Notes under the pieces: model-generated
Databases searched by the model: none
What the model was told of the DNA's origin: nothing
What the model saw: only the letters and a program-made list of their open reading frames with translations
Translations under genes and position numbers: made by a program
From: Candidatus Levyibacteriota bacterium
Lineage (GTDB): Bacteria; Patescibacteriota; Microgenomatia; Levybacterales; UBA12049
DNA: 64,000 nt
Direction: 5' to 3'
NCBI GenBank assembly: GCA_963716145.1
Contig: OY970292.1
Span: forward strand, 746,169 to 810,168
Part shown: positions 1 through 64,000 of the stretch, piece after piece
Layout: every line of letters starts with the position of its first letter
How positions within the stretch are numbered: the first letter of the stretch is position 1

Positions 1-313
1 TTTTGTTGGGTTATACCAGGCATTCAAATTATTAAACTTTATTGATGCCAATAAAGCCTTTTCCCAAGGTGCTGTTAATACACTCAAGAATATGAAATTT
101 GCCTCTCTCAGTCTTATCGGTTTTATTGTATTAGCAGTGTTTTACATCCGTTTCGTTGCGAGTGGTGATGATCCAGCAGGTCCGACGGCGCTTGGAATTA
201 TTATCAACTTTCGCTTCTATCGTAATTGCAACCGCTGCTGCTGTTTTTCAAAAACTTCTCAAAATGCGGTAGACATAAAATCAGAAAATGATTTAACAGT
301 ATAAGGCAGGAAT

Positions 314-523
314 ATGGCAATAATAATCAACATTGATGTGATGCTGGCAAAGCGAAAAATGAGCGTCACTGAACTCACAGAGAAAGTTGGTATAACCATG
401 GCCAATCTTTCCATCTTGAAAAATGGAAAGGCAAAGGCAATCCGCTTTTCAACTCTGGAGGCGATTTGCAAAGCTTTAGATTGTCAGCCCGGAGACATTC
501 TGGAATATGAAAACAAAAAGTAA
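314..523 (+). CDS. XRE-family (Cro/C1-type) HTH transcriptional regulator, YozG-like, 69 aa
   Basis: ORF track; HTH segment 'MSVTELTEKVGITMANLSILKNGK' is typical of short XRE regulators. Confidence 0.8.
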   Translation: MAIIINIDVMLAKRKMSVTELTEKVGITMANLSILKNGKAKAIRFSTLEAICKALDCQPGDILEYENKK

Positions 524-818
524 TAGCATTATGCAACACAAAGACATTGCCAGCGTTTTCGTCGTGACAACTGGCATTTTGATGATACCCTTGGTAGCTA
601 TGCAGTTTACCAGTGAAGTGGATTGGAAGCTGTTTGACTTCATCGTCATCGGCACGCTCCTGATCGGCACCGGGCTCTTAATTGTGCTGGCAGGCAAAAA
701 GATAAAAAGCACCAACCACCGAGTAGCTGCCATTATTGCGCTCTTGGTAACACTTCTTCTCATTTGGATACATCTCGCGGTTGGAATTGTCGACACCTGG
801 CCGCTTGCCGGATCGTAA
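507..818 (+). CDS. small polytopic membrane protein, likely partner of the upstream XRE regulator; true start probably downstream of the 17-bp overlap
   Basis: ORF track; three predicted hydrophobic helices; overlaps and shares strand with the XRE gene. Confidence 0.4.
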   Translation: MKTKSNSIMQHKDIASVFVVTTGILMIPLVAMQFTSEVDWKLFDFIVIGTLLIGTGLLIVLAGKKIKSTNHRVAAIIALLVTLLLIWIHLAVGIVDTWPLAGS

Positions 819-994
819 CTGGTCGCCAAGAAAGACATACCCGAGAATACTTTTGAAAATGCTTGCTCAGCCTCATGGAAATGACTAGACCCTACTTTAT
901 GAAATTATGAAAATAAGCTAATTGAGTTTGGAAAAAACAGGCAAAATTTATTTGGCTGCAGCTATATTCGCCAGCTTTTCGGATTGCTTCAAGA

Positions 995-1465
995 TCAAGT
1001 TTTTTCATTGGCAGGAAGACTTTCAGTTACTGCCTCCGCTTTTTCAGGGTCGCGCATCATTTCATCCAAAATTCTTGGTGCTATTTGCCATGTGACACCG
1101 AATTTGTCTGTACACCATCCGCATTGTTCAGCTTCAGGAACTGCTGAAAGTTTTTCCCAGAAGAAATCAATTTCTTCTTGTGTTTCGCACTCCACAATAT
1201 ATGAAGTTGCGCCGTTAAGTTTGAATTGATCAACAGGACCACCATTAAGAGCCATGAAGCTTATTCCATCAAGCTCGTATTCAGCTGTCATAACAGATCC
1301 TTCAGGTCTTCCGGAAACTTCTTCACTTGCTTTAGGAGTTTTTGTGATGTCTCCAATTTTTGCCTGATGATCACCAGGGGCTGAATTGAAAGTATCTATG
1401 TAGTAGTTTGCTGCCTCTTCTCCGTCATTGTTGGCAAACCAGATGCATGTAATTAGTTTACTCAT
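995..1465 (-). CDS. VOC/glyoxalase-superfamily protein, PhnB/YjdN-like ('3-demethylubiquinone-9 3-methyltransferase' domain family)
   Basis: motifs 'CIWF..EEAANYY', 'ALNGGP', 'CETQEEIDFFWEKL', 'CGWCTDKFGVTWQI' match this family. Confidence 0.7.
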   Translation of the reverse strand: MSKLITCIWFANNDGEEAANYYIDTFNSAPGDHQAKIGDITKTPKASEEVSGRPEGSVMTAEYELDGISFMALNGGPVDQFKLNGATSYIVECETQEEIDFFWEKLSAVPEAEQCGWCTDKFGVTWQIAPRILDEMMRDPEKAEAVTESLPANEKT

Positions 1466-1466
1466 T

Positions 1467-1895
1467 TTATTTATCAGGAGAAAATTCTATTATCCACTCA
1501 ATACCGTATTTATCTCGAAACATACCCGCATATGAGCCCCACGGACTATCTCCCATAGGTCCTTCTACTTCTCCGCCAGCCGAAAGGCCAGTAAATAATC
1601 TGTCCGCCTCTTCTTTACTTTCCGTATTTACCAAAATCTTGCTTCTGTTTTCGTTCTCATTTACTCGTCCCAGAACTTCCGGAACATCATTGGCTATCAA
1701 CATAGTACCTGTACCGATAGGTAAAGCAATATGCATTATTTTATTTTCTTCTTTTTCTGGCACAGGGAATTCAGCGCTCGCAATGTCTTTGAAACGTACT
1801 ACTTTCGCAAACTCTCCGCCGAATACTGATTTATAAAACGTAAATGCTTCTTCTGCATTACCGTTGAAGTTAATCCAAGGATTTATTGTTGCCAT
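1467..1895 (-). CDS. VOC/glyoxalase-superfamily protein, PhnB-like, tandem paralog of the previous gene
   Basis: 'NGNAEEAFTFYKSVFG', 'MHIAL..G..LIAND', 'FRDKYGIEWII' pattern; adjacent, same strand. Confidence 0.65.
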   Translation of the reverse strand: MATINPWINFNGNAEEAFTFYKSVFGGEFAKVVRFKDIASAEFPVPEKEENKIMHIALPIGTGTMLIANDVPEVLGRVNENENRSKILVNTESKEEADRLFTGLSAGGEVEGPMGDSPWGSYAGMFRDKYGIEWIIEFSPDK

Positions 1896-2071
1896 ACAGC
1901 AATAATAGCAAATTAAAGTAATTTGTAAAGAGCTTTTATTTGGCTCCGCCTAATGGACGAAGTCAGAACCTACTATGTTAATATGTAGTTATTTGAATTA
2001 AGCTTGCAATGAATTCTTGCTTATATTGATAAGTGAGTTTAAATAATAGTATAGTATAGTATAGTATATAT

Positions 2072-2461
2072 ATGGCTAATGATCCCAAAAAAAATGAGTC
2101 GTTTTTCAAACATCTTTCCAAGCATCCAATAGATACATTTTTTGAGATATTTGTTTTTTTAGCCTTTACTCCCCTTTATACAAAAGTTACTCCCTGGATT
2201 TCAATTCCCTTAGCATTTATACAAGATATTGTTATCTTGGTCATTATGCTATTACTATTTAATGCAGATTCGGTGCACACTGGGGTTCGTATAAGCTTAT
2301 CAGCAGGTGGAATTTTGGGAGCAATACTAGCAATCGGTATTATTTCTCAATTAATAGAATTTGTTTATTCTAATCTAACTATTTGTATAGTAGGCTTATT
2401 GGTATTTTATATCTATGTTTTTGCAACAAACAAAAGACCTCGATTTGAATGGATTGATTAA
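2072..2461 (+). CDS. hypothetical integral membrane protein (AT-rich island cargo)
   Basis: ORF track; about 33% GC; hydrophobic helices; preceded by (tatag)x4 tandem repeat at 2049-2070. Confidence 0.4.
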   Translation: MANDPKKNESFFKHLSKHPIDTFFEIFVFLAFTPLYTKVTPWISIPLAFIQDIVILVIMLLLFNADSVHTGVRISLSAGGILGAILAIGIISQLIEFVYSNLTICIVGLLVFYIYVFATNKRPRFEWID

Positions 2462-2552
2462 GCATAGTATGTTCCGCCTGATAGACGACTTTTAATCTAT
2501 GTAAAATATTAAATTTATTTTTCAAATAGGTTTAATGTATTTAACATAACTA

Positions 2553-3281
2553 CTATTTATGAATTTCAAAACCATTAACAGTAAGAATTTTATATTTTCT
2601 ATCAAGTGGAACCCGTTTAGAGATTGTTTTGTTTAGTATCTTGCCAACTGTAACATTCTGGAGTTCTCTACGAAAATCATCTAAAAAAGCACTTATTTCG
2701 GTTGTATTTAGCCAATAAGTGTTAATTAATTTAATTAATTCTTTATCGTTTAATTTCATTGTTTTTCCAAAAAACTCTGGAAAGATTTGCTCAGTTAAAT
2801 TCATATGCTTATCATTTACCCTTGTTCTAAATTCATTTAGGAAGATTCCACGCATTTTTTTTAAAGAATCAAATATAATTTCATGATTTTCGTATGACTG
2901 CACAAAATTTACATATGCGGTTTGTAGATCTGAATACCTGTCCGAAACCTCATTCCATTTATCTAATCTGTGCTTTGTTTGATTATTCCCGTTTACCAAT
3001 GGATTGTTTTGGCTAATTATAAAATAAATCAACCATTGAATAGTTGTACTATAGTTTGAAAACGCTGTTGAAAATTCAAAAAGTTTATTTTGAAAATCAC
3101 TCCATCCTTCATAGATAATCTTGTGTTCAAATTGCTTAGACATTTGCCTAAAAGCTGTTTTAACGGCAATAAATGCGGCAATTAAAGTTACAGATGCACC
3201 AATTAAAACTCCTAGGAGTTGAGCTTCATTAGCATGGAGTGATTTAGTCCACTCGTGTAAACCTAGTATAGCTTCATACAT
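2553..3281 (-). CDS. hypothetical protein with N-terminal TM anchor (AT-rich island cargo)
   Basis: ORF track; about 30% GC; no recognisable motifs. Confidence 0.4.
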   Translation of the reverse strand: MYEAILGLHEWTKSLHANEAQLLGVLIGASVTLIAAFIAVKTAFRQMSKQFEHKIIYEGWSDFQNKLFEFSTAFSNYSTTIQWLIYFIISQNNPLVNGNNQTKHRLDKWNEVSDRYSDLQTAYVNFVQSYENHEIIFDSLKKMRGIFLNEFRTRVNDKHMNLTEQIFPEFFGKTMKLNDKELIKLINTYWLNTTEISAFLDDFRRELQNVTVGKILNKTISKRVPLDRKYKILTVNGFEIHK

Positions 3282-3432
3282 TTGAATGGATTATATCAAA
3301 AGATAAGCCATATTGCTCCCCAAGCCGTTGATTAATATAACTATAGATTTTGATAGCATAACTAACACAATCCAAGACGTACTATATATTGGAGAATTAA
3401 GAAAGAGATGGAAGGAGATTAAGCTTCTTATC

Positions 3433-4239
3433 TCAAGGGGTTAACTGTTTCAATTCATTTTCAATATACTTGATTTGTGCCATAAACGATTCTACATACC
3501 ATAAGGCTTCTCCCTCTTTTGGTTCAGGACTGTTTCCTGCATGGGCAACACCCCAAACATCTCCTCTATAAGCAACAAGATTTTCAATTAGCTTTACTTG
3601 TATTGGGTGTAAATTAATTTTTTTAGACAGCATTTTAAATGCAGATTCAAAAGTATTCTGAGTTGTAGTTTTTTTACAATAATCCTCAAAAACAATGCAC
3701 ATATCCTTTACCACATCCTTAGGTTTTTTAGATCTTGTAATCAAGCCATCCACTAGATCTCTAAAAACTTGCTGCGTCTTACTTGCAAAAGCTAATGTTT
3801 TATCTGTATCTGTTATGGTTTTTGCAGTTTCATCTTCTATTTTTAGATCAACATGTCCATCTGAGCTGAATTCATATACAGATCCTGAGTTGTTAAAAGC
3901 AAGACATATATCTCTAAAGAGTCTTAGTCTCTTAGTGCTATCCAAATCTCGTTTTGCTCTATCATAGTAAATTTCTATAAAATCGAAGATTTGATCATAA
4001 GTTGTTTTAGTTTCATCACGAAAATCCTCGATTCCTATTATATTGCCAAAATGCATTTGTAGATCTTTACTGAATGCTACATTATGTATCCAGTTAGTGT
4101 TGCCTATGCTGAAATTATATTCGTTTCCACTATAAGGATGTCCATAAAGTTGTAGTATTCTATTTCTCAGGCTTTTTGATGCATCACCGTATCCTGAGTA
4201 TTCTTTTTTTAGGCTATTTCGTTTTGAAAAAGTTTGCAT
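3433..4239 (-). CDS. hypothetical protein (AT-rich island cargo), 268 aa
   Basis: ORF track; about 32% GC; sits immediately next to the tRNA-derived repeat block. Confidence 0.4.
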   Translation of the reverse strand: MQTFSKRNSLKKEYSGYGDASKSLRNRILQLYGHPYSGNEYNFSIGNTNWIHNVAFSKDLQMHFGNIIGIEDFRDETKTTYDQIFDFIEIYYDRAKRDLDSTKRLRLFRDICLAFNNSGSVYEFSSDGHVDLKIEDETAKTITDTDKTLAFASKTQQVFRDLVDGLITRSKKPKDVVKDMCIVFEDYCKKTTTQNTFESAFKMLSKKINLHPIQVKLIENLVAYRGDVWGVAHAGNSPEPKEGEALWYVESFMAQIKYIENELKQLTP

Positions 4240-4280
4240 GTATAATTTAAATTCGAAGTAAATCCGAAGAAATCCATAGG

Positions 4281-4461
4281 TGCTCCGCGACTAGGATTTT
4301 CCTTCGGCTTCGCTCAGGATAAACTGTTTAATTTTGGGAAGTTTCGCTCCGCGACTAGGATTTCCGCCAAAGGGCGGATAAACTCCCCTCAGGACCCTGT
4401 CAGCCTACTGGCTGATTGAAGTTAACAGCTTCCTGTCCGCCAGCTGGCGGACTATCGCGAA
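4281..4461 (-). repeat. block of degenerate tRNA-Asn-derived repeats: two tandem copies of the tRNA 3' end (T-stem plus acceptor, 'gctccgcgactaggattt'), each preceded by a different hairpin, plus a 5'-half pseudo-copy (acceptor-TAG-16-nt palindrome-anticodon arm 'ttgaagttaacagcttcctg')
   Basis: direct comparison with the intact tRNA at 4478-4552; the palindrome 'tccgccagctggcgga' replaces the D-arm. Confidence 0.7.
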
Positions 4462-4477
4462 TAATATTCTAAAGATT

Positions 4478-4552
4478 TGGCTCCGCGACTAGGATTCGAA
4501 CCTAGGACCTTGAAGTTAACAGCTTCCTGCTCTACCGCTGAGCTATCGCGGA
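4478..4552 (-). tRNA. tRNA-Asn (anticodon GTT), CCA encoded
   Basis: hand-folded cloverleaf: acceptor TCCGCGA/TCGCGGA, D-arm GCTC-AGCGGTA-GAGC, anticodon arm GGAAG-CTGTTAA-CTTCA, T-arm CTAGG-TTCGAAT-CCTAG, discriminator G then CCA. Confidence 0.85.
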
Positions 4553-4561
4553 GCCAAATCT

Positions 4562-4807
4562 TTACTTTGGAATATATTTTTTTATGAATTCTCTTCCCCG
4601 GTAACTTTTTAATTGTCTTTCTCGGATCAATGCTGATCTGCGATCAACAACTTCTTCTTTATAAATCAGAACCCATTCCCCATCAATCTTTGCCGTAAAA
4701 TGATTTCCTCTTTTTTTATTATGTTCAGTTAGCCTTGATTCTATATTTGCTGTTTGCCCAATGTAAATTTTGTCTTTTAAACCGTTGTGTAAAGCGTATA
4801 CCCACAT
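4562..4807 (-). CDS. GIY-YIG nuclease family protein (YhbQ/UPF0213-like, 81 aa)
   Basis: 'KIYIGQTANIESRLTEHN' GIY-YIG core with conserved Arg and Glu-His; flanked by tRNA-Asn and the tRNA-derived repeats. Confidence 0.8.
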   Translation of the reverse strand: MWVYALHNGLKDKIYIGQTANIESRLTEHNKKRGNHFTAKIDGEWVLIYKEEVVDRRSALIRERQLKSYRGREFIKKYIPK

Positions 4808-4818
4808 TGAATAATTAT

Positions 4819-4856
4819 ACAGCTTCCTGTCCGCCAGCTGGCGGACTATCGCGGAA
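4819..4856 (-). repeat. truncated tRNA-Asn 5'-half pseudo-copy: acceptor TCCGCGA, TAG, palindromic hairpin, anticodon stem up to 'CTGT'. It is a 35-bp near-perfect direct repeat of 4425-4459
   Basis: sequence identity to 4425-4459 and to the 5' half of the real tRNA; it breaks exactly in the anticodon loop, where the GIY-YIG gene begins. Confidence 0.7.
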
Positions 4857-4959
4857 TATTTTTACGGTATCTGGTATTTTATCACGAAGCCTTATACAAA
4901 TCTATATATAAAAATAGAGTTGAAAAACTTACCCGCTTTCTGCTACTCTTATATGTCCT

Positions 4960-6345
4960 ATGCTCCCCAAATCAATTTGTTTTGTAGATCTTGAAACAAC
5001 AGGAACAAGTGCTTCTTATAACCGCGTAATTGAAATTGGAATTCTTAAAACAATTGATGGAAAAATCGTCAAAAAATACAAAACACTTATTAATCCTCAA
5101 ACTCATATTGATCCTTTTATAGAGCAATTGACAGGAATAAGGCCAGCTGATTTGGAGAACGCTCCTTTATTTGAGGATGTTAAAGATGAAATAGCTGAAA
5201 TTTTGGCTGATTCTGTTTTCGTAGCTCACAATGTCAGATTTGATTATGGATTTCTGCGCAATGAATTCAAAAGATGCGGTACAAGACTAAGTCTTAAACA
5301 TTTCTGTACAGTCAAGCTTTCACGCATTCTTTTTCCTGATCTGAAAAGACACAATTTGGACGCAGTAATTGAAAAGTTTGGTATAAAATGTGAGAACCGC
5401 CACCGAGCAATGGACGATGCCAAAGTGCTTTATGAGTTTTATAAAAAATCCCAAAAGCTAGTTGATAGCGAAGTATTTGAACGAGCTGTAAATATAGCGC
5501 TAAAGAGGCCCAGTATTCCTCTTAACATCAGTCAAGACGTCTTGGACAATCTCCCCGAGTCATCCGGTGTTTATGTGTTTTATGGAGAAGGTGATTCTAT
5601 CCTTTACATCGGAAAAAGTATCAATATCCACGACCGTGTTTTGTCGCACTTTTCAAACGACCATGTCTCTTCAACTGATATGAAAATATCAAAAGAAATA
5701 ACCCACATTGAGACAATTGTGACCTCCGGAGAATTGGGAGCATTGCTTCTGGAATCAACGATGATCAAAAAGCATCAGCCGTTTTTCAACCGCCGCCTCC
5801 GAGCGTCACGGAAAATGACAATTCTTATGAAATGTGTTGATCAAAACGGCTACAATTCCACCGAAATCAAAGAACTTGAGGCTATATCTGTTACTGATAT
5901 AGATAACATAATCGGAGTTTTCAAAAATCCCAAGCAGGTAAAAGATTTTCTCTATATTCTGGCTAAGAATTACCGGCTTTGCCCAAAATTGTTAAGACTT
6001 GAGAAAACGAAAAGCTATTGTTTTTATTATCAGCTTAACCAGTGTGATGGCGCCTGTAAAAATGATGAGCTTAACCTGAAATACAATCTGCGCTTTGATG
6101 AAGCTTTTTACAAGCACAAGATAAGGCCATGGAAGTTTGAGGGCCCGATAATAATTAAAGAAAATAACCATGCTAAAGACGGATTTGTGGTGGATAAATG
6201 GTGTCTTCTCGGCAAAATCAATGCTGACACGGGCTTTGAAGATTTATCAAAAGAATATATATTTGATCTTGATACATACAAAATCCTGAGCAGATTCATA
6301 ACAAAACGCGATAAATCCCTGACAATCAATATGCTGAAAAATTAA
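4960..6345 (+). CDS. DnaQ-like DEDDh 3'-5' exonuclease fused to a UvrC/Cho-type GIY-YIG nuclease domain (Cho-like excinuclease or PolIII epsilon-like)
   Basis: Exo I 'FVDLETTG', Exo II 'HNVRFDYGFL', Exo III 'HRAMDDA'; GIY-YIG 'GVYVFYG..ILYIGKS...R..SHF'. Confidence 0.75.
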   Translation: MLPKSICFVDLETTGTSASYNRVIEIGILKTIDGKIVKKYKTLINPQTHIDPFIEQLTGIRPADLENAPLFEDVKDEIAEILADSVFVAHNVRFDYGFLRNEFKRCGTRLSLKHFCTVKLSRILFPDLKRHNLDAVIEKFGIKCENRHRAMDDAKVLYEFYKKSQKLVDSEVFERAVNIALKRPSIPLNISQDVLDNLPESSGVYVFYGEGDSILYIGKSINIHDRVLSHFSNDHVSSTDMKISKEITHIETIVTSGELGALLLESTMIKKHQPFFNRRLRASRKMTILMKCVDQNGYNSTEIKELEAISVTDIDNIIGVFKNPKQVKDFLYILAKNYRLCPKLLRLEKTKSYCFYYQLNQCDGACKNDELNLKYNLRFDEAFYKHKIRPWKFEGPIIIKENNHAKDGFVVDKWCLLGKINADTGFEDLSKEYIFDLDTYKILSRFITKRDKSLTINMLKN

Positions 6346-6350
6346 ACCTC

Positions 6351-6941
6351 ATGTATAATATGTCCATGAAGGAAATTCTGGGATTTACGACAATCATACT
6401 TGCTATAACTGGACTTATTCCTTACTTTCTGGATATTCTCAAAGGTAAGACCAAACCACATCTTTACTCCTGGATACTTTGGACCGTGACATCAATTTTG
6501 GTTTTTGTTGGGCAAATCCAAAAAGGGGCTGGAGCGGGGGCATGGAACACAGGTATAGTCGGATGCTTATCGCTTTTCATCACAGTCCTGACATTTAAAA
6601 AAGGCGCCAAAGATATAACCAAGTCAGATAAATTGATGTTTGCAATTGCCCTATTGTCAATAATACCCTGGCTTTTAACCAAAGACCCGACACTGTCAAT
6701 TATAATTTTGACTGGAATTAATCTTTCAGCGGTTGTTCTCACAATGAGAAAAACCCTCAAACATCCTGGTAGCGAAAGCTTAATTCTGTATTCAACAAAT
6801 ATTATCAGGCACTTTTTGGCAATAATTGCGTTATCAAACTACAATCTCGCAACATACATTTTCCCGAGCTCACTTTTTATAGCAAATATATTAATGGTTT
6901 TTACTATTTTGAAGCCATCTTACTTTTTTAAGCGAAGCTAA
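6351..6941 (+). CDS. polytopic membrane protein of unknown function, 196 aa; paralog of 57856..58446
   Basis: shared 'L..IKGK.KP...W.LW' and 'KHPGSESL.LYS' / 'SHPETESYLVYF' segments, same length. Confidence 0.5.
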   Translation: MYNMSMKEILGFTTIILAITGLIPYFLDILKGKTKPHLYSWILWTVTSILVFVGQIQKGAGAGAWNTGIVGCLSLFITVLTFKKGAKDITKSDKLMFAIALLSIIPWLLTKDPTLSIIILTGINLSAVVLTMRKTLKHPGSESLILYSTNIIRHFLAIIALSNYNLATYIFPSSLFIANILMVFTILKPSYFFKRS

Positions 6942-7075
6942 TTCTTGCATTTTCCTTACTTTCCTTTTATTTGTTTATATTAAAGAAAAACTAATATATT
7001 AGCATATGGAAACGCAATTATTACTCTTAACATCAGGTGCTGTGGGCTTTTTTGTCTTCATGAAAACCCAATTCC

Positions 7076-8071
7076 TCAATTAGTAAATTCTTGAGAGTAC
7101 ATTTTCCCGTATACTCCCCCATCAATTACTCCTACTCCTATTTTGCCGAAATTTGGACTGAGGATATTTTTTCTGTGTCCCGGACTATTCATAAGTCCCT
7201 GCATGGCAAGCTCTGTTGATGGTGCAAGTGCCAGATTTTCTCCCGCGAAATTAAACTCAATACCCGCTTTCTCCATTCGGTCAAAAGGCGAGACTCCCTC
7301 CGGGGTATAGTGGCTAAAATAGCCTCTAGCAAACATATCATCTGAATGAGCTCTTGCAACCGTGCGAAGTTCGTCATCAAAAGAAAGCAGCTTAACTCCT
7401 GCTTTTTCTCTTTCCTTATTTACAGCTTGAAACATCTCCCGCTCTGCTTGGGAATCCTCTGTGCCCTTTTGAACTTTGAAGTGAAGATTTACCTGACTCT
7501 TGCTTTGAGGCTCAACTGTCATAAAGTTGAGTGTTTCGCTCAATGCTCCGCCAAATACATCATTGAGCTTTTTTTCAAAAAAAGATGTATTTGTTATGAG
7601 CCGGGAGCCGATTCGTGAGTCTGTTACCAAATTTTTAACAAGGGGGGACGAGGGCAAGGACACAATTACTGAAAGCAAAAAAGACAAGACTATAAAAGCC
7701 GAGACTGCGCCTGGCACAAGGCCCAAAAAGTGGTCAATTTTTTTAAATATTTTGTAAATAACAAATGTTGGAGGTATGGAAGGAATCCTGTTAAGCAATT
7801 TCCTAAAAATAATACTTAGCAGTACTTCAGCAACTAAGGCTGTCAAGAAAAATCCTGCCGCATTTGCAAAACCCAAAGGCATAGAAAAAGAATTTATCAG
7901 AAGGGAAGCAACCAAACCATAAAATTTAAGAGCAATTATAAATGAGAGAACAAAGCTTGCCAAATCCAAAAAGGCCAGAGTAAAACCTAAAACATATCCT
8001 TCATGGGCATAAAACAGAATAACTACTACAGTAATAATATCCAGTAGATTTATGCCAAAATTTCCCATCAT
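7076..8071 (-). CDS. fusion protein: N-terminal CvpA-family membrane domain plus C-terminal CAP/SCP (YkwD-like) domain
   Basis: N-terminal multi-TM CvpA-like region; C-terminal 'GYFSHYTPEG...SPGHRKNILSPNFGKIGVGV' CAP signature. Confidence 0.65.
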   Translation of the reverse strand: MMGNFGINLLDIITVVVILFYAHEGYVLGFTLAFLDLASFVLSFIIALKFYGLVASLLINSFSMPLGFANAAGFFLTALVAEVLLSIIFRKLLNRIPSIPPTFVIYKIFKKIDHFLGLVPGAVSAFIVLSFLLSVIVSLPSSPLVKNLVTDSRIGSRLITNTSFFEKKLNDVFGGALSETLNFMTVEPQSKSQVNLHFKVQKGTEDSQAEREMFQAVNKEREKAGVKLLSFDDELRTVARAHSDDMFARGYFSHYTPEGVSPFDRMEKAGIEFNFAGENLALAPSTELAMQGLMNSPGHRKNILSPNFGKIGVGVIDGGVYGKMYSQEFTN

Positions 8072-8120
8072 AATGTATATTATAAAGCAAATTGATCTAT
8101 GCTAAAATAGAAAGACGAAG

Positions 8121-10355
8121 ATGATGGTCAAACGATATAACAAAATAGTAAAAAAAGCAAAAAAGTTTTCCAAAACACGCCGTGTTCTTTTTATCTTTAT
8201 CTGCATCGTGTCAGCGTTGCTGGTAGCTTTTGGCCTGCTATATATTTTCCTTCTACGGGATCTTCCCTCACCTACCAAACTCACGAATACCACCGGCTCT
8301 TACTCAACCCAAATCTACGATAGGCATGGGACATTGCTTTACACTATTTACGCAGACCGCAATCAAAGCTTTATCCCGCTTGAAAAGATTCCAAAAAATC
8401 TCCAGCTCGCCACAATTGCCGTTGAGGATAAAGATTTTTACCGCCATGGAGCAGTGGACTTCCGCGGAATTGCCAGAGCGCTCTATTCAATTGCCGTTCA
8501 TAAACAGCTGCAAGGAGGCTCAACCCTTACCCAGCAATTGGTTAAAACCAGTCTCCTCACGCCTGAGAGGACAGTAACCAGAAAAATAAAAGAGGTGATT
8601 TTGGCATTTGCGACCGAGGCGCTTTACCCTAAAAACAAAATTCTTGAAATGTATTTGAATCAGGTTCCATATGGAGGAACATCGTACGGTGTTGAAGCAG
8701 CTTCTCTTGCATTTTTTGGCAAACCTGTTAAAGACTTAAGTCTTGCTCAGCAGGCATTTTTGGCCGGACTTCCCGAAGCGCCAAGCACTTTCTCCCCTTT
8801 GGGTTCGCATCCTGAGCTTGGAAAAAAACGTCAGGAGGAAATTTTGCAGAAAATGTATGAGCAGAATTACATTACCAAACAAGAAAGAGACAAGGCTTTG
8901 GCAGAAACGCTTCATTTTCAAAAAATCACCAACCCTATAAAAGCTCCGCATTTTGTGTTTTATGTCAAGGATCTATTGGTTAAAAAATATGGCGAAGATG
9001 CAGTAACGCGGGGAGGCTTGAAAGTTCAAACTAGTTTGGATCTTGACACTCAAAAATATGTCGAAGCAACTGTTTCCGCGCAGCTTGAAGATCTTGGATC
9101 ACACAATGTGGGCAACGGAGGAGCAGTTGTTACCAATCCCGCAACAGGGGAAATTCTGGCGATGACAGGCGGGAAAGATTATTTTGGTACTTCTGAACCT
9201 GAGGGATGTATAGTTGGAAAAACCTGCGTATTTGAACCAAATGTAAATGTAACAATCGCCCAGCAGGAACCCGGTTCATCAATAAAACCGATCAATTACG
9301 CGGTAGGACTTATGAAAGGCTACTCGGCAGCAACACCTTTTATTGACGCGCCAATTTGCTTCCCAATTCCAGGTGATAAACCATTTTGTCCGCGCAATTA
9401 TGATGGCCGTTTCCATGGTATTGTCTCGATGAGAACGGCACTTGGAAGTTCTTTTAATATACCGGCAGTTGAAATGTTAAAACTTAATACAGTAGACAGC
9501 ATGATAGAAACCGCACGGACGATGGGATTAAAACTTAATGATCCCAGGGGATATGGGTTATCTCTAACTCTTGGAGGTGGTGGAGTTACGATGCTTGAAA
9601 TGTCAACTGCTTTTGGGGTCTTTGCCAATCAGGGATACCGCGTCGACCTACACCCGATTCTCAAAATTACAGACAGAGACGGAAAAGTGATTGAAAATTA
9701 CAAACCTCCAAGCAGTCCTATTTTTGGCAAGAAAGTAATTCCTTCTGAAGTGGCTTTTATAATTTCAGACATCTTAAGCGATAATAACGCGCGTATTCCG
9801 GCATTTGGTGCGAATTCTCAGCTGAAAATTGACGGCAAACATGTTTCAGTCAAAACAGGAACCACCAATGATTACAAAGATAACTGGACCATTGGATACA
9901 CTCCGTCTTACTTGGTTGCCGTGTGGGTAGGAAATAATGATAATACTCCAATGTCAGGAGTTGTTTCGGGAGTAACCGGCGCGGCACCGATCTGGCATGA
10001 CCTGATGAGCCATCTTCTAGAGAATAAAAAATCCGAAATACCACAAAAGCCGCCAAATGTTTACGCCAAATATGCCTGCCTCACAACAGGAACAGCATCA
10101 ACAAGCGACAATAACAGCAAATGCGCGACACGTTTTGAATACTTTATTAGAGGCGCAGAAACCAAAAATCCAATGAGTGTCAAAAAAGAGAAAGTCTTTG
10201 TTGACAAAACAACCAACGAGCAGGCAAAGCCAGGACAAACAGAAAATGTTGAAGAGCGGGAGATGGATGTGATGATTGATGTGATAGGCAATAAATATTG
10301 CCTGGGCTGCGCTCATCCTGGATCGCCTACCCCGACTCCGGTTATACCGCACTAA
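8121..10355 (+). CDS. mrcA: class A penicillin-binding protein (PBP1A; transglycosylase plus transpeptidase)
   Basis: GT51 motif 'EDKDFYRHGAVD', 'RGGSTLTQQ'; transpeptidase 'SSIKP', 'KTGTTND'; N-terminal TM. Confidence 0.85.
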   Translation: MMVKRYNKIVKKAKKFSKTRRVLFIFICIVSALLVAFGLLYIFLLRDLPSPTKLTNTTGSYSTQIYDRHGTLLYTIYADRNQSFIPLEKIPKNLQLATIAVEDKDFYRHGAVDFRGIARALYSIAVHKQLQGGSTLTQQLVKTSLLTPERTVTRKIKEVILAFATEALYPKNKILEMYLNQVPYGGTSYGVEAASLAFFGKPVKDLSLAQQAFLAGLPEAPSTFSPLGSHPELGKKRQEEILQKMYEQNYITKQERDKALAETLHFQKITNPIKAPHFVFYVKDLLVKKYGEDAVTRGGLKVQTSLDLDTQKYVEATVSAQLEDLGSHNVGNGGAVVTNPATGEILAMTGGKDYFGTSEPEGCIVGKTCVFEPNVNVTIAQQEPGSSIKPINYAVGLMKGYSAATPFIDAPICFPIPGDKPFCPRNYDGRFHGIVSMRTALGSSFNIPAVEMLKLNTVDSMIETARTMGLKLNDPRGYGLSLTLGGGGVTMLEMSTAFGVFANQGYRVDLHPILKITDRDGKVIENYKPPSSPIFGKKVIPSEVAFIISDILSDNNARIPAFGANSQLKIDGKHVSVKTGTTNDYKDNWTIGYTPSYLVAVWVGNNDNTPMSGVVSGVTGAAPIWHDLMSHLLENKKSEIPQKPPNVYAKYACLTTGTASTSDNNSKCATRFEYFIRGAETKNPMSVKKEKVFVDKTTNEQAKPGQTENVEEREMDVMIDVIGNKYCLGCAHPGSPTPTPVIPH

Positions 10356-10361
10356 TTTAAT

Positions 10362-10586
10362 ATGGAAAACGGAAGTTATAATAAAATATCAGGGAAAAAA
10401 ACTCTTATTTTAGTTGTAGCGCTTATTACTACAATTTTATTTCTTTCTATTTATTCTGTCTTCCTGGTATTTAGAAAATCAGCGGTAATTACAACCTCTT
10501 CCTCTTTTGAAAAGCCTGCCGCAACGACCCAACCTTCCCCCACACCCCTAACAATACCTACCTCTATCGAAAGGTTCGGGGACTAA
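10362..10586 (+). CDS. small membrane-anchored hypothetical protein
   Basis: ORF track; one hydrophobic helix, Ser/Thr/Pro-rich tail. Confidence 0.3.
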   Translation: MENGSYNKISGKKTLILVVALITTILFLSIYSVFLVFRKSAVITTSSSFEKPAATTQPSPTPLTIPTSIERFGD

Positions 10587-10609
10587 AATAGATTTAATCC
10601 GAGCTATTT

Positions 10610-11251
10610 TTAAATTTTTAGAGCATTTTCGAGAAGTTTGAATTGCTCCGCTGGAGATTTTTCTGAATCAAATAGAAAACTTGTTGCTACGAAGCGGGTT
10701 GCGCCAAGATTTTTGGCAATCTGAATCGTTCTGTCGCTTATTCCCCCATCCACTTCAATCGGAGCATCGGTAATCTCTTTTAGATCTTTTAACTTTACCA
10801 TCGCGTCTTCATTGAACGCTTGTCCCGAGAATCCAGCTTGAACCCCCATTACAAGAATCGCGTCCAGATCAGGAAGAGGCACTTTGATCGCATCAATCCC
10901 TGTATGCAAATCAACCGCCAGTCCGGCATCGCCCAAAAGCTGAGCCTGCGCAACAAATTCCGCTTGATCGGACATCTTCTCAATTTGCCCGATAAATCTT
11001 CTAAACCCTGCGTCAGCAAAAGATTTTAAATACTTGACCGGCTCCTCTACCATAAGATGAACCTCAAAAATAAAGTCTTTTGCGTATTTCGCAAATGGAG
11101 CGGGGTCTGAAAATGTTTTATTCTTGGCAAACTTACCATCAATCACATCAATGTGAATTGAACGGGCCAAACCTTTAACTGCGAGTAGCTTTTTTTCAAT
11201 TGATGCAAATTCTTTATCTTCTGTGCCAGGACTTGGTATTATTTCAAACAT
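10610..11251 (-). CDS. rpe: ribulose-phosphate 3-epimerase
   Basis: 'SIHIDVIDGKF' metal-binding motif, TIM-barrel length; adjacent to rpiB. Confidence 0.75.
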   Translation of the reverse strand: MFEIIPSPGTEDKEFASIEKKLLAVKGLARSIHIDVIDGKFAKNKTFSDPAPFAKYAKDFIFEVHLMVEEPVKYLKSFADAGFRRFIGQIEKMSDQAEFVAQAQLLGDAGLAVDLHTGIDAIKVPLPDLDAILVMGVQAGFSGQAFNEDAMVKLKDLKEITDAPIEVDGGISDRTIQIAKNLGATRFVATSFLFDSEKSPAEQFKLLENALKI

Positions 11252-11344
11252 AATAATTAAATTTTCAATTTGAAATTTGAAATGAAATCAAAATTTTTAA
11301 AGTTTTAAACATTAAATAATTAAAAATTCATTGAAAATTGAAAA
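11252..11344. repeat. AT-rich intergenic element, diverged member of the family at 33691-33805 and 49160-49264
   Basis: shares 'aaatttttaaa..ttttaaacatt', 'attcattgaaaattgaaaattaaaaatt' blocks with the other copies; lies immediately upstream of the rpe start codon. Confidence 0.45.
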
Positions 11345-11851
11345 TTAAAAATTGTTTTCTATCTTCTTTATCTTCTCCACTCTTCTCACATGTCTCTCGG
11401 CTGTCGCGTCAGGAGTAGCAAGCCAAGCATCTATCGCCTTCATAACGTCTTCTTCCTTTAGGAACCTAAACCCTAGCGATAGCATGTTGGCATCATTATG
11501 CTCACGAGTTAAACGAAGCATTTCTAACGGATCCGAACTCATTCTTCCTGTTATATCAGCAGCGTGAACCGGGACGGCAGGCGTATAAAATAACGCGCAG
11601 CGTACACCTTTGAATTTATTGGCAACCATCGCCTCCCCTTGTCCTGATCCGCCAAAAATTATCCCGCGTGAATCCGGATCTTTTGAAACTCTTTCAGCTG
11701 CTTTACTTATGAAATCAGGATAATCATCATCTTTGTCATATTCATATGCTCCGCAATCTTCAACTGCGTAGCCTTTCTGAGTGAGGAATTTTTTAATCTT
11801 TTCTTTTAACTCGAGGCCCGTATGATCTGTAGCAAGATAAACTTTCATCAA
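11345..11851 (-). CDS. rpiB: ribose-5-phosphate isomerase B
   Basis: 'MKVYLATDHTGLELK', 'GIIFGGSGQGEAMVANK' RpiB/LacAB signature. Confidence 0.85.
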   Translation of the reverse strand: MMKVYLATDHTGLELKEKIKKFLTQKGYAVEDCGAYEYDKDDDYPDFISKAAERVSKDPDSRGIIFGGSGQGEAMVANKFKGVRCALFYTPAVPVHAADITGRMSSDPLEMLRLTREHNDANMLSLGFRFLKEEDVMKAIDAWLATPDATAERHVRRVEKIKKIENNF

Positions 11852-11889
11852 CTACTAAAGTAGCAGAAACGGGGAGCAAACTCAATGTT

Positions 11890-12516
11890 TTATTTTCCGA
11901 CAATTACTGTGGCGTCTGTGGTAATAGAATCATCTACGGTTGTTGTAATTGCGCTTCCTGATGCTTGAGATGCCAAATCCTTTTTTAAAAGAGCTCCATA
12001 GTCACTTTTTGCTTTCTTAACTTTGACAGTAATATCTGTGTAATTAAAACTGTCAGCATTTCCGGTTAAACTAACCACATAGCCCAAACCGCTGAGATAT
12101 GTCGAGTATTTCTTTCCTGCTCCGACAACGCCTGATCCGTTAAGAACTGCAACGCTTAACTTGCTTCTATCTAGCTTGGAACTGCTAGCGCTTGGGGTAG
12201 GTGTCAACTTGACTGAAGGAGTAATTGAACCTGAGGGTGTTGAAGTAGGTGCTTCTGTTGGCTCTTCAGTCGGAGCTATTGTTGGAATAATTACAGCTTT
12301 TTGTTCAGTCTTTTTACTATTACCCAAAAAGTACAAACCTCCAACCGCTCCAGCAATCAGAAGGACTACAATCAAAAAAATACCGGCTGCTTTGCCTCTA
12401 TTAGTTGATTTCTCGGTATAAGCCGGGAAATCTGAAAACGGAACTTCATCCTTCATATAGTATCTATTCTGCATATAATTATTACTTAGGGGGCAGAACA
12501 AATCCGATTCTAGCAT
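11890..12516 (-). CDS. membrane-anchored LytR_C (LytR/CpsA/Psr C-terminal) domain protein with Thr/Pro-rich linker
   Basis: TM helix, 'PTEEPTEAPTSTP' linker, C-terminal 'LSVAVLNGSGVVGAGKKYSTYLSGLGY' LytR_C-like. Confidence 0.55.
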   Translation of the reverse strand: MLESDLFCPLSNNYMQNRYYMKDEVPFSDFPAYTEKSTNRGKAAGIFLIVVLLIAGAVGGLYFLGNSKKTEQKAVIIPTIAPTEEPTEAPTSTPSGSITPSVKLTPTPSASSSKLDRSKLSVAVLNGSGVVGAGKKYSTYLSGLGYVVSLTGNADSFNYTDITVKVKKAKSDYGALLKKDLASQASGSAITTTVDDSITTDATVIVGK

Positions 12517-12565
12517 ATTTTGTTTGATTTGAAAACCCTATTGTCAAAAATGCTATAATGGCATT

Positions 12566-14266
12566 ATGCCCAAAAAAATACTAGCTATTCTGTTGTCCTC
12601 TATTTTACTCGCGGTTTCTTTATTTTTCATGATAAACCCGCCTATCACGAGAGCTGATGATCTTGACGACATAAACAAGCAACTTGCACAACTTAACGAC
12701 GATTTGAATAAATCAATAGCAGCGACCAAACCAGTTGAATCCCAACTCAAGAGCATGCAGGCCCAAATTGTCAGCATAAAAAATCAAATTCCGGTGATTG
12801 AACGGGATATTGCTAGCAAGAAAAATGCAATTGATGAAGGTTATAAAAGGCTCGCAGATAAAGAAAAAATCATATCAGCAACAATACGGGATTTTTACAT
12901 CAAATCTTACAATGACTCCCCTCTTCTTATCTTTTTCACTCTTGATAACGCATCTGATGCAACCCAGGCTCTTGCATATCAGCACGCAAAAACCAAACAA
13001 GATAAGGCAATTATTACCAATATTGCGCTTTCAATAACCGACCTTGAAAAGAAAAAGGCAGAACTCGTTTATGAACAAAAATCACTTGTTACCGCCAAGG
13101 CGAGTCTGGACGAACAATCGGCAAAGCTTGACAAGATTGTCGCAGGAGCCAAAGGCTTCCAAAGTGAATTGTCCGGTAAAATAGCAGCTCTTTCGGCAAG
13201 ACAAAATGAGATTATAAACGCAAGATCCGGAAATGCTACCTTTACAATTGGCGGAGGGGGCGAGCTTGCTGATGAATATCTCGCCTCCAAAAAAGGTTTT
13301 AGTGAATCAGCTCCTGCAGGCTCATTTGGTGTATTTTCATTTGGTGCTTATACCCACAGAAAAGGTATGAGCCAGTACGGAGCGCGAGGACGTGCGCAGA
13401 GTGGCCAGGATTTTAAGACTATTCTTAAAGCATATTATGGAAAGGAACCGGCAGGAAAAGATACAGGAGGAACAATTAAAGTCGCGGGATTCGGAGAAAT
13501 GGACTTTGAAACTACTTATCTTTATGGAATTGCCGAGATGCCCTCAAGCTGGCATCCGGAAGCATTAAAAGCCCAGGCTGTTGCTGCCAGAACTTATGCC
13601 TACCGTTATAAAACTGAGGGAAAAGAAATCTGTACAACCGAAGCTTGCCAAGTATTTAACAAAGGAAAATCCGATAGCCCACCTGACGCATGGAAAAACG
13701 CTGTTAATGATACCAAAGGTCAGGTTATTGAAGACGTAACCACATACTATGCGTCAACTCACGGAGGCTATGCAGCCCCGGTTGGTTGGGATACAACAGA
13801 TGGATCGGGTGGAAGCAGTTTTATTGACAAAGCTTATGACAAAACTGGCGGTTCTCCATGGTTGTATAAAGCTTGGTGGAGACAGGGCTATAGCACATCA
13901 GGAGCAACCTGCGGTAGATCAGCTCCCTGGCTCAACTCACAGGAAATGGCAGACATAGTTAATGCAGCGATTGCTCTTAGAACAGACGGCATTGACACAT
14001 CAAGAATCACTCCTGTTACAACATCCTGCTGGGGAGGCAACCCGTACAGCATGGATGAGCTGAAAAATCTTGTTTCAGGAAAAGGTGGAATCTCCTCAGC
14101 TGACAGTGTTTCCGTTTCACAAGGCAACGGCTCAACCGGAAATGTTACAATAAACGGAGTTAGTTTTAGTGGAACTGATTTCAAACGTGCATTTAACTTA
14201 AGAGCACCGGGCTATGTATCTATTCCGCAAAGCGGCTTTGCATTTTTCAATATCGAGCACAAATAA
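12566..14266 (+). CDS. SpoIID/LytB-domain protein with N-terminal signal/TM and coiled-coil region
   Basis: 'ETTYLYGIAEMPSSWHPEALKAQAVAARTYA' SpoIID/LytB core; N-terminal heptad-rich segment. Confidence 0.7.
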   Translation: MPKKILAILLSSILLAVSLFFMINPPITRADDLDDINKQLAQLNDDLNKSIAATKPVESQLKSMQAQIVSIKNQIPVIERDIASKKNAIDEGYKRLADKEKIISATIRDFYIKSYNDSPLLIFFTLDNASDATQALAYQHAKTKQDKAIITNIALSITDLEKKKAELVYEQKSLVTAKASLDEQSAKLDKIVAGAKGFQSELSGKIAALSARQNEIINARSGNATFTIGGGGELADEYLASKKGFSESAPAGSFGVFSFGAYTHRKGMSQYGARGRAQSGQDFKTILKAYYGKEPAGKDTGGTIKVAGFGEMDFETTYLYGIAEMPSSWHPEALKAQAVAARTYAYRYKTEGKEICTTEACQVFNKGKSDSPPDAWKNAVNDTKGQVIEDVTTYYASTHGGYAAPVGWDTTDGSGGSSFIDKAYDKTGGSPWLYKAWWRQGYSTSGATCGRSAPWLNSQEMADIVNAAIALRTDGIDTSRITPVTTSCWGGNPYSMDELKNLVSGKGGISSADSVSVSQGNGSTGNVTINGVSFSGTDFKRAFNLRAPGYVSIPQSGFAFFNIEHK

Positions 14267-14268
14267 AT

Positions 14269-14940
14269 ATGCCTGATATATTTATAAGACCAAAGAAAAA
14301 ATCAATTGAAAGAAAACCTGCCGCAATAAAAACTCCAGAGAAGCAATATGTTCCTGTACCTACTCACGTAGACAAAACAAAAGTTAAAAGTGATTCTCTC
14401 AGCATGTTTGCAACTTTTCTAAAATACCCACAAGGAATCGAACTATCAGGGCAGGATGATGACGAAAAAACTATTATTTTTTTAAGAGCTGATTTTTTCA
14501 CCAATTTTTCCTGGATTTTCAGTACAATTCTCTTTGCTCTCCTACCTCTTTTCCTGCCTTTGCTCCTGAACCTGACAAATCTCTCTGTAGATTTTTTGCC
14601 ACTGCGCCTGATTATACTCATCATCAGCTTCTACTATCTAATTCTTATTGGCTATGCTTTTGCCAATTTTGTAACCTGGTTTTATACAATCGGCATTGCG
14701 ACCGATAAAAAAGCTTTTGATATCGACTTCAACAATCTCTCATCAATTGACGTGTCAACAGTAAATTTGCAGGACGCGAGTGACGCAAAATACTCACAGC
14801 TCGGATTTTTTCAGTCATTTTTTGATTATGGAGATGTAACAATTACAATTGAAGCAACAAAAGAAAAACTTGTATTTGAGAAGGTGCCAAAACCCGCTCT
14901 TGTCGCGGATATTGTAGGCGACATGATTGGGGGAGAATAA
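14269..14940 (+). CDS. membrane protein, possibly bPH_2 (YdbS/YdbT-like bacterial PH) domain
   Basis: two central TM helices followed by a beta-rich C-terminal domain; weak resemblance only. Confidence 0.35.
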   Translation: MPDIFIRPKKKSIERKPAAIKTPEKQYVPVPTHVDKTKVKSDSLSMFATFLKYPQGIELSGQDDDEKTIIFLRADFFTNFSWIFSTILFALLPLFLPLLLNLTNLSVDFLPLRLIILIISFYYLILIGYAFANFVTWFYTIGIATDKKAFDIDFNNLSSIDVSTVNLQDASDAKYSQLGFFQSFFDYGDVTITIEATKEKLVFEKVPKPALVADIVGDMIGGE

Positions 14941-15193
14941 GAACTTTTTAAAAATTATGGATATTTTTCCGGTTTTACCAAACATTAATATAGTTTTGAT
15001 TTCTAAAATTTTCTTTCTGGTTCTTCTTGGCCTTTATATAATCTTTATTTTCATGCTTACCACTAAAATTCGCTCCTTTGACAAAATCGTTACCCTATCA
15101 GGAAGAGTAGGCAGCGGATTTATCAAATCTTTTGGCTTCTTCTACCTCCTTCTGCTCCTCTCGCTTTTTGCTCTAGCTCTTGTTATAGTATAG
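14927..15193 (+). CDS. small membrane protein
   Basis: ORF track; two hydrophobic helices. Confidence 0.3.
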   Translation: MGENKNFLKIMDIFPVLPNINIVLISKIFFLVLLGLYIIFIFMLTTKIRSFDKIVTLSGRVGSGFIKSFGFFYLLLLLSLFALALVIV

Positions 15194-15195
15194 AT

Positions 15196-17085
15196 ATGGT
15201 CAGCCTGTCATTTGCCAAACTGGTTGCTACACCCACGGACACTTCATGGTCTCAAGTTTATAATGCCGGCAATCTTTTTGCATCCCTCTCTTTATCAAAA
15301 ACGGAAACTGAGGAAGAGGTCTTTCTGCATTCCATAGGAAAAGAGATGTTCGCCAATTTAGAGGCGGAATTTTTCACTCTTGAGGACAAAAGTCTGCAAA
15401 GTATCAAAGATGCTATTGCCAATAGCACGCATATCATTCCCTCAGGTGTTTCTGCCAATTTAAGCCTGGCTTACTTTAAAGGCAACATTCTCTACCTGTT
15501 TATCTATGGGGCAGGCACAGTTACTATAAAGCGGGGTGGAAAAGTCGGAACTTTGCTTGAAGAAAAGTCTACAGAAAATACGGAAATAGTTTCATCTTCT
15601 GGATTTTTAGAACAAAATGATACCATTGTTCTCCAAACTCCACAATTTGCAAAAGATATGCCCATGGAAACAATCTCCTCAGCGCTTGATTTAAGCCTAC
15701 CAAACGATATTGCTGAGGCACTCTCCCCCGCGATGCATGAGAAGGATGACGGCTCGCCTCGCGTCGAAGCGGGTGGACAGGCAGCAATTATAATAGAATA
15801 TAAGGAGGCTAGTCCTCAGCAAGAAAAGCAATCATCCGAAATTGAAACCCCGGATAAATCTTTCTCGGAAATCGAAGAAATCCCAAATAAAGAGCAGACA
15901 GATATTGCTGAAAAGTCTATTCATGAAAACCTCGGAGAAATCGAAGAAATCACTGTTGAAAAAGACGAATTAGACGTAATTATTGCTGAGAACATATCAT
16001 CAACTCATTCTAAAAAACCATCTTTTTTTTCAAGACTAAGACTCTCTTCCATATTTACCTCATTCAAGCCCGCGTTCCAAGGAAATAAAAACACAATTCA
16101 GCTCAATCACAGAAAAAAACTTTTCTTAAGTATAGCCGTTATAATACTTATTCTTCTTGTTGTGAGTATCTCACTCACCAAGAAAAAGCAGGATGATAGC
16201 AAAACCCAGGCGCTCTTCAACTCTGTCTATACCCCGGCATTTGCGGATTATGAAAAGGGACTGGGTATTGAGAGCATAAATAAAGATTTTGCACGAAGTG
16301 ATTTCCAAAAAGCGCAAAAAAAATTAACAGAGAATAAAGATAAATTCAAAAAAGGCTCAACTGAAGAAAAACAGATATCAGAGTTGCTTTCCAAAGTAAA
16401 CTCAGAACTGGGAGGAACAACAAGTGCCACAAAAATTACGCCAAAAGCGGTAACTTTAAGTGATGCAGACTTGCTGAGTGTGGAAAAAGATAATTCTGGC
16501 GGCATTGCTTACACTGTAAATAAAGACTCTGTTGATTATTTGACAGAGAAAGCTGTTGTTTCGGTTGATAAGGCGGGTAAAACAAAAGACATTATAGAAA
16601 ATGATAATGATTGGGAAAAGGGCGTTGGGTTGGCTGCATATCAGGGCAACATTTATATTCTGGATACAAAAAACGGTGTTCTTAAATTTACTGCCGGTTC
16701 AGATGGATTTGGCCAGACTAGCTACCTCAAAGAAAAACCAGACTTGAGTAATGCTTCCTCAATAGCGATTGACGGTTCTGTCTGGATTTTATTAAAGGAT
16801 GGAAATATATTGAAATATACCAGAGGCGTGTCTGATGGACTCAAAGTAAAAGGATTGGATAAGCAAATGTCCGGAGCAAGCAGAATATTTACCAATATTG
16901 ATACGGAAAATCTCTATGTTCTGGATCCTGGGAACTCAAGAATTGTAAAGTTCAATAAAGACGGTAATTTCCAAACTCAATACAGCGCGGATATTTTAAA
17001 GAGTGCCAAGGACCTGGAAGTCAGTGAAAAAGACGGCAAAATCCTCGTGCTATCAAATGGTAAAACCTGGGAAATACCACTCTAA
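15196..17085 (+). CDS. hypothetical single-pass membrane protein with C-terminal beta-propeller-like (NHL-like) repeats
   Basis: TM near residue 310; repeated 'G.IYILD..NG.L.KF' / 'LYVLDPGNSRIVKF' segments. Confidence 0.45.
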   Translation: MVSLSFAKLVATPTDTSWSQVYNAGNLFASLSLSKTETEEEVFLHSIGKEMFANLEAEFFTLEDKSLQSIKDAIANSTHIIPSGVSANLSLAYFKGNILYLFIYGAGTVTIKRGGKVGTLLEEKSTENTEIVSSSGFLEQNDTIVLQTPQFAKDMPMETISSALDLSLPNDIAEALSPAMHEKDDGSPRVEAGGQAAIIIEYKEASPQQEKQSSEIETPDKSFSEIEEIPNKEQTDIAEKSIHENLGEIEEITVEKDELDVIIAENISSTHSKKPSFFSRLRLSSIFTSFKPAFQGNKNTIQLNHRKKLFLSIAVIILILLVVSISLTKKKQDDSKTQALFNSVYTPAFADYEKGLGIESINKDFARSDFQKAQKKLTENKDKFKKGSTEEKQISELLSKVNSELGGTTSATKITPKAVTLSDADLLSVEKDNSGGIAYTVNKDSVDYLTEKAVVSVDKAGKTKDIIENDNDWEKGVGLAAYQGNIYILDTKNGVLKFTAGSDGFGQTSYLKEKPDLSNASSIAIDGSVWILLKDGNILKYTRGVSDGLKVKGLDKQMSGASRIFTNIDTENLYVLDPGNSRIVKFNKDGNFQTQYSADILKSAKDLEVSEKDGKILVLSNGKTWEIPL

Positions 17086-17093
17086 TGCTTGAC

Positions 17094-17888
17094 TTACCTT
17101 CGAGAAGATCGGTACTTTTCTCCAACTCCATGAACAGTTTTTCCCGGATATGCACCTCTTACGGCATCGTAAACAACTCCTGCTGTTCTTCCACGCAAAA
17201 CTAAATCAACAAAGATGCCTATTTCTCTTTTTGAGCTAAATACCTGCTGACCGTCTTCGGTTTTTGGTAATACTACACGTTTACTTCCCATATTGGGTGC
17301 TGCTGGTTTCAACTCAAAACACTCTCGTCGTACATTCTGAACAACAAATTGTCTATGCAATTCTGCGCGATGATAGTCTGTGCTCAACGGAGCAATAATT
17401 CCCACTTTAGACGACAAAAGCTCATTTATAGACAGAGGGATTTCATTTCTCTTGATATAACTGTGAGTTAACCCTGCTTCCCAGTCACGATCAAGTGATT
17501 TTGCATCACTTGTTAAACCATCAACAGATTCGCCTTCATTCCTGTTCCAATAAGTAGTTGTAGGATATTTTGCGTATTTAATACGCAACTCTTTAATAAT
17601 AAGATCCAGCTGTTCTCGTTGATCCTGCTGAGAATCTACTGAAATAGCTGCAACTATCAATTGAGCCGTTACAATTGCCAATCTTTCAGAATCTCTCAAT
17701 ACACCTTGCTCTTCTGCTTCTCTCTCCGGCGTAGTAATCTCCTCTCCCTTTTCTGCTGCAACTAGAGCAGCCGATCTCATACATCGGGTCAACCATACTG
17801 CATGGCCTACTCTCCCCGTATCCTCTTTGGAAAGCAAGGTTTCTTTCATAATAGGTGCGATTATAACAATAAAATCAGTAATAATCAA
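17094..17888 (-). CDS. hypothetical protein; elevated GC (about 50%) relative to the locus; lies directly downstream of the ssrA 3' end
   Basis: ORF track; GC counted by hand in 17701-17800 = 51%; Arg/Ala/Val-rich; true start may be the internal Met (MKETLL). Confidence 0.4.
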   Translation of the reverse strand: MIITDFIVIIAPIMKETLLSKEDTGRVGHAVWLTRCMRSAALVAAEKGEEITTPEREAEEQGVLRDSERLAIVTAQLIVAAISVDSQQDQREQLDLIIKELRIKYAKYPTTTYWNRNEGESVDGLTSDAKSLDRDWEAGLTHSYIKRNEIPLSINELLSSKVGIIAPLSTDYHRAELHRQFVVQNVRRECFELKPAAPNMGSKRVVLPKTEDGQQVFSSKREIGIFVDLVLRGRTAGVVYDAVRGAYPGKTVHGVGEKYRSSRR

Positions 17889-17910
17889 TCTTATAGGACA
17901 ATAAACACCA

Positions 17911-17935
17911 AAAAGCCTCCGATTAAGGAGGCTTT
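17911..17935 (-). terminator. Rho-independent terminator hairpin (GCCTCC-ttaatc-GGAGGC followed by a T-run on the minus strand), just 3' of the tmRNA
   Basis: perfect 6-bp GC-rich stem 'aaaagcctccgattaaggaggcttt'. Confidence 0.6.
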
Positions 17936-17940
17936 ATTTG

Positions 17941-18304
17941 TGGAGATGTCGATGAGTGACATCGAGTCCGAGTAAACTATCTCTGAACATCTACAAGCTT
18001 AGTCAATTTATTAAATTCAATTTTATCCTTTCCAATTGACAGGAAAATAAAATCTAGGTTTGATAAATTCAATAAAAAGTAAAACCAAACTTCTTATTTT
18101 CTTCCCAACTGTATTTATGCTCATACAGTCCCGTTGAGAAAGACTTATATGAACAGCTTTAACTCAATTAAGCTTACGCGAAATTGTAGTTATAAGCGTA
18201 ACGACTTTCATCGTTAGCATTTATATTTTGATCGGTTTTACGGCTTTGATCATTGCCGGCTTGCAGTTTTTAAGGTACTTTTCCCGTCGAATCAATTCAT
18301 CCCC
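17941..18304 (-). ncRNA. ssrA: tmRNA (SsrA), about 364 nt, standard one-piece; predicted tag peptide ANDESRYAYNYNFA
   Basis: 5' 'GGGGATGAATTGATTCGACGGG' matches the tmRNA consensus; 3' acceptor 'CATCTCC-A' pairs with the 5' GGGGATG including the G3.U wobble; resume codon GCT followed by AAC GAT GAA... TAA; adjacent to smpB. Confidence 0.8.
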
Positions 18305-18364
18305 TTTTACCCGCCGTAGCTTTATGCGAAGGAGGGCTACATTCTCAGTAAAAGCGAATATTGA

Positions 18365-18802
18365 TTAGTTATTTTTTAAAAGTTCTTCTTGTTCCCGGTC
18401 AAGATCTTTTTTCTTGATTGCTTGCCGCTTCTCAAATTTCTTTTTTGATTTACCCAACGCTATCTCAAGCTTGATTAATCTATTGGAAGTATACCACGAA
18501 ACAGGCACGATTGTCAAGTCCGCGCCCTCGATTTTGGACTTTATGGAGATGATTTCCTTCTTATGCATCAGCAGTTTGCGGGTGCGCCCGGGGTCATAAT
18601 TTTCAGGTCTGCCAAACTCATATGGGAAGATCTTGGAATTGATCAAATAGGCCTCACTTCCGACAATTTTGACAAAACTGCCTGTCAGATCAGCATGACC
18701 AAGCCTGATAGCCTTGACTTCCGAACCCAAAAGATTTATCCCGGCCTCAAATTTCTCCCGCACTTCAAAATCAAAATACGCCTTTTTATTTGTAATTTTC
18801 AT
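18365..18802 (-). CDS. smpB: SsrA-binding protein SmpB
   Basis: 'KKAYFDFEV.EKFEAGI.L.GSEVKAIR' SmpB signature. Confidence 0.9.
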   Translation of the reverse strand: MKITNKKAYFDFEVREKFEAGINLLGSEVKAIRLGHADLTGSFVKIVGSEAYLINSKIFPYEFGRPENYDPGRTRKLLMHKKEIISIKSKIEGADLTIVPVSWYTSNRLIKLEIALGKSKKKFEKRQAIKKKDLDREQEELLKNN

Positions 18803-18858
18803 ACCTACATAATACTACGCATCAAGCAAATTTACAAAAAGCTCTTGATACCTTTAAT

Positions 18859-19554
18859 TTATTGTCCGTGGGCGAGGATCAGGCCATAAACCTTTTCTAC
18901 TCCCCCTTTTTTCAGCACTTTCGCGGCTTCTTTCAGAGTCGCGCCTGATGTAACAACATCATCAACCAGAAAAACCTGCCCATAATTCCTAATTTCTGAT
19001 TCATAATTCCTAATCCTAAAAGCCCCTTTGATATTCTCCTCCCTCTCTTCTTTCTTAAGACCCACTTGCGTTTTGGTATCCCTGATTCTTTCAAGACAAT
19101 CCAACACCTGGATATTTAATCTTTTACCCAGGCCTTTTGCCAGAATTTGCGATTGATTGTATCCACGCTTTCGCATTTTAGATTTGTACAGTGGGATTGG
19201 AATTAAAACCGACTCACTGACCAGTACTTTATGTAGCGCTTCTTTCTGAATAATTCCTTCATAAAATAAATCATCTAAAACAGTCTTCAAATCCGTAAGA
19301 TTTGGATTGTATTTGAATTTATAGACAAGTTTTTTAACTACGCCCTTGTAAACTAAACTTGAGAAAACTCCATCGGGTGTATATTTGCCGCGGCAGACAG
19401 GATGAGTCAATCCTCCGATTGATGCTCTCTGGCAGACTATACAAACGCCACTATCATGAAATGCGATATAGGAAAAACAATTGGTACAAATATATGAGCC
19501 TATTTTGCCGCAATTTACACAGCGCTTGGGAAAAATAAAGTCAAGGATAGACAC
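18859..19554 (-). CDS. comF: ComF-family protein (ComFC-like phosphoribosyltransferase)
   Basis: N-terminal Cys4 zinc ribbon 'CVNCG...CTNC', C-terminal PRTase motif 'VFLVDDVVTSGATL'. Confidence 0.75.
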   Translation of the reverse strand: MSILDFIFPKRCVNCGKIGSYICTNCFSYIAFHDSGVCIVCQRASIGGLTHPVCRGKYTPDGVFSSLVYKGVVKKLVYKFKYNPNLTDLKTVLDDLFYEGIIQKEALHKVLVSESVLIPIPLYKSKMRKRGYNQSQILAKGLGKRLNIQVLDCLERIRDTKTQVGLKKEEREENIKGAFRIRNYESEIRNYGQVFLVDDVVTSGATLKEAAKVLKKGGVEKVYGLILAHGQ

Positions 19555-19585
19555 ATAAAAAGTGTAGCAGAAAGAGGCTAAGGAA

Positions 19586-19594
19586 TGGTATAAT
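19586..19594 (+). promoter_or_regulatory. extended -10 element (TGgTATAAT), 8 nt upstream of tRNA-Ser
   Basis: sequence 'tggtataat' ending 8 nt before the mature tRNA 5' end. Confidence 0.5.
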
Positions 19595-19602
19595 GGCTCT
19601 CT

Positions 19603-19690
19603 GGAGGGATGTCTGAGTGGTTTAAGGTAACTCCTTGCTAAGGAGTCGTGGGGGTAAACCCTACCGCAGGTTCGAATCCTGTTCCCTCCG
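19603..19690 (+). tRNA. tRNA-Ser (anticodon GCT), class II with long variable arm
   Basis: acceptor GGAGGGA/TCCCTCC, anticodon arm ACTCC-TTGCTAA-GGAGT, T-loop TTCGAAT, discriminator G. Confidence 0.85.
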
Positions 19691-19746
19691 CTTCAAATTA
19701 CAATTCATATATATAAATTGCTATTAGTTTTTGCTAACATTAGATT

Positions 19747-20187
19747 ATGGAAAAAGATCAACCATTTTTAGAAAAATGGATTCTGCCGAGATTTGATATT
19801 GACGGCTTAAATACTGTTGAATGGGGCGAATGGACTTCTGGTATCTGGGAAACAGCGTTTATTCAAGTTAAGATCAATGGTATCCAGTACATTCTTGCCC
19901 AAGACTCATCAGGACAAGTCTTCCCAAGAGGAGAGCCAAAAGATTGGCTACGTAAGTATCTCTTTGAAATTGAACTACGGGAGAGAAGGAAACTACCTTT
20001 CCAGCCCACAGATGCAGTAAGAACAAGGCGGGAAACAACGATTGGTAATTATTCAACCAATTACGGCGTAAAATTAACTGATGAGGATTTATTTCCACTT
20101 GAATATAATGCTCAACCAAACAGAAAAAAGAAATTTAAAAATTATGAAAGTCCTTACATGGATTGGTTTATGTTATTTAAGCAGTAG
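19747..20187 (+). CDS. hypothetical protein, 146 aa, located between two Ser-type tRNA genes
   Basis: ORF track only. Confidence 0.35.
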   Translation: MEKDQPFLEKWILPRFDIDGLNTVEWGEWTSGIWETAFIQVKINGIQYILAQDSSGQVFPRGEPKDWLRKYLFEIELRERRKLPFQPTDAVRTRRETTIGNYSTNYGVKLTDEDLFPLEYNAQPNRKKKFKNYESPYMDWFMLFKQ

Positions 20188-20293
20188 CTTACTATAGCTA
20201 TTCTTTATGCAGAAGTCGTCCTCAGGCTTGTAAACTCATATTTTAACCGCAATCCTGCTATAATTAGCGTGTAAAATTCCCTAGGAATTTTAT

Positions 20294-20378
20294 GGAGGAG
20301 TCGCATAGTGGTCTAGTGCAGCGGTTTACTAAACCGCCATACCGCAAGGTATCGGGAGTCCGAATCTCCCCTCCTCCG
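20294..20378 (+). tRNA. class II tRNA, tRNA-Ser(GCU) paralog with anticodon loop TTACTAA (apparent anticodon ACU, A34) and T-loop TCCGAAT (C55); possibly a pseudo- or atypical tRNA
   Basis: hand fold: acceptor GGAGGAG/CTCCTCC, D-arm GCAT-AGTGGTCTA-GTGC, anticodon stem GCGGT/ACCGC, variable-arm hairpin ATACC-GCAA-GGTAT, T-stem GGGAG/CTCCC; the anticodon loop differs from the upstream tRNA-Ser by a single G-to-A change at position 34. Confidence 0.6.
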
Positions 20379-20418
20379 CTCTTATATTAATAATCCTCTT
20401 TCTGCTACACTAATTAAA

Positions 20419-21432
20419 ATGCTCAACTGGATTAAAAGACACAAGCTTCTTATACTTCTTCTCATAATTGTATACACCTACTACTTTATCGCTTATTACC
20501 AACCTCGCCACACAGCAATTAACCAACAGCAAGTTCAGGGCGTCAAAACAAACATCTCTCTTATCATTGAGCCGGAGGATGACCGCACGCTGCTGGACGC
20601 GATCTACAGCGCCACTCGTGAGATCCATGTGGTTGTTTATCTGCTTTCCGATAAAGAAATCATCGATGCTCTAATTGCCAAAGACGCGGAGGGGCTTGAT
20701 GTAAAAGTAATGCTTGAGGAGCACACATTTGGAGGGGCGGGGCTCAATAAAAAATCAAGAAAAGTGCTTGCTGACGGAGGTGTTGAGGTGACATGGTCAA
20801 ATCCTGTTTTTGCCCTAACCCATCAAAAAACCATAATCATAGATGACACCCACGTTTTTATATTAAATCAGAATCTAACCGCGTCAGCATTTGACAAAAA
20901 CAGAGAGTTTAATATCGCTGACTATAACTTACAAGACACATTGGAAATTGAAAAGATGTTTGAGGCGGATTGGGACAGAACATCCTTCACTCCGGCTGAA
21001 TCTAATCTGGTCATAAGTCCTTACAATTCACGTGCCAAATTGTCTACCCTTTTGAATGATGCTGTGGACGAAATTGATATTGAGGCTGAGGTGCTAACTG
21101 ACAAAGATATAATTAATCTTTTGAAAAATAAAGCCAAAACTGCCAAAATAATGGTAATTATTCCAAGCTTTTCAAAAATTTCAGCCAATGAAAAATCAGC
21201 CAGGGAGCTTGAGGATTCAGGTGTCGACGTGAGAACTATTTCCTCCCCTTACATCCACGCCAAACTATTGGTGACAGATGACGCAAAAGCATATGTCGGG
21301 TCAATCAATTTTACAACTCAAAGCATGGATGAGAACCGTGAGCTTGGAATCATCCTCTCAGAAACTGAAGTTATCCAAAGATTAACTGAAAGCTTTGACT
21401 CTGATTGGGAGAAAGCAGTCGACTATCAGTAG
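20419..21432 (+). CDS. phospholipase D-family protein with two HKD motifs (cardiolipin synthase or NucT-like), N-terminal TM
   Basis: 'THQKTIIIDD' and 'IHAKLLVTDD...GSINFT' HKD motifs. Confidence 0.75.
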   Translation: MLNWIKRHKLLILLLIIVYTYYFIAYYQPRHTAINQQQVQGVKTNISLIIEPEDDRTLLDAIYSATREIHVVVYLLSDKEIIDALIAKDAEGLDVKVMLEEHTFGGAGLNKKSRKVLADGGVEVTWSNPVFALTHQKTIIIDDTHVFILNQNLTASAFDKNREFNIADYNLQDTLEIEKMFEADWDRTSFTPAESNLVISPYNSRAKLSTLLNDAVDEIDIEAEVLTDKDIINLLKNKAKTAKIMVIIPSFSKISANEKSARELEDSGVDVRTISSPYIHAKLLVTDDAKAYVGSINFTTQSMDENRELGIILSETEVIQRLTESFDSDWEKAVDYQ

Positions 21433-21433
21433 C

Positions 21434-22024
21434 TTACTTAAACTCAACACCCACTGGGAGTTCGAACATGGAGTTATCCGGAGTCCAGGGTTTGCATTTG
21501 AAATCCATTTTTGCCCTGAACTGCTCTCCCTGCTGAATTTGCTGAGGAGTCAGATCTTTCGACATCGCATTCATCTTTTCCTTGTCAAACTTGAATCCCA
21601 TTGTCGTTTCACCGACTTTAACCCAGCTATAAGCAGTCTCATCCTTATAAATTGCGCTTGCCTCCATGCTCATGCCAGATGTATTTCCCGACATCATACT
21701 TCTCCCCTTACTGCCGGTTGTATAAAGCTTACCTGTGCCAAATGGATTTGGGGCTTCCCCACTGCTGGGCAATACAAAATCGCATTCTAAATTCTGTCCT
21801 TTTCTAACAATATCAGTATATGTACCGCTAATATCGCCTGTTGGGACTGCCTCTTTGGTCATTGCGTCTGTTGAATGCTCTGTTGCTGTTGAAGGGGTTG
21901 TTGAAGTTGAAGAAGGAGAACGCCTCATCATGACAAATGCCCCTACGCCAATAAGAAATACAGCCGCGATAATTATAATTAGCACTCCCGAAACTCCTTT
22001 TTGATTAAACAAGCTCTTTTTCAT
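21434..22024 (-). CDS. hypothetical membrane-anchored secreted protein
   Basis: N-terminal TM, Ser/Thr-rich linker. Confidence 0.4.
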   Translation of the reverse strand: MKKSLFNQKGVSGVLIIIIAAVFLIGVGAFVMMRRSPSSTSTTPSTATEHSTDAMTKEAVPTGDISGTYTDIVRKGQNLECDFVLPSSGEAPNPFGTGKLYTTGSKGRSMMSGNTSGMSMEASAIYKDETAYSWVKVGETTMGFKFDKEKMNAMSKDLTPQQIQQGEQFRAKMDFKCKPWTPDNSMFELPVGVEFK

Positions 22025-22095
22025 ATAATTACCCAGATAATATCATATTTTTTGAAAAAATTGCAACAGGTAATTTTTTGTACTAAAATAGTTTT

Positions 22096-22677
22096 ATGAA
22101 CTCAGGAATCAGATACTGGATCCCGCTTGCTGTGACCATCACAGCGCTTTGCGGATTAATTTATTTAAGCGGGCAGCAAAACCTGAGAATGGGCGCGAAT
22201 GATCCCCAAATACAAATGTCTGAGGATATTGCAACTCGTCTTAGCATAAATCCCACCCTTCCAAATCTCACTTCATCAAATAAAATAGATATTTCAAAAA
22301 GCCTCAGTCCTTTCATAATTATCTACAACGACAAAAACAAGCCCGTTCTCTCAACCGCCCAGCTTGATGGAAACACACCCCTCCTCCCACCCGGCGTTCT
22401 TGCCAATGCCAGCAACAATAGACAAAACAGGGTCACCTGGGAACCAAAAAAGGGCGTCAGAAGTGCTGCTGTCATAACCAGATACAGTGGTAGTAAGGGT
22501 TCAGGATATGTGCTTGTTGGCCGCTCTCTTCGGGAAGTTGAAATACGTGAAGATACGTTACTAAAAATTGTCGGGCTTGCCTGGATCGTTACACTTATTG
22601 CCTCCCTAATCGCCAAGGTAATTTTTATCCCAAAACAAAAGAAGAATCCTTCGACTAAGCTCAGGACAAAAAAATGA
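22096..22677 (+). CDS. hypothetical membrane-anchored protein
   Basis: ORF track; N- and C-terminal hydrophobic segments. Confidence 0.35.
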   Translation: MNSGIRYWIPLAVTITALCGLIYLSGQQNLRMGANDPQIQMSEDIATRLSINPTLPNLTSSNKIDISKSLSPFIIIYNDKNKPVLSTAQLDGNTPLLPPGVLANASNNRQNRVTWEPKKGVRSAAVITRYSGSKGSGYVLVGRSLREVEIREDTLLKIVGLAWIVTLIASLIAKVIFIPKQKKNPSTKLRTKK

Positions 22678-23009
22678 AAATACTAATAAATTGGTTAGTC
22701 AGCGCTCTTGTTATCTTAACCGCATCTTATATTCTACCGGGTGTACATATTGCAAATTTCACAGCCGCGCTTGTAACAGCGGTTGTTTTGGGAATTATTA
22801 ATGCTCTCATCAAACCTATATTTCTCATTTTGACACTTCCTATAACAATTATCACTTTAGGGTTATTTACCCTTGTTATAAATGCTCTTATGATTCTTTT
22901 GGCAAGTTCAATTGTGCCGGGTTTTAAAGTAGACGGATTTTGGTGGGCGTTTATTTTCAGTATAGTTTTATCATTAATCAATTCTTTTGTTAATACTTTT
23001 AATGATTAA
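22674..23009 (+). CDS. DUF360 / phage holin family 4-like small membrane protein (YvlD-like)
   Basis: 'ILPGVHI..F..AL..A.VLGIINALIKPI..ILTLPITIITLGLFTLVINALMILL.S..VPGF.VDGFW' matches the YvlD/DUF360 pattern. Confidence 0.6.
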   Translation: MKILINWLVSALVILTASYILPGVHIANFTAALVTAVVLGIINALIKPIFLILTLPITIITLGLFTLVINALMILLASSIVPGFKVDGFWWAFIFSIVLSLINSFVNTFND

Positions 23010-24252
23010 AAAGCCGCAAAGTATTCAGGCAATCTACCTGTATTTGGTACTAGGAAACACGCTGGCAGCATCATTTATCTGGGGAATTAATACAATTTTC
23101 CTACTCAATGCTGGCTTAAGTAATTTCCAGGCCTTTCTTGCCAATGCTTTTTTTACGGTAGGGCAGGTTTTGTTTGAGGTGCCAACAGGTGTAATAGCTG
23201 ATACTTACGGTAGGCGTACTTCATATCTCTTAGGCTGCATCACTCTTTCTCTTTCAACAGTACTCTATTTACTTATGTGGATGATTCATGGGCCTTTTTG
23301 GGGATGGGCAGTATCCTCAGTTCTTCTGGGACTGGGTTTTACCTTTTTCTCAGGGGCTCTTGAAGCTTGGCTGGTTGACGCGCTTAAAGCAACTAATTTT
23401 AAAGGAAGCCTTGAAAGTGTATTTGCAAAAGGTCAGATGGTAGGAGGTGGAGCAATGCTGACAGGCTCAATAGCCGGAGGCCTAATAGCCCAATTCAGCA
23501 ATCTTGGTGTTCCATATATTTTAAGAACCGCTGTTCTAATGATCAATTTTGCCACAGCCTTTTTTCTGATGCGCGACTTGGGATTCACTGCCAAAAAACC
23601 AAAAAATCCGCTAATGGAAATGAAAAAAATTCTAACTCACTCTATAAATCATGGCTTGAAAAAGGCACCGGTCAGATGGGTTATGCTTGCCGGTCCTTTT
23701 GCGGCAGGAGTTGGGTTTTATGTATTTTATGCTCTGCAACCGTTCCTGCTCAAATTATACGGCAATGAGAAAGCTTACTGGATTGCAGGACTGATCGCGG
23801 CTCTTGTTGCATCTGCGCAAATCGTAGGCGGTATTACTGCTCCCTATTTAAGAAAAGTGTTCAAAAAAAGAACCAGCGCGCTTATACTGGGTACTTTAAT
23901 GACGACTATTCTTCTTTTCTTAGTATCCCTTGCAAGTAACTTTTGGGTCGTACTCCTACTAATTTTTCTCTGGGGGCTTATTTTTGCAGCCATTATGCCA
24001 ATCCGTCAGGCTTACCTCAATGGCTTAATCCCCTCTGAGCAAAGAGCAACAGTACTTTCCTTTGACTCTATGCTTGGCTCAACTGGCGGTGCTGTAATTC
24101 AACCTCTTTTAGGTAAAGCCGCTGATGTTTGGAATTACTCAACCTCTTATCTGATAGCCTCAATAATCCAGGCAGGTGCCATACCTTTTATTTATCTAGC
24201 CAAACGGGAAAACGCAAAATCGGATGCTATTGAAAAGAAAAAAACTGATTAA
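22987..24252 (+). CDS. MFS transporter (12 TM)
   Basis: 12 hydrophobic helices, '[10 protein letters not shown]' MFS loop 2-3 motif. Confidence 0.7.
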
Positions 24253-25334
24253 ACCAAGTAATCGCGAAGTTTGTTGCCACGGCTTGGGTGGCGGAGTTTG
24301 CGAAGAGCTTTTGCTTCAATCTGTCTTATTCTTTCACGTGTGACCTGAAACATCCGTCCTACCTCTTCCAAAGTCTTTGGACGTCCGTCGTCCAATCCGA
24401 ATCTTTCTTTCAAAACCCTTCTTTCTCTGTCTGATAAGGTTCCCAGTACTTGATCGACCTGCTCTTTCAAAAGTTCACGAGATGCACTGTCAAAAAGAGT
24501 AGGCGCACTGGAATCACTAATAAAATCGCCTAATCTTGAATCTTCTTCGTCCCCAACCGGTGCTTCAAGGGATGCCGGGTTTTGCGAGATTTTGATGATC
24601 TCAAGCGCTTTATCAGGCTCAATTCCTAGAACTTTTGCAACCTCCTCAGGTGTTGGTTCGCGACCCAATTCTTGCATCAGCTTTCTTTGACTTCTTAAAA
24701 ACCGATTGATATTCTCAACCATGTGAACCGGAATACGGATTGTGCGGGCCTGGTCTGCAATAGCGCGGGTTACACTTTGTCTAATCCACCATGTTGCATA
24801 TGTACTAAACTTGTAGCCCCGTCTCCAGTCGTATTTCTCAACCGCTCGGATCAATCCCTGATTTCCTTCCTGAATAAGATCAAGAAGTGTTAGACCACGA
24901 CCAATGTATTTCTTGGCAATAGAAACGACCAGACGCAAATTGGAGTTTATTAGCTTTTTCTTAGCAGCTGCTTCGCTCTTTTCAACTCTTTTGGCCAAAT
25001 CAATTTCCTGATCAAAAGTCAAAAGAGGAATTCTTCCAATCTCTTTAAGATACATGCGTACAGGATCAGAAACTGATCCTTCTGTCAGAACTGTAAGTGC
25101 TTCAAGCTCTTTTGCGAGATCTTCAATAGGTTTTTGCGCGTCAGCCTGCTGAACAACAGACTCAAACACATCAACATTTTTCTGCATGAGCTTGTCATAA
25201 AGACTGTCAAGTTCTTCTATATGATCTTCAGGCTTAGCATAAATTGCCAGAATTTCGTCCTGAGTGATATAGCCGCGCTTTTTGGCTTGAGTTACAACTT
25301 CGGATATGACTGGGGGTAGCTTCTGCGATGGCAT
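24249..25334 (-). CDS. rpoD: RNA polymerase sigma-70 factor RpoD
   Basis: region 2 '[33 protein letters not shown]', region 4 '[27 protein letters not shown]'. Confidence 0.9.
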
Positions 25335-25373
25335 AGGGTTCTATTTTAACACATTTTGCCCTTATTTGGAAGA

Positions 25374-27149
25374 TTAAAGATGGGACGCAAGGTCTGAGTA
25401 CTGTTTTTGCAGTTCTTCCAAATCTTTCTTAGGCGCACCGGATTCAGCAGAGGCGGCCTCGCCCTGCTTTATCTCCTCAGCCAGCTTTTTCATCTTTTCC
25501 TGAATATAGACTATTTTCAATTTCTGAGCTGCTTTCTGGACTTCTTTAAGCAGATGCTCCTCGTCCTCAAACTGAGGGAGAGGGAAAAGGGCACTTGTGT
25601 CAAATGCCGGAATCAGCTCAGTTGGAAGCTGGCCTGCAAATTTCTTACCGTCGAAATGCTCAGTATTCTCAAAGTGCAAAAGCAAGTGGTCCATAATTTT
25701 GTGGTAGGCCCGTTCTTTGGACATAGAATCAGACAAAATTGCAACCGCTTTTTGAATTGCGGTTTTTGGCTTTTCACTCTGAACAATCAAAGCGAGCAGA
25801 TATTCCTCAAGTATCTCTTCTTTTGAACGCTTTGCTTTGGCAATATCAGTTGTTTTGGGTTTGGTTTCCTTACGGACCAAGCGGTCTATTTCTTTGGAAA
25901 TACTTTCATACGAGGTATCAAGTGCATCCGCGATCTTTTTGAGATAGTGCTCTTTTATAATTTCGTTACTGATTTGAGCGACAAAAGGCAGCATCAAGTC
26001 AGCAACTTTTTTCTTTCCCTCAGCTGTATTTGTATCCTCAGCTGCGAGCGATTTTGTCAGCAGATAATCATAGACTGCTATATCTTCATTTACAGCTTTT
26101 TTAAAAAGTGCCGGGTTTTCTTTGAGAGCTTCGTCGGGATCTGTTCCCCCAGGTACCTCAATCACGGTTGGCGATAAACCTTTTTTCTCAACAACTACCA
26201 AGCTTCTCTTTATCGCCTCCTGGCCTGCTTTGTCCCCATCAAAACAAAAAGTAATCTTCTGCGTGAATCTTGCCAGTAAATTTACTTGGGATTCAGTCAG
26301 GGCAGTTCCTTTAACAGCGATCACCTGGGCAACGCCGTTTTGGAAACACGACAACACATCAAATTCCCCTTCAACTATTATCGCTTGTCCCTCACGCCGT
26401 ATCGCGTCTTTGGTGACATTCAGTCCGTAAATTTGATCTCCTTTGTGATAGATAAGCGTCTCACGTGTATTTATATATTTTGAAGTTGTATCAGAGTTAT
26501 CCAGAATCCGCCCTGCAAATCCAACCACATTGTCCCTATGATCTATGAGCGGGAACATCAACCTACCTCTGAAAAAATCCACAACATCGCGGCCTCTCTG
26601 ATATGCCAAACCTGCATCAATCACTTCTTCTTTATCAAATTTCTTTTTTCCGATTAAATATTTGACTAAACTATCGCCAGTCGGTGGGGAAAAACCCAGT
26701 TTAAATGTCTCAATCACTTTTGGATCAATTCCCCGGTTTTTTAGGTAACTAAGTGCTTTTTTCCCAGCCGAGTGCTTGGTCACCACATAATGATAATACT
26801 CTTTTGCCAGAGAATTAATCTGATATAAACGCTCTTTTTTCGATGACTCACCGCTTGAATAATTTTGGGAAACCAGCTCCACCCCGGCCCGCTTTGCCAA
26901 GATACGAAGAGCTTCAGGAAAATCCACCCTCTCATAATCCATCAGGAATTGATATACATCCCCGCCCTTATTGCACCCTCCAAAACAGTGCCAGATCTGC
27001 CGTTCAGGCGAGATAACAAATGAAGGGGTTTTCTCGCTGTGGAACGGGCATAATGCTTTGAAATTGCGCCCTGCCTTTTTGAGAGTCATGTATTCTGAAA
27101 GAAGAGCGACAATATCTATTTTTTCCCGTATTTGAGCAACCTGATCCAT
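25374..27149 (-). CDS. dnaG: DNA primase DnaG
   Basis: zinc ribbon 'CPFHSEKTPSF..W.CFGC', TOPRIM 'IVEGEFDVLS','DGDKAGQEA'. Confidence 0.9.
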   Translation of the reverse strand: MDQVAQIREKIDIVALLSEYMTLKKAGRNFKALCPFHSEKTPSFVISPERQIWHCFGGCNKGGDVYQFLMDYERVDFPEALRILAKRAGVELVSQNYSSGESSKKERLYQINSLAKEYYHYVVTKHSAGKKALSYLKNRGIDPKVIETFKLGFSPPTGDSLVKYLIGKKKFDKEEVIDAGLAYQRGRDVVDFFRGRLMFPLIDHRDNVVGFAGRILDNSDTTSKYINTRETLIYHKGDQIYGLNVTKDAIRREGQAIIVEGEFDVLSCFQNGVAQVIAVKGTALTESQVNLLARFTQKITFCFDGDKAGQEAIKRSLVVVEKKGLSPTVIEVPGGTDPDEALKENPALFKKAVNEDIAVYDYLLTKSLAAEDTNTAEGKKKVADLMLPFVAQISNEIIKEHYLKKIADALDTSYESISKEIDRLVRKETKPKTTDIAKAKRSKEEILEEYLLALIVQSEKPKTAIQKAVAILSDSMSKERAYHKIMDHLLLHFENTEHFDGKKFAGQLPTELIPAFDTSALFPLPQFEDEEHLLKEVQKAAQKLKIVYIQEKMKKLAEEIKQGEAASAESGAPKKDLEELQKQYSDLASHL

Positions 27150-27201
27150 TTGGGGCTATTGTATACCACGCGAGCTAAGATTTGCAATTGTGTTTGAAAA
27201 A

Positions 27202-27948
27202 CTATGCAGCAAAAGAAACGCGATTTCCGACTTCTACTCTCCGTCCTGCTGTAACGGATCCATATCTTGCTGGTTTTGCTCCCAAAAATTCAGGGACAAT
27301 TGGATTCAGCTTAAGGTGAGTATAATAGGCACCAGATTGTGGCCCGTCAGGAATTTTATAGACATTTTTGGAAAGACGCAATGACGGTGCGTGATCGTGA
27401 TCAACATCGCCCACCTGTGAACCCGGAAGAAGAAGAAATCGACGATCTAAAATACCTCGGTCTTTCACGTATAACCCTAAACCGTCAAATATCGTTCCTG
27501 CTCTTTCGTCAGGAGCTAAACTTGCCCGAACCTCAGCTGGGGTTAATCCCAAAGTTGCACTGCCGTCACTAACCCAAGTTGCATATGTCCGTGGCGTGAC
27601 GAACCCCGATGGATCCCTTTCCCAATCTCTGGTTAAATCTGGTCCCCAATTATCAGCCCGAATACCCACAATATCATGCATTCGGGCTATAGTCAGTCCT
27701 CTTTCCGGGTCCGCTGTTTGCACGATCACAGGTATGTCAAATCTTCCCCTATATCCTTCTGGCTGAGCAAAAAAATGGGGCAGCCCATCCATATATTCTT
27801 GCCTTTCCATGCCAAGCGGTTCGGCGTAAAGATCAGCTAGCGTGTTTGCATCGACCTCCCAAATCCGATCAAGATCAGTAGCCGTTGGAGCTTCCGAGGT
27901 AAATATAGCGGCTTGTTGATCAGGTTTATCCTGCTCTCCTCTTGCCAT
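27202..27948 (-). CDS. hypothetical protein, GC-rich (about 48%), Arg/Asp/Pro-rich; immediately upstream of dnaG on the same strand
   Basis: ORF track; composition contrasts with neighbours; no motif recognised ('GDVDHDH' only). Confidence 0.4.
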   Translation of the reverse strand: MARGEQDKPDQQAAIFTSEAPTATDLDRIWEVDANTLADLYAEPLGMERQEYMDGLPHFFAQPEGYRGRFDIPVIVQTADPERGLTIARMHDIVGIRADNWGPDLTRDWERDPSGFVTPRTYATWVSDGSATLGLTPAEVRASLAPDERAGTIFDGLGLYVKDRGILDRRFLLLPGSQVGDVDHDHAPSLRLSKNVYKIPDGPQSGAYYTHLKLNPIVPEFLGAKPARYGSVTAGRRVEVGNRVSFAA

Positions 27949-28048
27949 AAGGGAATGTTATCATCGTAAAAGTTATCTGTCAATAAACCGATTGAGATTG
28001 TTAATAAAACATATCGCTAAATTCAAAAAAGTGCTAAAATAGGCGGAC

Positions 28049-28513
28049 ATGACTAAACTTTCATCAGACATAACAATTGAACAGTTGACTGCGTTTTCCA
28101 CAGAAGACGCGGAGGCGATAAGGCAGCTTGTTGCCCAACTCGGTTCAACTTTTCATCCTTTAACTGATACTGATCTTAAGGGTATGCTTTCCTCCCCTAC
28201 TCTCCACCTTTTTACAGCACGTGATTCAAAAACAAACCAGATTATAGGCATGGGGACGCTGGCTATTTACCGTATTCCATATCTCAAGAAAGCTTATCTT
28301 GATGACTTTATTATTTCCGATGAATATCAGGGCCAGGGAATAGGATCAATGCTTATGGAATCTGTGATTGAAAAAGCGAAAATCGAAGGAGTAGCGTATA
28401 TGGAATTTACCTCCAATCCCACTCGTGTTGGAGCCAATAACTTTTATCAAAAAATGGGATTTGAGAAGCGGGAGACCAATGTTTACAGACTGACCTTTGA
28501 TCATGCAGAATAA
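28049..28513 (+). CDS. GNAT-family N-acetyltransferase
   Basis: 'YQGQGIGSMLMESVIEKAK' acetyl-CoA binding motif A. Confidence 0.75.
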   Translation: MTKLSSDITIEQLTAFSTEDAEAIRQLVAQLGSTFHPLTDTDLKGMLSSPTLHLFTARDSKTNQIIGMGTLAIYRIPYLKKAYLDDFIISDEYQGQGIGSMLMESVIEKAKIEGVAYMEFTSNPTRVGANNFYQKMGFEKRETNVYRLTFDHAE

Positions 28514-29165
28514 ACTTGTCTTATTTGACATTGACCACACAATTTTTAATGCAACTTTGTACCGCAATAATTTATATGCAAATCTTGCCAAAGAAATAGG
28601 GTCCGATGTTAAGAAATTTTCTGAAACCGCAACAAAAAAATATGAGCAGCTCAGAAAAACCACCTATTTCTTCACTCCTGATCTTTTTCTTAAAACTATC
28701 CTTGCCCAATCGGAAAAAGCAACAGATCTCAAGAAAATTGAGGCTGTTTTTTGGAATAAAGAGCTTTACGAATCATGCGTATATCCTGATGTCAAAAAAG
28801 TTTTTGCGGATCTTGTTAAGAAAGGAATTCAAATCGGAATATTTTCAACCGGAGATCTTGCTCATCAAAAGATAAAAATTGAGAGCCTTAAGGAATATCT
28901 TTCAGAAAACCATATTTACATCTCCCAGGATAAATTTAAAATCATAAAAGGTACACTTGATGGATATAAAAAATATCAAATTTATCTGATTGATGACTAT
29001 CCGCAAATTTTGGAAAGCGCCAAGATGCATAACAAAAATGTTTTTACGGTGTTTATCAAAAGAGAAGAAAGCTATCGGGGCCTGCTGATTCCTGACAATT
29101 TTGAGCCTGATGCAACTATTAACAATTTGGATCAATTAACTGATATAATCAGGACCGAGAAATAA
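28497..29165 (+). CDS. HAD-superfamily hydrolase
   Basis: N-terminal 'LVLFDIDHTIF' DxD motif I; 'IGIFSTGD' motif. Confidence 0.6.
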   Translation: MIMQNKLVLFDIDHTIFNATLYRNNLYANLAKEIGSDVKKFSETATKKYEQLRKTTYFFTPDLFLKTILAQSEKATDLKKIEAVFWNKELYESCVYPDVKKVFADLVKKGIQIGIFSTGDLAHQKIKIESLKEYLSENHIYISQDKFKIIKGTLDGYKKYQIYLIDDYPQILESAKMHNKNVFTVFIKREESYRGLLIPDNFEPDATINNLDQLTDIIRTEK

Positions 29166-29237
29166 CTTATAACCTATGACTAATAACATCGCTTTTGTTA
29201 TCAGTTATATGTTATTCGTTATCTGTTCGAAAAATTT

Positions 29238-31010
29238 ATGTGTGGAATATTCGGTTATATTGGGAACAAAGACGCTGCGAAAGTTGTCGCGACCGGTCTG
29301 AAACGGCTTGAGTACAGGGGTTACGACTCCTGGGGAATCGCTGTTGTTGATAAAGAGATCCACATTTCCAAAACAGTTGGGGCAATCGGAGACTTCGCAA
29401 AAGACATAGATCTTCCAAAAGCTTTTATCAGCATCGGCCACACCAGGTGGGCCACTCACGGAGGCGTTACTGAGACCAATGCCCACCCGCACTATTCAAC
29501 TGATAAATCTTTTGCCCTTGCCCAGAATGGAATTGTTGAGAATTACACTGAACTAAAAGAAAACTTAATAAAAAAGGGCTATAAATTTGAGAGCGAAACA
29601 GACACAGAGGTAATTGTCAGGCTAATTGAAGATAAATTAAAGACAGAAAAGGATTTAATGAAAGCCGTAAGAGCTGCTTTTTTACAACTCACTGGCAGGA
29701 ACACAATAATTTTAATATCAAAAACCGGACAAGTTATAGCCGCCAGAAATGGTTCTCCGCTAGTCATAGGCAAGAATTTTGAAACTGATGAAATTTTTAT
29801 CTCGTCAGACACTCTCTCCTTTGCCCCTTTTGCCAAAAAAATGATAGTTGTTGAAAATGGCCAGATGATCGATATTCAGAATAAAGAAATCTTAATTTCT
29901 GACCTCAAAACAGGCAACAATCTGGATTATAGATTTGAAGATATCGGATTTCAGGCTGAGAAAATAGACAAAGAAGGCTTTGACCACTTTATGCTTAAGG
30001 AGATCCATGAAAGTTCTTATGTGATTGAACAGCTAATCAATCAAGATAAATCTCTTTATGAAAAACTTGCGGAGGATATAAAACAGGCTGAAAATATCTA
30101 TACTATTGGCTCGGGAACTGCGGGAATAGCTGCTGCGCAAATTGCTTTTTATCTCAGATCAATCGGCAAGATTAAGGCAATTAGCCTGATAGGTGCCGAT
30201 TGCACAGAGTATCTTCATCTATTTAAAAAAGGAGATGTGATAATCGCGCCTTCCCAATCCGGTGAGACAGCTGACGTATTGGAAATTCTGGAAAAATGCA
30301 AAGAAAAAGGTTTAAAAATTGCCTCGCTTGTAAATATGCCCGGCTCCTCAATGAGCAGACTTTCCGATTATAAATTTATGATGATGGCAGGACCTGAAAT
30401 TTGCGTCATGTCAACCAAAGCTTTTACTTCACAAATTGCCTGGGGCTATTTACTTAGCAAGGTAGTTGAAGGGAAATATGAGCAAGGAGTTAAAAATCTT
30501 AAAAATTTGAGCGTAGAACTGAACAAGTGGTTATCGGATAAAGATAATCACGAAAGTATCAAGAAACTTGCGGCAAGTTTAATAAAGAAAAAGGACATAT
30601 TCCTGCTCGGAAAACACCAGAATTTCCAAATCATAAGAGAAGGAATGGTCAAACTAATTGAAGGGGCTTACAAACATGCACATGCCCTGCCGGCGGGTGA
30701 TTTGAAACATTATGTAATTACTTTAATCGAAAAAGGAATTCCTGTAATTGTTGCTGTTTCTGAAGACGAAGTTAAAACCGATCTGATTAACGCAGTTCAC
30801 GAAGTCAAAGCAAGAGGAGCACATGTTATAGCCATAGCCCCAAAACCTCATCCGGATTACGACACTTTTATCAAAGTACCGGATGCCGGTGAACCGACAG
30901 CTATTATTAATGTAATTCCGCTGCAGCTTCTTGCATACTATTTGGCTCTACAATTAGGCAATAATGTCGACAAACCCAGAAATATTGCTAAATCTGTTAC
31001 AGTGAAATAA
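29238..31010 (+). CDS. glmS: glutamine--fructose-6-phosphate aminotransferase (isomerizing)
   Basis: 'MCGIFGYIG' Ntn Cys, two SIS domains, length 590 aa. Confidence 0.9.
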   Translation: MCGIFGYIGNKDAAKVVATGLKRLEYRGYDSWGIAVVDKEIHISKTVGAIGDFAKDIDLPKAFISIGHTRWATHGGVTETNAHPHYSTDKSFALAQNGIVENYTELKENLIKKGYKFESETDTEVIVRLIEDKLKTEKDLMKAVRAAFLQLTGRNTIILISKTGQVIAARNGSPLVIGKNFETDEIFISSDTLSFAPFAKKMIVVENGQMIDIQNKEILISDLKTGNNLDYRFEDIGFQAEKIDKEGFDHFMLKEIHESSYVIEQLINQDKSLYEKLAEDIKQAENIYTIGSGTAGIAAAQIAFYLRSIGKIKAISLIGADCTEYLHLFKKGDVIIAPSQSGETADVLEILEKCKEKGLKIASLVNMPGSSMSRLSDYKFMMMAGPEICVMSTKAFTSQIAWGYLLSKVVEGKYEQGVKNLKNLSVELNKWLSDKDNHESIKKLAASLIKKKDIFLLGKHQNFQIIREGMVKLIEGAYKHAHALPAGDLKHYVITLIEKGIPVIVAVSEDEVKTDLINAVHEVKARGAHVIAIAPKPHPDYDTFIKVPDAGEPTAIINVIPLQLLAYYLALQLGNNVDKPRNIAKSVTVK

Positions 31011-31097
31011 TCGCAATTATTTCATCCTGAGCCTGTCGAAGGATCTCAAGGATCTATTGCAAGATTCTTCACAAAAGATTAGAATGGCAAAACTAAT

Positions 31098-32105
31098 ATG
31101 AATAACTTGAATAGCAAACCAAAGATCGTTGTCATCGGCGGCGGGACAGGCAGTTTTGCCGCTCTTTCAGGGCTTAAAATACATCCTGTTAGCTTATCGG
31201 CAATTGTCACGATGAGCGACTCCGGAGGGAGCAATAAACGCATCAGGGATGAGTTCGGACTTTTACCAACCTCTGACATCCGCCAATGCTTGGTCGCGCT
31301 TTCTGATGAAGTTGGACACAGAGGACTTCTCCGCCAGCTTTTTATGTATAGATTCAACAAAGGCGAGGGCATCTCGGGTATGACCTTTGGCAACCTCTTC
31401 ATGGCGGCTTTATCAGATATTTTGGGCTCCCAGGAAGAAGCAGTCCGGCAAACGGGAAAGGTTCTTCGTATACGAGGCACAGTAATACCTGTGTCTTTTA
31501 CTGACACCAATCTCTTTGCCGAATATGAAGACGGAAAAATTGTCAACGAGGAACATCTTATCGACGAACCAATACCCGGAAGTATTGATTCAAAAATTAA
31601 AAAGGTGTATCTAAAGCCTAAGGCCAAAGTTAATCCTGAGGCCGTAAAAGCTATTCTAAAAGCAGATTATATCGTAATCGGACCCGGAGACTTATATACA
31701 AGCATTATTCCCAACCTTTTAGTGGATGGCTTAAGTACTGCGCTTGCTAAAACAAAAGCAAAAAAAGTTTATGTGCTGAACCTAATGACAAAATATGGAC
31801 AAACAACTGACTGCAAGGCTTCAGATCACATTACAATTCTGGAAAAATACATCGGAAAAAATCTACTTGATGCTGTTTTGGTTAACACCCAAAAGCCCAG
31901 CAAAATGGCCTTGGAATGGTATAAAGATTTTGAAGAATATCCTGTGGTAGATGACCTAAACAAATTAAAATCAACCCAGATAATCAGAGCGCGCTTACTT
32001 AAAGACGCAATTATTGGAAAAGACAGCTCAGATCATCTCAAGCGGAGCATCATCCGCCATGACCCTGAAAAACTGGCAAGCGAAATAATGAAGCTTCTAA
32101 ACTAA
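31098..32105 (+). CDS. YvcK/CofD-family protein (UPF0052, gluconeogenesis factor-like)
   Basis: 'KIVVIGGGTGSFAALSGLK', 'VTMSDSGGSNKRIRDEFG' signature. Confidence 0.75.
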   Translation: MNNLNSKPKIVVIGGGTGSFAALSGLKIHPVSLSAIVTMSDSGGSNKRIRDEFGLLPTSDIRQCLVALSDEVGHRGLLRQLFMYRFNKGEGISGMTFGNLFMAALSDILGSQEEAVRQTGKVLRIRGTVIPVSFTDTNLFAEYEDGKIVNEEHLIDEPIPGSIDSKIKKVYLKPKAKVNPEAVKAILKADYIVIGPGDLYTSIIPNLLVDGLSTALAKTKAKKVYVLNLMTKYGQTTDCKASDHITILEKYIGKNLLDAVLVNTQKPSKMALEWYKDFEEYPVVDDLNKLKSTQIIRARLLKDAIIGKDSSDHLKRSIIRHDPEKLASEIMKLLN

Positions 32106-32306
32106 CAAAAAAGCCTGCTTTTGACAGACTTTTTTGTTGATTTATATAGATTTCTTGCTTTTACACTTTCTATCTATACTCTTCGCTTTTACCGTGTCCC
32201 TCAAAATTAAGATTCTAGAACACTTAACCTTTTGGCAAGTTAAACTGTTGCAACAGCCAACACTTATAGCGTAATACCTTTTGGGGCTAATTGTCAATAT
32301 AGTTGA

Positions 32307-33683
32307 TTATTCAACTAAGCTGCATGCGATTTTAATTCCCTCTGAATATGTTGGATATGCATGGATCATTTCTGAGAGCTCTTTGGCTGTGACATCACAC
32401 TTTATAGCTAAGGCGATTTCATGAATCAGCTCCCCTGCCCGGGGCGCTACAATCGAACCGCCGATTATAACACCGCTTTTATCGGTAATTACTTTCACAA
32501 ATCCGTCAAAATCATTGGCGGTATTGGCCCGCCCCAGAATACCGATTGCCATGATGCCTTTTTTAATCTTGATGCCCTTTTCGATTGCTTCTTTTTCTGA
32601 AATTCCAACTGAGGCTACTTCAGGAGTTATAAAAACACAACGCGGCACGACCGTATAATCTACCCGCTTTTTCTTTTTGGAGAAGGCATTGTGAGCTGCA
32701 ATATAGCTTTGGTAATTACCGCTGTGAGTGAAAAGATAAGGACCCACAACATCTCCTGCCGCAAAAACATGAGGATTTGTTGTCTGAAGTTCTCTAGTTA
32801 CTTTTAACTGCCTCTTTTCTATTTTGATATCGGCTTTCTCAGGAGCGAAATTAAGGAGCAGCACCTTACCCGTCGCGATCAAAATTTCATCAAACTCGCC
32901 AAAATACTGATTCTCCCCTTTTTGGAAATGAACTACTTTTTTATCATGCTTTTTTTCAACTTTTATTACACCTGTTTCGGTAAGAACCGTAATACCCTTA
33001 TTTTCGAATAATGCTTTAACCAAATCGCTTACTTCCGCGTCTTCTTTGCTTAGCAGTTTCTCAGACCTATTCACAATAGTTACTTTTGTGCCAAAACTTG
33101 CGAAAATCTGAGCAAATTCGCAGCCAATTGCTCCTCCTCCAAAAATCAAAAGCGATGCAGGCAGCTTCTCAAGATCCACTGCTTCTTTATAGGTAATATA
33201 CCCCACGTCTGGCAATCCTGTTATAGGCGGAATAAAAGTCTCTGAACCTGTGGCAATAATAAATTTGGAGGCTGAGTATATCTTGCCCCCTGCTTCAACC
33301 TCATGGGACGAAACAAAAGCTGCTTTATGCCGTATTACCTCAATACCGTCTTTGTGGAATGCGGCTGCCCCATGTGACGCACCGGTTCTTGAGACAACCA
33401 GATCCTTCCATTTTTTAACCAAATGGTGATTTACCGGTACATGAGTTGCCTCAATACCGTACATTTTTGCTGATTTTACTGTTTCTAGAACATGACCCGC
33501 GTGAAGAAGAGCTTTGGTGGGAACGCAGGCAAAATTAGGGCACTCACCGCCTATTGCCCCTGCTTCAAAAAGCGCGACTGTTTTCCCCAGCTCCCGTGCC
33601 GTATGCGCGGCTACAGATCCCCCAGCGCCTGAGCCTATGATGATAAGGTCATAATCATATTTTTTCTTCTTAAAGGGCAGCAT
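32307..33683 (-). CDS. class I pyridine nucleotide-disulfide oxidoreductase, dihydrolipoyl dehydrogenase (Lpd) family
   Basis: FAD 'IIIGSGAGGSVAA', redox-active 'GGECPNFACVPTK', NAD 'LLIFGGGAIGCEFA', C-terminal dimerisation 'HAYPTYSE'. Confidence 0.8.
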   Translation of the reverse strand: MLPFKKKKYDYDLIIIGSGAGGSVAAHTARELGKTVALFEAGAIGGECPNFACVPTKALLHAGHVLETVKSAKMYGIEATHVPVNHHLVKKWKDLVVSRTGASHGAAAFHKDGIEVIRHKAAFVSSHEVEAGGKIYSASKFIIATGSETFIPPITGLPDVGYITYKEAVDLEKLPASLLIFGGGAIGCEFAQIFASFGTKVTIVNRSEKLLSKEDAEVSDLVKALFENKGITVLTETGVIKVEKKHDKKVVHFQKGENQYFGEFDEILIATGKVLLLNFAPEKADIKIEKRQLKVTRELQTTNPHVFAAGDVVGPYLFTHSGNYQSYIAAHNAFSKKKKRVDYTVVPRCVFITPEVASVGISEKEAIEKGIKIKKGIMAIGILGRANTANDFDGFVKVITDKSGVIIGGSIVAPRAGELIHEIALAIKCDVTAKELSEMIHAYPTYSEGIKIACSLVE

Positions 33684-33690
33684 AAAATTA

Positions 33691-33805
33691 GTATATCAGA
33701 ATTTTCAATTTTTAATTATCAATTTTCATTGAATTTTAAATGACGAAATTTTTAAACATTGAAACATTGTAGTTTGATTGAAAATTTTAAATTGTAAATT
33801 AAAAA
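33691..33805. repeat. AT-rich ~100-bp intergenic element, copy A (about 80% identical to 49160-49264)
   Basis: shared blocks 'tcaatttttaatt', 'tcaattttcattgaatttt', 'cattgta.tttgattgaaaatt'; directly upstream of the lpd start codon and contains TGATATACT 7 nt before the ATG. Confidence 0.6.
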
Positions 33806-33806
33806 T

Positions 33807-34076
33807 TTAGGAGATATCCCTGTGAGTATCGTACATATAAGCAACGTCTTTATTATATTTTTTCAAACTCTCCGTAACGTGCTTATGTATCGAATGGGCT
33901 GATACTTCATGCGCGTCTTTAAACCCCTCTGTTACTTCGTGTGCTACCATATTGGAAATTAGCTCTGATTCCTCATCAGACATCCGAAGCGTCATACACG
34001 CGGCAAATACACTGGCATAGACTTTCCGCTCGTCGTACCGCTCCTTGTGCCCTTTTCTTTTGACTATGTGTTCCAT
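33807..34076 (-). CDS. stand-alone ATP-cone domain protein (89 aa)
   Basis: 'IVKRKGHKERYDERKVYASVFAAC' ATP-cone N-terminal pattern; no zinc ribbon or RNR domain attached. Confidence 0.55.
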   Translation of the reverse strand: MEHIVKRKGHKERYDERKVYASVFAACMTLRMSDEESELISNMVAHEVTEGFKDAHEVSAHSIHKHVTESLKKYNKDVAYMYDTHRDIS

Positions 34077-34146
34077 ACTTTGATTATAGCTAATGGCGTA
34101 TAGCTTATCGCTTATAGAATTTCCATATGCAATTTGCCATAAGCTA

Positions 34147-34851
34147 TTAGCCGAAATTTATCGTCCCATTGGCGATTAAGATCAAAAGCCAGCCAAGCGC
34201 AATAAGCATATAACCGATTGCAAACCTCATATATCCTTTGTTGCTCTGTTTCCATTTCTTAATTTTATCTACTTTCATTCCACCTGCCACTAGCAACAAA
34301 ATAACGACTAAAGGCAAGACGAAAACAACATTGTAGAGAATTAAGAGCATGAATGCTTGAAAATTAAAGTTGAGTGACAGGAGTGTAATTATTGCAAGAT
34401 ACGGAGCTCCCGTACATGGAAGTTCAACTGCTGCTATAAAACAGCCAAGAAGAATCACGCCGGTTGTGGTTACATTTTTTGAGTAGTCATGAATTTTTTG
34501 GGCAAAATAAGGCGGGATTTGGAGTGAAAAACCCTGCCCGTACCAGAAAAAGTCTTTTATTTCCAAAAGCCCGGCAAGAACTACAAAGAAGCCTACGATC
34601 AAAGCCAAATATTCGGCTACAAAAAGTGGGACACTTTGCAGGAAGTAGATCAAGCCAAGTCCCGCGAGAAGATAGGTGAAAAAAATTGCCCCTATATAGA
34701 GTCCCCCAAGGTACAAAAGCTTGCCGACCGATCCTTTACCTCCGAGGACAACAGATACCATTAAAATCAAAACGCCGATCGCGCAGGGATTTATAGAATC
34801 AATTGCAGCTGATATCAGAACAACCGATAACGTTGGCAGGTCAATATTCAT
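34147..34851 (-). CDS. ccdA: CcdA/DsbD-family transmembrane thiol-disulfide electron transporter
   Basis: 6 TM helices, Cys in TM1 'INPCAIGVL' and TM4 'VELPCTGAPYL'. Confidence 0.7.
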   Translation of the reverse strand: MNIDLPTLSVVLISAAIDSINPCAIGVLILMVSVVLGGKGSVGKLLYLGGLYIGAIFFTYLLAGLGLIYFLQSVPLFVAEYLALIVGFFVVLAGLLEIKDFFWYGQGFSLQIPPYFAQKIHDYSKNVTTTGVILLGCFIAAVELPCTGAPYLAIITLLSLNFNFQAFMLLILYNVVFVLPLVVILLLVAGGMKVDKIKKWKQSNKGYMRFAIGYMLIALGWLLILIANGTINFG

Positions 34852-34937
34852 AATTTCAAATTTCTAATTTCCAATTTCAAATCAACAAATACCATTTGAG
34901 ATTTGATATTTGTAATTGGTATTTATTGGAAATTACC

Positions 34938-35663
34938 CTAGTGGTGCCCTCCTTTCACCTTTCCGGTTTTTTCAGAAACTTTATAACTCCTGCAAAGCTT
35001 GTCAGTTTTATCTTTGGGAGAATCAAACTCAACAATAATACAATCTCCCTGCGGGACAACTGAGAAAGGCGAGATAACATAATTTGCGGGATCTGCTATT
35101 TTTTGCTGGGAGTAATGATTATCTTTGTCAGTTTTATAAACAAACATTTGAACTTCACTCATGGTCTGCCCGGGACAATTTGTGCCATTCTTAACCGAAA
35201 GATTGCTATTATTTGTGGGCAAACTAAACGACCCGCTTGATAATTGTCCACCTACTACTTGGAAAAATTTGCCCACACTCGCATCCGTTGGCGCGAAAAC
35301 CACACCTTCAAGATGAATCCTCTTATCATTGTGTTCGTGAAGTGTCGGAGTTCCGATCTTATTGCTCAATCCTTTGGGATCTTTCAGGTCTACTTCTTTC
35401 CCGCAAGCCCAGACTTCAAAATCCGCGTGCCAGTGAACAGGTCCTCCGCTTGATGAAACAACATTTAGATAAACAGTTGAGGCGGACATCACAATTGTCG
35501 GGATTAAAGCCGAAACCAAGATTGATAAAAATAGGATTTTTTTATTATCCGGACTTAACTTTTTTGCTTTTAACGCAACTAGAGCGAGTACTATCAAAAA
35601 GATTGACCCAAATAAGAGAAGATAAAGAGAGTACGTGTTTAAGACTTGTTCTAAGTTTTCCAT
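34938..35663 (-). CDS. membrane-anchored extracytoplasmic protein with His-rich motifs (HWHADFEVWACGKE, HEHNDKRIH, C-terminal GGHH), putative metal-binding
   Basis: N-terminal TMs; histidine and cysteine clusters; no family recognised. Confidence 0.35.
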   Translation of the reverse strand: MENLEQVLNTYSLYLLLFGSIFLIVLALVALKAKKLSPDNKKILFLSILVSALIPTIVMSASTVYLNVVSSSGGPVHWHADFEVWACGKEVDLKDPKGLSNKIGTPTLHEHNDKRIHLEGVVFAPTDASVGKFFQVVGGQLSSGSFSLPTNNSNLSVKNGTNCPGQTMSEVQMFVYKTDKDNHYSQQKIADPANYVISPFSVVPQGDCIIVEFDSPKDKTDKLCRSYKVSEKTGKVKGGHH

Positions 35664-35712
35664 AGCACTTCTATAATAACGATAGCTTATCTATAAATTT
35701 TATTCAATAGAT

Positions 35713-38376
35713 TTATGCCTCCCCCGGGGAAAGCCTGTCAATTTGCGGCTGGATAAATTTATAAAACAACCCAAGCAATCCGGCTACAGCCAATATGTAA
35801 ATCCAATCGAGTAAATCAACCCTTACCAGACCAAAAAGATTGGAAAGAAAAGGGGTATAAATAATAAACATCTGAAGTGTAATTGTTATTCCTATTGAAA
35901 TAAAAAGCCATTTATTGGAAAAAAACGGAGTTCTGTAATTTGATCTGATCAAATATATATTGACGAGCTCAAAAACAACAATCGCTAAAAATGCCGCGCT
36001 TTGTGCTCTCTCAATTCCAAATGGCAAATCAATTACAAATATACCTATTACAGCTGCTGAGAGCAAAACTCCAAACGTTACCATTTCTACCCACAGTTCG
36101 CGATTTACAATATCCGCCTGAAACACTTTGGGCTTATAACGCATAATTCCTTTCTCTGCTTCATCCATTCCCAATGCTATTGCCGGAACACCGTCAGTCA
36201 CGACGTTGATCCACAAAAGCATGGTTGCAGTTAACACCAATTCCTGAAGCACAATCACTCCGACAAAGACTATTATGACTTCTCCGATATTGCAGGAGAG
36301 CAGGTATCTGATAAATTTGCGGATATTGTGAAATATTCCCCGTCCCTCCTCAATCGCTGAGACAATACTCGAAAATTTGTCATCCAAGAGAACCATGTCC
36401 GATGATTCCTTGGCTACATCGGTTCCGGTTATCCCCATCGCGATTCCTATGTCTGCGGCTTTAAGAGCAGGCGCATCATTGACACCGTCTCCTGTCATCG
36501 CGACAATATGTCCTTTTTTCTTAAGCGCGTTAACAATTCTCATCTTAACGCTGGGATTAACTCTGGCGTAAATACTAACTGTCTCAACAATTTTGCTGAA
36601 TTGTTCATCGCTCATCTTTTCCAACTCCGCTCCGGTTAAAACCTGCCCCTCTATTCCAACTTCATGGGCAACTGCCTTGGCAGTCTCCCCATTATCTCCT
36701 GTAATCATAACCACGCGGATGCCCGACCTTCTGCATTCCTCAATCAAAGGCTTGACCTCAACTCTTGGCGGATCGATCATCCCCTGAATACCAAGAAAAG
36801 TTAAACCTGATTCGATCTTAGACTTATCTTTCTTTTGCTTCTCATATTCCGAAAACGATAATTCTTTATAGGCAAATCCGAGATTACGAAGCGCTTGCTC
36901 GGATAGCTCTTTATTTGTTTCGAGCGCTTTTTTCTTCTCAGCCGGATTAGTAGCGCAGTGCTCCAAAACAAACTCAGGTGCCCCTTTCATATAGACAACA
37001 TGTTTACCATCCTTTTTAATTACAACTGACATAATTTTCCGCTCGGAACTGAACGGAATCTCAGAAACCCGTTCTCCTGCTTGCTTCAAGCCCATCTTTG
37101 CGGCGCTTACTAAAAGAGCTGCTTCTGTCGGATCTCCAAGAACCTTTCCCTCAGTAATCGAAGCATTGTTGCAGTAAACTCCTGTCTCTAAAAGTTTTGC
37201 AAATATTGCCGGATTGATCTTTTTGTTATCCAAGCTAAACTCTCCAGTTGTCTCATAACCGGTTCCCGCTATATCATAAATTTTCCCTCCAAAAAAGATT
37301 TTACGCACAGTCATCTCGCCTTTGGTGAAAGTACCTGTTTTGTCAGAGCAGATTACATCAGTTGATCCGAGTGTCTCAACTGAATTAAGCTTTCTGACTA
37401 AGGCATTTTTACGAAGCATTCTCTGTGTCCCAAGAGCAAGTGATATTGTCACAACAGCAGGTAATCCTTCAGGAATCGCTGCAACAGCAAGAGCAACTGC
37501 TGCAATAAAGGACTGGATAACTTTACTTAATAATGGCAATTGAGAAAAATCCCGTGCAAAAAAGAATATAAAAGCAAAAACAAAAACGCATATTCCGACA
37601 ATCACTAACCCTATTATTTTCCCTATTTTCTCAAGCCGGATTTGAATTGGAGTCTGTTCCTCCTCAGTATTTGCTACGTCCTGTGCTATTTTGCCGATTT
37701 CTGTTGTGTCTCCAGTTGCGACAACTATTCCAATTGCCCGGCCGGAGGCAATGTTGGTCCCGGCGAAAAGCATATTTGTTTGATCGGCAATTTGTTTACT
37801 GCCCGTAAGTTCCTCGGAAACTTTTGAAACCGGTGCAGATTCACCAGTTAATGAAGCTTCGTTTACCATCAGGCTGAATACTTCCAGAAGCCTTATGTCA
37901 GCCGGCACTTTTGTCCCCTCCTCAATTACTACAATATCCCCGGGTACCAAATCCGAGACATCAATTTCATACTCACGTCCCGCTCTTCGTACTTTTGCTT
38001 TAAACGCCAGAAGTTTTTTGAGAGATTCTATAGCTTTTTCAGCCTTAAATTCCTGCACAAATCCAAGAATTGTAATCATAAAAACAATTCCCAGGATTAA
38101 TCCTGCTTCAACCAAATCCGATGGGTCTTTTTCTCCAAATTGATAAATAAATAGAATTAGAAAGGCCGAAATAATAAGAATGATTGTCAAGGTATTTTTG
38201 AACTGCTCAAAATACATTGACCATGCCGATTGTTTTTTCTTAGCGGTTAATTTATTGGAGCCGAATTTTGTGAGGAGGTTTTTGGCGCTATCCTCAGACA
38301 GTCCTTTATCACTTGTTTTAAACAAGCTAAACAATTTGTCTTTTGTTAATGAGTACAACTGGGCAGAATCAGGCAT
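35713..38376 (-). CDS. P-type cation-transporting ATPase, P2-type (Ca2+/Mg2+-like)
   Basis: 'CSDKTGTFT' phosphorylation site, 'PEGLPAVVTISLALG' TM4 motif of the P2 subfamily, 'ITGDN','GDGVNDAPALK'. Confidence 0.85.
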   Translation of the reverse strand: MPDSAQLYSLTKDKLFSLFKTSDKGLSEDSAKNLLTKFGSNKLTAKKKQSAWSMYFEQFKNTLTIILIISAFLILFIYQFGEKDPSDLVEAGLILGIVFMITILGFVQEFKAEKAIESLKKLLAFKAKVRRAGREYEIDVSDLVPGDIVVIEEGTKVPADIRLLEVFSLMVNEASLTGESAPVSKVSEELTGSKQIADQTNMLFAGTNIASGRAIGIVVATGDTTEIGKIAQDVANTEEEQTPIQIRLEKIGKIIGLVIVGICVFVFAFIFFFARDFSQLPLLSKVIQSFIAAVALAVAAIPEGLPAVVTISLALGTQRMLRKNALVRKLNSVETLGSTDVICSDKTGTFTKGEMTVRKIFFGGKIYDIAGTGYETTGEFSLDNKKINPAIFAKLLETGVYCNNASITEGKVLGDPTEAALLVSAAKMGLKQAGERVSEIPFSSERKIMSVVIKKDGKHVVYMKGAPEFVLEHCATNPAEKKKALETNKELSEQALRNLGFAYKELSFSEYEKQKKDKSKIESGLTFLGIQGMIDPPRVEVKPLIEECRRSGIRVVMITGDNGETAKAVAHEVGIEGQVLTGAELEKMSDEQFSKIVETVSIYARVNPSVKMRIVNALKKKGHIVAMTGDGVNDAPALKAADIGIAMGITGTDVAKESSDMVLLDDKFSSIVSAIEEGRGIFHNIRKFIRYLLSCNIGEVIIVFVGVIVLQELVLTATMLLWINVVTDGVPAIALGMDEAEKGIMRYKPKVFQADIVNRELWVEMVTFGVLLSAAVIGIFVIDLPFGIERAQSAAFLAIVVFELVNIYLIRSNYRTPFFSNKWLFISIGITITLQMFIIYTPFLSNLFGLVRVDLLDWIYILAVAGLLGLFYKFIQPQIDRLSPGEA

Positions 38377-38442
38377 TACTTTAACTATACCTAATACTCA
38401 CCTCAGTTGACAATCGGAACAAATCTATTGTAAGTTATATTT

Positions 38443-38625
38443 ATGGGTATTTTTGGATTGGGTCCACAAACTTCAGATGAGGGGCATGTTTGCGCTCATT
38501 GCGGCAAAAAGATAAAAGCGGGTGAGCATTTCACAAAAGAAGGAAAAAAATATTGTTGCGAGAAATGCTGTGGAAGTGTTGATAAAAGTGCCAAGAAAAA
38601 AGCCAAATCCTGCGAATTCTGCTAA
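38443..38625 (+). CDS. small Cys-rich TRASH/YHS-like metal-binding protein (60 aa), divergent from the P-type ATPase
   Basis: 'CAHCGKKIKAGEHFTKEGKKYCCEKCC' fits the C-x2-C-x(n)-F-x(n)-Y-C-S-x2-C TRASH pattern; also C-terminal CEFC. Confidence 0.5.
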   Translation: MGIFGLGPQTSDEGHVCAHCGKKIKAGEHFTKEGKKYCCEKCCGSVDKSAKKKAKSCEFC

Positions 38626-38629
38626 GACC

Positions 38630-40183
38630 TCAATATTTCTTTATCGGATCTGATTTTCCGGCAACTTCAATCATTAGATCTGCATCAAATATCTGGTTTA
38701 CGTTTATGGTTGTTTCATACTGGTCATCTCTTTCACTATACGAAACGATAATTGTATCTCCTAAGGTCACCCTCTCATCATTGTAATATTGAGTTCTAGA
38801 TTGGTTAAACTCCTCAGCAGGATTGCTCTCAAAATTTACGGTAAATATACGGCCTGAACTTGATTTAATCTTTACAGATTTATCGTTTATTTCCGTCAAA
38901 ACACCTGCAATTTGCTTCATAATCCGTTTATCATGTGTTTTATTTTCCAGAGTTTTTAAATCTAGTGGCGGCATCGGGGTAAATAATGGATTTTGCGCAG
39001 TTTCTCCGCCACCACTTGGGAAAAAATCAATGCTTCCCGTAAAGCTACAGCGATCCTGTGGATTACCATGACAGGTTGAAATACGCGTTACATAAGACGT
39101 CAAATGCGGATCATACCATTTAATATCAGGATTTACAGGTAAAATAACAACAGCAAGTATTTCCTGCTCTTTTAATTTTTCACTGGAGCTATACCCTCCT
39201 TGCTTCGGGGTAACGTTTATCATGATACTGGTGTTTAGAGTTATAGTCATAATGTTGGCGCCATCCTTCAACTCTTCAGTCGAGACCAGGGTGTGTCCTT
39301 TGTAGACTTTAACCGCAGGAGCAAGCTTTATTTTTGTGCTGGATGAAGGTGTATTATACATGTCAAGTAATTCCAATTGTTCGTTTTGACGTTTAGCAAC
39401 TTTATATACACTGACGGGGGTAATATATTGGATGATAGCACCCTCTTTGCCGTTTTCCGGTGATGGTTCTTTTATTTTCTCACTAAACTGGCGTCTAAGT
39501 TGATTGAAGAACTCTTCTGCCTCATCATAATTGCATGTGGCGGCGATAACTTTTTTTGCATCTTCATTGTTTATTTTTGCATTTTTCTTTAATTCGTAAC
39601 GACTAGTCATAGTAGGATTTCCAGATGTGCAGTCAGTATCAAATTCGATTCTGCCTGTTTGATTAATATGTTCTTTCAGAATTTGCAGCTTCTTCTGCTC
39701 TTCTTTCTGCGCATAACTGTAGCCTGAGAAACCTAAAATTGTGACTACCAAAAGAATGTTGGCAACAAGTAATCGTGGGGTCATTTTTAAAACTTTCATA
39801 GTAAATGTTTTTCTATTAGTTATACGGGTCTGAAAAAGAAAAGTTTCAAACTTTTTCCACAAGAACCACAAAGTACCGCTGAACAAAACTGTAAACAACT
39901 GAACTTTGGGCAACGACTCAACCAATGCTTCCAGATATAAAAAGCTTTGGCTTCTGACAAAAGTGTATTTATAAAAAACTAATTTAATCAGATAATCCAA
40001 GTCATTATTTAGCCATTTGGCAATTAATAAAATACTAGATATCACAAATAGGACAGCAACTATGCGTTGGGCCATCCTTATCCTTTTGGTTTGAGTAATC
40101 ATTTCCAAACTATCGTTTGCTAATCCCTTCCTGAGAGGGACAATAACCGGGTTTTCCTGTAATAATCGATCAAACTTATCCAT
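38630..40183 (-). CDS. putative membrane-anchored anti-sigma factor or partner of the ECF sigma (8-bp overlap), 517 aa
   Basis: operon position, TM segments after a cytoplasmic N-terminus; no conserved motif. Confidence 0.4.
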   Translation of the reverse strand: MDKFDRLLQENPVIVPLRKGLANDSLEMITQTKRIRMAQRIVAVLFVISSILLIAKWLNNDLDYLIKLVFYKYTFVRSQSFLYLEALVESLPKVQLFTVLFSGTLWFLWKKFETFLFQTRITNRKTFTMKVLKMTPRLLVANILLVVTILGFSGYSYAQKEEQKKLQILKEHINQTGRIEFDTDCTSGNPTMTSRYELKKNAKINNEDAKKVIAATCNYDEAEEFFNQLRRQFSEKIKEPSPENGKEGAIIQYITPVSVYKVAKRQNEQLELLDMYNTPSSSTKIKLAPAVKVYKGHTLVSTEELKDGANIMTITLNTSIMINVTPKQGGYSSSEKLKEQEILAVVILPVNPDIKWYDPHLTSYVTRISTCHGNPQDRCSFTGSIDFFPSGGGETAQNPLFTPMPPLDLKTLENKTHDKRIMKQIAGVLTEINDKSVKIKSSSGRIFTVNFESNPAEEFNQSRTQYYNDERVTLGDTIIVSYSERDDQYETTINVNQIFDADLMIEVAGKSDPIKKY

Positions 40184-40697
40184 TTAATTCCTCCTTTAAT
40201 TGCTCTTTTGCGCGCTTTAGCCAAGTCCTCACTGTGTTAACCGGCGTATTCATGATTTCCGAAATTTCCTCATATTTTTGATCCTGCCAGTAGTACAAAC
40301 TAATTACCGTTTGATATTTAAGCGGAAGCTTTCTAACTGCCTTATGCACTTCATTTGCAGTTTCTTTCTTCATCGCTTGCTCCTGCGGTGTAGGTGAATT
40401 GCTGACTGGTTCTGGAATGCCATCAAGTGATATATGCCGCCGTTTTCTCAGAAAATCAAGACAAAGATTGGTTGCAATTTTGTAAATCCAGGTTGAGAAG
40501 CGGTAATTCTCCTGATACTTTTTAAGATTAAGATACGCTTTTATGGACGCTTCCTGCGTCAGATCGTTGGCGGTTTCTTGATCGTAAACCATAGCAAAGC
40601 AGTGACGGACAAGTCCCGGCTGATACCTCTCAAGAAGCAACCTGTATTTATCGTCATCTCCTGCCAGGATCTGCCTGATTATCTCTTTTTCATCCAT
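40176..40697 (-). CDS. ECF-type RNA polymerase sigma factor (sigma-70 family regions 2 and 4). The ORF-track start at 40853 is likely wrong; the start is at Met53 'MDEKEIIRQI'
   Basis: region 2 'NDLTQEASIKAYLNLKKY','FSTWIYKIATNLCLDFLRKRR'; region 4 'YQTVISLYYWQDQKYEEISEIMNTPVNTVRTWLKRAKEQL'. Confidence 0.75.
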   Translation of the reverse strand: MDEKEIIRQILAGDDDKYRLLLERYQPGLVRHCFAMVYDQETANDLTQEASIKAYLNLKKYQENYRFSTWIYKIATNLCLDFLRKRRHISLDGIPEPVSNSPTPQEQAMKKETANEVHKAVRKLPLKYQTVISLYYWQDQKYEEISEIMNTPVNTVRTWLKRAKEQLKEELNG

Positions 40698-40790
40698 GTA
40701 TGCCTCTATTATACGATGGCGCTTATGAAAAAGTTTCAGTTTTGTCCCTTTTTTCCTCCTTCTGTGTTTACTGTTATAGAATAGATATCT

Positions 40791-41294
40791 ATGAAGCCGA
40801 ACTTTGAAACGACCGTCAAGCGGTACGTAAAACTGGTATATTTTTTTGCCCACCGCTGGTCTACGGGTCCAAAAGCGGAGATTGATGACATTGTCCAGGA
40901 AACTTTTTATAAAGCATTACAAAAATATGATTCATTTAAATTTTCAACTGAAAGCGGTCTAAAAGCATGGCTACTTACAATTTGCAGAAATCATATTTAC
41001 AAGACTGGAAGAAGAAAAAAAGAAATACTTTTGGAGCCAGAGGAGATGGAGCAAATACCGGATGGGAAAGACACTGACTCAATGCTTGAGGAACTTATCA
41101 AAAAAGAGCAGATCTCAATTATTTATGACTTTCTTGAAAAACGGCCATTTATTGAGCGGGAATTGGTCAGACTCTATACATACGAGGAGCTTAAATTTAA
41201 AGAAATTGCGATAGTTCTCGATTGCTCAGAAGACGCAGCAAAGAAAAGGTTTTATAGAATAATTGAAAAAATGAAAAAAGAAGCAAAAATATGA
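40791..41294 (+). CDS. ECF-type RNA polymerase sigma factor (second, divergent)
   Basis: 'DDIVQETFYKALQKYDSF','KAWLLTICRNHIYKTGRRKK', region 4 'YEELKFKEIAIVLDCSEDAAKKRFYRII'. Confidence 0.75.
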   Translation: MKPNFETTVKRYVKLVYFFAHRWSTGPKAEIDDIVQETFYKALQKYDSFKFSTESGLKAWLLTICRNHIYKTGRRKKEILLEPEEMEQIPDGKDTDSMLEELIKKEQISIIYDFLEKRPFIERELVRLYTYEELKFKEIAIVLDCSEDAAKKRFYRIIEKMKKEAKI

Positions 41295-42295
41295 AATTAA
41301 GAAACGTACTTACAAGTTATTTCGAACACTCAGATCTGTCAGTTGGCGCAAAAACCGACTTCGAAAACTTGGAGAAAAACATTTTGGCAAGAGTTGTGCC
41401 AAAAAAGAAGAGAAGATTCTTTCCTGTCCCCCTAGTTTCTTTCTTTGCTCTTTTACTAGTTCTCCTAGGAGGATTTTTATATGTTAACTCTCATATCCAA
41501 CCAGTTTCGGCACAAGAGGTTATTGATAAAACTACGGAGGCTTTAAAAAATATTGAGCGCATACATTACAAAATTTATTATGGAGGTAAGCAATATGAAA
41601 AACCTCTAACCGATGAGGAGGTTGCTAAGATAGGCGGCCAGGGAACACGGCCAAAAAATAAAACCTATGAATTTTGGTATGATTTCAAAAATAGTATTAC
41701 CCGTGTGGAAATTCCCGAATATTCGGATGTATTATCCGGAAAAACTGTCCTAATAGAGAAAAAGATCGATTACAGAGACTCCTCTCTGCTTTACACTTAT
41801 AGAGCAGATGAACATAGTAAAGAAGGTTTATTTCAAGATTATCAAGGCATACGAACTTTTGCCTACCAGCAGGAAAGTGTCTTTAAAATAAATGGTCCGA
41901 GTGATCCACGTAAAAAGTTCGAGGAATTACTTGCTTCTTTTAAGAAAAATGACGGAACTAAACTTGAGACAGTAAACGAAAATGGGAAAGACTATTACCA
42001 GCTGATTCTTCAATTGCCCTACGATGAAAAAAATCCTCTTATGCAGATAACCGGCTATACTCTTTTTCTTGAAAAAGAGACGTATAAACCATACAAGGAG
42101 ATTCAATCTTATGATAATGGAAAAGGCACAATAGAGCTAACTTATCAGGAGGTTGATTCGGACTTTGATGATTCGATCTTTGGACCTGTCCCACCAAAAG
42201 GATATACGATCGCGCAAAACCTAAAGGTGAAATTTGCCAACAGATTTGAGAAAGCAGGCCCATATTCCTGTCCGCTTGTTGGAGAGACCCAATGA
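41291..42295 (+). CDS. putative anti-sigma factor or membrane-anchored partner (4-bp overlap with the sigma gene)
   Basis: cytoplasmic N-terminus, single TM (FFPVPLVSFFALLLVLLGGFLYV), large extracytoplasmic domain. Confidence 0.4.
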   Translation: MKLRNVLTSYFEHSDLSVGAKTDFENLEKNILARVVPKKKRRFFPVPLVSFFALLLVLLGGFLYVNSHIQPVSAQEVIDKTTEALKNIERIHYKIYYGGKQYEKPLTDEEVAKIGGQGTRPKNKTYEFWYDFKNSITRVEIPEYSDVLSGKTVLIEKKIDYRDSSLLYTYRADEHSKEGLFQDYQGIRTFAYQQESVFKINGPSDPRKKFEELLASFKKNDGTKLETVNENGKDYYQLILQLPYDEKNPLMQITGYTLFLEKETYKPYKEIQSYDNGKGTIELTYQEVDSDFDDSIFGPVPPKGYTIAQNLKVKFANRFEKAGPYSCPLVGETQ

Positions 42296-42669
42296 TAGAT
42301 CCGAAAGCTGAGGACAATCATACTGGCTGCGCAGACGGAGTATATGGAACATACACTCCCGACATTGAATTGCTTAACGACAAAGGCCTTATGTTTTCAC
42401 CTGGAAATATGCCTGTAGTAGGTCTGAGTTTCAAACTCTATAAATCCAAACAAACTTTTGCAACCGAGGAAGAAGCAAAACAAGCAAACGCGGCAGATCA
42501 CGTGGAGTTAAAATCTGCAAATGGTGAATTGGTTTATCCTGAAACAGAAAAGCCTGTTCCCAACACTTTTAGAAAGTTCAAACTTGAGATGGTTGATTCC
42601 AAAACAGGTGAAAAAATTGATGAAATCGAGACGATTCAGGAGATAATATTAACCGAAGTAAAAGGATGA
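42292..42669 (+). CDS. hypothetical protein, cotranscribed with the sigma/anti-sigma pair
   Basis: ORF track; 4-bp overlap. Confidence 0.35.
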   Translation: MIDPKAEDNHTGCADGVYGTYTPDIELLNDKGLMFSPGNMPVVGLSFKLYKSKQTFATEEEAKQANAADHVELKSANGELVYPETEKPVPNTFRKFKLEMVDSKTGEKIDEIETIQEIILTEVKG

Positions 42670-42710
42670 ATTTGTTTGCATTTAGAATCTTTTCTTGAAA
42701 TACTGTAAAT

Positions 42711-43745
42711 ATGGATAAAACAACGGAAACACCAGGTACACAACCAGCTTCTTCCACTCAACCAAGTAAGCCTTACGGCAGGAATTGGAAAAAGTTAATT
42801 TTAATTTACTTAATTATCGGAGCTATTCTTTATGGTGGGATATATTATTTTGTGTTATCAAAACAAAATTCTAAGCCTTACTCCACCCCAGTTTCCAAAT
42901 CTATCTCTTCCCCCACTCCCGACCCAACTGCTGATTGGAAAACGTATACAAATAACAAATTCAACTACTCGATCAGGTATCCTTCAGCAACATTTTTCAA
43001 TTGCAGCAAAGATGGTTTTGAGCTATTCAAGGGAGTTGATGAAAGCACCTGTACTGCCGGAGAAACACCGACTGATTTTTACATACAAACAGTTGGCAAC
43101 TCTACCAACTACAAAGAAAGTAATGAATGCGTTACGGTTAATAAGCAACATATTAAACTAGCAAGTGGCATCTCAGCGACAAAATATACCTATGCACGCA
43201 CCGCTATGGAAGGACCGTGTCAAAAATATAACGGTTATCCTAAGTCAGCTCACTACGAAATCCTTATTGCAAATACCTTATTGGATATCTACATATTTGA
43301 AAAGGAAGACCTGATCAAGAATCAAATTCTCCAAACCTTTAAATTCACCGATCAAGCAGCTAGCCAAAGTTCTACTAAATATCTTTCTGTAGATGCTTGG
43401 AAGGTAAGGTTGCCAATTGGTGCCAATCTTGCCAATTTAGATACGCTGCCTCCGGAAAAATCTATATATTCCTCAACCGCAACAGATCAGATGGTTAAGG
43501 TTTTGGCCCCAGATCTTGATGCTGGCTGGCTATGCTCCGGTAGTACAGGAGCTACTATTGGAAGTATCTCTCGTTCAGAAAGCGATATAAGATCCGGGCC
43601 TTACAAACCCCTCGCAACTAAAAAGATTGGTAACTATATTTACGGCTATGAAGCAACTCCAACCAGCAATTGCACAAGTGATCCTAAATACCAAGAACTG
43701 GTAAAAGAATTCACATCAGCATTTAGCTCAATTGAAAGTTATTAA
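42711..43745 (+). CDS. hypothetical membrane-anchored secreted protein, Cys-containing
   Basis: N-terminal TM, several Cys pairs. Confidence 0.4.
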   Translation: MDKTTETPGTQPASSTQPSKPYGRNWKKLILIYLIIGAILYGGIYYFVLSKQNSKPYSTPVSKSISSPTPDPTADWKTYTNNKFNYSIRYPSATFFNCSKDGFELFKGVDESTCTAGETPTDFYIQTVGNSTNYKESNECVTVNKQHIKLASGISATKYTYARTAMEGPCQKYNGYPKSAHYEILIANTLLDIYIFEKEDLIKNQILQTFKFTDQAASQSSTKYLSVDAWKVRLPIGANLANLDTLPPEKSIYSSTATDQMVKVLAPDLDAGWLCSGSTGATIGSISRSESDIRSGPYKPLATKKIGNYIYGYEATPTSNCTSDPKYQELVKEFTSAFSSIESY

Positions 43746-43814
43746 AATAATTGTAAAGCAGACAAGAACCCCCAATATGTATTAAGGATTAATAAAACCT
43801 GCTATTATATTTTT

Positions 43815-45347
43815 ATGCTAGCGAAAGTTATGTCTGCTGCAGTTGTTGGCTTGGATGCTGTGCCTATTGAGGTTGAGATCGATATCGCCGCACAAGGTCT
43901 GCCAAATTTTTTTATTGTCGGATTACCAGATAAAGCAGTAGATGAGGCCAAAGAACGGGTCAGATCTGCGATTAAGAACACTGGGGCAGACTTTCCTGCC
44001 AAAAGGATAACTGTGAATCTCGCACCCGCAGATCTTCCCAAAGAAGGCGCTTCATACGATCTGCCTATTGCCTTAGGAATACTCATCGCATCAGGCCAGA
44101 TTGATGCAGATATTTCAAACTTTCTATTCTCAGGAGAACTATCACTGGACGGCAGGGTCAGATCAATCAATGGCGCGCTTCCTCTGGCCATAACCGCAAA
44201 GGAGAAGAAAATAAGCAGTATCTTTCTGCCGGTTGATAATGCAGCTGAGGCTGGAATAGTTCAGGGACTTGATGTTTATCCGGTGGCGACACTTAAACAG
44301 CTTTTCTTACATCTTACGGGAGGCACGCCGATTGTAAAGCAAAAACCTGTGAAGTTCTCCACAAAAACCTCCGCGGAGGTTTTTGATTACGATATGAAGG
44401 AAATAAAAGGCCAGCAACAGACCAAAAGGGCACTCGAAATAGCAGCAGCTGGTGCGCATAATATTCTTCTCAAAGGCCCGCCCGGAGCCGGAAAGACATT
44501 GCTCGCGCGCACGTTCCCATCTATTCTTCCGAGCCTGACGTTTGAGGAAATGATCGAGGTAACCAAAATTTACAGTATCGCTGGGCTTTTGGGAAAAGAG
44601 CCGATGATAAATAAACGCCCCTTCCGATCGCCTCATCATTCAACATCTCTGATCGGGCTTATCGGAGGGGGTGCTAATCCCAAACCAGGGGAAGTCACTC
44701 TCGCCCACCGCGGAGTGCTTTTTCTTGATGAATTTCCTGAATTCCCTAGATTTGTTCTTGAATCTCTCAGACAGCCGATTGAGGATAACATCGTTTCCAT
44801 CTCCCGCGCCAAGGGCAAAACCACTTTTCCAGCCCAATGCATGCTGGTGGCCGCCCAAAACCCGTGCATGTGTGGATATCTTGGGGATAAGTACCATGAA
44901 TGCACCTGCGCTCCATCCCAAATCCTCAAATATCAGAAGAAGGTTTCCGGCCCGCTTCTGGACAGAATAGATATCCATATCGATGTTCCGGCTGTAAAAG
45001 TCCACAAGCTAACTGAGGAAGATTTGGGCGTTGAAGACTCGGCCAAAATCCGCAAAAGAGTGCAAAAAGCCCGTGATCTCCAGCTAAAACGCTATAAGGG
45101 AAGTAAAATTGGCTCAAATGCCGAGCTGAATAATAAAAGTATCAAAGTCTATTGCATATTGTCTGAAGAATGTCTCCAGCTCTTGCGCCTAGCAGTAAGT
45201 AAGATGCATTTGTCAGGAAGATCGTACTACAGAACGATCAAACTCGCCCGTACAATAGCTGATCTGGAAAATGTGGATACCATAGCCCCAAATCACATCG
45301 CGGAGGCTCTCCAATACCGCCCAAAAGTTGAAAACACCTTAACATAA
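43815..45347 (+). CDS. comM: YifB/ComM-family Mg-chelatase-like AAA+ ATPase
   Basis: N-terminal 'MLAKVMSAAVVGLDAVPIEVEIDI..GLP.F.IVGLPD', Walker A 'GPPGAGKT', C-terminal chelatase domain. Confidence 0.85.
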   Translation: MLAKVMSAAVVGLDAVPIEVEIDIAAQGLPNFFIVGLPDKAVDEAKERVRSAIKNTGADFPAKRITVNLAPADLPKEGASYDLPIALGILIASGQIDADISNFLFSGELSLDGRVRSINGALPLAITAKEKKISSIFLPVDNAAEAGIVQGLDVYPVATLKQLFLHLTGGTPIVKQKPVKFSTKTSAEVFDYDMKEIKGQQQTKRALEIAAAGAHNILLKGPPGAGKTLLARTFPSILPSLTFEEMIEVTKIYSIAGLLGKEPMINKRPFRSPHHSTSLIGLIGGGANPKPGEVTLAHRGVLFLDEFPEFPRFVLESLRQPIEDNIVSISRAKGKTTFPAQCMLVAAQNPCMCGYLGDKYHECTCAPSQILKYQKKVSGPLLDRIDIHIDVPAVKVHKLTEEDLGVEDSAKIRKRVQKARDLQLKRYKGSKIGSNAELNNKSIKVYCILSEECLQLLRLAVSKMHLSGRSYYRTIKLARTIADLENVDTIAPNHIAEALQYRPKVENTLT

Positions 45348-45408
45348 GCTACTTATTTTTTACCTCCTACTTTCCTCTTAACTATTTTTTACTTCTTTAT
45401 CTTAAAAC

Positions 45409-45437
45409 TTGACAATTTTATGCATATGTGTTAGAAT
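45409..45437 (+). promoter_or_regulatory. near-consensus sigma70 promoter: TTGACA - 17 nt - TAGAAT
   Basis: -35 at 45409-45414, 17-nt spacer, -10 at 45432-45437; about 34 nt upstream of the ATG at 45471. Confidence 0.6.
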
Positions 45438-45470
45438 TAGTTATTAATTGTTAAATTGAGTAATAATTTT

Positions 45471-47213
45471 ATGAACCAAACTACCTTACTTTCTACGGAT
45501 GCAGCATGCAAACTTCTTGGAGTTACTAGACAAACGCTTTATAAATTGCTTGAAAAGGGAGAGATTCCTGGAAAAAAAGTTGGGGGTAGCTATAAATTTG
45601 TACAGCAGCAGCTTCTTGACTACATGAATAACAACTCAAAGCAAAATGAATATAAAGAATGGGAACTAAAGGGAGATTTTGCCACAGAAGGAATTAAAAA
45701 AATGGCAAAAAGAACTTTTCAAGAACTTGCCTCAAACTTAGAAGAATTAATAGCAAACGCTTACGATGCTGATGCTACTGAAGTACAAGTAACCATCGAC
45801 CAAGATAAGAAAACATTAAGTATCACAGATGATGGCAGCGGAATGGATGAAAAATCACTTTCCTCTTATGTAATTTATGGAGAAAGTCAGAAAGATACTA
45901 ACTACAGATCTCCCAAGTTTAAGCGAGCACCCATAGGGGAATATGGAATGGGCGGCAAGCTGGCCATCACAAATATCTGCAATCTTTGTAAAATCATAAC
46001 CAGAAAGCAGGGCAAAGAACACATATTTAGCATGAATAGAGCAGATCTCGATAAGGCAAAATTTGTTAGCGATATTACAAGCAAAGTACTAACAAAAAAT
46101 TGCTCCCCCACTCTTAACGGTACATCAATACATATGGAAAAATTATTTTCTAAAACTATAGACAGTGAGAGATTATTAGAAAGATTTTCTACTAAAATGC
46201 CAAAGAGTCAGAATTTTAAAATAACTGTAATAATCATAAAAGACAATGAGAGGAAAGAAATTGAAGTAAAAGAACCAGAATTTGAATATGAAGAAAAATT
46301 TGATTTTAGTGAAAAATTGAACTTAATAGGAGATGCCAGAATGACCATTTATTTCACAAAAGAACCCATTTCCCCTACCAAACAAGGGGTGTGGACTAGG
46401 GTAAACGGAAGAATTGTTAACGAAAAAGCAGAATGGTTTGACTTATTTAGAGCGACATCTGGAACTAGATATCGATATAGGCTGTTTGGTTATGGTGAAG
46501 CTAATGGTTTAAAAGATTTTGTTACTTTTTCCAAAAACGATTTTATTGATTGCCCGGAATATAGAGAATATTGGAATTTTGGTCACAAAAATATTTTAAA
46601 AGTTCAAAACAGCTTACTTAAAAGGGATGACGATGCAAAAAAAGTCCGAGACAGAACTATTGTAAAATCAGTAGAAGATGAAATCAATAAGATAGTCTCA
46701 AGGCTTGATACTCCTTCTATTTTGGGCGGCCTAGAATCAAAAATTAAGAAAGAGTTTACAAAGGAAATAGAAAATGCTCCCGAAACAGCTTACCCAAATT
46801 TTGAAGCGGTTGAAAAAGAAGCGGAGAAAATAGCAAATGATGTAAAAAGAGGGAAAGACAGAAGAGAACGCAGAAATCAAAGTCTTACCTCTAGTGAAAA
46901 AGTAAATTTTTCAGGTAAAAACTATTCTATAATTACCGTCAATTTATCAGAAAAGGGTGATCTAGTAAAGTTTGTGAAGGAAAAAAATTTGATAGAAATT
47001 AACGAAAGACATCCACTTTACAACAAATCTTCAAGCGATAATAACCTAGAAAGTTTTATTATGAATATTGCATTTACTGAAATTGCTCTGGATTACAGTG
47101 ATGGAAACTTTTTGAGTTTTGATAGTGTATTTAATGCCTTAGCAAGAATTGCTTCTGAGAAGGTTACAGTAAGTCAAATTACAGAACAAACCATTCGAGA
47201 TACTACCAATTAA
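45471..47213 (+). CDS. excisionase-type HTH (HTH_17-like) fused to a GHKL/MORC-like ATPase (HATPase_c_3-like), with a long C-terminal region of unknown function (alternative TTG start at 45456)
   Basis: N-terminal 'LLGVTRQTLYKLLEKGEIPGKKVGGSYKF'; GHKL N-box 'LEELIANAYDADATEV', G1 'DDGSGMD', G2 'GEYGMGGKLA'; about 32-35% GC. Confidence 0.6.
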   Translation: MNQTTLLSTDAACKLLGVTRQTLYKLLEKGEIPGKKVGGSYKFVQQQLLDYMNNNSKQNEYKEWELKGDFATEGIKKMAKRTFQELASNLEELIANAYDADATEVQVTIDQDKKTLSITDDGSGMDEKSLSSYVIYGESQKDTNYRSPKFKRAPIGEYGMGGKLAITNICNLCKIITRKQGKEHIFSMNRADLDKAKFVSDITSKVLTKNCSPTLNGTSIHMEKLFSKTIDSERLLERFSTKMPKSQNFKITVIIIKDNERKEIEVKEPEFEYEEKFDFSEKLNLIGDARMTIYFTKEPISPTKQGVWTRVNGRIVNEKAEWFDLFRATSGTRYRYRLFGYGEANGLKDFVTFSKNDFIDCPEYREYWNFGHKNILKVQNSLLKRDDDAKKVRDRTIVKSVEDEINKIVSRLDTPSILGGLESKIKKEFTKEIENAPETAYPNFEAVEKEAEKIANDVKRGKDRRERRNQSLTSSEKVNFSGKNYSIITVNLSEKGDLVKFVKEKNLIEINERHPLYNKSSSDNNLESFIMNIAFTEIALDYSDGNFLSFDSVFNALARIASEKVTVSQITEQTIRDTTN

Positions 47214-48076
47214 TGATGCAATTAGAATTGCCACTTCAGCAGAAAAAAAGGAAAAAATATAAATCGAGACAATCGGTAAAATACACTCCAAGCAAAGATC
47301 AGACTAGTAAATTACTAATGATAGAAGAGCTCTATTATCAAAAAGGTACCTTGCAAAAGACTGCTGACCATTTAGGACTAACAAAACAAAGAGTAAGTCA
47401 GCTATTAAATAAGGGTAAAAAATACAAACTTTACACATATGAGTTGGCTAGAAAAAGAAATTTGAAAAATCTAGCGGAGAAAATTGGAAGAGAAAACTTA
47501 ATAAGAGAAATAAAAAATGAAATAATAATACCTAAGATATGTAAAAAATTGGGTATAGATATTGTAGACTTCCATAAATTAATTAAGCATTTTGAACTTG
47601 ACTATCAAGACTATAATTTAAGCGCAAGACAGAGAAGATATATAAGAATGTATATGAACATAGTTGATGAGCTAGGACATCATCCCTCTACAACAGAGAT
47701 GAACACTAGAACAAAATGGAGAGGTGTGTGGTCTGGTTTATCCAGACACTGGAACAGCATGGAAAAATTCAGAAGGGAGTTTGGAATTGAACAACCACCG
47801 AGATTTATTCATCCCAATACAATAGTGGGTTTTAGGGAACATAAAATTAAAGTTAAACAAAAAAAGGCAACAAATATAGATAAAATTAGAGAACTCCTCC
47901 AAAATTATAGTATCCCAGTAAACATAGAGATGATTGCTAGTAATTTCACTTGCGCTCGAGGTACAATAAATAACTATCTCACAACACTCATATCTACAGG
48001 AGAGATAATTAAAATCAGAGAAGGCAAACGTGTAAAATATACGCTTAAAAAAACGCACATTAACTCAAGTATATAA
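47213..48076 (+). CDS. DNA-binding protein with a sigma-70 region-4-like HTH plus a C-terminal winged-helix-like segment; overlaps the stop of the upstream gene
   Basis: 'TLQKTADHLGLTKQRVSQLLNKG' HTH; C-terminal 'GTINNYLTTLISTGEIIKIREGKRVKYTL'; stop-start overlap TAATG; AT-rich. Confidence 0.5.
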   Translation: MMQLELPLQQKKRKKYKSRQSVKYTPSKDQTSKLLMIEELYYQKGTLQKTADHLGLTKQRVSQLLNKGKKYKLYTYELARKRNLKNLAEKIGRENLIREIKNEIIIPKICKKLGIDIVDFHKLIKHFELDYQDYNLSARQRRYIRMYMNIVDELGHHPSTTEMNTRTKWRGVWSGLSRHWNSMEKFRREFGIEQPPRFIHPNTIVGFREHKIKVKQKKATNIDKIRELLQNYSIPVNIEMIASNFTCARGTINNYLTTLISTGEIIKIREGKRVKYTLKKTHINSSI

Positions 48077-48086
48077 CCCTAGATTC

Positions 48087-48105
48087 AGCTTTTAAAGAAA
48101 AAGCT
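48087..48105. terminator. hairpin (agctttt-aaaga-aaaagct) between the convergent 47213..48076 gene and ruvB
   Basis: 7-bp stem, AT-rich; weak T-tract afterwards. Confidence 0.35.
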
Positions 48106-48113
48106 ATAAGATT

Positions 48114-49148
48114 TTATATCAGCTTCTGCTGTTTGCCACCCTTTTCTTCAGGATGAGTTGCACCTATGTGTTCGTAGGCGGCTTTTGTGGCGATTCTGCC
48201 TCTTGGAGACCGCTTGATAAAACCTAACTGCAATAGATACGGCTCGACCACGTCTTCAAGCGTGCCTGAATCCTCAGATATTGTTGATGCAATTGTCTCA
48301 ACCCCCACCGGTCCACCGCTATGCTTCTCAATTATTGATCTTAAGAACTTTATATCCAGCGGATCTAGGCCTTTCTCGTCCACCTCAAGCATCTCAAGAG
48401 CTTTTTTTGAAGCATCAAGGTCAATATGCCCTTTTCCTTTAACCTGCGCGTAGTCCCTGACTCTTTTAAGAATCTTGAGGGCAATCCTGGGCGTGCCCCG
48501 TGCGCGAAGGGCAATTTCCTTAATACTTTGCGCGTCAATTGCAATCTTGAGCTTATTGGCGGCTTCCTGAATGATCTTTCCAAGCTCCGAAGGCGTATAA
48601 AAGTTAAGCCTGTGTGTTACCCCAAATCTGTCCCTCAGTGGCGCTGAGAGCAGTCCTGCACGGGTTGTGGCACCAATGATAGTAAACTGCGGCAAATCAA
48701 GCCTTACGGTTCTTGCTGAAGGACCTTTGCCAAGAACTATATCAAGAGCATAGTCCTCCATCGCGGGATACAAGGTCTCCTCAACTGTTGTATTTAGCCT
48801 GTGGATTTCGTCAATAAATAATATGTCGCCCTTTTCCAGATTTGTCAGAATTGAAGCCAGATCACCTGATCGCTCAAGAGCAGGACCTGATGTGACACGA
48901 ATATTGGCCTTCATTTTACGGGCTATAATGTGAGAAAGAGTTGTCTTACCAAGTCCCGGAGGACCATATAGAAGAATGTGCTCAATTGCTTCTTTTCGCT
49001 TTCCGGCAGCCTCAATCGCGATTTGAAGCGAAGCCTTAATATTCTCCTGCCCATGAAAATCCTCCCAAGACGAAGCTCGCAGAGAGACAAAAAGTTTCTC
49101 TTCCTCTGGAGTAATTTCTTCTTTTGTTTGTAACTTTACTTTACTCAT
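48114..49148 (-). CDS. ruvB: Holliday junction ATP-dependent DNA helicase RuvB
   Basis: '[18 protein letters not shown]', '[10 protein letters not shown]', sensor '[17 protein letters not shown]'. Confidence 0.9.
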
Positions 49149-49159
49149 GTTGCTGCTCG

Positions 49160-49264
49160 CTCAATTTTTAATTTTCAGTTCTCAATTTTCATTGAATTTT
49201 CAATGTTTAAAAATTGTTTCATTGTAATTTGATTGAAAATTGTAAATTTTAAATTGAAAATTTG
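49160..49264. repeat. AT-rich ~100-bp intergenic element, copy B (homolog of 33691-33805), between ruvA stop and ruvB start
   Basis: 15-mer 'ttttcattgaatttt' and further blocks shared with copy A; hand alignment about 80% identity. Confidence 0.6.
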
Positions 49265-49265
49265 T

Positions 49266-49841
49266 TCACTTTCCCAAGTACTTCAGCGCCAATCTTATCT
49301 TCTCCTCAACTGTCTCGCCTTTTCCTTGCAAGGCACGGATTGCATCTTGTGACTCAGAAACGCTAAACCCAAATACTTTTAATGCAGCAATAACTTCATT
49401 ATTATCCTGCCCGTCAGCTGATAAATCCAAATCTTCCCCTCCGCCGATCTTATTTTTCAATTCAATTATGATCTTCTGAGCGTTTTTCTTGCCAAGTCTG
49501 GGAACTGAGGTGAAAAAGGTCACATCCGCCCCAATAATTGCCTGGATTATCTCAGATCTATTACCGACTGAAAAAATTCCCGATGCAGTTCTACAGCCGA
49601 CCCCATTTACGCTTATAAGGTATTCAAATAACTTCAGGTCTGAATGGTCTGAAAAACCATATAATTCAAGCAGGTCCTCACGGACATGAGTGTGGGTAAA
49701 AAGCTTTATTTCCTCACCAAGTCCTGTTATTTTGGCAAGAACTGTAACAGGCACCAAAACTTTGTATCCAACGCCATTCACATCAACAATCAAGTATGGA
49801 TCTTCCCGATATTCAATAGTCCCTTTGAGCGTGCCTATCAT
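49266..49841 (-). CDS. ruvA: Holliday junction DNA helicase RuvA
   Basis: 'MIGTLKGTI..DVNGVGYKV', HhH motifs 'VNGVGCRTASGI'. Confidence 0.9.
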   Translation of the reverse strand: MIGTLKGTIEYREDPYLIVDVNGVGYKVLVPVTVLAKITGLGEEIKLFTHTHVREDLLELYGFSDHSDLKLFEYLISVNGVGCRTASGIFSVGNRSEIIQAIIGADVTFFTSVPRLGKKNAQKIIIELKNKIGGGEDLDLSADGQDNNEVIAALKVFGFSVSESQDAIRALQGKGETVEEKIRLALKYLGK

Positions 49842-49851
49842 ACTGCTTATA

Positions 49852-50436
49852 TTACCACAAAAACGGAATAAACATCTTTGTCCGTTTCATATATTTTTTA
49901 TAGGAGTCTCCAAAATGATCCATAAGGAGTTTTTCTTCAAGAATCGCCTGATAATATGCACCTAGAGCAAGAAAAAAAACTAAACCAATCAGGTAACTTT
50001 TCGCAACTAGCTCACCACCGACAAAAGCTATTATCAATCCTGTGTAAATAGGATGCCGGATATACCTATAAACTCCCGACGTAACCAATTCCTGCTTTTG
50101 TTTTACCTGATACTCAAAAGCATGAGCCCAATTTGAACCTAAGGTTTTCCGCGCTGAAATTGCGATCCCAGCGCCAATAGCTACTAATGCCAAACCAATA
50201 ATCTGCACCGTAATTGAAGCATTTTGCATTCTTAACAGAGGTAGGCCCAGTAACTGAAGAATCAGCGTTGCCTCTGCAAAACGCAGGAGAATTTTTCTGA
50301 TATTAGCTTCGTGGAAAAAGGTTAGGTTTCTTATTTTTGGTTTTTCCCGATCTGCGCGTCTTTCGGTTATTAGCCAATATGTCGACCACAAAAGGAAAAC
50401 TGCCAAAGTTATAGCCCTTAAAACCAAATCAGTCAT
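49852..50436 (-). CDS. isoprenylcysteine carboxyl methyltransferase (ICMT)/phospholipid methyltransferase-family membrane protein
   Basis: 'GVYRYIRHPIYTGLIIAFVGGEL' ICMT C-terminal motif; 4-5 TM. Confidence 0.7.
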   Translation of the reverse strand: MTDLVLRAITLAVFLLWSTYWLITERRADREKPKIRNLTFFHEANIRKILLRFAEATLILQLLGLPLLRMQNASITVQIIGLALVAIGAGIAISARKTLGSNWAHAFEYQVKQKQELVTSGVYRYIRHPIYTGLIIAFVGGELVAKSYLIGLVFFLALGAYYQAILEEKLLMDHFGDSYKKYMKRTKMFIPFLW

Positions 50437-50450
50437 TTTACATTTTTATT

Positions 50451-50756
50451 TTATGAAAAAACATGAGACAGGAATGATGCTAATACTATCAATTGCCAAG
50501 AAGCAATAAATGCACATAAACCAAATATCAATAGCAGTAAACCAAAGATTATTTTCTCCCAGCCGCGGAGGCGAAATGAGACAGGATCATAGGCTCCAGG
50601 TATGAATGCTTTAATGAAAGGATGTAACAGCCAATACTTTGTGTTGCGTGAGGTAATCGTAACCTCTTTTTTTAAAAATATACGAACCCCTGTAAAAACC
50701 AATGCTATTCCCCCAAGAACAAAAATGATTATCGGAATAATTAACAAGGTAACCAT
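50451..50756 (-). CDS. small membrane protein (3 TM), hypothetical
   Basis: ORF track; hydrophobic. Confidence 0.35.
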   Translation of the reverse strand: MVTLLIIPIIIFVLGGIALVFTGVRIFLKKEVTITSRNTKYWLLHPFIKAFIPGAYDPVSFRLRGWEKIIFGLLLLIFGLCAFIASWQLIVLASFLSHVFS

Positions 50757-50795
50757 CTAACATATTTACTATACCAGATTAAATATCTAAAAATA

Positions 50796-51287
50796 TCATG
50801 AAAATGGAGCGCTTTTTAGTTTATATGAAAATGCGTGGGTTATCGCGATTGCCAGGGCGTCTGTGGTGTCATCGAGTTTAGGGATACTATCCAATTTGAG
50901 AAGTGTTTTTACCATCTGGGCAACTTGTCTCTTTTCAGCTCTACCATATCCTGTAACTGCAATTTTCACCTGAAGCGGAGTATAAACGGCAAGAGGAAGC
51001 TTTTTCTTGGCAACTGCAAGCATGATAACTCCCCTTGCCTGGCCTACTACGAAGGCTGTTTTGGAATTGGTGTTAAAAAATAAATCTTCAATCCCGACCG
51101 CATCAGGTTGATATTCCTCAATCAATTTAACTATCTCTTCATAGAGCTGATTGAGTCTCTCTCCCATTTCTGTTTTGGCATCAGTCTCTATACACCCGTA
51201 ACTTTGAACTTTGAACTTTGAACTTTGAACTTCCACGACTCCCCACCCTGTTCTTCCAATTCCAGGATCAATTCCCAATATACGCAT
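50796..51287 (-). CDS. ruvC: crossover junction endodeoxyribonuclease RuvC
   Basis: 'MRILGIDPGIGRTGWGVVE', 'DAVGIEDLFF', 'DALAIAITHA' catalytic residues. Confidence 0.9.
   Translation of the reverse strand: MRILGIDPGIGRTGWGVVEVQSSKFKVQSYGCIETDAKTEMGERLNQLYEEIVKLIEEYQPDAVGIEDLFFNTNSKTAFVVGQARGVIMLAVAKKKLPLAVYTPLQVKIAVTGYGRAEKRQVAQMVKTLLKLDSIPKLDDTTDALAIAITHAFSYKLKSAPFS
51200..51233. repeat. heptanucleotide tandem repeat (aactttg)x4 plus a partial copy, inside the ruvC coding sequence
   Basis: direct reading of the sequence; encodes 'SSKFKVQS' in RuvC. Confidence 0.8.
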
Positions 51288-51375
51288 GGATTTATTATAA
51301 CACCACTTTTAAAAACTTGAGGCAAACAAACCTTAATTAATACTGATATAATATATTTAGAATAAACCTAAACTT

Positions 51376-52047
51376 ATGGCGGTTAACAGAAAGATTATTG
51401 CAACACCTTTTCTTTTGATAAGAGGCGTGTTTAGAAAAACAAGATGGGATAATTTCATGGGAGGATTAATCTTTGGTGCAATCTTTAGCTTAGCCGTAAA
51501 CATAATAACAGTGCAGGTTCAAGAATCCATAAATCAACAACTATACTTAGAAGCGCTTGAAAATGAAATAGGGATTCACCTTCTACACTCAGTACAAAAT
51601 ACTGATAAAAATAAGAGAATAATTGATAACTCAACGCCTCCAAACTTCTACGAACAACCCTTCATTTACCAGACTAGGGTTTGGAACAATAGCGATGGTC
51701 TTAGATATCTAGTCAAACTCAACCCAGAAGTACAGCTAGCAATATCCGCATATTATGAATATATTGTGCAGCCCGCAAACGGCATTTCGATAAGAAATTA
51801 TGAGTTAATGGATGAGAAATCGAAGAATTGTTATTGGGATTTTGAAATACTTGCAAATAACGTGAAAGATCAATGTGTCGCAGATTATCGCTCATATTTA
51901 AACGTAGTAAATCTAGGCAACTTACAAATTGGTGAACAAAGTGGGGATCTCTTAAAAATTTTCCACCCAACGCAGGACAGATTAAATGATCCAATAATGA
52001 GACTGCTTATAGGTAATAAATCAGTAAAATTTCTTCAACATCAATAA
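51376..52047 (+). CDS. hypothetical protein with N-terminal TM (AT-rich insertion, about 33% GC)
   Basis: ORF track; composition. Confidence 0.35.
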   Translation: MAVNRKIIATPFLLIRGVFRKTRWDNFMGGLIFGAIFSLAVNIITVQVQESINQQLYLEALENEIGIHLLHSVQNTDKNKRIIDNSTPPNFYEQPFIYQTRVWNNSDGLRYLVKLNPEVQLAISAYYEYIVQPANGISIRNYELMDEKSKNCYWDFEILANNVKDQCVADYRSYLNVVNLGNLQIGEQSGDLLKIFHPTQDRLNDPIMRLLIGNKSVKFLQHQ

Positions 52048-52049
52048 TT

Positions 52050-52481
52050 TTGCCTGAAATATCTATTTTGCCTCAAACATTCTATATGCGCCTACTGTAT
52101 GCTTATATTATGGAGTATAAAGCCAGCAAGGTATGGGAAGCCAAAATGAAACAAGTTAAAACTCACATAAATTTTAGGAGGCATCTTCTCAATCTCATAG
52201 ATAAAATCTCAACATGCGAAGATGCAGCCGAAGGCATGAGGGAGATTGGATATTTTCGTCAAGATGTATCCTTTTTTCAAACACTTCATCATGCAGAATT
52301 GTTTATTTATACCTACGAATTTTTGTCTGTTATGCAAGATTGGTTATTGGTGAGACCTACTTATTGGAACGTGTCCTCAGAAAAGATAGTAATACCTGAG
52401 TTGAAAAAAATTGAGAAAAAGAACAGACACCTATATGCAAATATTGATACAGAAATTAATAAATGCTTATCCCTTGGATAA
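52050..52481 (+). CDS. hypothetical protein (AT-rich insertion)
   Basis: ORF track; composition. Confidence 0.35.
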   Translation: MPEISILPQTFYMRLLYAYIMEYKASKVWEAKMKQVKTHINFRRHLLNLIDKISTCEDAAEGMREIGYFRQDVSFFQTLHHAELFIYTYEFLSVMQDWLLVRPTYWNVSSEKIVIPELKKIEKKNRHLYANIDTEINKCLSLG

Positions 52482-52535
52482 AGCGCAAAATACTACATTT
52501 GTATTTAAAGGATAAATATTGTAGAATACATAGAT

Positions 52536-53255
52536 ATGAAAAGGCCAGTTCTGAAAGCTGAAGCGCGAAAAATCCTGGGTAAAAAGATAAAAACACTTAG
52601 ACGTCAAGGGATTCTCCCTGGAAATGTCTATGGAAAAGGTCTTTCATCAGTTGCCCTTCAGGTACAATTAGCTGATTTTGAAAAAGTCCACAAGGAAGTT
52701 GGAGACACAGGGCTTATTGAGCTTGAGCTTAACGGCAAAACTCATCCTGTACTAGTAAAAAATCTCCAGATGAACTACAAATCCTCAACCCCGCTTCACG
52801 CAGACTTTTACCAGGTAAATATGAAAGAAAAAGTCAAAGCTATGGTTCCACTCATAATAGTTGGCGAAGCAAAAGCTGTGGCTGACAAGCTTGGGCTTCT
52901 TCTTCAAACAATCTCAGAGGTTGAGATTGAGGCGCTTCCGGATCACTTGGCAGAAAATATTGAGGTAAACGTTGAACATTTGGCTGCAATTGATGATCAT
53001 ATTCTGGTTGAAGCTCTTAAAGCTCCAGAAGGCGTTGCCATTCTTACTGATCATACGCAAACTGTTGTTAAGATCGCAGAACTCGTCGCACCTGAGCCTG
53101 AGCCAGAACCTGAAGCACCTGCTGAGGGAGAAGAAGGCGCACCAGTTGAAGGCGCTGAGGGAGAAGCTCCAAAAGAAGGCGATGCTTCGGCAGGCTCAGC
53201 ACAAGGAGCACCAGCTGAGGGAGAAGCCAAACCTGAAGAAGGCAAAAAGGAATAA
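52536..53255 (+). CDS. rplY: 50S ribosomal protein L25 / general stress protein Ctc, with an acidic Ala/Glu/Pro-rich C-terminal extension
   Basis: 'KAEARKILGKK..RRQGILPGNVYG' L25 N-terminus, Ctc-type C-domain; upstream TGtTAGAAT extended -10 at about 52517-52525. Confidence 0.8.
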   Translation: MKRPVLKAEARKILGKKIKTLRRQGILPGNVYGKGLSSVALQVQLADFEKVHKEVGDTGLIELELNGKTHPVLVKNLQMNYKSSTPLHADFYQVNMKEKVKAMVPLIIVGEAKAVADKLGLLLQTISEVEIEALPDHLAENIEVNVEHLAAIDDHILVEALKAPEGVAILTDHTQTVVKIAELVAPEPEPEPEAPAEGEEGAPVEGAEGEAPKEGDASAGSAQGAPAEGEAKPEEGKKE

Positions 53256-53663
53256 TTACAGCCCCACTTTTGCCCCTAGAACTCGTCCGTCTTTGAAATT
53301 AGGATCAATTTCCAAGGCTTTTTTAATATAAATTTTTGACTCCTCCATGTCCCCCAATTTATAATTCAGTGCGGCAATTTTGAAGTAGACATCGCGATAG
53401 TTTTTATACTCTCCAAGCTTCCCCTTCCATTGGTTTAATTCCTGCACTGTTTTTTCACGCTCCTGCCTAAGCAGCTTCTCTTTCTGAAGATTTTGATACA
53501 GGGCTATGCTCTGGAAAACTATGGCTACTAAAACAACTGCTGAGGCTAGACTGCACAAGATTAATTTCCATGATTCGGTAATAAATCGGTATATCTTCGG
53601 GAAAAGAGAAGCTTTCTGTTCTTGGGATGGAGATTGTTTTTTGATTATGCGCTTTGCGGCCAT
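53256..53663 (-). CDS. membrane-anchored TPR-like repeat protein
   Basis: TM helix plus 'YIKKALEIDPNFKDG' TPR-like segment. Confidence 0.4.
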   Translation of the reverse strand: MAAKRIIKKQSPSQEQKASLFPKIYRFITESWKLILCSLASAVVLVAIVFQSIALYQNLQKEKLLRQEREKTVQELNQWKGKLGEYKNYRDVYFKIAALNYKLGDMEESKIYIKKALEIDPNFKDGRVLGAKVGL

Positions 53664-55537
53664 GCTTCTATCATAATGGATTTTCCATGATTTGGCATCT
53701 TTTGATAAATTTCCTCTGTCACAAAAGGCATGAATGGGTGAAGAAGCTTGAGGGATGTTACATAAACCTGAAGCAGAACAGACAAGGCAATATCCTTATC
53801 CTCCCTGTTTTTTACACTCTCAATATACTTATCAGCAACTGTGTGCCACATGAATTGATAAATTACCTCAGCTGCGTCTGCAAAGCGGAATTTTTCAAGC
53901 TCCCTATCAACTGTCTTAATCAGAGACTCTAATTGTTTGATAATCTCTTTATCCTCACTTGTCATTTTCTTTTTATCCAACTTTTCAAACTCAGGAACGT
54001 CCTTTCCCCATTCATCACGCATCAGCAGAATAAATCTTCCCATGTTCCAAATTTTATTCGCAAAATGCTTATAAGCAATTACCCGGTCTTTGGGGAAAGA
54101 AAAATCCTTTCCGTTTGAGGTGCCCGCAATAAGCCCCATCCGCAGAGCGTCTACACCGTACTGATCAAGATATTCTTCCGGATTTATTACATTTCCCAGA
54201 CTTTTACTCATTTTCCGCCCGTCCAAAGCCCTGACCATGCCATGCAAATAGACATCTTCAAATGGTACCTCTCCGGTCAAGTAAATCCCAAACATTATCA
54301 TTCTGGATACCCAAAGTTTTATAATCTCCCATCCTGTTTCCATAACGCTTGTAGGATAAAAATATTTAAAATCCTCTGAATCTGGGTATCCAAGTGTCAC
54401 AAGCGGCCATTGGCCACTGGAAAACCAAGTGTCAAACGTGTCTGTTTCCACAAGATATTTTTTCCCTTTTTGCTTATCCTCTTCAAAAAGCCATTCGGCA
54501 TCAGAATCAGCAATTACGCGCTGCAGTCCAGCTGTAATCTCTTCAAAAGTAACTCCTTTATCCAAAAACTGCTGCAAATTGCCATGATGATACTCGGCCT
54601 TTTTATCAAGAAACCAAACGGTAAATTGCTTTGGATTTGCTACTTCATACCAGACCGGAATTTGAATCCCCCAAACATTTTGCCTGGAAATTGGCCAATC
54701 CCGCATCTCCTCCATCCAGCGGACATAAGTGATCTCCTGCCACTTTGGAAAGATTTTAACTTTGCCTTTTTTCACTGCCTCCAGAGCCGGTTTTTTAAAG
54801 GATTTGTGCGAAGCATCCACTTTTACAAACCAATTGGGCAGAACCATTGGCTCTATGTCATGCCCTGCCTTACAAACCGTGACCGTATGTAAATACGCTT
54901 TATCAATTTTTTCGAGTAAACCCCGTTCCTCCAAATCCTCAGCTACTTTTTTGCGGGCAATTGCAACACTTAACCCTGCATAATTGCCTGCTTTTTCATT
55001 CAGTTTTCCGTCCAATCCTATTACCGGACGGACTTCAAGATTATGCCTCAAACCCGCTTCGTAATCATTTTTGTCATGCGCCGGCGTAACCTTAACAACT
55101 CCTGTTCCAAATTTTGGATCAACAAAATCATCAGCAATAACTTTCAGTCTAAATTTACCATTTAAGCCTTCCACTTCTATATCTTTTCCAATCCATTCTT
55201 TATATCTTTTGTCTTTTGGATTTACGGCAACTGCTGTGTCACCAAATTTTGTCTCAGGACGTACTGTAGCCAAAACAAAAGGTCCATAGTTAAGATAATA
55301 AAGCGGGTCTGTTCTTTCAACATGTTTTAACTCAACATCAGAGTAAGTAGTTCCGCATTTAGTACAGTAATTAACCATGTAATTACCTCTGTAAAGTAAT
55401 TTATCTTTACTCAGTTTTTTAAAAGTCCCATGAACTGTTTTAATAACTTCAGGATCCAGCGTAAACCGGTAGCGGCTCCAATCCACACTTGCCCCCATCC
55501 GGCGGATCTGATCCTCAATATTATGCTTGTTTTCCAT
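53645..55537 (-). CDS. valS: valyl-tRNA synthetase, C-terminal 630-aa portion (gene interrupted by a frameshift; the same frame reads back to about 55690)
   Basis: 'KMSKSLGNVINP' KMSKS motif, editing and anticodon-binding regions; the upstream continuation in this frame reads 'PTLWVPGTDHAGTETQ'. Confidence 0.8.
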   Translation of the reverse strand: MENKHNIEDQIRRMGASVDWSRYRFTLDPEVIKTVHGTFKKLSKDKLLYRGNYMVNYCTKCGTTYSDVELKHVERTDPLYYLNYGPFVLATVRPETKFGDTAVAVNPKDKRYKEWIGKDIEVEGLNGKFRLKVIADDFVDPKFGTGVVKVTPAHDKNDYEAGLRHNLEVRPVIGLDGKLNEKAGNYAGLSVAIARKKVAEDLEERGLLEKIDKAYLHTVTVCKAGHDIEPMVLPNWFVKVDASHKSFKKPALEAVKKGKVKIFPKWQEITYVRWMEEMRDWPISRQNVWGIQIPVWYEVANPKQFTVWFLDKKAEYHHGNLQQFLDKGVTFEEITAGLQRVIADSDAEWLFEEDKQKGKKYLVETDTFDTWFSSGQWPLVTLGYPDSEDFKYFYPTSVMETGWEIIKLWVSRMIMFGIYLTGEVPFEDVYLHGMVRALDGRKMSKSLGNVINPEEYLDQYGVDALRMGLIAGTSNGKDFSFPKDRVIAYKHFANKIWNMGRFILLMRDEWGKDVPEFEKLDKKKMTSEDKEIIKQLESLIKTVDRELEKFRFADAAEVIYQFMWHTVADKYIESVKNREDKDIALSVLLQVYVTSLKLLHPFMPFVTEEIYQKMPNHGKSIMIEAWPQSA

Positions 55538-55605
55538 AACAAATTTCCAAATTTCCTGATATAATTCCTCCCTACTGTAATTAAATCTGGATTTGCCTTG
55601 TTTTT

Positions 55606-55905
55606 TTAGCTCTTTTTCAAATGTAATTTGCGTTTCGGTTCCCGCGTGGTCAGTTCCCGGTACCCAAAGAGTGGGTTCCCTTTCATCCTGTGCCAGCGTA
55701 TAAGAAGATCCTCAATCGCGATCATCAAAACATTTCCCGTATGCATTTTTCCTGAGGCGTTTGGAGGAGGAAGAACTATTGTAAAAGGTTTTTTCTTTGG
55801 GTCTATTTTGGGCTTAAAATATTCGCCTTTTTCCCAAAACTTATAAAGCTCTCCCTCAGCTTTTTTATGATCGTATGCTTTGTCCACTGAGCACAATTCT
55901 AACAC
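55606..55905 (-). CDS. valS: valyl-tRNA synthetase, N-terminal fragment (99 aa) in a different frame; HIGH motif appears as HTGN
   Basis: 'PPPNASGKMHTGNVLMIAIEDLLIRWHRMKG' matches the ValRS N-terminus; the frame is lost right after 'RMKG' at the homopolymer run around 55665-55672. Confidence 0.75.
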   Translation of the reverse strand: MLELCSVDKAYDHKKAEGELYKFWEKGEYFKPKIDPKKKPFTIVLPPPNASGKMHTGNVLMIAIEDLLIRWHRMKGNPLFGYRELTTREPKRKLHLKKS

Positions 55906-55966
55906 AGCAGGCTTGTGCTATCAATCGCTTTTATCCCTCTTCATTTTTGAGAAGGTTGCGAGTATA

Positions 55967-57277
55967 ATGCAAATCATGAAATATAAAAAGAAAAAGCTTG
56001 TTGCGGTAAGCCGAAAGGTCAATCAAAATAAGCGTCTTACACCATCAGAGATTAATTATCTGCTTTCTTTTGAAAAGAAAGAAAAAGACAGAACGCCTCT
56101 TAGGTTGTTAAAAGCTCTCGCTCTTCCGCTTTCTCTGTTTGTCAATTTTTTATTCGCCGTTTACCCTGATTACTTTTCAAACTTTACCTCACATTTACCA
56201 AGTTGGACCAATCTACAACCACGATTTCTGGCTGGAGCTGATTATCTCTGGGACTTTATAGGTGAGCCTGTCAAAAAAGCAAATATCGTTTATCATCTTC
56301 CCAATATTGTCCTGTACTCTTTTGGGGTTGTGGGTATTAAAAAATTGCTGGACGCGGTAAATCACAGAAGCTGGCTTGAAAATGTGTTGTCTGCTCAGAA
56401 AATACTTCAAGAAAATGTTGAAAAAGGCAGTTTATGGCTTCAAATGAAACAAGGACAATCGCTGCTTTTTGTAGGCAAGGGGGATTTTATCGGAGCACAA
56501 TTTGCCTTAAATCATAAACCTGACCAAACAGTTACTATTTCAGAAAACAAACCATTCTTTACCTCAATTTGGAATCACTATGATATTGACACTTTATATA
56601 AGGATTTGGAGCAAGTAATTATTCAGTCAAGCGGCGAAAATATAGGAGAATATGTCTTTTTTCCGGTAAAAGATGACCAGATATTTTTGCCCGGACCAAA
56701 AGACTATGATCTTTCTCCGCACAAATTGGATATATTGGTTCAGGATATACGGACTATTGAGAAAGAGCAAAAATGGAAAGACAGACGGATCATAGTAATT
56801 GGCGATAAATCCCACAAAAGCTTTGTCCAATCAGAAGATCAAAATGGTGTTATCAAAAAAAGCGGAGACACTATCTCACTTTTAACAATCAGTGCCAAAT
56901 ATAAAAATGTGAACCTGATTGACCCCACTGATGTAGTTCTTAGAGAGATTATCAGAATTGCTCATGGACGAAAAATTGTTTTCAGGGCAACTAAAGAAGG
57001 ACTTGCTGAGTACAAAAAAAGGTTTTACGATAGGCTAAAAGAACTGGGATATAAACAACTAAAAAAGCGGAAAGGGGTTCTGACGATTGGCTACGACCTG
57101 TTTGAGGATATGACAGAACAGCAAACACTCTCAAGAAAAATTGATGACTATTATCCGGTGGTGTTATCCAAAAACGTACATGACGCCTTGATCCGCAATG
57201 GTTACAAAAAAGAAAACTTTCTCTATGTCCCGGATCTTGTTTTAAAGACTCTAACTCATGCAGCAAGCCAACAATAG
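55967..57277 (+). CDS. hypothetical protein (about 436 aa from the internal Met; the ORF-track start at 55880 overlaps valS)
   Basis: ORF track; one TM region near the N-terminus; no motif recognised. Confidence 0.4.
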   Translation: MQIMKYKKKKLVAVSRKVNQNKRLTPSEINYLLSFEKKEKDRTPLRLLKALALPLSLFVNFLFAVYPDYFSNFTSHLPSWTNLQPRFLAGADYLWDFIGEPVKKANIVYHLPNIVLYSFGVVGIKKLLDAVNHRSWLENVLSAQKILQENVEKGSLWLQMKQGQSLLFVGKGDFIGAQFALNHKPDQTVTISENKPFFTSIWNHYDIDTLYKDLEQVIIQSSGENIGEYVFFPVKDDQIFLPGPKDYDLSPHKLDILVQDIRTIEKEQKWKDRRIIVIGDKSHKSFVQSEDQNGVIKKSGDTISLLTISAKYKNVNLIDPTDVVLREIIRIAHGRKIVFRATKEGLAEYKKRFYDRLKELGYKQLKKRKGVLTIGYDLFEDMTEQQTLSRKIDDYYPVVLSKNVHDALIRNGYKKENFLYVPDLVLKTLTHAASQQ

Positions 57278-57316
57278 CTCGTCCCGTTAGATTACATATA
57301 TAATTGTCTAACCGGG

Positions 57317-57859
57317 ATGGAAATTACTAAGACATTTTACGCGAAAAACCGCTTACAATGGAGAACGTGGCTCGAGAAAAACCACGACAAAAAGAATGAT
57401 GTTTGGCTGATTTATTACAGAAAAGCCTCGGGAAAACCCAGAATCTCCTACAACGATGCTGTTGAAGAAGCGCTTTGTTTTGGCTGGATCGACAGCCAGG
57501 CCAAAGGAATTGATGAAGAAAGATTTGCCCAGAGATTTTCTCCAAGAAGAGCTAAAAGCAACTGGTCAACTCTCAATCTTGAACGGATGAAGCAATTAGT
57601 TAAACAGGGCCTCATGACACCAGCAGGACTTACCTATTATCCGGTAGAAACTAAATTTAAAATCCCGGCAGATATCCTGAAAGAACTTAAAAAAGACAAA
57701 GAAACTTGGGATAATTTCCGAAAATTTGATGAGTCATATCAAGCAATACGAATCGGCTTTATCGACGGAGCTCGTAACAGACCTGAAGAATTTCAAAAGA
57801 GATTAAAATACTTTCTGAAGATAACAAAATTGGATAAAAAATTCGGAATGGTTGCTTAA
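57317..57859 (+). CDS. YdeI/OmpD-associated family protein (bacteriocin-protection-like)
   Basis: 'NRLQWRTWLEKNH....VWLIYYRKASGKPRISYNDAVEEALCFGWIDSQ' matches the YdeI-family N-terminus. Confidence 0.55.
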   Translation: MEITKTFYAKNRLQWRTWLEKNHDKKNDVWLIYYRKASGKPRISYNDAVEEALCFGWIDSQAKGIDEERFAQRFSPRRAKSNWSTLNLERMKQLVKQGLMTPAGLTYYPVETKFKIPADILKELKKDKETWDNFRKFDESYQAIRIGFIDGARNRPEEFQKRLKYFLKITKLDKKFGMVA

Positions 57860-58446
57860 ATTTTTATCTTTTTCCCAATTTTGAACCTAACAAGGACTGT
57901 AAGGAGAAGACAGGCCAGAAAAACATATATAGAAAACGCAATATTTGCAAAATCCCACACCTCAATTGTCAAGATTCCCATACCTATTCCAATAGTATTT
58001 AGGAAATAAACCAAATATGATTCGGTCTCCGGATGAGAAAAAGCTTTTCTGTATGTTGGGATACCAACAAAAATATTGGCAATAATACTGAAAAGTATTG
58101 CTACGTTCCCATTTTTTGAAAAATACCACAAGACAAGCCCTATTACCGAACAAGCTCCGCATGCTAAGTCAAATTTGGTTAATTTCCACTCTGCTTTTTT
58201 ATTAAAATAAGTTGCAAAAAAAACAAAAAATGGAATTATGCCGGTTGCGAGAGTAAGTAGAGAGATTGAGCCAACTCCTTTGCTAATTTGCGCCACATAA
58301 ATAATAATCGGCATAATTCCCCACAATAACCATGTGACTCTATTTGGTTTTACCTTTCCTTTAATAGTGTCTATGAGGTAGCTGAAATCTCCAATAAAAA
58401 TTGTGAGTATTCCGAGCGTTAGAAGTACAATATTGAGCATTATCAA
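57856..58446 (-). CDS. polytopic membrane protein of unknown function, 196 aa; paralog of 6351..6941
   Basis: shared 'IKGKVKPNRVTWLLW' and 'SHPETESYLVYF' segments with the 6351 gene product. Confidence 0.5.
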   Translation of the reverse strand: MIMLNIVLLTLGILTIFIGDFSYLIDTIKGKVKPNRVTWLLWGIMPIIIYVAQISKGVGSISLLTLATGIIPFFVFFATYFNKKAEWKLTKFDLACGACSVIGLVLWYFSKNGNVAILFSIIANIFVGIPTYRKAFSHPETESYLVYFLNTIGIGMGILTIEVWDFANIAFSIYVFLACLLLTVLVRFKIGKKIKI

Positions 58447-58460
58447 AGTATAACACGCTA

Positions 58461-59177
58461 TTAAACTTTCTTCATATAAAACTCCCGCTGGGGTTTGGGG
58501 AATTTTTCAATCGCGTATCTCAACATTGTGCGCGGCATTTTTTGGTAGTGTTTATCCAAAAACCTTAACTCTGATTGTAAATCCCTATTCCCCACTTCCC
58601 TAAGCATCCAACCAGCTGCCTTATGAATCAAATCGTGTTGATCATTCAAAAGAATTTCCGCAATTTTAAGCGTATCATCATATTGATTTCTTCTGATAAA
58701 TCCCTGTGTGGCAATGATCGCAATTCTTTTCTCCCAAATATTTTCTGATCTTGCTAGTTTGTAAAGAATGCTTTTATCACGATCACCCAAATACTCGCCC
58801 AAAATATATCCCGCACTGGAATCAACAAGATCCCAATTGTTAACCCGCTTTGTATTCTTCAAATAAAAATCAACTATTTCTTTCTTTTCTTTTTCAGATG
58901 CTTTTTTATATTTGATAACCAATATAAAAAGCGCGACAAGACGGAATTCATGGATTTTATTTTTGAGAAGCGTCTGAACATCGCTCAGTGACAAATCCGT
59001 ATATTTCCGGGCAATTATCCGCTGCTTAGGAACGTTAATCCCCAAAAACTCATCCCCTTCTCCGTACTGCCCTTTTCCTGTTTTGAAAAATCCCAGCAAA
59101 AACTCCGCCCTCAGCGGATCACCAAAACCGAGAAGTTCTTTTATGATGTTTGCAAGAAGTGGAGCATCCTTCTTCAT
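58461..59177 (-). CDS. DNA alkylation repair protein (AlkD/AlkC-like HEAT-repeat glycosylase family)
   Basis: 'NNWDLVDSSAGYILGEYL', 'IHEFRLVALFIL' HEAT-like helices typical of the family. Confidence 0.65.
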   Translation of the reverse strand: MKKDAPLLANIIKELLGFGDPLRAEFLLGFFKTGKGQYGEGDEFLGINVPKQRIIARKYTDLSLSDVQTLLKNKIHEFRLVALFILVIKYKKASEKEKKEIVDFYLKNTKRVNNWDLVDSSAGYILGEYLGDRDKSILYKLARSENIWEKRIAIIATQGFIRRNQYDDTLKIAEILLNDQHDLIHKAAGWMLREVGNRDLQSELRFLDKHYQKMPRTMLRYAIEKFPKPQREFYMKKV

Positions 59178-59188
59178 TAGCGGAAATC

Positions 59189-60154
59189 TTATCTCTTAAA
59201 AAGAGAGTTCATCCTCTGCAGCATATTATTCCTATTGTAATTCGGACCTGCAGGAGCTGTTGTTGGTTGTGATGATTTTGTGGGAATTGGCGTGGATCCA
59301 GAAGGAAAGGTTGGCTGGGAAGTGGAATTTGCTCCCATATCTTGCTGTACTCCATTTGGAACATCTGTGATCGACGAACCGGAACAGCCAATCGGATTGC
59401 CTAAGTGATTATTGCGTGACGAAGGAGAAATAGCGCCATTGGCAACAGGTATACCAAAAATGACCGAGGAATGTATAAGATTATTGCAACTGGTAAATGC
59501 AGAAAAATTCTCAGTCCACATTACTGATGATTTTCCAAGGCCGCCCCAACTTTGCGGTACTTTAATTTGGCCAATAAAAGTCTCACTATTTGTACCCGTG
59601 TCTTTAACCCAAGATCCCCACCAAGTACCGCCGGAATCAGCTGAGATCTTACTGATCCGCAATTTGTAGGCGTGATTTGCTACCCATTCATAAGCAACGC
59701 TACAGCTTTGACCAACTCCTTCTCCGCCAAACTTACCACAGGCCGGACCTTGCGATACCGTTGTATTCCAAAGCGAAAATATAGCAAGTTTTCCGCGACT
59801 TCCATCTGCCCGTCTGGTTCCCTGAGACTGTAAGCCAGAATAACCTCCCTCCCCATTATTAAAACGGTATTGATGTGACCAAAAGTAACCGGCAGGCGTC
59901 GGGTCGGTGAGTACAGTTACCTGCCATTCAAAGCTATTAAATCCCGCCGATGAACTTGGCCAATTCCAATCAGTATAGGTGCCTGTTGGATGGCTTGAAC
60001 TGGGCCCTACGGCTCTTTGCCTTATGTCTTGTTTTTGAGAGGCAATAAACGTTGGTATTACTACAACTAAAAGTGCCATAAAACCAAGCGAAATGTACTT
60101 GGAGTATTTATAAATTGCTTTTTGAGTATTTCCTGATTTCTTTTGATAACTCAT
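59189..60154 (-). CDS. hypothetical secreted/membrane-anchored protein, Gly/Ser/Trp-rich beta-type domain
   Basis: N-terminal TM; no motif recognised. Confidence 0.4.
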   Translation of the reverse strand: MSYQKKSGNTQKAIYKYSKYISLGFMALLVVVIPTFIASQKQDIRQRAVGPSSSHPTGTYTDWNWPSSSAGFNSFEWQVTVLTDPTPAGYFWSHQYRFNNGEGGYSGLQSQGTRRADGSRGKLAIFSLWNTTVSQGPACGKFGGEGVGQSCSVAYEWVANHAYKLRISKISADSGGTWWGSWVKDTGTNSETFIGQIKVPQSWGGLGKSSVMWTENFSAFTSCNNLIHSSVIFGIPVANGAISPSSRNNHLGNPIGCSGSSITDVPNGVQQDMGANSTSQPTFPSGSTPIPTKSSQPTTAPAGPNYNRNNMLQRMNSLFKR

Positions 60155-60246
60155 AAGTCACCCTTACTTACTATACTTTGGATAAAATTCGCTTGTCAAG
60201 TTATGCTAACTACTAAACGCTGGTAGATTTTTATGATATACTAATT

Positions 60247-61416
60247 TTGCCCATGAAGTTTGTTGATGAAATTGAAATTAAAAATAAAACTGTTTTACTG
60301 CGTGTTGATTTCAATGTCTCGCTGAACGCCAACCTCACCATAGCTGATGACATAAGAATTCGTCAGTCTCTTCCGACAATTGAGCACCTCCTAAAACACA
60401 AAAATAAAATTATCATACTCGCTCATCTGAATAACCCCGTCGGTCGTGATCCCGATGACTCGCTAATCCGGGTCAAGAATAGGCTTGCGCAATATCTACA
60501 CACTAAAAAAATAACTTTCGTTGAGGATTTTCAGAAAAATCCGCATACCGCAGCGTTAAAACCTGGTGAAATTCTACTGTTTGAGAATATCCGCTATTAT
60601 CCGGGTGAGAAAGCAAATGATCCGGAATTTGCCAAACAACTCTCATCCCTTGCTGATATTTTTGTCAACGACGCGTTCGGCGTAAGTCACCGCAAAGATG
60701 CATCGGTTGTGGGCCTTCCCAAACTTCTCCCTTCATACGGAGGCTTACTTCTTAAAAGAGAAATTACAATGATTGGCAAAATCATGAAAAATCCCAAAAG
60801 ACCATTTGTTGCCATCATCGGAGGTAAAAAAATCACAACAAAAATTAAATTTATTGACAAGCTTGCCGGTATGGCAGACTTCTTGCTTCTTGGGGGAGGC
60901 CTTGCGAATACTTTTGTAGCTGCAGAAGGGCACGGATTGGGCAATAGTCATATGCTTCCTGAGGATGTTGTGGTGGCAAAACACATTCTTTCTCTTGCCA
61001 GAAAAGAACATACCCGCTTTGTACTGCCAAAAGACGCTGTTGTAGGAGATGAGCTTGATAGCAAAACAAGTGAGGTTAAAAAAATTAATGCTATCGATAA
61101 AAATGACCATATCCTGGATATCGGTCCTGAGACCCAAGCTGAATTCGGGAAATTGATTGAGGAGGCGCGTACTATTGTTTGGAATGGACCGGTCGGCTAC
61201 ACCGAGAATCCGGTTTTCAATCGGGGAACTGATTTTCTATTTTACGCGATTGCCGAAAACGAGGAGGCTCTATCAATCGTTGGCGGAGGCGACACGCTTG
61301 CGGCGATTTCCAAACAAGAATATCTTAGTAAGATTACCTGGATCTCAACTGGAGGAGGCGCAATGCTTGAATTTATAGAAAATGGCACGCTCCCCGGCAT
61401 CGAAGCCCTCAAGTAA
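60247..61416 (+). CDS. pgk: phosphoglycerate kinase
   Basis: 'VLLRVDFNVSL', 'IGGKKITTKIKFIDKL', 'GGGDTLAAI'. Confidence 0.9.
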   Translation: MPMKFVDEIEIKNKTVLLRVDFNVSLNANLTIADDIRIRQSLPTIEHLLKHKNKIIILAHLNNPVGRDPDDSLIRVKNRLAQYLHTKKITFVEDFQKNPHTAALKPGEILLFENIRYYPGEKANDPEFAKQLSSLADIFVNDAFGVSHRKDASVVGLPKLLPSYGGLLLKREITMIGKIMKNPKRPFVAIIGGKKITTKIKFIDKLAGMADFLLLGGGLANTFVAAEGHGLGNSHMLPEDVVVAKHILSLARKEHTRFVLPKDAVVGDELDSKTSEVKKINAIDKNDHILDIGPETQAEFGKLIEEARTIVWNGPVGYTENPVFNRGTDFLFYAIAENEEALSIVGGGDTLAAISKQEYLSKITWISTGGGAMLEFIENGTLPGIEALK

Positions 61417-61472
61417 TATTTAACATTTGGCCTTTCGCGTTAACTTTCGGCTTTTCTGCTATAATTGATTTT

Positions 61473-62174
61473 ATGGAAATTCTTACTTTTGTTCTTCATC
61501 TTGATGAACATCTTGCCAACATCGTTAATCAGTTTGGCACGCTTACCTACGCTATTTTGTTTTTAATAATCTTTGCCGAGACAGGATTTGTGATTGCTCC
61601 TTTTCTGCCCGGAGACTCGCTTTTATTTACTGTCGGCACGCTTGCCGCCCGGGACATTCTTAACATCTGGGCAATATACTTCTCGCTTTTAGCTGCTGCG
61701 ATTCTCGGAGACACAGTCAATTATTGGATCGGGCATAAAATGGGGCCACGGGTTTTTTCTCAAAAGAACTCAAGAATTTTCAACAGAAAGTATATTGATA
61801 AAACGGAAAAGTTTTATGAGAAATACGGAGGTAAAACAATTATTCTAGCGCGCTTCCTGCCGATCATTAGAACCTTTGCCCCTTTTGTCGCGGGAGTTGG
61901 AAAAATGCATTACCAAACATTTCTTATGTACAACGTCATCGGAGGATTTATCTGGGTGACTCTTTTTGTTTGGGCAGGATATCTTTTCGGGGGCATAAAA
62001 ATTATTAAAGAAAATTTTGAACTCGCCGTTGTTGGAATAATTTTATTTTCTCTTCTACCGGTTGTATTTGAGTATTTCAAACATAGAAAAAATTCTGCAA
62101 AGGAAAAAGCTACGAAAGATCATTCAACGTATAAGGATCTTGAAAAAACTTTTAAAAAGGATGGCTTGCAATAG
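61473..62174 (+). CDS. dedA: DedA/SNARE-associated family membrane protein
   Basis: 'FAETGFVIAPFLPGDSLLFTVG', 'KTIILARFLPIIRTFAPFVAG' DedA core. Confidence 0.8.
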   Translation: MEILTFVLHLDEHLANIVNQFGTLTYAILFLIIFAETGFVIAPFLPGDSLLFTVGTLAARDILNIWAIYFSLLAAAILGDTVNYWIGHKMGPRVFSQKNSRIFNRKYIDKTEKFYEKYGGKTIILARFLPIIRTFAPFVAGVGKMHYQTFLMYNVIGGFIWVTLFVWAGYLFGGIKIIKENFELAVVGIILFSLLPVVFEYFKHRKNSAKEKATKDHSTYKDLEKTFKKDGLQ

Positions 62175-62180
62175 CAAATT

Positions 62181-63035
62181 ATGGCAAAATTAAAAAAACG
62201 GCTTAAGGAATCTTCTGCTCAACAAATCCTTCCCCTTACCCTAACGGTAGTCACCGCAGTAGTACTCATTTTGTTTATTTATTTTGAAATAATCATACTC
62301 AACAAATTCACTCCAACCGATATTTTAACCAAAGTACTGTGGAGCGATGTAGTAATAGGGCTTACGATTTATCTTAAGACCTCTGTAGATTTCGCAATTT
62401 TTATTGGCAATCTAATGGCCGCGTATCCAGGATGGAAAAATAGAATATCAATTGAGATTGGAACAGCTTTTGGAAATGCACTGGGCACGATCATTATCCT
62501 TGCAATCTGGGACTTCTTCAAAGAGATAAAAATCCTACTTGCAGCGATGATTTTCATAGCAGCTCTTGTTCTTCTCAAGCTGGCTGAGGAAAGCCTCTCT
62601 CATGTCAATGATCAGGAAGTTGGAGCGCGTCAGCGCTTGAAATCAATTGCAAACAGGATTGAATCGACCTTGTCTCCAATCAACAAGTTCCTGAACGGTG
62701 GGCTCAAATATATTATGCCAAACCTCTCAATGAAGCCAAAACCCAATCTCACTCTGTGGGGACTACTTGGGATGTCCTTCACAATTCCCTTTATTCTCGG
62801 GCTTGATGATTTCGCAGGCTATGTTCCTGTTTTTGATATTGTAAATGTATTTGGTTTCTCAATCGGTGTAATTATGGGCCACATGATTTTAAACATCTTT
62901 CTTTTTATCTCTCCGAAGAACACAATTAAGGTTGTTAAAAATCCAATTGTCTCAATCATCGGAAGTATCGCATTCATCGGTCTTGCCTTCTGGGGATTCT
63001 ACGAGGTCTACAGAATTCTATTCCTGCACCACTAA
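62181..63035 (+). CDS. hypothetical polytopic membrane protein
   Basis: ORF track; 7-8 hydrophobic helices. Confidence 0.4.
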   Translation: MAKLKKRLKESSAQQILPLTLTVVTAVVLILFIYFEIIILNKFTPTDILTKVLWSDVVIGLTIYLKTSVDFAIFIGNLMAAYPGWKNRISIEIGTAFGNALGTIIILAIWDFFKEIKILLAAMIFIAALVLLKLAEESLSHVNDQEVGARQRLKSIANRIESTLSPINKFLNGGLKYIMPNLSMKPKPNLTLWGLLGMSFTIPFILGLDDFAGYVPVFDIVNVFGFSIGVIMGHMILNIFLFISPKNTIKVVKNPIVSIIGSIAFIGLAFWGFYEVYRILFLHH

Positions 63036-63998
63036 TTACTTCTGTGAAAATTGGACTTTGATGTTTTTGTCCTCATTCAATTTTGATTCATATCTTACCT
63101 TTCCACCTAGGTCAACAAAATCCCGGTTCAAACCAATCGGCACAAATTTAGACGGGTAAGAAAGAGTCAGCGAATAAGGATCACTATCTGTTCCCGGCTG
63201 CTTGAGGACTCTTAAGTCATAAGAAAAGGCAGGGAGTGCTGTACTTATAATTTGGGGAGTAATATAAGTTATTGAAACTTTCTTAGTTGTCTGCACAGGA
63301 ACTATCAGAAAAAAAGCTACTACTTCTTTTCCGCTAATCTCTGTTGTTTCAATTTCAAGCTCCTTGGGAGGGACAAAACCCGTTTGGCCAAATATGGAAG
63401 GATTTGTAATCGCACTGGTAATCGGAGTCTCGCGTCCGTCGATCCTAACTGATTTAAGATCGGCTCCATTTGGCAGAATAAAACGGAGGTAGTTTTTATA
63501 ATCTCCCCCGAATACACTGGTTTTTGTACTGGTGTTCTCATAGCTAATCGTCGCTGTCTCCTCCACTCCTCCGCTTTCTGAGATACTAACGTTTTGAGCA
63601 ATTGAGCGCTTCAGATAATAATTTCCTTTATTAGCACCTATGTTCGCGTCCACTGTCCCCAAAAAGTCAGAGACTGAATTCTCCTTTTTGGGCCTGGCGT
63701 CATAAAAAGTGCCTGACAGATTGTTAATGGTAAAAACTTTCTGAATCCCGGGATCTACGAAAGCAAAAAGCAGGTGCTTTTCTTTTATCGATTTCTGCAT
63801 CTGCTTTGAAAGGCTTAGGTAGGACAAGTCCTTTTTTTCAGAAAGACGGATCGACATACTGTTAAGTAACGACCTCAGAAAATCTTTTTTCTGGGTTGAT
63901 CCCGGAAAAAAATTATCCTCCGCATGTTTTTGCGTCAGTAGATAAAAATTCTCGGCATTTACCTCTTCCTTGTAATCCTCAACCCGCACACTACCCAA
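63036..63998 (-). CDS. hypothetical protein, 5' end probably truncated by the window edge (the ORF-track 'M' is a TTG at 63996-63998)
   Basis: ORF open to the end of the window. Confidence 0.35.
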   Translation of the reverse strand: MGSVRVEDYKEEVNAENFYLLTQKHAEDNFFPGSTQKKDFLRSLLNSMSIRLSEKKDLSYLSLSKQMQKSIKEKHLLFAFVDPGIQKVFTINNLSGTFYDARPKKENSVSDFLGTVDANIGANKGNYYLKRSIAQNVSISESGGVEETATISYENTSTKTSVFGGDYKNYLRFILPNGADLKSVRIDGRETPITSAITNPSIFGQTGFVPPKELEIETTEISGKEVVAFFLIVPVQTTKKVSITYITPQIISTALPAFSYDLRVLKQPGTDSDPYSLTLSYPSKFVPIGLNRDFVDLGGKVRYESKLNEDKNIKVQFSQK

Positions 63999-64000
63999 AA

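Follow-up and report, generated by a model that had tools for sequence, protein, structure and literature searches.

A probable accessory islet beside tRNA-Asn in a Levyibacteriota genome, with an AbiJ-type abortive-infection candidate

Introduction

Islands linked to tRNA genes are a known class, which includes integrase-less, cis-mobilisable elements of the CIME type and defence islets at tRNA hot spots. Genomes of the CPR are mostly without classical mobile-element machinery.

Among single-protein defence candidates, the fusion of an AbiJ-NTD4 domain to an AbiJ-type HEPN domain, together with its sensor/effector model, was described by Anantharaman et al. (2013, PMC3710099), and the type example is CBY_0614 of Clostridium butyricum (PMC3710099). 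PDC systems are predicted defence candidates that lie within loci of BREX, DISARM or type I RM systems (bioRxiv 10.1101/2024.01.29.577857). HEPN domains also act in toxin-antitoxin modules, as in AbiV, a HEPN RNase neutralised by RNA (PMC13064643).

The locus described here lies in a window of 64,000 nucleotides from a Candidatus Levyibacteriota bacterium, the window being the whole stretch of DNA that was analysed. Like tRNA-linked islands in general, its AT-rich segment is located at the 3' end of a tRNA, has direct repeats and atypical composition, and carries accessory or defence cargo. It differs from them in its size of only 2.5 kb, its three unrelated genes, the absence of an integrase and a distal repeat of 12 nt. 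It also departs from a single mobile unit, as one of its genes, ORF B, is linked to tRNA-Asn in a distant relative too, which suggests a persistent hot spot. A second gene, ORF C, resembles the AbiJ-NTD4 plus HEPN proteins as a single polypeptide of ~270 aa with an alpha+beta AbiJ-NTD4 domain, a helical HEPN fold and an Arg...His pair, and its family shares with them the occurrence as a stand-alone gene near restriction-modification genes. In contrast to those proteins, ORF C has no sequence match to the Pfam HEPN clan, Abi_C or the PADLOC AbiJ model, most of its family have R-x7-H where Rx4-6H is the rule, and the hosts are Patescibacteria and Actinomycetota MAGs. Lactococcal AbiJ, whose mechanism is still unknown, has an N-terminal domain other than that of ORF C. 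The single-gene, guilt-by-embedding candidate PDC-S32 is matched by ORF C over the full length of its HMM and, as with that candidate, homologs lie beside MmeI-type RM and SNF2-PLD genes or Dcm-Vsr; ORF C itself is located in a tRNA flank and not inside another defence system.

Results

Composition and boundaries

A first-pass annotation of this DNA had reported three AT-rich ORFs, giving no strands, between VOC genes and a tRNA-Asn. All three are present at the coordinates given, one on the plus and two on the minus strand.

2072-2461, plus strand: ORF A, 129 aa, a small orphan protein with four predicted TM segments
2553-3281, minus strand: ORF B, 242 aa, modelled with one TM helix at the N-terminus, then a long bundle of four helices, and a beta-hairpin at the C-terminus
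3433-4239, minus strand: ORF C, 268 aa, an AbiJ-type abortive-infection candidate (PADLOC PDC-S32)
4478-4552, minus strand: tRNA-Asn (GTT), the anchor of the islet, called by ARAGORN and by Rfam (tRNA, 67.1 bits)

The segment from ~1900 to 4261 has ~30.7-30.8% GC in a window that has 39.4% as a whole, the lowest value among all 2361-nt windows of the 64 kb (mean 0.394, sd 0.024, z ~ -3.6). By gene, GC is 31.3% in ORF A, 30.2% in ORF B and 32.8% in ORF C, in agreement with the ~30-33% first given for them. The flanking VOC genes contrast with the segment as had been proposed, although the figure of about 42% was slightly high, the measured values being 41.4% and 39.9%. Third codon positions of the three ORFs have the lowest GC of 64 long ORFs (0.22-0.235 vs 0.361 +/- 0.061). 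The GC and k-mer check proposed at the outset shows that composition is not uniform: the segment is the most atypical of 617 windows, ranking 1/617 both in raw 4-mer distance and in tetranucleotide deviation corrected for composition (r = 0.37 vs 0.75 +/- 0.07). At the distal side GC falls from ~0.40 to 0.31 at a 12-nt repeat (1938-1949). The DNA of the segment is thus AT-rich and foreign-looking in composition, and the anomaly exceeds chance.

The tRNA-Asn block

The 3' end of tRNA-Asn (4478) points toward the segment, which lies directly 3' of the tRNA. Several sequences related to this tRNA are found on either side of the three ORFs.

1938-1949, no strand assigned: distal att-like repeat ATTTGGCTCCGC, an exact 12-mer identical to 4475-4486 in the same orientation
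4282-4298, minus strand: copy of the 3'-terminal 17 nt of tRNA-Asn (GCTCCGCGACTAGGATT), followed by a GC-rich hairpin motif at 4299-4325
4346-4460, minus strand: tRNA-Asn-derived variant, with acceptor stem and GUU anticodon arm retained

At the tRNA the 12-mer comprises 6 nt of the acceptor stem, the CCA and 3 flanking nucleotides, and its distal copy marks the far edge of the AT-rich DNA. It is short for such a repeat, but a match of this length to the tRNA region arose in only 2/2000 shuffles of the 176-nt intergenic region. Since the two flanks of the tRNA are complementary to each other, the 12-mer matches the inverted 5' flank as well. Two GC-rich stretches on either side of ORF A (1944-1963 and 2470-2489, 15/20 matches) were considered as a second att pair and rejected as chance, since 34% of shuffles yield an equally good 20-nt match.

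The duplicated 3' ends of the tRNA that had been described earlier are both there, the second at 4346-4362, and both lie between the tRNA and ORF C; the 12-mer at 1938-1949 had been missed. In the variant, the D arm, the variable region and the T loop are swapped for, or enlarged by, GC-rich hairpins. It folds into a cloverleaf-like structure (-53.3 kcal/mol, z = -3.8) and is given no tRNA call by ARAGORN or Rfam. Local duplications are common in this block, which holds the variant and also a second copy of its 5' half.

A motif, CTTCG(G/A)CTTCGCTCAG(GA/TG)TAAAC, is common to this window (4303-4325) and to contig L015, a relative at ~55% protein identity, with agreement at 20/23 positions. Scanning IMG/VR with its 15 specified bases returned 25 matches, by rough estimate no more than chance, and only 2-3 of these reach a hairpin context (L031, L050, L039). 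The motif was accordingly set aside as uninformative.

ORF C

ORF C consists of two domains, with a putative catalytic pair in the second.

3844-4239, minus strand: N-terminal AbiJ-NTD4 domain, aa 1-132 (Pfam match over residues 3-130), the presumed sensor
3442-3834, minus strand: C-terminal HEPN-fold domain, aa 136-266
3565-3567 and 3541-3543, minus strand: putative catalytic codons R225 and H233

The Pfam family AbiJ_NTD4 (PF18863) matches ORF C at 1.3e-6 with 29.3 bits, which is under the gathering score of 34. The same family is matched by 25/25 aligned homologs, with a best E-value of 8.5e-10, and precomputed Pfam assignments place PF18863 in most of the 49 homologs identified. These homologs show 55-67% identity and come from Patescibacteria and Actinomycetota MAGs. 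Two PDC-S32 HMMs also match: PDLC04997 (E = 1.6e-10, residues 1-261 aligned to positions 7-279 of 285; 19/25 homologs) and PDLC04996 (6.5e-11; 16/25 homologs). The first-pass statement that none of the three proteins has a recognisable family consequently holds for A and B and fails for C, on the strength of AbiJ_NTD4 and PDC-S32.

The structural model is mostly helical with an alpha+beta N-terminal domain, and its C-terminal domain has the HEPN fold. By sequence this domain is elusive: at E <= 0.1 there is no Pfam HEPN-clan or Abi_C match in ORF C, a weak DUF4145 match (0.028) appears in 1/25 homologs, no PADLOC AbiJ model matches, and the family profile found nothing meaningful when run against PDB sequences. 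The protein had been described as helical with an R..H pair near its C-terminus, and this pair, R225 and H233, proves invariant in 25 homologs. The spacing is x7 (RGDVWGxAH) in most members of the family, outside Rx4-6H, and x5 in P0043 and P0045. H233 falls in a loop of low confidence in the model (pLDDT < 50, residues 232-235). With AbiJ-NTD4 plus HEPN and PDC-S32, the early guess of abortive-infection cargo is supported for this protein.

Homologs of ORF C are spread over several phyla and are never adjacent to ORF B. One, in L002, adjoins Dcm and Vsr; another, in L006, has as neighbours a TIR protein, a PLD-SNF2 helicase and an MmeI-type methyltransferase. In P0048 the N-terminal domain of ORF C recurs at 67% identity, joined to wHTH and TIR in place of HEPN, an effector swap. 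In this window the neighbours of ORF C are B, A, the VOC genes and the tRNA; it is not embedded in another defence system, and its immediate neighbourhood within the window holds no other defence genes. We know of no experimental tests of PDC-S32 or of AbiJ-like proteins of the NTD4 class, and of no phage of this host.

ORF B

ORF B belongs to an uncharacterised family that carries no annotation and whose named members are all Patescibacteria. The family comprises roughly 150 clusters. A tRNA lies upstream of the B gene in the same orientation in 5/7 independent loci, where by our estimate chance would give a few percent.

L025: tRNA-Ser, 9 nt upstream
L010: tRNA-Gln, 158 nt upstream
L015: tRNA-Asn, 403 nt upstream, with a GIY-YIG gene between
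this window: tRNA-Asn, 1.2 kb upstream
L014: tRNA-Gln, 4.7 kb upstream, with a large serine recombinase beside the tRNA

In L015 the gene order is tRNA-Asn, GIY-YIG and B homolog, and A and C are missing. ORF B is 53% identical to its homolog there, as against 57% for Rpe, 54% for DnaG, 51% for SpoIID and 45% for LytR_C. This divergence is on a par with that of housekeeping genes, so B need not be a recent arrival, and it may instead be an old resident of the tRNA-Asn flank and no part of a single recent insertion. The homolog has host-like GC in L015 (0.36 vs 0.368), which indicates that AT-richness is not intrinsic to the B gene.

One member of the family is placed among Mrr, NA-iREase, DUF3800 and DUF4145 genes. 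A functional link between B and C was considered and rejected, as the two never co-occur elsewhere and the partners of B vary by locus; the 268-aa protein encoded beside B in L014 shows no relationship to ORF C (E = 2.8).

ORF A

A search of 5.8 billion proteins with ORF A returned a sole match, ORF A itself. No significant match was found in Pfam, PADLOC, PHROG or NCBIfam, the weak one to a PHROG holin having E = 0.14. GC declines over the codon positions (GC1 > GC2 > GC3 = 0.40/0.32/0.22), consistent with coding. A promoter-like TTGATA-18-TATAGT lies ahead of the gene at 2026-2055, and an (ATAGT)5.6 repeat occupies 2046-2072.

Mobility and origin

No ORF or Pfam match to an integrase or recombinase occurs in positions 1-8000. 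Non-coding DNA within the segment totals ~650 nt in stretches of <=238 nt, which leaves no room for an integrase remnant. The proposal that an integrase has been lost therefore stays an assumption.

Scans of genome contigs and metagenome contigs found no close relative for a presence/absence comparison. With the neighbouring Exo-GIY-YIG protein, the best genome contig was L012 at 56% identity with no shared neighbourhood, and the metagenome contigs gave only remote GIY-YIG matches. Exact-sequence look-ups returned nothing for VOC2 and the 81-aa GIY-YIG protein, and only contigs from the same sample for ORF C and Exo-GIY-YIG.

IMG/VR contains no relatives of ORF B or ORF C, ORF C has none among GenBank phages or PLSDB plasmids, none of the three ORFs has a significant PHROG match, and the model of ORF B has no BFVD match at E <= 0.001. 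On these negative results from IMG/VR, GenBank phages, PLSDB, PHROG and BFVD, a phage or plasmid origin was rejected. The distributions of the three genes are unrelated, C occurring in several phyla, B in named Patescibacteria only and A nowhere else.

The idea of an island at tRNA-Asn thus keeps its foreign composition, its position at the 3' end of the tRNA and its 3'-end repeats, whereas a single insertion is weakened by the unrelated gene distributions and by L015. Given the gene order in L015 and the housekeeping-like divergence of B, the locus is better read as a variable hot spot linked to the tRNA and filled piecemeal than as one decayed island.

Discussion

Our preferred reading, held with moderate confidence, is that positions 1950-4474 form a small accessory islet, lacking an integrase, on the 3' side of tRNA-Asn, derived from AT-richer donors, probably gene by gene, with ORF C as an AbiJ-type candidate. 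A neighbourhood of long standing, specific to the lineage, is a possible but rather unlikely substitute. Here B, and possibly A and C, would be vertically inherited, the AT-richness would come from weak selection, low expression or membrane-protein composition, and the copies of the tRNA end would be products of local duplication or repair close to the tRNA and GIY-YIG genes, and not of integration. The order tRNA-Asn, GIY-YIG, B in L015 is in its favour, as are a B identity like that of Rpe, DnaG, SpoIID and LytR_C, the absence of an integrase, a tRNA block full of local duplications, and the lack of IMG/VR relatives for B and C and of phage or plasmid relatives for C. It fits poorly with a segment that is an extreme outlier even after correction for composition, with the host-like GC of B in L015, with a C family found across phyla in unrelated defence contexts and missing from L015, with an ORF A that has no relative of any kind, and with a 12-mer placed exactly at the compositional boundary. 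That the segment is the remnant of a prophage or satellite, with A and B holin-like or superinfection-exclusion-like and C a phage-borne moron, is highly improbable. The combination of membrane proteins and an Abi gene beside a tRNA is typical of the ends of prophages, ORF A has its faint holin resemblance, and the B homolog of L014 shares its tRNA-Gln with a large serine recombinase; yet the PHROG, IMG/VR, GenBank phage, PLSDB and BFVD searches were negative as described, and no structural or replication genes are nearby.

Other readings concern the function of ORF C and the tRNA-derived sequences upstream of it. ORF C was not taken as the toxin of a HEPN-MNT (type II/VII) module, as no MNT nucleotidyltransferase ORF adjoins C in the window, L002 or L006, and its HEPN domain is fused to an N-terminal domain where that of TA modules stands alone. 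It might instead be a toxin with an RNA antitoxin in the manner of type III systems, as reported for the HEPN proteins AbiV and AbiF, the tRNA-derived RNA and repeat at 4282-4460 serving as antitoxin or decoy. Two partial repeats and a stable tRNA-like element (z = -3.8) do precede C by 40-220 nt on its own strand, with no terminator-like site between that element and C, and AbiV sets a precedent for neutralisation of a HEPN RNase by RNA (PMC13064643). The homologs speak against it: conserved upstream RNA repeats are absent, and in L002, L004 and L006 the upstream DNA is plain and AT-rich with a -10-like GATATAAT, no repeats or tRNA-like sequence being seen and L002 having no tRNA within reach. 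The repeats in this window are more simply duplications of the tRNA 3' end, and the AbiJ architecture has its regulatory N-terminal domain built in. The type III reading was dropped on the repeat-free upstream regions in L002 and L006, and an RNA antitoxin for ORF C is very improbable.

A more speculative idea starts from two observations on B: in different genomes it follows tRNA-Ser, tRNA-Gln or tRNA-Asn at 9-400 nt, and two genomes of differing surrounding synteny have it at tRNA-Asn together with a small GIY-YIG gene. The B family could be a dedicated passenger of tRNA 3' flanks, moved or maintained together with modules of tRNA and GIY-YIG genes along a route that needs no integrase, and expressed by read-through from the tRNA promoter. 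We regard this as improbable. The route may be nuclease-triggered repair or homing, which may also have given rise to the half-tRNA copies and to the tRNA-Asn variant with its hairpins. In a weaker variant of the same idea, the tRNA-like RNA may modulate the adjacent HEPN RNase.

Under the preferred reading, that of an islet assembled in the tRNA-Asn flank, ORF C would be a single-protein abortive-infection or defence candidate of AbiJ type. By analogy with its family, the AbiJ-NTD4 domain would detect a phage component and hold the enzyme off until then. Infection would release the C-terminal HEPN RNase, with R225 and H233 as its putative catalytic pair, and the RNase would cleave cellular or phage RNA, so that translation would be halted before the phage cycle is completed. 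Composition, repeats, domains, fold, invariant residues and homolog contexts are observed directly; RNase activity, its trigger, protection against phage and the way the DNA was acquired are inferences. ORF B, a predicted membrane-anchored four-helix bundle from a gene family repeatedly placed just downstream of tRNA genes, and ORF A, the four-TM orphan, would be independent accessory genes that share the hot spot.

The locus is genuine but rather unremarkable, a small defence islet of a kind already known, and current understanding is not overturned by it. It adds a CPR example to the PADLOC candidate family PDC-S32 and offers concrete residues, R225 and H233, for mutation, and the NTD4-TIR variant P0048, which occurs naturally, supports the view that AbiJ-like proteins are built from sensor and effector modules. 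How accessory genes may be gained and expressed in CPR genomes is a question for which the B family and the tRNA-Asn variant with its hairpins offer leads. For the organism itself, the islet means that an ultra-small Patescibacteria genome of ~1.1 Mb holds a probably horizontally acquired AbiJ/HEPN-type candidate at a tRNA hot spot.

Composition and layout of the segment

Three AT-rich open reading frames (A, B and C), with the coordinates of the first-pass annotation, lie between a pair of VOC/PhnB-like genes and tRNA-Asn, whose 3' end is directed into the segment. The window belongs to a Patescibacteria (CPR) genome, and named homologs of its proteins are mostly from 'Patescibacteria group bacterium'.

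995..1465, -, VOC/PhnB-like gene (VOC1)
1467..1895, -, VOC/PhnB-like gene (VOC2)
2072..2461, +, ORF A, 129 aa
2553..3281, -, ORF B, 242 aa
3433..4239, -, ORF C, 268 aa
4478..4552, -, tRNA-Asn(GTT)
4562..4807, -, GIY-YIG ORF, 81 aa
4960..6345, +, DnaQ-exonuclease/GIY-YIG (Cho-like) gene

The GC content of A, B and C is 31.3%, 30.2% and 32.8%, and that of segment 1900-4260 is 30.8%, compared with 41.4% and 39.9% for the VOC genes and 39.4% for the whole window. Positions 1901-4261 have the lowest GC of all 2361-nt windows (0.307; mean 0.394, sd 0.024), and the GC3 values of the three ORFs (0.22-0.235) are the three lowest among 64 long ORFs (0.361 +/- 0.061). Between the tetranucleotide profile of the segment, corrected for base composition, and that of the remaining window the correlation is r = 0.37, where other segments reach 0.75 +/- 0.07; the segment ranks 1/617 in corrected deviation and also by raw 4-mer distance. 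The anomaly from which the first-pass annotation proposed a genomic island is therefore real, and k-mer usage, whose uniformity would speak against an island, is non-uniform.

The sole other clear compositional outlier in the window lies at 45.3-48.1 kb (45351-48076; GC 0.32, tetranucleotide r ~0.53). It contains a 580-aa HTH_17 + HATPase_c_3 protein (MORC-like ATPase, 45471..47213) followed immediately by a 287-aa protein with a Sigma70_r4-like HTH and weak LAGLIDADG/HNH-repeat matches (47213..48076), and may represent a further module of acquired or defence type. A separate low-GC (0.324) 111-aa gene at 22674-23009 (+) strongly matches Phage_holin_4_2 (E = 1.9e-37).

Repeats of tRNA-Asn and the segment boundaries

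The 3'-terminal 17 nt of tRNA-Asn (GCTCCGCGACTAGGATT) are found again at 4282-4298 and 4346-4362, the att-like copies already noticed in the first reading. A further copy escaped it: the exact 12-mer ATTTGGCTCCGC at 4475-4486, in which 3 flanking nt and the CCA are joined to 6 nt of the acceptor stem, has a second copy in direct orientation between VOC2 and A (1938-1949), exactly at the drop in GC. This length was reached by only 2 of 2000 shuffles of the VOC2/A intergenic region against the tRNA region. Att-like direct repeats thus bracket 1950-4474. Another possible pair, which flanks ORF A, was dropped after the shuffle test showed it to be no better than chance. No integrase or recombinase is present in 1-8000 (ORFs and Pfam), and non-coding pieces within the segment (<=238 nt) are too short to hide an integrase remnant.

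The repeat at 4346-4362 belongs to a 115-nt element derived from tRNA-Asn (4346-4460, -), whose end it forms. Of the genuine tRNA, the acceptor stem and the anticodon arm with GUU are retained, with GC-rich hairpins in place of the D arm (UCCGCC-AGCU-GGCGGA), filling the variable region (an extra UCAGCC-AGUA-GGCUGA) and enlarging the T loop (CCGCC-CUUU-GGCGG). The predicted fold is cloverleaf-like (-53.3 kcal/mol, z = -3.8), and the element receives no tRNA call from ARAGORN or Rfam. All three occurrences of CCGCCN4GGCGG in the window (expected 0.01) fall in this tRNA-Asn variant region. The 5' half of the element has a second copy at 4819-4853, past the GIY-YIG ORF.

Several other features of these tRNA loci were observed. 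A perfect 19-nt inverted repeat (4470-4488 / 4546-4564; TAAAGATTTGGCTCCGCGA / TCGCGGAGCCAAATCTTTA) lengthens the acceptor stem by ~11 bp into both flanks of tRNA-Asn, so a long precursor stem is predicted. The 81-aa ORF, which is GIY-YIG only, lies between the intact tRNA-Asn and the 5'-half fragment, whose homology stops in the anticodon loop. Upstream of C (4303-4325), the short GC-rich motif CTTCG(G/A)CTTCGCTCAG(GA/TG)TAAAC, which can form a hairpin, agrees at 20/23 positions with a site downstream of a B homolog on the groundwater Patescibacteria contig L015 (6843-6865). A similar stem context occurs in a few IMG/VR contigs (L031, L050, L039), and total IMG/VR matches to the motif are, by rough estimate, no more than chance. 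In the Logan assembly of the source sample (ERR11593400), contig L001 covers approximately 1445-4390 and L018 starts near 4823; the breaks on either side of the tRNA-Asn block, and another near the VOC1/VOC2 junction, are consistent with repeats or strain heterogeneity there and prove neither. Elsewhere, at 20294-20379 (+), ARAGORN predicts a tRNA-Ser whose anticodon, ACT, is unusual in bacteria; it lies 0.6 kb from tRNA-Ser(GCT) at 19603-19691.

Protein C

The first-pass annotation recognised no family among the three proteins, which is incorrect for C. Residues 3-130 match Pfam AbiJ_NTD4 (E = 1.3e-6; 29.3 bits, below the gathering score of 34), as do 25/25 aligned homologs (best E-value 8.5e-10), and the models of PDC-S32, a single-gene PADLOC phage defence candidate, match C over its full length (E = 1.6e-10) and 19/25 homologs. 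The 49 proteins of the family are strongly conserved (55-67% identity, 262-271 aa); their hosts are among Patescibacteria and Actinomycetota MAGs. In the AF2 model (pLDDT 81.6, pTM 0.75) the N-terminal domain is alpha+beta and the C-terminal domain helical. Invariant residues of the C-terminal half include H211, Y224, R225, G226 and H233 (25 aligned homologs); H233 falls within a low-confidence loop. Most members have an x7 spacing between R and H, two have x5, and no HEPN sequence profile matches C. The architecture is the 'AbiJ-NTD4 + AbiJ-type HEPN' defined by Anantharaman et al. AbiJ-type N-terminal domains are proposed to be sensors of phage components that restrain a suicidal HEPN RNase (Anantharaman et al., PMC3710099). 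The mechanism of lactococcal AbiJ is still uncharacterised; its escape mutants map to a phage ssDNA-annealing protein (PMC13064643).

Modularity and a defence role for C are supported by a domain swap and by its neighbours elsewhere. In P0048 (382 aa, on a 1409-nt NCBI contig) an N-terminal AbiJ-NTD4 domain, 67% identical to that of C over the first half, is followed by a MarR-type wHTH and TIR, with no HEPN. One homolog (contig L002) adjoins Dcm and Vsr; another (L006) adjoins a PLD-SNF2 helicase, an MmeI-type methyltransferase and, as its divergently oriented neighbour, a separate 413-aa TIR protein. By its definition, a PDC system is an untested candidate whose genes were found inside BREX, DISARM or type I RM loci (bioRxiv 10.1101/2024.01.29.577857).

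Proteins B and A

B begins with a TM helix followed by Lys and Arg residues, which suggests a cytoplasmic C-terminal domain. In its confident model (pLDDT 90.3) a C-terminal beta-hairpin follows a long bundle of four helices. Context is its most informative feature: 5/7 independent loci have a co-oriented tRNA upstream of B.

L025: tRNA-Ser, 9 nt to B
L010: tRNA-Gln, 158 nt to B
L015: tRNA-Asn, 403 nt to B, GIY-YIG gene in between
Window: tRNA-Asn, 1.2 kb to B, C in between
L014: tRNA-Gln, 4.7 kb to B, large serine recombinase abutting the tRNA

Another member lies among Mrr, NA-iREase, DUF3800 and DUF4145 genes, and the most distant member checked among housekeeping-like genes. Such genomes carry roughly one tRNA per 20-25 kb; that three of seven B genes lie within ~400 nt downstream of a tRNA is unlikely by chance (< 1e-3 by our own rough binomial estimate).

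A, with four TM segments, is an orphan: 5.8 billion proteins include no relative of it. Its codon positions follow a coding-like pattern (GC1 > GC2 > GC3), and a promoter-like sequence precedes the gene. At 2046-2072 the pentanucleotide ATAGT is repeated 5.6 times, directly up to the ATG of A, which could make the promoter or leader vary in length.

Origin of the segment

C adjoins B only in the window, never elsewhere among the loci examined, and the partners of B vary from locus to locus; A, B and C are therefore not co-travelling. L015 and the window have SpoIID, LytR_C and Rpe in common, differently arranged, and L015 has the order tRNA-Asn, GIY-YIG (5674-5935), B homolog, within an RpoD/CSD neighbourhood (Exo-GIY-YIG/VOC in the window). 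The two GIY-YIG proteins (4562-4807 in the window) have no BLASTP match to each other. B on L015 has host-like GC and is 53% identical to that of the window, within the range of Rpe (57%), DnaG (54%), SpoIID (51%) and LytR_C (45%); RpoD is 84% identical. Given its position at tRNA-Asn and this divergence, B may be long established in the flank or have been repeatedly re-acquired there. Conservation in place across the lineage, which would count against an island, thus holds in part, for B only; A and C are absent from L015. Searches of genome and metagenome contigs found no close relative for an empty-site comparison. That the whole segment is ancestral neighbourhood, merely AT-rich, has B on L015 in its favour, is set against the compositional results, and seems rather unlikely.

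The segment is probably a compositionally foreign accessory islet that lacks an integrase; it would have been assembled piecemeal in the 3' flank of tRNA-Asn, with C, an AbiJ-type HEPN abortive-infection candidate, as its interpretable cargo. A type III-like system formed by C and the tRNA-like RNA upstream of it is very improbable, as the loci of C homologs lack upstream repeats. Equally slight is the chance of a prophage remnant, as no phage signal was found.

Defence islets in tRNA flanks are commonplace, and C adds a member to a kind already defined computationally (AbiJ-NTD4/HEPN, PDC-S32). Only two elements are unusual, and we regard them as leads: the uncharacterised B family, with its repeated placement in tRNA flanks, and, next to a GIY-YIG gene, the tRNA-Asn variant with its added hairpins.

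Follow-up and report, generated by a model that had tools for sequence, protein, structure and literature searches.

Phage T4 encodes SegB, a free-standing GIY-YIG homing endonuclease whose gene lies in the T4 tRNA gene cluster (PMC2330249). The preferred cleavage site of SegB is within the tRNA-Asn gene of phage T2L, and its 27-bp recognition site lies at tRNA gene 3' ends; SegB promotes the transmission of its own gene along with the adjoining tRNA region (PMC2330249). GIY-YIG open reading frames (ORFs) have also been described in the rRNA genes of CPR bacteria, where they are found in non-intron insertions; these inserts are sparse, occupy poorly conserved sites and were judged not to have been spread by homing (PMC11270868). 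That paper holds no tRNA case, as the term tRNA occurs zero times in it. The locus analyzed here lies in a stretch of 64,000 nucleotides (64 kb), referred to as the window, and all its features are read on the minus strand. We suggest that it probably carries a small cassette that is selfish and of the homing type, with the tRNA-Asn(GUU) gene of CPR/Patescibacteria as its dedicated target.

The locus starts with TGATAAAAT (4876..4884), which together with the leader matches, column for column, the promoters and leaders of cassette-free tRNA-Asn genes (L099, L125, L174 and L135 of the survey below). This conservation suggests an extended -10 promoter element of the tRNA-Asn gene, which would now drive the pseudo 5' half, the nuclease ORF and the tRNA; a consensus promoter scan did not list TGATAAAAT among its elements. 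Next comes a displaced pseudo 5' half of tRNA-Asn (4819..4855), termed a* or copy A and delimited by sequence, repeats and the match to the resident tRNA. It is a copy of tRNA nt 1-35 with the D-arm swapped for a hairpin. Thus, nt 1-10 (TCCGCGATAG, 4855-4846) are followed by the palindrome TCCGCCAGCTGGCGGA (4845-4830) and then by the anticodon-stem 5' strand with CTGT (CAGGAAGCTGT, 4829-4819). There are 0 mismatches to the resident tRNA in both the nt 1-10 part and the post-hairpin part, and in the alignment a* has the position of the real tRNA 5' half of empty alleles. An initial annotation had described this pseudo-copy, with a palindrome for the D-arm, and only its start has been corrected, to 4855.

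The ORF that follows (ORF1, 4562..4807) was characterized with Pfam, a homologue alignment and AlphaFold, and encodes a predicted minimal GIY-YIG nuclease of 81 aa. It has its own TAA stop, 9 nt ahead of the functional tRNA-Asn(GUU) (4478..4552), in which CCA is encoded (ARAGORN GTT call; Rfam RF00005, 67.1 bits, E 2.8e-14). Both the ORF and the intact tRNA are as initially annotated. The tRNA is enclosed by a leader strand, TAAAGATTTGGC (4553..4564), which includes the ORF1 stop codon and pairs with 4470-4481, and a trailer strand, GCCAAATCTTTA (4470..4481), which takes in the discriminator base and CCA. Together with the acceptor stem, the two strands form a perfect 19-nt inverted repeat (4470-4488 / 4546-4564), and the stem is lengthened by 12 bp. 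This leader/trailer clamp was absent from the initial annotation. Clamps of different sequence are also present in L007, L119, L187, L164 and L172/178/180.

Downstream of the tRNA lies copy B (4346..4461), which was thought to be a second 5'-half copy. It does begin at 4461, but sequence, repeats and a hairpin scan show it to be a full-length decorated pseudo-tRNA-Asn that extends to about 4346. The 5' half of copy B is that of a*, hairpin included (4461-4425; D-position hairpin 4451-4436), and leads into an anticodon loop and 3' stem (4424-4416). Two more hairpins follow, one at the variable position (4415-4400) and one in the T-loop (4378-4363), before the copy closes with its T-stem and acceptor 3' strands (4362-4346). 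Its computed fold is four-armed and cloverleaf-like (-53.3 kcal/mol, z -3.9). Decorated pseudo-tRNAs like copy B trail the real tRNA in L040, L119, L187, L164 and L130. The two pseudo 3' ends reported earlier both exist, though the first is simply the end of copy B, and the last (4324-4281) is the relic of a 3'-side GIY-YIG cassette. This relic (4281..4324) consists of the motif GTTTATCCTGAGCGAAGCCGAAGGAA and then a tRNA 3'-end copy, AATCCTAGTCGCGGAGCA. It matches the sequence that in L207 and L190 comes after ORF2, the nuclease ORF of a mirror-image 3'-side cassette, and ahead of a duplicated tRNA 3' end; the ORF itself is missing from the relic. We also considered the sequence past the last pseudo 3' end as ancestral tRNA flank, and dropped this idea as the resemblance to L008 and L015 is loose.

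The near-perfect direct repetition of the 5' half is borne out by counts. Copies A and B have in common a 32-nt core that the window contains exactly twice, with 0 occurrences expected, and 44 nt of the two copies align at 91% identity. For the 16-nt tRNA 3' end, the count is three where 0.25 would be expected. The whole 64 kb has only four perfect GC-rich hairpins of 6-bp stem and 4-nt loop, all of them within 4363-4845.

From its sequence and predicted structure, ORF1 is an intact GIY-YIG core. It matches Pfam PF01541 (GIY-YIG) over residues 1-70 with 50.4 bits (cut-off 22.6), and the ORF is intact and of constant length in its family, with 16 invariant residues among 28 aligned homologues. 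Tyr4, Tyr15, Arg25, His29 and Glu63 are invariant, and the catalytic residues presumably correspond to Tyr6/Tyr17/Arg27/Glu75 of I-TevI. The AlphaFold model (pLDDT 93.6) has the strand-strand-helix-helix-strand-helix-helix order of the GIY-YIG fold. The top Foldseek matches are UPF0213, Slx1, the UvrC N-terminal domain and I-TevI. By sequence, the closest solved structures are the UPF0213 proteins 1ywl (E 4.7e-7) and 1zg2, and by fold Slx1 is closest (TM 0.63-0.65). The sequence match to I-TevI is weak, as is that to the group-I-intron endonuclease model TIGR01453 (23 bits, under its cut-off). Neither Pfam nor AlphaFold revealed a DNA-binding module in ORF1, and all 81 aa make up the catalytic core. 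Since the protein is a catalytic core alone, target specificity must come from structure, a partner or homology arms. The family is large, with 1,392 clusters (50% identity, E <= 1e-10). An intron-encoded endonuclease was also considered. There is no Intron_gpI match at 4100-5000, even at E <= 10, and thus no ribozyme around ORF1; where introns occur in other loci, they lie downstream of the ORF, inside the tRNA. A phage origin was set aside as well, since GIY-YIG genes of viral contigs are only 30-36% identical and adjoin no tRNA.

Relatives of ORF1 are encoded in at least 503 genome stretches, and the anatomy was surveyed in the best 80 of these. Loci L001-L080 were chosen for carrying the gene and L081-L200 for one tRNA core, so that the sampling is biased both ways. 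In 80 of the 80 loci the homologue adjoins tRNA-Asn(GUU), immediately 5' of the tRNA. In 67 of the 80, ARAGORN calls a tRNA-Asn(GTT) on the same strand right after the gene; among the other 13, the 5' part of the tRNA is readable in 12, broken by a contig end or an insert, and in L024 an assembly gap begins 6 nt into the tRNA. Rfam identifies four of the inserts as group I introns, and in L010, L027, L051 and L055 the GIY-YIG gene is just upstream of a tRNA-Asn with a group I intron after CTGT, the point where the a* homology stops in the cassette type of the window. Most loci, the window included, have no intron, and thus the tRNA is not intron-protected. The locus titles are mostly Patescibacteria, and the homologue names include Levybacteria; 21 of the 80 are titled Gammaproteobacteria, Pseudomonadales, Bdellovibrionales or Bacteriovorax (titles as deposited). 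We looked at whether relatives of the gene sit at non-tRNA loci with repeats that do not align to the tRNA, and found the gene at tRNA-Asn and the repeats alignable to it. The initial annotation had called the arrangement unusual. Its elements are confirmed, but rather than a local oddity they represent a CPR-wide family.

The design of this family is conserved. In about 78 of the 80 loci, the ORF is preceded, at a distance of 27-95 nt, by a hairpin of the form TCCGCC-N4-GGCGGA, whose sequence is identical in 51 of 91. Its stem covaries: 94% of the cells are paired, five of seven pairs have changed on both sides, and 0 of 500 shuffles score as high. The palindrome is thus a conserved, covarying cassette component in the 80-locus comparison, though non-Watson-Crick cells are too few for wobble asymmetry to tell selection on RNA from selection on DNA. 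The hairpin follows tRNA nt 8, 10 or 13 of a* by type, and in the window it follows nt 10. Sequestration of a Shine-Dalgarno sequence by the hairpin was rejected as a general role, since GGAGG arises only where the hairpin abuts G18G19 (after-nt-13 type) and is absent from the window type and the after-nt-8 type. An upstream copy of tRNA nt 1-10 is present in 68 of 79 cassette loci, compared with 5 of 87 empty loci and 5 of 73 non-Asn tRNAs, and in 63 of 79 loci the pre-hairpin part of a* agrees with the resident tRNA without a mismatch. In 50 of 82 loci, tRNA nt 8-10 (U8-A9-G10) double as the stop codon of the ORF. The same design, with different hairpins, recurs in divergent GIY-YIG subfamilies of 32-39% identity (L158, L161 and L164). 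On the 3' side, where the mirror-image cassette with ORF2 occurs in L207 and L190, a short stem shows compensatory changes (CCT/AGG, GGT/ACC and CCCT/AGGG among the aligned sequences).

Several loci carry traces of past rearrangement. Tandem a*-ORF units are found in L058, L024 and L049, and L172 holds an ORF-deleted cassette relic. The downstream pseudo-half in L172 starts exactly after the anticodon-loop CTGT. In L119 and L187, the acceptor stem of the functional tRNA beside the ORF differs from that of the flanking pseudo-copies. Chimeric a* segments, with an anticodon-stem strand from a different tRNA-Asn type, occur in L003, L007 and L009, and a* of L016 differs from the resident tRNA at one position. 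Nested hairpins, or hairpins in the T-loops and variable loops of pseudo-copies, are seen in L025, L029, L066, L072, L040 and the window.

The comparison with relatives shows the cassette at tRNA-Asn to be present in some and absent in others. Of 105 metagenome contigs that have the same tRNA core and could be assessed, 91 are without it and 14 are filled; the empty contigs include tRNAs with the same 72-nt body as in the window. L006 (filled) and L108 (empty) have 2.1 kb of upstream sequence at 82% identity and the downstream flank in common, and a* of L006 stands exactly where the tRNA 5' half of L108 stands. Likewise, in the alignment of the window with its empty relative L099, a* falls on the promoter and tRNA start. 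Filled and empty states, and the cassette types, are interleaved on a host RpoD tree, where sisters are L008 (type 1) and L174 (empty), L006 (type 1) and L108, L064 (type 2) and L195 (empty), and L164 (divergent subfamily) and L098 (empty). L006 and L064 are 95% identical in RpoD against 60% in ORF1, which may just be fast-evolving in this biased sample. With the same reservations as to sampling and fast ORF evolution, ORF1 identity is flat, mostly 0.5-0.7, over RpoD identities of 0.62-0.95, and its correlation with tRNA identity is weak (r = 0.15, biased sample). For L015/L018 and L069/L041 there is some correlation between host and ORF1. The argument from decoupling would be weakened if ORF1 simply evolves fast, and presence or absence alone could reflect loss, as direct repeats permit precise deletion. 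Nevertheless, the comparative data favor one of the readings offered initially, that of a tiny GIY-YIG homing-type element aimed at tRNA-Asn and carrying a replacement tRNA segment. This is because ORF1 relatives lie at tRNA-Asn in every surveyed locus and orthologous alleles are filled or empty, because the functional tRNAs of L119 and L187 are unlike their pseudo-copies, and because the pseudo-half of L172 starts right after CTGT.

We propose that the core cassette would consist of a* (the displaced first 8-35 nt of the tRNA, with a stable GC-rich hairpin in the D-arm), ORF1 and the start of a complete tRNA-Asn; its ORF, of about 81 aa, is the GIY-YIG catalytic core alone. Because a* lies behind the resident tRNA promoter, the nuclease would be transcribed as a pre-tRNA leader. 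It is predicted to cut the cassette-free tRNA-Asn gene, and repair would then copy the cassette across from the filled allele, with the tRNA-derived segments that flank the ORF serving as portable homology. The host would retain an intact tRNA, the old 5' piece would stay upstream, and the hairpin may mark where the target-like part meets the cassette-borne one. The window appears to represent a rarer, more elaborate state, with its own ORF stop, a clamped tRNA, the copy B pseudogene and the 3'-side relic. It may be the footprint of repeated invasion, duplication and decay, in which copy B would be a former tRNA copy that survives downstream, riddled with hairpins. Some findings speak against homing. 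ORF1 is without a DNA-binding domain, which characterized homing endonucleases such as SegB are expected to need for a long specific site. The functional tRNA is intact in filled alleles, so that a filled allele has no evident escape from cutting. The homology tracts beside the hairpin in window-type a* are only 8-14 nt, which is short for RecA-type repair. A bolder extension, which we regard as rather doubtful, is that a structure-specific, domain-less GIY-YIG nuclease uses the conserved hairpin as its recognition handle. The cassettes would then form a new class of hairpin-guided bacterial mobile elements confined to one tRNA gene, with 5'-side and mirror 3'-side forms, and the window type would disable the host tRNA-Asn by means of hairpins and supply a clamp-protected copy. 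If so, a genome with possibly a single tRNA-Asn gene would depend on the element, a form of addiction via an essential tRNA.

Some of these observations are also expected if the cassette no longer moves. It could be an ancient relic of one insertion or duplication in early CPR bacteria, inherited vertically and lost many times via its direct repeats, with a nuclease that has ceased to spread itself and hairpins that only block deletion by breaking the homology of a* and tRNA. The occurrence of the design across many CPR lineages with a nearly constant hairpin sequence fits this, as do repeats that ease precise loss, a mid-half hairpin that leaves homology pieces of at most 14 nt, and viral-contig homologues so distant that there is no obvious vector. 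We still consider it unlikely. Three hairpin positions and unrelated hairpins in divergent subfamilies speak against one single event, and the relic reading is further opposed by type 1, type 2 and divergent cassettes in sister genomes, a* pieces from another tRNA-Asn type and functional tRNAs unlike their flanking pseudo-copies (L119 and L187). In addition, the preserved fold and catalytic residues need ongoing selection. In another reading, the locus is a domesticated host operon, and the GIY-YIG protein has a cellular task such as structure-specific DNA repair like Slx1/UPF0213 and is co-transcribed with tRNA-Asn. Here, a* with its hairpin would be a regulatory tRNA-like leader coupling nuclease expression to pre-tRNA processing, and the patchiness would reflect loss. 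The large family of intact ORFs of constant length with its 16 invariant residues, the structural selection on the hairpin, and a stop codon within the tRNA that would tie translation to RNase P processing are all compatible with this. A pre-hairpin a* that follows the resident acceptor stem would be expected if the RNA pairs with the tRNA 3' strand. But the cassette is lacking in close relatives whose tRNAs are identical and whose flanks are the same, and various cassette types and subfamilies occupy one orthologous site within a shallow host clade. Further, a* segments of foreign type, tandem units, ORF-deleted relics and hairpin-riddled pseudo-tRNAs are traits of selfish elements, and a mirror-image 3'-side cassette exists, so that a host role is also improbable.

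It seems a little less probable again that the element behaves like a transposon. Its enzyme would recognize a DNA hairpin or cruciform rather than a long sequence, and insert into the D-loop, the T-loop and other hairpin loops by cut-and-copy without homologous repair, with a logic like that of REP/RAYT or IS200/IS605. The nearest structural relatives of ORF1, the structure-specific nuclease Slx1 and the UPF0213 proteins, and its missing DNA-binding domain would suit such an enzyme. Moreover, the stem sequence is conserved beyond the needs of pairing and differs among protein subfamilies, hairpins sit in T-loops and variable loops of pseudo-copies and within one another, and a hairpin marks the displaced-tRNA junction in 5' and 3' cassettes alike. 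Against this, the hairpin is not dispersed in the window, there is no target-site duplication of fixed length (8, 10 or 13 nt), the nested arms could come from slippage, and we know of no GIY-YIG transposase. An actual REP/RAYT or IS200/IS605 type is rejected, since the enzyme is GIY-YIG and not HUH and the 64 kb contain the hairpin at this locus only. Serial integration of islands, the other reading offered initially, would explain the locus as scars of integrases that use the tRNA-Asn 3' end as attachment site. Two direct repeats of that end do lie downstream, and an AbiJ-like, defence-type gene adjoins the locus. This reading is already contradicted, and we give it almost no credence. No recombinase was recognized by eye among the ORFs of window positions 1-10000 or by Pfam in the four flanking genes, and no integrase is among the listed ORFs or scanned flanking genes. 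The repeats are 40-400 nt apart, with just 64 and 134 nt between the 3' repeats, the last of which bears the end motif of the ORF2 cassette. Integrase sites also leave the 5'-half repeats and hairpins unexplained, and the AbiJ-like gene is in synteny with tRNA-Asn in no other locus.

Apart from rRNA insertions, the reduced genomes of CPR bacteria are usually held to be poor in mobile DNA. A selfish homing-type cassette would give them a selfish element that is very small, at about 300 bp, and apparently widespread. It looks like an undescribed element aimed at one tRNA gene in hundreds of CPR bacteria; no description was found in the literature searched, which covered few subscription journals, and an earlier description is possible. 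The cassette is also a natural case of a GIY-YIG catalytic core without a DNA-binding domain, in which the source of specificity, be it the hairpin, homology arms or a partner, is directly testable. The overlap of ORF stop and tRNA and the common promoter would link nuclease expression to pre-tRNA processing, for which we found no parallel in the literature. The cassette accounts for decorated pseudo-tRNAs near tRNA-Asn and for N- or C-terminally extended 'GIY-YIG' gene calls, and it may be behind frequent contig breaks at tRNA-Asn. Thus, annotators of CPR genomes should recognize it.

Among known systems, integrative islands that target tRNA genes and restore the tRNA 3' end resemble the cassette in that the tRNA is kept working by a replacement segment and the displaced partial copy forms a direct repeat. 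The present element differs in having no integrase among the scanned genes, in its size of about 300 bp, in that the 5' half is duplicated in the main cassette, and in the hairpin inside the displaced piece. The inserts in CPR rRNA genes share the bacterial group and the placement of GIY-YIG ORFs in or by structural RNA genes as non-intron inserts. UPF0213 (YazA/YhbQ-like) proteins and the Slx1 domain are likewise stand-alone minimal GIY-YIG cores. Slx1 acts with Slx4 on branched DNA, and UPF0213 proteins differ from ORF1 in being deposited as hypothetical proteins, with no tRNA or hairpin association found in the literature searched. Group I introns of the I-TevI type and anticodon-loop introns of bacterial tRNAs have a nuclease of the same superfamily, and ORF1 starts at the anticodon-loop position. 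However, there is no ribozyme around the ORF here, the downstream tRNA is complete rather than a 3' exon, and the nuclease has no DNA-binding domain. SegB is a phage protein of about 220 aa with a DNA-binding region and is much longer than the chromosomal 81-aa core, which overlaps the tRNA 5' end and is always paired with a hairpin-bearing partial tRNA duplicate. Even so, in both cases a GIY-YIG enzyme is encoded beside tRNA genes and not in an intron, and tRNA-Asn, which the cassette adjoins, also holds the preferred SegB site. SegB is the nearest precedent for the tRNA-Asn cassette.

The tRNA-Asn locus of the window, read on the minus strand, shows every element listed in the initial annotation and holds a single real tRNA. 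This is tRNA-Asn(GUU) at 4552-4478, which both ARAGORN and Rfam recovered in agreement with the initial annotation; even at E <= 10, an Rfam scan of 4100-5000 gave nothing else that was convincing. On its 5' side, the 81-aa ORF at 4807-4562 (ORF1) has a domain match that confirms it as GIY-YIG. The pair is flanked by copy A (a*, 4855-4819), a displaced pseudo 5' half of the tRNA with a GC-rich hairpin in place of the D-arm, and by copy B, a pseudo-tRNA that starts at 4461. These had been described as direct-repeat 5' halves, and they do share a 32-nt exact core (0 expected by chance) and 91% identity across 44 nt. The proposed 5' half is present in copy B, but copy B is not a half copy only: the pseudo-tRNA is complete, hairpins occupy its D, variable and T positions, and its fold is a four-arm structure (z -3.9). 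The repeated tRNA 3' ends also stand, with three occurrences of the 16-nt 3' end against 0.25 expected. The whole 64 kb contains four perfect GC-rich hairpins (6-bp stem, 4-nt loop), all within 4363-4845. A 19-nt perfect inverted repeat (4470-4488 with 4546-4564), here called the clamp, adds 12 bp to the real tRNA's acceptor stem.

The 81-aa protein has a confident GIY-YIG fold (AlphaFold pLDDT 93.6) and no second domain. Its closest solved relatives are the UPF0213 proteins EF2693 and BH0048, followed by the Slx1 nuclease domain, the UvrC N-terminal domain and I-TevI, and its homing-endonuclease matches in NCBIfam and PHROGs are weak only. The wider family comprises 1,392 clusters (50% identity) at E <= 1e-10. 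Metagenome homologues of 81-83 aa are many, and the few named ones belong to Levybacteria, Saccharibacteria and Patescibacteria. One homologue, P0014, runs on into '...GSSTVEQETVNFKV', which, as read from the sequence, looks like a translated tRNA-Asn gene.

The gene is tied to a single target gene. When one genome per species was scanned, at least 503 stretches proved to encode relatives, and tRNA association was scored on the best 80 of these loci (L001-L080). In 67 of the best 80, ARAGORN places tRNA-Asn(GTT) immediately after the gene and in the same orientation. Among the other 13, the 5' part of the tRNA is visible in 12, where it is cut by the contig end or interrupted after CTGT, and in the last (L024) an assembly gap begins 6 nt into the tRNA. 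Rfam calls four group I introns among the tRNA inserts (L010 3277-3513; L027 3255-3505; L051 3252-3488; L055 3626-3870), all after CTGT of the anticodon loop and each with the cassette upstream. Inserts not called by Rfam occur at the same site in L012, L013, L014, L034 and L077. Across L001-L080, contigs frequently end tens to hundreds of bases past the GIY-YIG gene or within the tRNA, and assembly gaps lie at the tRNA-Asn spot in L024, L031 and L035; evidently, the repeats break short-read assemblies. The record titles of 21 of the 80 loci name Gammaproteobacteria, Pseudomonadales, Bdellovibrionales or Bacteriovorax (e.g. L001, L004, L005, L007). Since their GC content, tRNA type and cassette are the same as in Patescibacteria-titled loci, these titles look unreliable.

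The flanks of all loci follow a common order, namely a promoter, a*, the ATG with an ORF of about 81 codons, and the tRNA, where a* is made of the first tRNA nucleotides, the GC-rich hairpin, and the D-stem 3' strand and/or anticodon-stem 5' strand. In most loci ORF1 runs into the tRNA. The stop codon coincides with tRNA U8-A9-G10 in 50 of 82 loci and lies elsewhere within the tRNA in 6 and within a second a* copy in 8; in 15 loci, including the window, ORF1 has a stop of its own upstream of the tRNA. The hairpin TCCGCC-N4-GGCGGA lies 27-95 nt upstream of ORF1 in about 78 of 80 loci. Of 91 hairpin copies, 51 are identical. Across 52 distinct versions the stem is 94% paired and 5 of 7 pairs are changed on both sides, a level reached in 0 of 500 shuffles. 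The hairpin follows tRNA nt 10 and replaces the whole D-arm in type 1 (the window and L001-L019), follows nt 13 within the D-loop in type 2, and follows nt 8 in type 3 (L027, L039, L043, L047, L052). Divergent 5'-side subfamilies (L158, L161, L164; 32-39% identity) have the same design with other hairpins.

Some pseudo-halves are chimeric. Up to the hairpin, a* is identical to the resident tRNA in 63 of 79 loci, despite acceptor stems that differ widely between lineages, and the anticodon-stem part matches it in only 24 of 79. In L003, L007 and L009 the anticodon-stem strand comes from a different tRNA-Asn type, and in L016 a* differs from the resident tRNA at one position. The first ten tRNA nucleotides (nt 1-10) are duplicated upstream at 68 of 79 cassette loci, at 5 of 87 empty loci (three of which are relics that have lost the ORF) and at 5 of 73 non-Asn tRNAs.

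Alignment to relatives, as suggested in the initial annotation, found both filled and empty alleles of tRNA-Asn, with and without the cassette, at orthologous sites. A metagenome scan with a 30-nt core of the window tRNA-Asn gave 120 contigs, of which 14 have an upstream GIY-YIG gene, 15 are too short to judge and 91 are empty, meaning that neither a GIY-YIG gene nor a hairpin occurs in the 330 nt or more available upstream. The 72-nt tRNA body of the window recurs in empty contigs L092, L099, L125, L151 and L131. Filled L006 and empty L108 share 2.1 kb upstream at 82% identity as well as the downstream flank, and a* of L006 sits exactly at the position of the L108 tRNA 5' half, behind the same promoter. 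Likewise, a*, the TGATAAAAT element and the leader of the window can be aligned to the promoter and the beginning of the tRNA in empty relatives, including L099, whose upstream gene is a homologue of window 7076-8071.

In 48 fetched loci, tRNA-Asn is preceded by a sigma-70 (RpoD-like) gene (e.g. L174 2919-3818, L006 776-1675); this neighbourhood is conserved and can serve as a host marker. In the RpoD tree, one shallow clade mixes cassette states, pairing L008 (type 1) with L174 (empty), L006 (type 1) with L108 (empty), L064 (type 2) with L195 (empty) and L164 (divergent subfamily) with L098 (empty). Sister genomes therefore hold several cassette lineages. RpoD of L006 and L064 is 95% identical and ORF1 60%; overall, ORF1 identity is mostly 0.5-0.7 while RpoD spans 0.62-0.95, and ORF1 and tRNA identity correlate weakly (r = 0.15). 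We take this decoupling as suggestive rather than as proof, because sampling is biased and ORF1 possibly evolves fast.

Several genes near the window locus deserve mention. The divergent neighbour at 4960-6345 (+) encodes a DEDD/DnaQ-type exonuclease fused to a Cho/UvrC-like GIY-YIG domain and is most likely a host repair gene. It is missing from L099, in which tRNA-Asn follows the 7076-8071 homologue at a distance of about 100 nt. Directly downstream of the locus, 3433-4239 (-) matches the AbiJ N-terminal domain weakly (29 bits, below cut-off), and the next gene, 2553-3281 (-), matches no Pfam family. Neither was found at other tRNA-Asn loci, and the two may form a small defence islet. Elsewhere, two tRNA-Ser genes (19603-19691 and 20294-20379, the second with an unusual ACT anticodon per ARAGORN) surround a 146-aa ORF (19747-20187) of no obvious family.

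The architecture of the window is a recurrent variant. Loci L119, L187, L164, L040, L007, L130 and L172/L178/L180 resemble it: ORF1 has its own stop, the tRNA is clamped, and further downstream comes a decorated pseudo-tRNA or a pseudo 3' half. The clamp (8-17 bp) varies in sequence by locus and keeps its complementarity. In the window, L007, L119, L187, L164, L172/L178/L180 and L081/L162 it adds 8-15 perfect bp to the acceptor stem. Overlap-type cassettes (64 of 65) and empty loci (84 of 90) mostly lack it, and it is almost restricted to loci with an own ORF1 stop or pseudo-copies around the tRNA; L081 and L162 have a clamp without any cassette. With decoy halves nearby, the clamp may help the pre-tRNA to fold or be processed correctly. 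In L119 and L187, the acceptor stem of the clamped functional tRNA is unlike that of the flanking pseudo-copies, so ORF1 and the tRNA seem to have arrived together and the resident tRNA to have been inactivated. L172 has lost ORF1 except for a 36-nt remnant, and its downstream pseudo-half begins exactly at TAAC, after CTGT. Tandem a*-ORF units are found in L058, L024 and L049.

A mirror-image cassette exists on the 3' side (L207 1263-1620; also L190). Here the tRNA is directly followed by another GIY-YIG gene (ORF2; 99 aa in L207), which belongs to a different subfamily, and then by the motif GTTTAY-[short stem]-GAGCRAAGYCGA-[stem] and a repeated tRNA 3' end. Further GIY-YIG genes lie downstream of tRNA-Asn in L147, L042, L032 and L145. 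Since the last pseudo 3' end of the window (4324-4281) aligns with this motif, including compensatory stem changes, and has no ORF, it is a relic of the 3'-side cassette. Another palindrome, CCTGTACC-N4-GGTACAGG, is inserted at the tRNA-Asn 3' end in L032 (~3300-3400) and L042 (~3300-3335), with GCGGAGCC duplicated on both sides of it; the unit is repeated in L032.

The initial annotation offered a homing-type element and serial island integration as alternatives. The tie of a nuclease-fold gene to one target gene, the insertion polymorphism, several cassette lineages, chimeric pseudo-halves, tandem copies and relics support the homing-element reading, and we infer a free-standing, probably mobile homing-type endonuclease cassette. 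The enzyme would break cassette-free tRNA-Asn DNA, and repair from the filled allele would copy ORF1, with the tRNA-derived pieces flanking ORF1 as the only homology needed. A pre-hairpin piece that is target-like and a post-hairpin piece that can be foreign would fit a junction at the hairpin. If the intact tRNA in the filled allele were cut again, the observed tandem arrays would result. Several roles can be proposed for the hairpin: a structure-specific core enzyme may use it for recognition, it may stop repair synthesis and expose the short homology, it may interrupt the homology between a* and the tRNA and make deletion harder, or it may stabilize the end of the mRNA. Since most ORF1s end inside the tRNA, RNase P, given its established function, would remove their stop codon, and full translation and tRNA maturation of one transcript should thus be mutually exclusive.

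A literature search that covered few subscription journals found no published description of the tRNA-Asn cassette. GIY-YIG ORFs have been reported in non-intron inserts of CPR rRNA genes, where tRNA is unmentioned (PMC11270868). The closest parallel is SegB of phage T4, which is a free-standing GIY-YIG homing endonuclease encoded in a cluster of tRNA genes (PMC2330249), and the cassette loci that carry an intron resemble collaborative homing (PMC3984707). Among homing-type cassettes, this one is unusual in its domain-less nuclease, the covarying hairpin inside a partial target duplicate, the stop codon borrowed from the tRNA, the mirror-image sister cassette and, in some variants, the clamp-held replacement tRNA.

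What the first reader, a model, noticed from the sequence alone, without database searches (positions are those of the whole stretch)
17941..18304. Unannotated tmRNA next to smpB with an atypical tag (ANDESRYAYNYNFA) and a non-canonical T-loop
The 460-bp gap upstream of smpB contains, on the minus strand, a 5' end GGGGATGAATTGATTCGACGGG (the tmRNA consensus). Its 3' end CATCTCC-A base-pairs with the 5' acceptor strand, including the G3.U wobble required for alanylation. A resume codon GCT follows 'AAAATATAAAT', and an ORF ANDESRYAYNYNFA ends in TAA. The T-loop is GTCACTC rather than TTCRANY, and CCA is not encoded. A strong terminator hairpin follows. The tag ends in 'NFA'. Endings like 'YAFA' are known from Mollicutes, but this one is unusual among tags I know.
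Basis: partly seen in the sequence, partly recalled or inferred. Interest (0 to 1): 0.55.

Follow-up and report, generated by a model that had tools for sequence, protein, structure and literature searches.

The report
tmRNA with a remodelled T-loop
This is a genuine ribosome-rescue RNA (tmRNA) beside its partner gene smpB in a Levybacteria (CPR) genome; the gene is ordinary, but its odd T-loop is shared by a whole bacterial lineage, makes a common gene finder miss most of these genes, and was not found described in the papers searched.

Summary
Window 17938-18304 (-) is a full-length one-piece tmRNA (Rfam RF00023, 120.3 bits, E 2e-46). It lies 60 nt 3' of smpB and is followed by a terminator. 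ARAGORN misses it. An in-silico repair shows the cause is the T-arm (G54, C58, U53-A61), not the missing CCA.

The host is a Levybacteria genome (Microgenomates, CPR). In 74 Microgenomates-type tmRNAs (56 unique tRNA-like domains):
- U55 and C56 are invariant, and position 58 is free (C > U > A).
- Positions 54 and 60 covary as a base pair. 39 of 55 are standard pairs, 15 are A.C or C.A, and 1 is G.A. The state changes at least 28 times on a tree.
- The D-loop GG becomes NG.

This implies a 6-bp T-stem capped by a UCANN pentaloop, in place of the canonical T-loop with its U54.A58 pair. tRNAs from the same loci are canonical (37 of 37), as are Paceibacteria, Saccharibacteria and other outgroup tmRNAs.

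The tag is not exceptional. -FA and -YA endings are common in the clade. The window's -NFA comes from a stop codon two codons earlier than in its closest relatives.

Verdict: a known kind of gene, and a clade-wide structural variant that I did not find described. Moderate interest.

The parts
17938..18304 (-). tmRNA (ssrA) gene, standard one-piece form. The transcript reads 18304 -> 17941 up to the discriminator. The last 3 positions (17940-17938, CAA) occupy the CCA positions.
   Evidence: RF00023 at 120.3 bits, E 2e-46, model positions 1-374 of 374. Orthologues sit next to smpB in 35 of 40 Levybacteria loci.
18298..18304 (-). 5' acceptor strand GGGGAUG, with G3 of the G3.U70 alanine identity pair.
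   Evidence: The acceptor is invariant and 100% paired in 32 distinct tRNA-like-domain rows.
18286..18297 (-). D-loop analogue AAUUGAUUCGAC with a single G (UG) where other bacteria have GG. The equivalent of G18 is lost and the equivalent of G19 is kept.
   Evidence: In the Rfam alignment the first G of the consensus GG aligns to U. GG is absent in 55 of 56 unique Microgenomates tRNA-like domains and present in 9 of 10 outgroups and in L066.
18174..18218 (-). Tag reading frame. Resume codon GCU (18218-18216), 14 codons encoding ANDESRYAYNYNFA, then stop TAA (18176-18174).
   Evidence: ARAGORN makes the same call after T-arm repair. The resume context ATAAAT|GCT is conserved across the lineage.
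18168..18173 (-). In-frame GCT TAA just after the stop. This is the ancestral last codon and stop still used by L001 and L002.
   Evidence: Three-way alignment of the window, L001 and L002.
17949..17965 (-). T-arm. Stem UCGAU/AUCGA (17965-17961 with 17953-17949). Loop GUCACUC (17960-17954). G54 (17960) and C60 (17954) are proposed to pair, leaving the pentaloop UCACU.
   Evidence: All 5 T-stem pairs show compensatory changes and are 100% paired. 54:60 covariation. The minimum-free-energy fold is ((((((.....)))))).
17941..17948 (-). 3' acceptor strand CAUCUCC plus discriminator A73.
17912..17935 (-). Intrinsic-terminator-like hairpin AAAGCCTCC-TTAATC-GGAGGCTTT followed by TTGGTGTTT.
18365..18802 (-). 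smpB (145 aa), the protein partner of tmRNA. It ends 60 nt before the tmRNA 5' end.
   Evidence: Pfam PF01668 SmpB, E 2.3e-47, 161 bits. The closest relatives are Candidatus Levyibacteriota MAGs.

Best explanation
This is the working ssrA gene of a Levybacteria (Microgenomates group, Patescibacteria/CPR) genome, paired with smpB.

How it most likely works (steps 1-4 are inferred from established tmRNA biology):
1. The precursor is cut at G1 (18304) by RNase P and trimmed at the 3' end. CCA is then completed enzymatically, because only A73-C74 are encoded.
2. AlaRS charges the RNA through G3.U70 and A73.
3. SmpB and EF-Tu deliver it to stalled ribosomes.
4. Translation resumes at GCU (18218) and appends (A)ANDESRYAYNYNFA, a hydrophobic tag ending in aromatic-Ala that marks the protein for proteolysis.

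What is special is the tRNA-like elbow. In this gene, and throughout the Microgenomates-type tmRNAs sampled, the canonical T-loop is replaced. The canonical form has a U54.A58 reverse-Hoogsteen pair, nucleotides 59/60 flipped out, and G18 intercalated. The replacement is a sixth T-stem pair, 54:60, closing a five-nucleotide loop U55-C56-A57-N58-N59. The D-loop keeps only the G that would pair with C56. So the outermost G:C elbow contact and the U-turn are probably kept, while the inner layers of the elbow are rebuilt.

Shown here: gene identity, conservation, 54:60 covariation, the D-loop change, the canonical tRNAs, and the cause of the ARAGORN failure. Inferred: the three-dimensional geometry, the retained G:C56 contact, and all biochemical steps.
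For: Identity:
- RF00023 full-length hit at 120.3 bits, with smpB adjacent and a terminator 3'.
- Orthologous full-length tmRNAs lie beside smpB in 35 of 40 Levybacteria loci and in 37 of 42 Gottesmanbacteria-like metagenome loci.

Function maintained by selection:
- The acceptor stem with G3.U70 is invariant within the Levybacteria/Gottesmanbacteria alignment, and all five T-stem pairs show compensatory changes with 100% pairing. In the wider set the acceptor covaries (GGGGACG/CGTCTCC), and G3.U70 was a requirement of that search.
- The resume context and tag-like ORFs are conserved.

Remodelled T-arm (55 unique 7-nt loops):
- U55 55/55, C56 55/55, A57 54/55.
- Position 58 is C35/U12/A8.
- 54:60 is GC10, UA10, AU9, UG8 and CG2 (39 standard pairs), plus 15 A.C/C.A and 1 G.A. 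The permutation mean is 19.2, and 0 of 20,000 shuffles reach 39. 54:58 can pair in only 14 of 55.
- Counting standard pairs or A.C on the 40 unique T-arms gives 39 of 40, against a permutation mean of 20.6.
- On a tree built with the T-loop masked, the 54:60 state changes at least 28 times, and 15 of 33 disjoint closest-relative contrasts are double switches between standard pairs.
- The minimum-free-energy fold gives a 6-bp stem plus pentaloop in 26 of 40 unique T-arms and in 0 of 10 outgroups.

D-loop and controls:
- GG is absent in 55 of 56 unique domains and present in 9 of 10 outgroups. Paceibacteria and Saccharibacteria are canonical.
- All 37 unique tRNAs from the same loci have T54, A58 and GG.

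Detection:
- Native ARAGORN detection is 15 of 75. With a canonical T-arm swapped in it is 51 of 75. Outgroups are detected 9 of 10.
- For the window, G54T+C58A together, or U53-A61 changed to G-C, rescues detection. Restoring CCA or GG does not.

Canonical elbow rules are taken from PMC7912444. The usual conservation of the tmRNA T-loop and helix 12 is from PMC1168896.
Against: - There is no expression, processing, charging or structural data, so everything is comparative.
- 15 of 55 unique domains have A.C or C.A at 54:60. These pair only if protonated or in a non-Watson-Crick geometry, so the interaction may not be a plain Watson-Crick pair.
- Eight loops still have A58 (for example UUCAAUA), so a canonical-like fold may persist in some members.
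- The metagenome loci carry no taxonomic labels. 'Microgenomates-wide' rests on labelled Levybacteria and one labelled Gottesmanbacteria genome, plus SmpB similarity.
- The tRNA control is biased, because tRNA finders favour canonical T-loops.
- My structural search required an exact 5-bp T-stem and a 6-8 nt loop, so more aberrant forms were not sampled.
- The proteases that would read the tag are not in the window.
Confidence: 0.8

Rival explanations
1. The RNA is a functional tmRNA, but the T-loop still adopts an essentially canonical T-loop fold despite its sequence. The 54/60 correlation would then reflect some other constraint, such as a tertiary or protein contact or a non-Watson-Crick 54-60 interaction, rather than a sixth helical pair.
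For: - 27% of unique domains have A.C or C.A at 54:60.
- The U55-C56-A57 core of the canonical loop is fully kept.
- Eight loops retain A58.
- Most members (44 of 56) still have G53-C61.
Against: - The canonical fold needs the 54.58 trans Watson-Crick/Hoogsteen pair and an intercalating G18 (PMC7912444).
- 54/58 combinations here are mostly G-C, A-C, U-C and U-U, with no consistent geometry, and the G18 equivalent is missing in 55 of 56.
- The exchange pattern GC/AU/UA/CG/UG with A.C intermediates is the classical signature of a cis Watson-Crick pair, and double compensatory switches are frequent between close relatives.
Confidence: 0.15
2. The gene is a decaying ssrA relic. The T-loop changes, the absent CCA and the early stop in the tag would be signs of lost function in a reduced CPR genome.
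For: - The T-loop lacks bases regarded as near-universal.
- The tag is two codons shorter than in the closest relatives.
- The RF00023 score (120 bits) is lower than for Firmicutes and Bacteroidetes outgroups (154-164 bits).
Against: - The same architecture is conserved in about 74 independent contigs. The acceptor stem is invariant or compensated, G3.U70 is kept in the 32 aligned Levybacteria/Gottesmanbacteria rows, and the T-stem changes are compensatory.
- An intact smpB is adjacent.
- The shortened tag still ends in aromatic-Ala, like its relatives.
- CCA is unencoded in 66 of 74 lineage members, so that is the norm there.
Confidence: 0.03
3. The unusual T-loop is an assembly or sequencing artefact of this particular contig.
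For: The window is one sequence of unknown origin.
Against: An identical tRNA-like domain (TCGAT GTCACTC ATCGA) occurs in independent assemblies L001, L002 and L013. Related variants occur in dozens of other MAGs and metagenome contigs.
Confidence: 0.01

Closest known systems
Standard one-piece bacterial tmRNA (SsrA; Rfam RF00023), e.g. E. coli SsrA with tag (A)ANDENYALAA
   Same: - Acceptor stem with G3.U70 and discriminator A73, a D-loop analogue ending in UCGAC, a 5-bp T-stem, and an alanine resume codon.
- The tag begins ANDE-, like the E. coli tag, and ends in a hydrophobic residue then Ala.
- Full-length covariance-model match, and the SmpB partner gene is present.
   Different: - The T-loop is GUCACUC instead of UUCAACU-type. 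There is no U54.A58, and 54:60 can pair.
- The window has U53-A61 instead of G53-C61.
- The D-loop has UG instead of GG.
- CCA is not encoded.
- The tag ends -NFA rather than -LAA.
Mollicutes tmRNA tags ending -YAFA/-FAFA, reported to be degraded by Lon rather than ClpXP (Gur & Sauer 2008; recalled from my own knowledge, not read here)
   Same: The tag ends in aromatic-Ala. Lineage relatives literally end -YAFA, -FAFA or -YAYA.
   Different: - The lineage is unrelated, and here the ending is truncated to -NFA by an early stop.
- Which protease reads the tag is unknown. None is encoded in the window.
- The one Mollicutes tmRNA sampled (L060) has a canonical T-loop, UUCAAAU, and a D-loop GG.
Previously noted tmRNA T-arm deviations: a possible sixth pair in helix 12 of Dehalococcoides ethenogenes tmRNA; U341/U342 replaced by GG in the Reclinomonas americana mitochondrion; the U342 equivalent changed to G in Caulobacter (Burks et al. 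2005, PMC1168896)
   Same: These are precedents showing that the otherwise highly conserved T-loop and helix 12 can deviate, including by an extra helix-12 pair.
   Different: - Those are single-species notes without covariation support.
- Here the extra pair is supported by many independent compensatory changes across a large clade, and it is coupled to loss of A58 conservation and of the first D-loop G.
- U55 (the U342 equivalent) is invariant here.
tRNAs with non-canonical elbows (tRNA-Pyl, mammalian mitochondrial tRNAs), which lack G18G19 and the T-Psi-C consensus (PMC1851642 and PMC2777451 surfaced and I saw only their abstracts; the tRNA-Pyl elbow details are from my own knowledge)
   Same: These are translation adaptors that function without the canonical D-loop/T-loop interaction network.
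   Different: They are tRNAs with anticodon arms, not tmRNA. Their specific solutions differ, and I did not compare them in detail here.

Membership tests
tmRNA (RF00023, standard one-piece form) | Covariance-model score above the curated gathering threshold over the full model | tested here: met
   120.3 bits against a gathering score of 47, E 2e-46, model positions 1-374 of 374, not truncated.
tmRNA (RF00023, standard one-piece form) | The 5' and 3' ends form a 7-bp acceptor stem with G3.U70 and discriminator A73 (the alanine identity elements) | tested here: met
   GGGGAUG pairs with CAUCUCC and is followed by A. This is invariant in 32 distinct relatives' rows.
tmRNA (RF00023, standard one-piece form) | A T-arm with a 5-bp stem supported by covariation | tested here: met
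   All 5 pairs show changes on both sides, and 100% of cells are paired.
tmRNA (RF00023, standard one-piece form) | Canonical T-loop sequence (U54 U55 C56 R57 A58 N59 Y60) and a D-loop GG | tested here: not met
   The loop is GUCACUC and the D-loop has UG. This is a consensus feature of the family rather than one that excludes membership. The whole Microgenomates set deviates in the same way.
tmRNA (RF00023, standard one-piece form) | An mRNA-like domain: a resume codon (usually Ala) opening a short ORF that ends in a hydrophobic C-terminus and a stop codon | tested here: met
   GCU is followed by 13 more codons and TAA, giving ANDESRYAYNYNFA. ARAGORN calls the same tag after T-arm repair.
tmRNA (RF00023, standard one-piece form) | Pseudoknots PK1-PK4 between the tRNA-like and mRNA-like parts | tested here: inconclusive
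   The nested helices of the model align along the full length, but with several non-standard pairs and low posterior probabilities in the PK2-PK4 region. The pseudoknotted strands were not tested individually.
tmRNA (RF00023, standard one-piece form) | A partner SmpB protein encoded in the genome | tested here: met
   PF01668 SmpB, E 2.3e-47, ending 60 nt 5' of the RNA.
tmRNA (RF00023, standard one-piece form) | A 3'-terminal CCA, alanylation by AlaRS, and activity in trans-translation | not testable with these tools
   CCA is not encoded (the sequence is CAA). 66 of 74 lineage members also lack an encoded CCA. Enzymatic addition and charging require experiments.
Canonical T-loop structural motif (tRNA elbow) | A trans Watson-Crick/Hoogsteen U54.A58 pair stacked on G53-C61 | tested here: not met
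   The window has G54, C58 and U53-A61. Across the lineage, position 58 is C35/U12/A8 and position 54 can be any base. The rule is from PMC7912444.
Canonical T-loop structural motif (tRNA elbow) | A D-loop G18 that pairs with U55 and intercalates, and a G19 that pairs with C56 | tested here: not met
   Only one G is present. It aligns with the second G of the consensus GG. GG is absent in 55 of 56 unique domains. C56 and U55 are invariant, so a G:C56 contact remains possible; this is an inference.
Canonical T-loop structural motif (tRNA elbow) | Nucleotides 59 and 60 flipped out and not base-paired within the loop | tested here: not met
   Position 60 covaries with position 54 as a base pair. 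The geometry itself is not testable here.

The most novel reading that the evidence does not exclude
Microgenomates (at least Levybacteria and Gottesmanbacteria-like lineages) carry a distinct structural class of tmRNA. In it the universal T-loop motif has been replaced by a 6-bp T-stem with a UCANN pentaloop and a one-G D-loop. If so, SmpB, EF-Tu, RNase P, the CCA-adding enzyme and the ribosome all work in these bacteria with an elbow that lacks U54.A58 and G18. m5U54 cannot exist in the roughly two-thirds of members where position 54 is not U. SmpB may also have co-adapted; lineage-specific residues F59, R65 and E67 appear. I did not find this class described in the literature I could search.
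Probability: 0.5. Interest if true: 0.55.

Novelty: new variant of a known kind. Interest (0 to 1): 0.42.

Why it matters
- **Annotation.** ARAGORN found only 15 of 75 Microgenomates-type tmRNAs here. Pipelines that rely on ARAGORN for tmRNA (to my knowledge, Prokka is one) would therefore wrongly suggest that trans-translation RNA is missing from many CPR genomes. The 2025 tmRNA database pipeline also selected candidates mainly from ARAGORN and BLASTN, and it needed a special Rfam-based pass for low-yield taxa (PMC11915505).
- **Structure.** The T-loop/D-loop elbow is among the most conserved RNA tertiary modules. D-loop/T-loop contacts are reported to be needed for SmpB binding (PMC3968760). 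A large clade that rebuilt this module in tmRNA only, while keeping it in its tRNAs, is a natural experiment on which elbow features trans-translation actually needs.
- **Limits.** The gene itself, its function and its tag are ordinary, and no long-standing question hinges on it.

Tried and rejected
- **ARAGORN on the window:** no tmRNA. This is explained by the T-arm, so it is not evidence against the gene.
- **First anchor-motif search:** too strict, since it required [AT]TTCGA[CT]. It missed most relatives, including L001 and L002. I replaced it with Rfam scans and a relaxed structural search.
- **A covarying 54:58 pair (a modified reverse-Hoogsteen pair or a G54-C58 pair):** rejected. Only 14 of 55 can pair and there is no consistent pattern.
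- **Missing CCA or missing D-loop GG as the reason ARAGORN fails:** rejected. Restoring either alone does not rescue detection.
- **A genomic island integrated at ssrA:** there is no second copy of the ssrA 3' end in the window, allowing up to 3 mismatches.
- **A phage attachment site:** no viral contig matches the Levybacteria-type ssrA 3' end pattern.
- **A tag-reading protease in the window:** Pfam scans of 26 ORFs found no ClpX, ClpP, Lon protease or FtsH. The only Lon_C-like hit lies inside a ComM/Mg-chelatase-type protein at 43815-45347.
- **SmpB co-adaptation:** lineage-specific positions were found, but they could not be mapped to RNA contacts. The Bessho 2007 structure paper is not held.
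- **Literature searches for a prior description of the remodelled T-loop:** none found. The library lacks most subscription-journal papers, so absence is not proof.
- **Bad structure string:** one search failed because the string had the wrong length. One search is the corrected run.

Full report

Yes. On the minus strand the sequence reads as follows:
- GGGGATGAATTGATTCGACGGG starts at 18304.
- ...TCGGAC TCGAT GTCACTC ATCGA CATCTCC A CAA ends at 17938.
- The resume context is AAAATATAAAT|GCT, with GCT at 18218-18216.
- The frame GCT AAC GAT GAA AGT CGT TAC GCT TAT AAC TAC AAT TTC GCG TAA encodes ANDESRYAYNYNFA.

A terminator-like hairpin follows at 17935-17912, with 9 pairs, 5 of them G-C, and then a T-run.

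Rfam's tmRNA model RF00023 matches 17938-18304 over its whole length at 120.3 bits (gathering score 47, E 2e-46). It is the only tmRNA hit in the window. The ORF at 18365-18802 (-) is SmpB (Pfam E 2.3e-47) and ends 60 nt before the RNA's 5' end. In gene orientation, therefore, the RNA lies downstream of smpB.

ARAGORN does not report the gene.

**2. Whose genome is it, and is the gene conserved?**

The closest SmpB relatives among one-genome-per-species contigs are Candidatus Levyibacteriota MAGs: 98% identity for L001, 89% for L002, then 60-79%. Several are obviously mislabelled as 'Lysobacterales' or 'uncultured Gammaproteobacteria'. NCBI places Levyibacteriota in the Microgenomates group of the Patescibacteria.

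RF00023 finds a full-length tmRNA beside smpB in 35 of loci L001-L040, plus one hit cut off by a contig end in L016. It usually lies 40-100 nt downstream on the same strand, and in seven loci it is on the opposite strand.

The rest of the window is ordinary housekeeping chromosome: PBP1, SpoIID, DnaG, RpoD, GlmS, ComM, RuvB, PGK, a class-I aaRS and a P-type ATPase.

**3. Why does ARAGORN miss it?**

I edited the window sequence in silico and re-ran ARAGORN.
- Rescue detection: G54T and C58A together, a full canonical loop, or changing U53-A61 to G-C.
- Do not rescue detection: G54T alone, C58A alone, restoring CCA, or restoring the D-loop GG.

Across the lineage, ARAGORN detects 15 of 75 native sequences. 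It detects 51 of 75 when a canonical T-arm is swapped in, and 9 of 10 outgroup tmRNAs. The deviant T-arm is therefore the main cause of the misses.

**4. The T-loop is a lineage trait, not a quirk.**

In all 36 Levybacteria tmRNAs first parsed, the loop reads N-T-C-A-[C/T]-N-N, and position 58 is never A.

To sample a second lineage without conditioning on the loop, I used the single metagenome scan with the Gottesmanbacteria SmpB (L041) as the query. I then located tmRNAs with a structural search that ignores the loop sequence.

Pooled, this gives 74 tmRNAs, 56 unique tRNA-like domains, and 55 unique domains with 7-nt loops:

| Position | Composition |
|---|---|
| 54 | T18 / A15 / G11 / C11 |
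| 55 | U in 55 of 55 |
| 56 | C in 55 of 55 |
| 57 | A in 54 of 55 |
| 58 | C35 / U12 / A8 |
| 59 | T36 / C11 / A8 |
| 60 | A20 / C16 / G10 / T9 |

The D-loop analogue lacks the usual GG in 55 of 56 unique domains. The remaining G aligns with the second G of the Rfam consensus.

Outgroups have TTCRANY-type loops and GG. These include a Paceibacteria (L050), a Saccharibacteria (L066), a Mollicutes (L060) and seven others.

All 37 unique tRNAs found in the window and the same loci have T54, A58 and GG, so the change is specific to tmRNA. The caveat is that tRNA finders prefer canonical loops.

**5. What replaced the canonical loop?**

Positions 54 and 60 covary:
- 39 of 55 form standard pairs: GC 10, UA 10, AU 9, UG 8 and CG 2.
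- 15 are A.C or C.A.
- 1 is G.A.
- Shuffling gives a mean of 19.2 standard pairs, and 0 of 20,000 shuffles reach 39.
- By contrast, 54:58 can pair in only 14 of 55.

Counted on the 40 unique T-arms, 39 of 40 have either a standard pair or A.C at 54:60, against a shuffled mean of 20.6.

On the Levybacteria/Gottesmanbacteria alignment, the formal pair count shows the following:
- The five T-stem pairs are all compensated and 100% paired.
- The acceptor stem is invariant.
- The 54:60 pair uses four pair types.
- The slid-partner controls collapse.

The signal is not a few inherited events. On a neighbour-joining tree built with the T-loop masked, the 54:60 state changes at least 28 times. In 15 of 33 disjoint closest-relative contrasts, both sides switch between two standard pairs, for example U:A to G:C at 13.7% divergence. 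One-sided changes run through G.U or A.C intermediates.

Thermodynamic folding gives a 6-bp stem plus a 5-nt loop for the window and for 26 of 40 unique T-arms. It does so for none of the 10 outgroups.

The canonical elbow (PMC7912444) has these features:
- U54.A58 stacks on a conserved G53-C61.
- Nucleotides 59 and 60 are flipped out.
- G18 contacts U55 and is stacked in the core.
- G19 pairs with C56.

The most economical reading of the data is this. A cis 54:60 pair now provides the layer on top of the T-stem. The U55-C56-A57 turn is kept. The single D-loop G keeps the contact with C56. The A58/G18 layers are lost. The geometry is inferred, not shown.

**6. The tag.**

This gave 50 unique tags.
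- 44 end in Ala.
- The commonest endings are -YA (12), -AA (11) and -FA (8).
- The commonest four-residue endings include -YAFA, -YAYA, -ALAA and -AFAA.

The window's N-terminal ANDE- resembles the widespread ANDEN motif.

Aligning the window with L001 and L002 shows where -NFA comes from. The window has TAA (18176-18174) exactly where L001 has TTT (Phe) and L002 has TAC (Tyr). The relatives' final GCT TAA still follows in frame. So -NFA is the clade's [F/Y]-A-[F/Y]-A ending cut short by two residues, and it still ends in aromatic-Ala.

The tag is therefore typical for the clade. Which protease reads it cannot be determined, because no Clp, Lon or FtsH gene lies in the window.

**7. CCA.**

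A73 and C74 are invariant in the lineage. However, only 8 of 74 members encode the full CCA (alignment). Enzymatic completion of the 3' end is therefore the rule there, not an oddity of this gene.

**8. Comparison with what is known.**

The gene is a member of the standard tmRNA family by every feature tested except the consensus T-loop and D-loop sequence.

Burks et al. [quoted passage not shown] They list only isolated deviations: a possible sixth pair in Dehalococcoides, GG for UU in a mitochondrion, and a U-to-G change in Caulobacter (PMC1168896).

The 2025 tmRNA database paper reports 5,275 tmRNAs for 6,765 Patescibacteria genomes, so such sequences are probably already in databases. Its text does not discuss a deviant T-loop. 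It describes a pipeline led by ARAGORN and BLASTN, with a special Rfam-based pass for low-yield taxa (PMC11915505).

Five literature searches found no description of this remodelling. The library is incomplete, so I treat 'undescribed' as probable, not certain.

**9. Verdict.**

The gene is an ordinary tmRNA in function. Its 'atypical' tag is normal for its clade, apart from the early stop.

The part that is interesting lies outside the original claim. The T-loop oddity is one instance of a clade-wide rebuilt tRNA-like elbow with strong covariation support, and it also explains the systematic detection failures. I rate it a new variant of a known kind, with moderate interest.

Noticed in passing
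window 20294-20378 (+); also L001 154-241, L003, L006, L039: A Ser-type tRNA with a long variable arm (RF00005, 49.8 bits). Its anticodon loop UUACUAA gives the anticodon ACU. To my knowledge, A34 is rare in bacterial tRNAs. It recurs in 5 Levybacteria loci, each of which also has a tRNA-Ser(GCU) except L001, where the fetched stretch starts at the contig end. The window copy also has C55 in its T-loop (UCCGAAU). The whole-window Rfam scan at the gathering threshold did not list it, but a local scan did.
   Followed up: partly
L005, L007, L010, L038, L039, L041, L097, L099 and other loci (tmRNA tag regions): Many Microgenomates tmRNAs encode unusually long tags of 25-33 residues with a heptad-like amphipathic stretch, for example AKSSIEALRAEKDAILAKLASLTAPRAYAFAA. 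The window and its closest relatives have 14-16-residue tags.
   Followed up: no
window 18365-18802 (-), SmpB residues 49, 59, 65, 67 (loop IFPYEFGRPEN): S49, F59, R65 and E67 are present in 80-96% of Microgenomates-type SmpBs and in at most 9% of outgroup SmpBs. This could be co-adaptation to the remodelled elbow, but I could not map the positions to RNA contacts.
   Followed up: partly
window 53645-55537 (-): A 630-aa class-I aminoacyl-tRNA synthetase ORF matches Pfam tRNA-synt_1 only from profile position 110 onward. The N-terminal part of the catalytic domain is missing from this ORF. Possible causes are a split gene, a frameshift, an intron or a miscalled start.
   Followed up: no
window 2001-4000 and 46001-48000: Two G+C dips (0.307 and 0.320, against about 0.40 elsewhere). 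The second has AT skew +0.24. It overlaps an ORF with HATPase_c_3 and HTH_17 domains at 45456-47213, which could be foreign or mobile DNA.
   Followed up: no
L127 2112-2504: A tmRNA with a different T-loop deviation, UGCGAAU (G at position 55), and no D-loop GG. It differs from the Microgenomates form and resembles the U342-to-G change noted for Caulobacter in PMC1168896.
   Followed up: no
L043 3472-3838; L118 and L119 2006-2436; L038 1279-1686: Further T-arm length variants: 6-nt loops (CTCACC in L043, TTCAAA in L118 and L119) and a probable 4-bp T-stem in L038. I excluded these from the statistics.
   Followed up: no
L001, L003, L005-L008, L010, L012 and other loci (record titles): Many MAGs whose SmpB and tmRNA are clearly of the Levybacteria type are titled 'Lysobacterales', 'uncultured Gammaproteobacteria' or 'Limnocylindrales' in the public records. 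These are probably taxonomic mislabels.
   Followed up: no
L004, L012, L022, L027, L030, L037 (Levybacteria); L084, L094, L109 (metagenome set): In these loci the tmRNA sits beside smpB but on the opposite strand. Adjacency is conserved while orientation is not, so co-transcription with smpB cannot be general.
   Followed up: no
window 17094-17888 (-), 15196-17085 (+), 19747-20187 (+): The ORFs flanking the smpB-ssrA pair (264, 629 and 146 aa) have no Pfam match. A sigma-70-like promoter, TTGATT-17-TATAAT at 17888-17860, lies just after the ssrA terminator.
   Followed up: no
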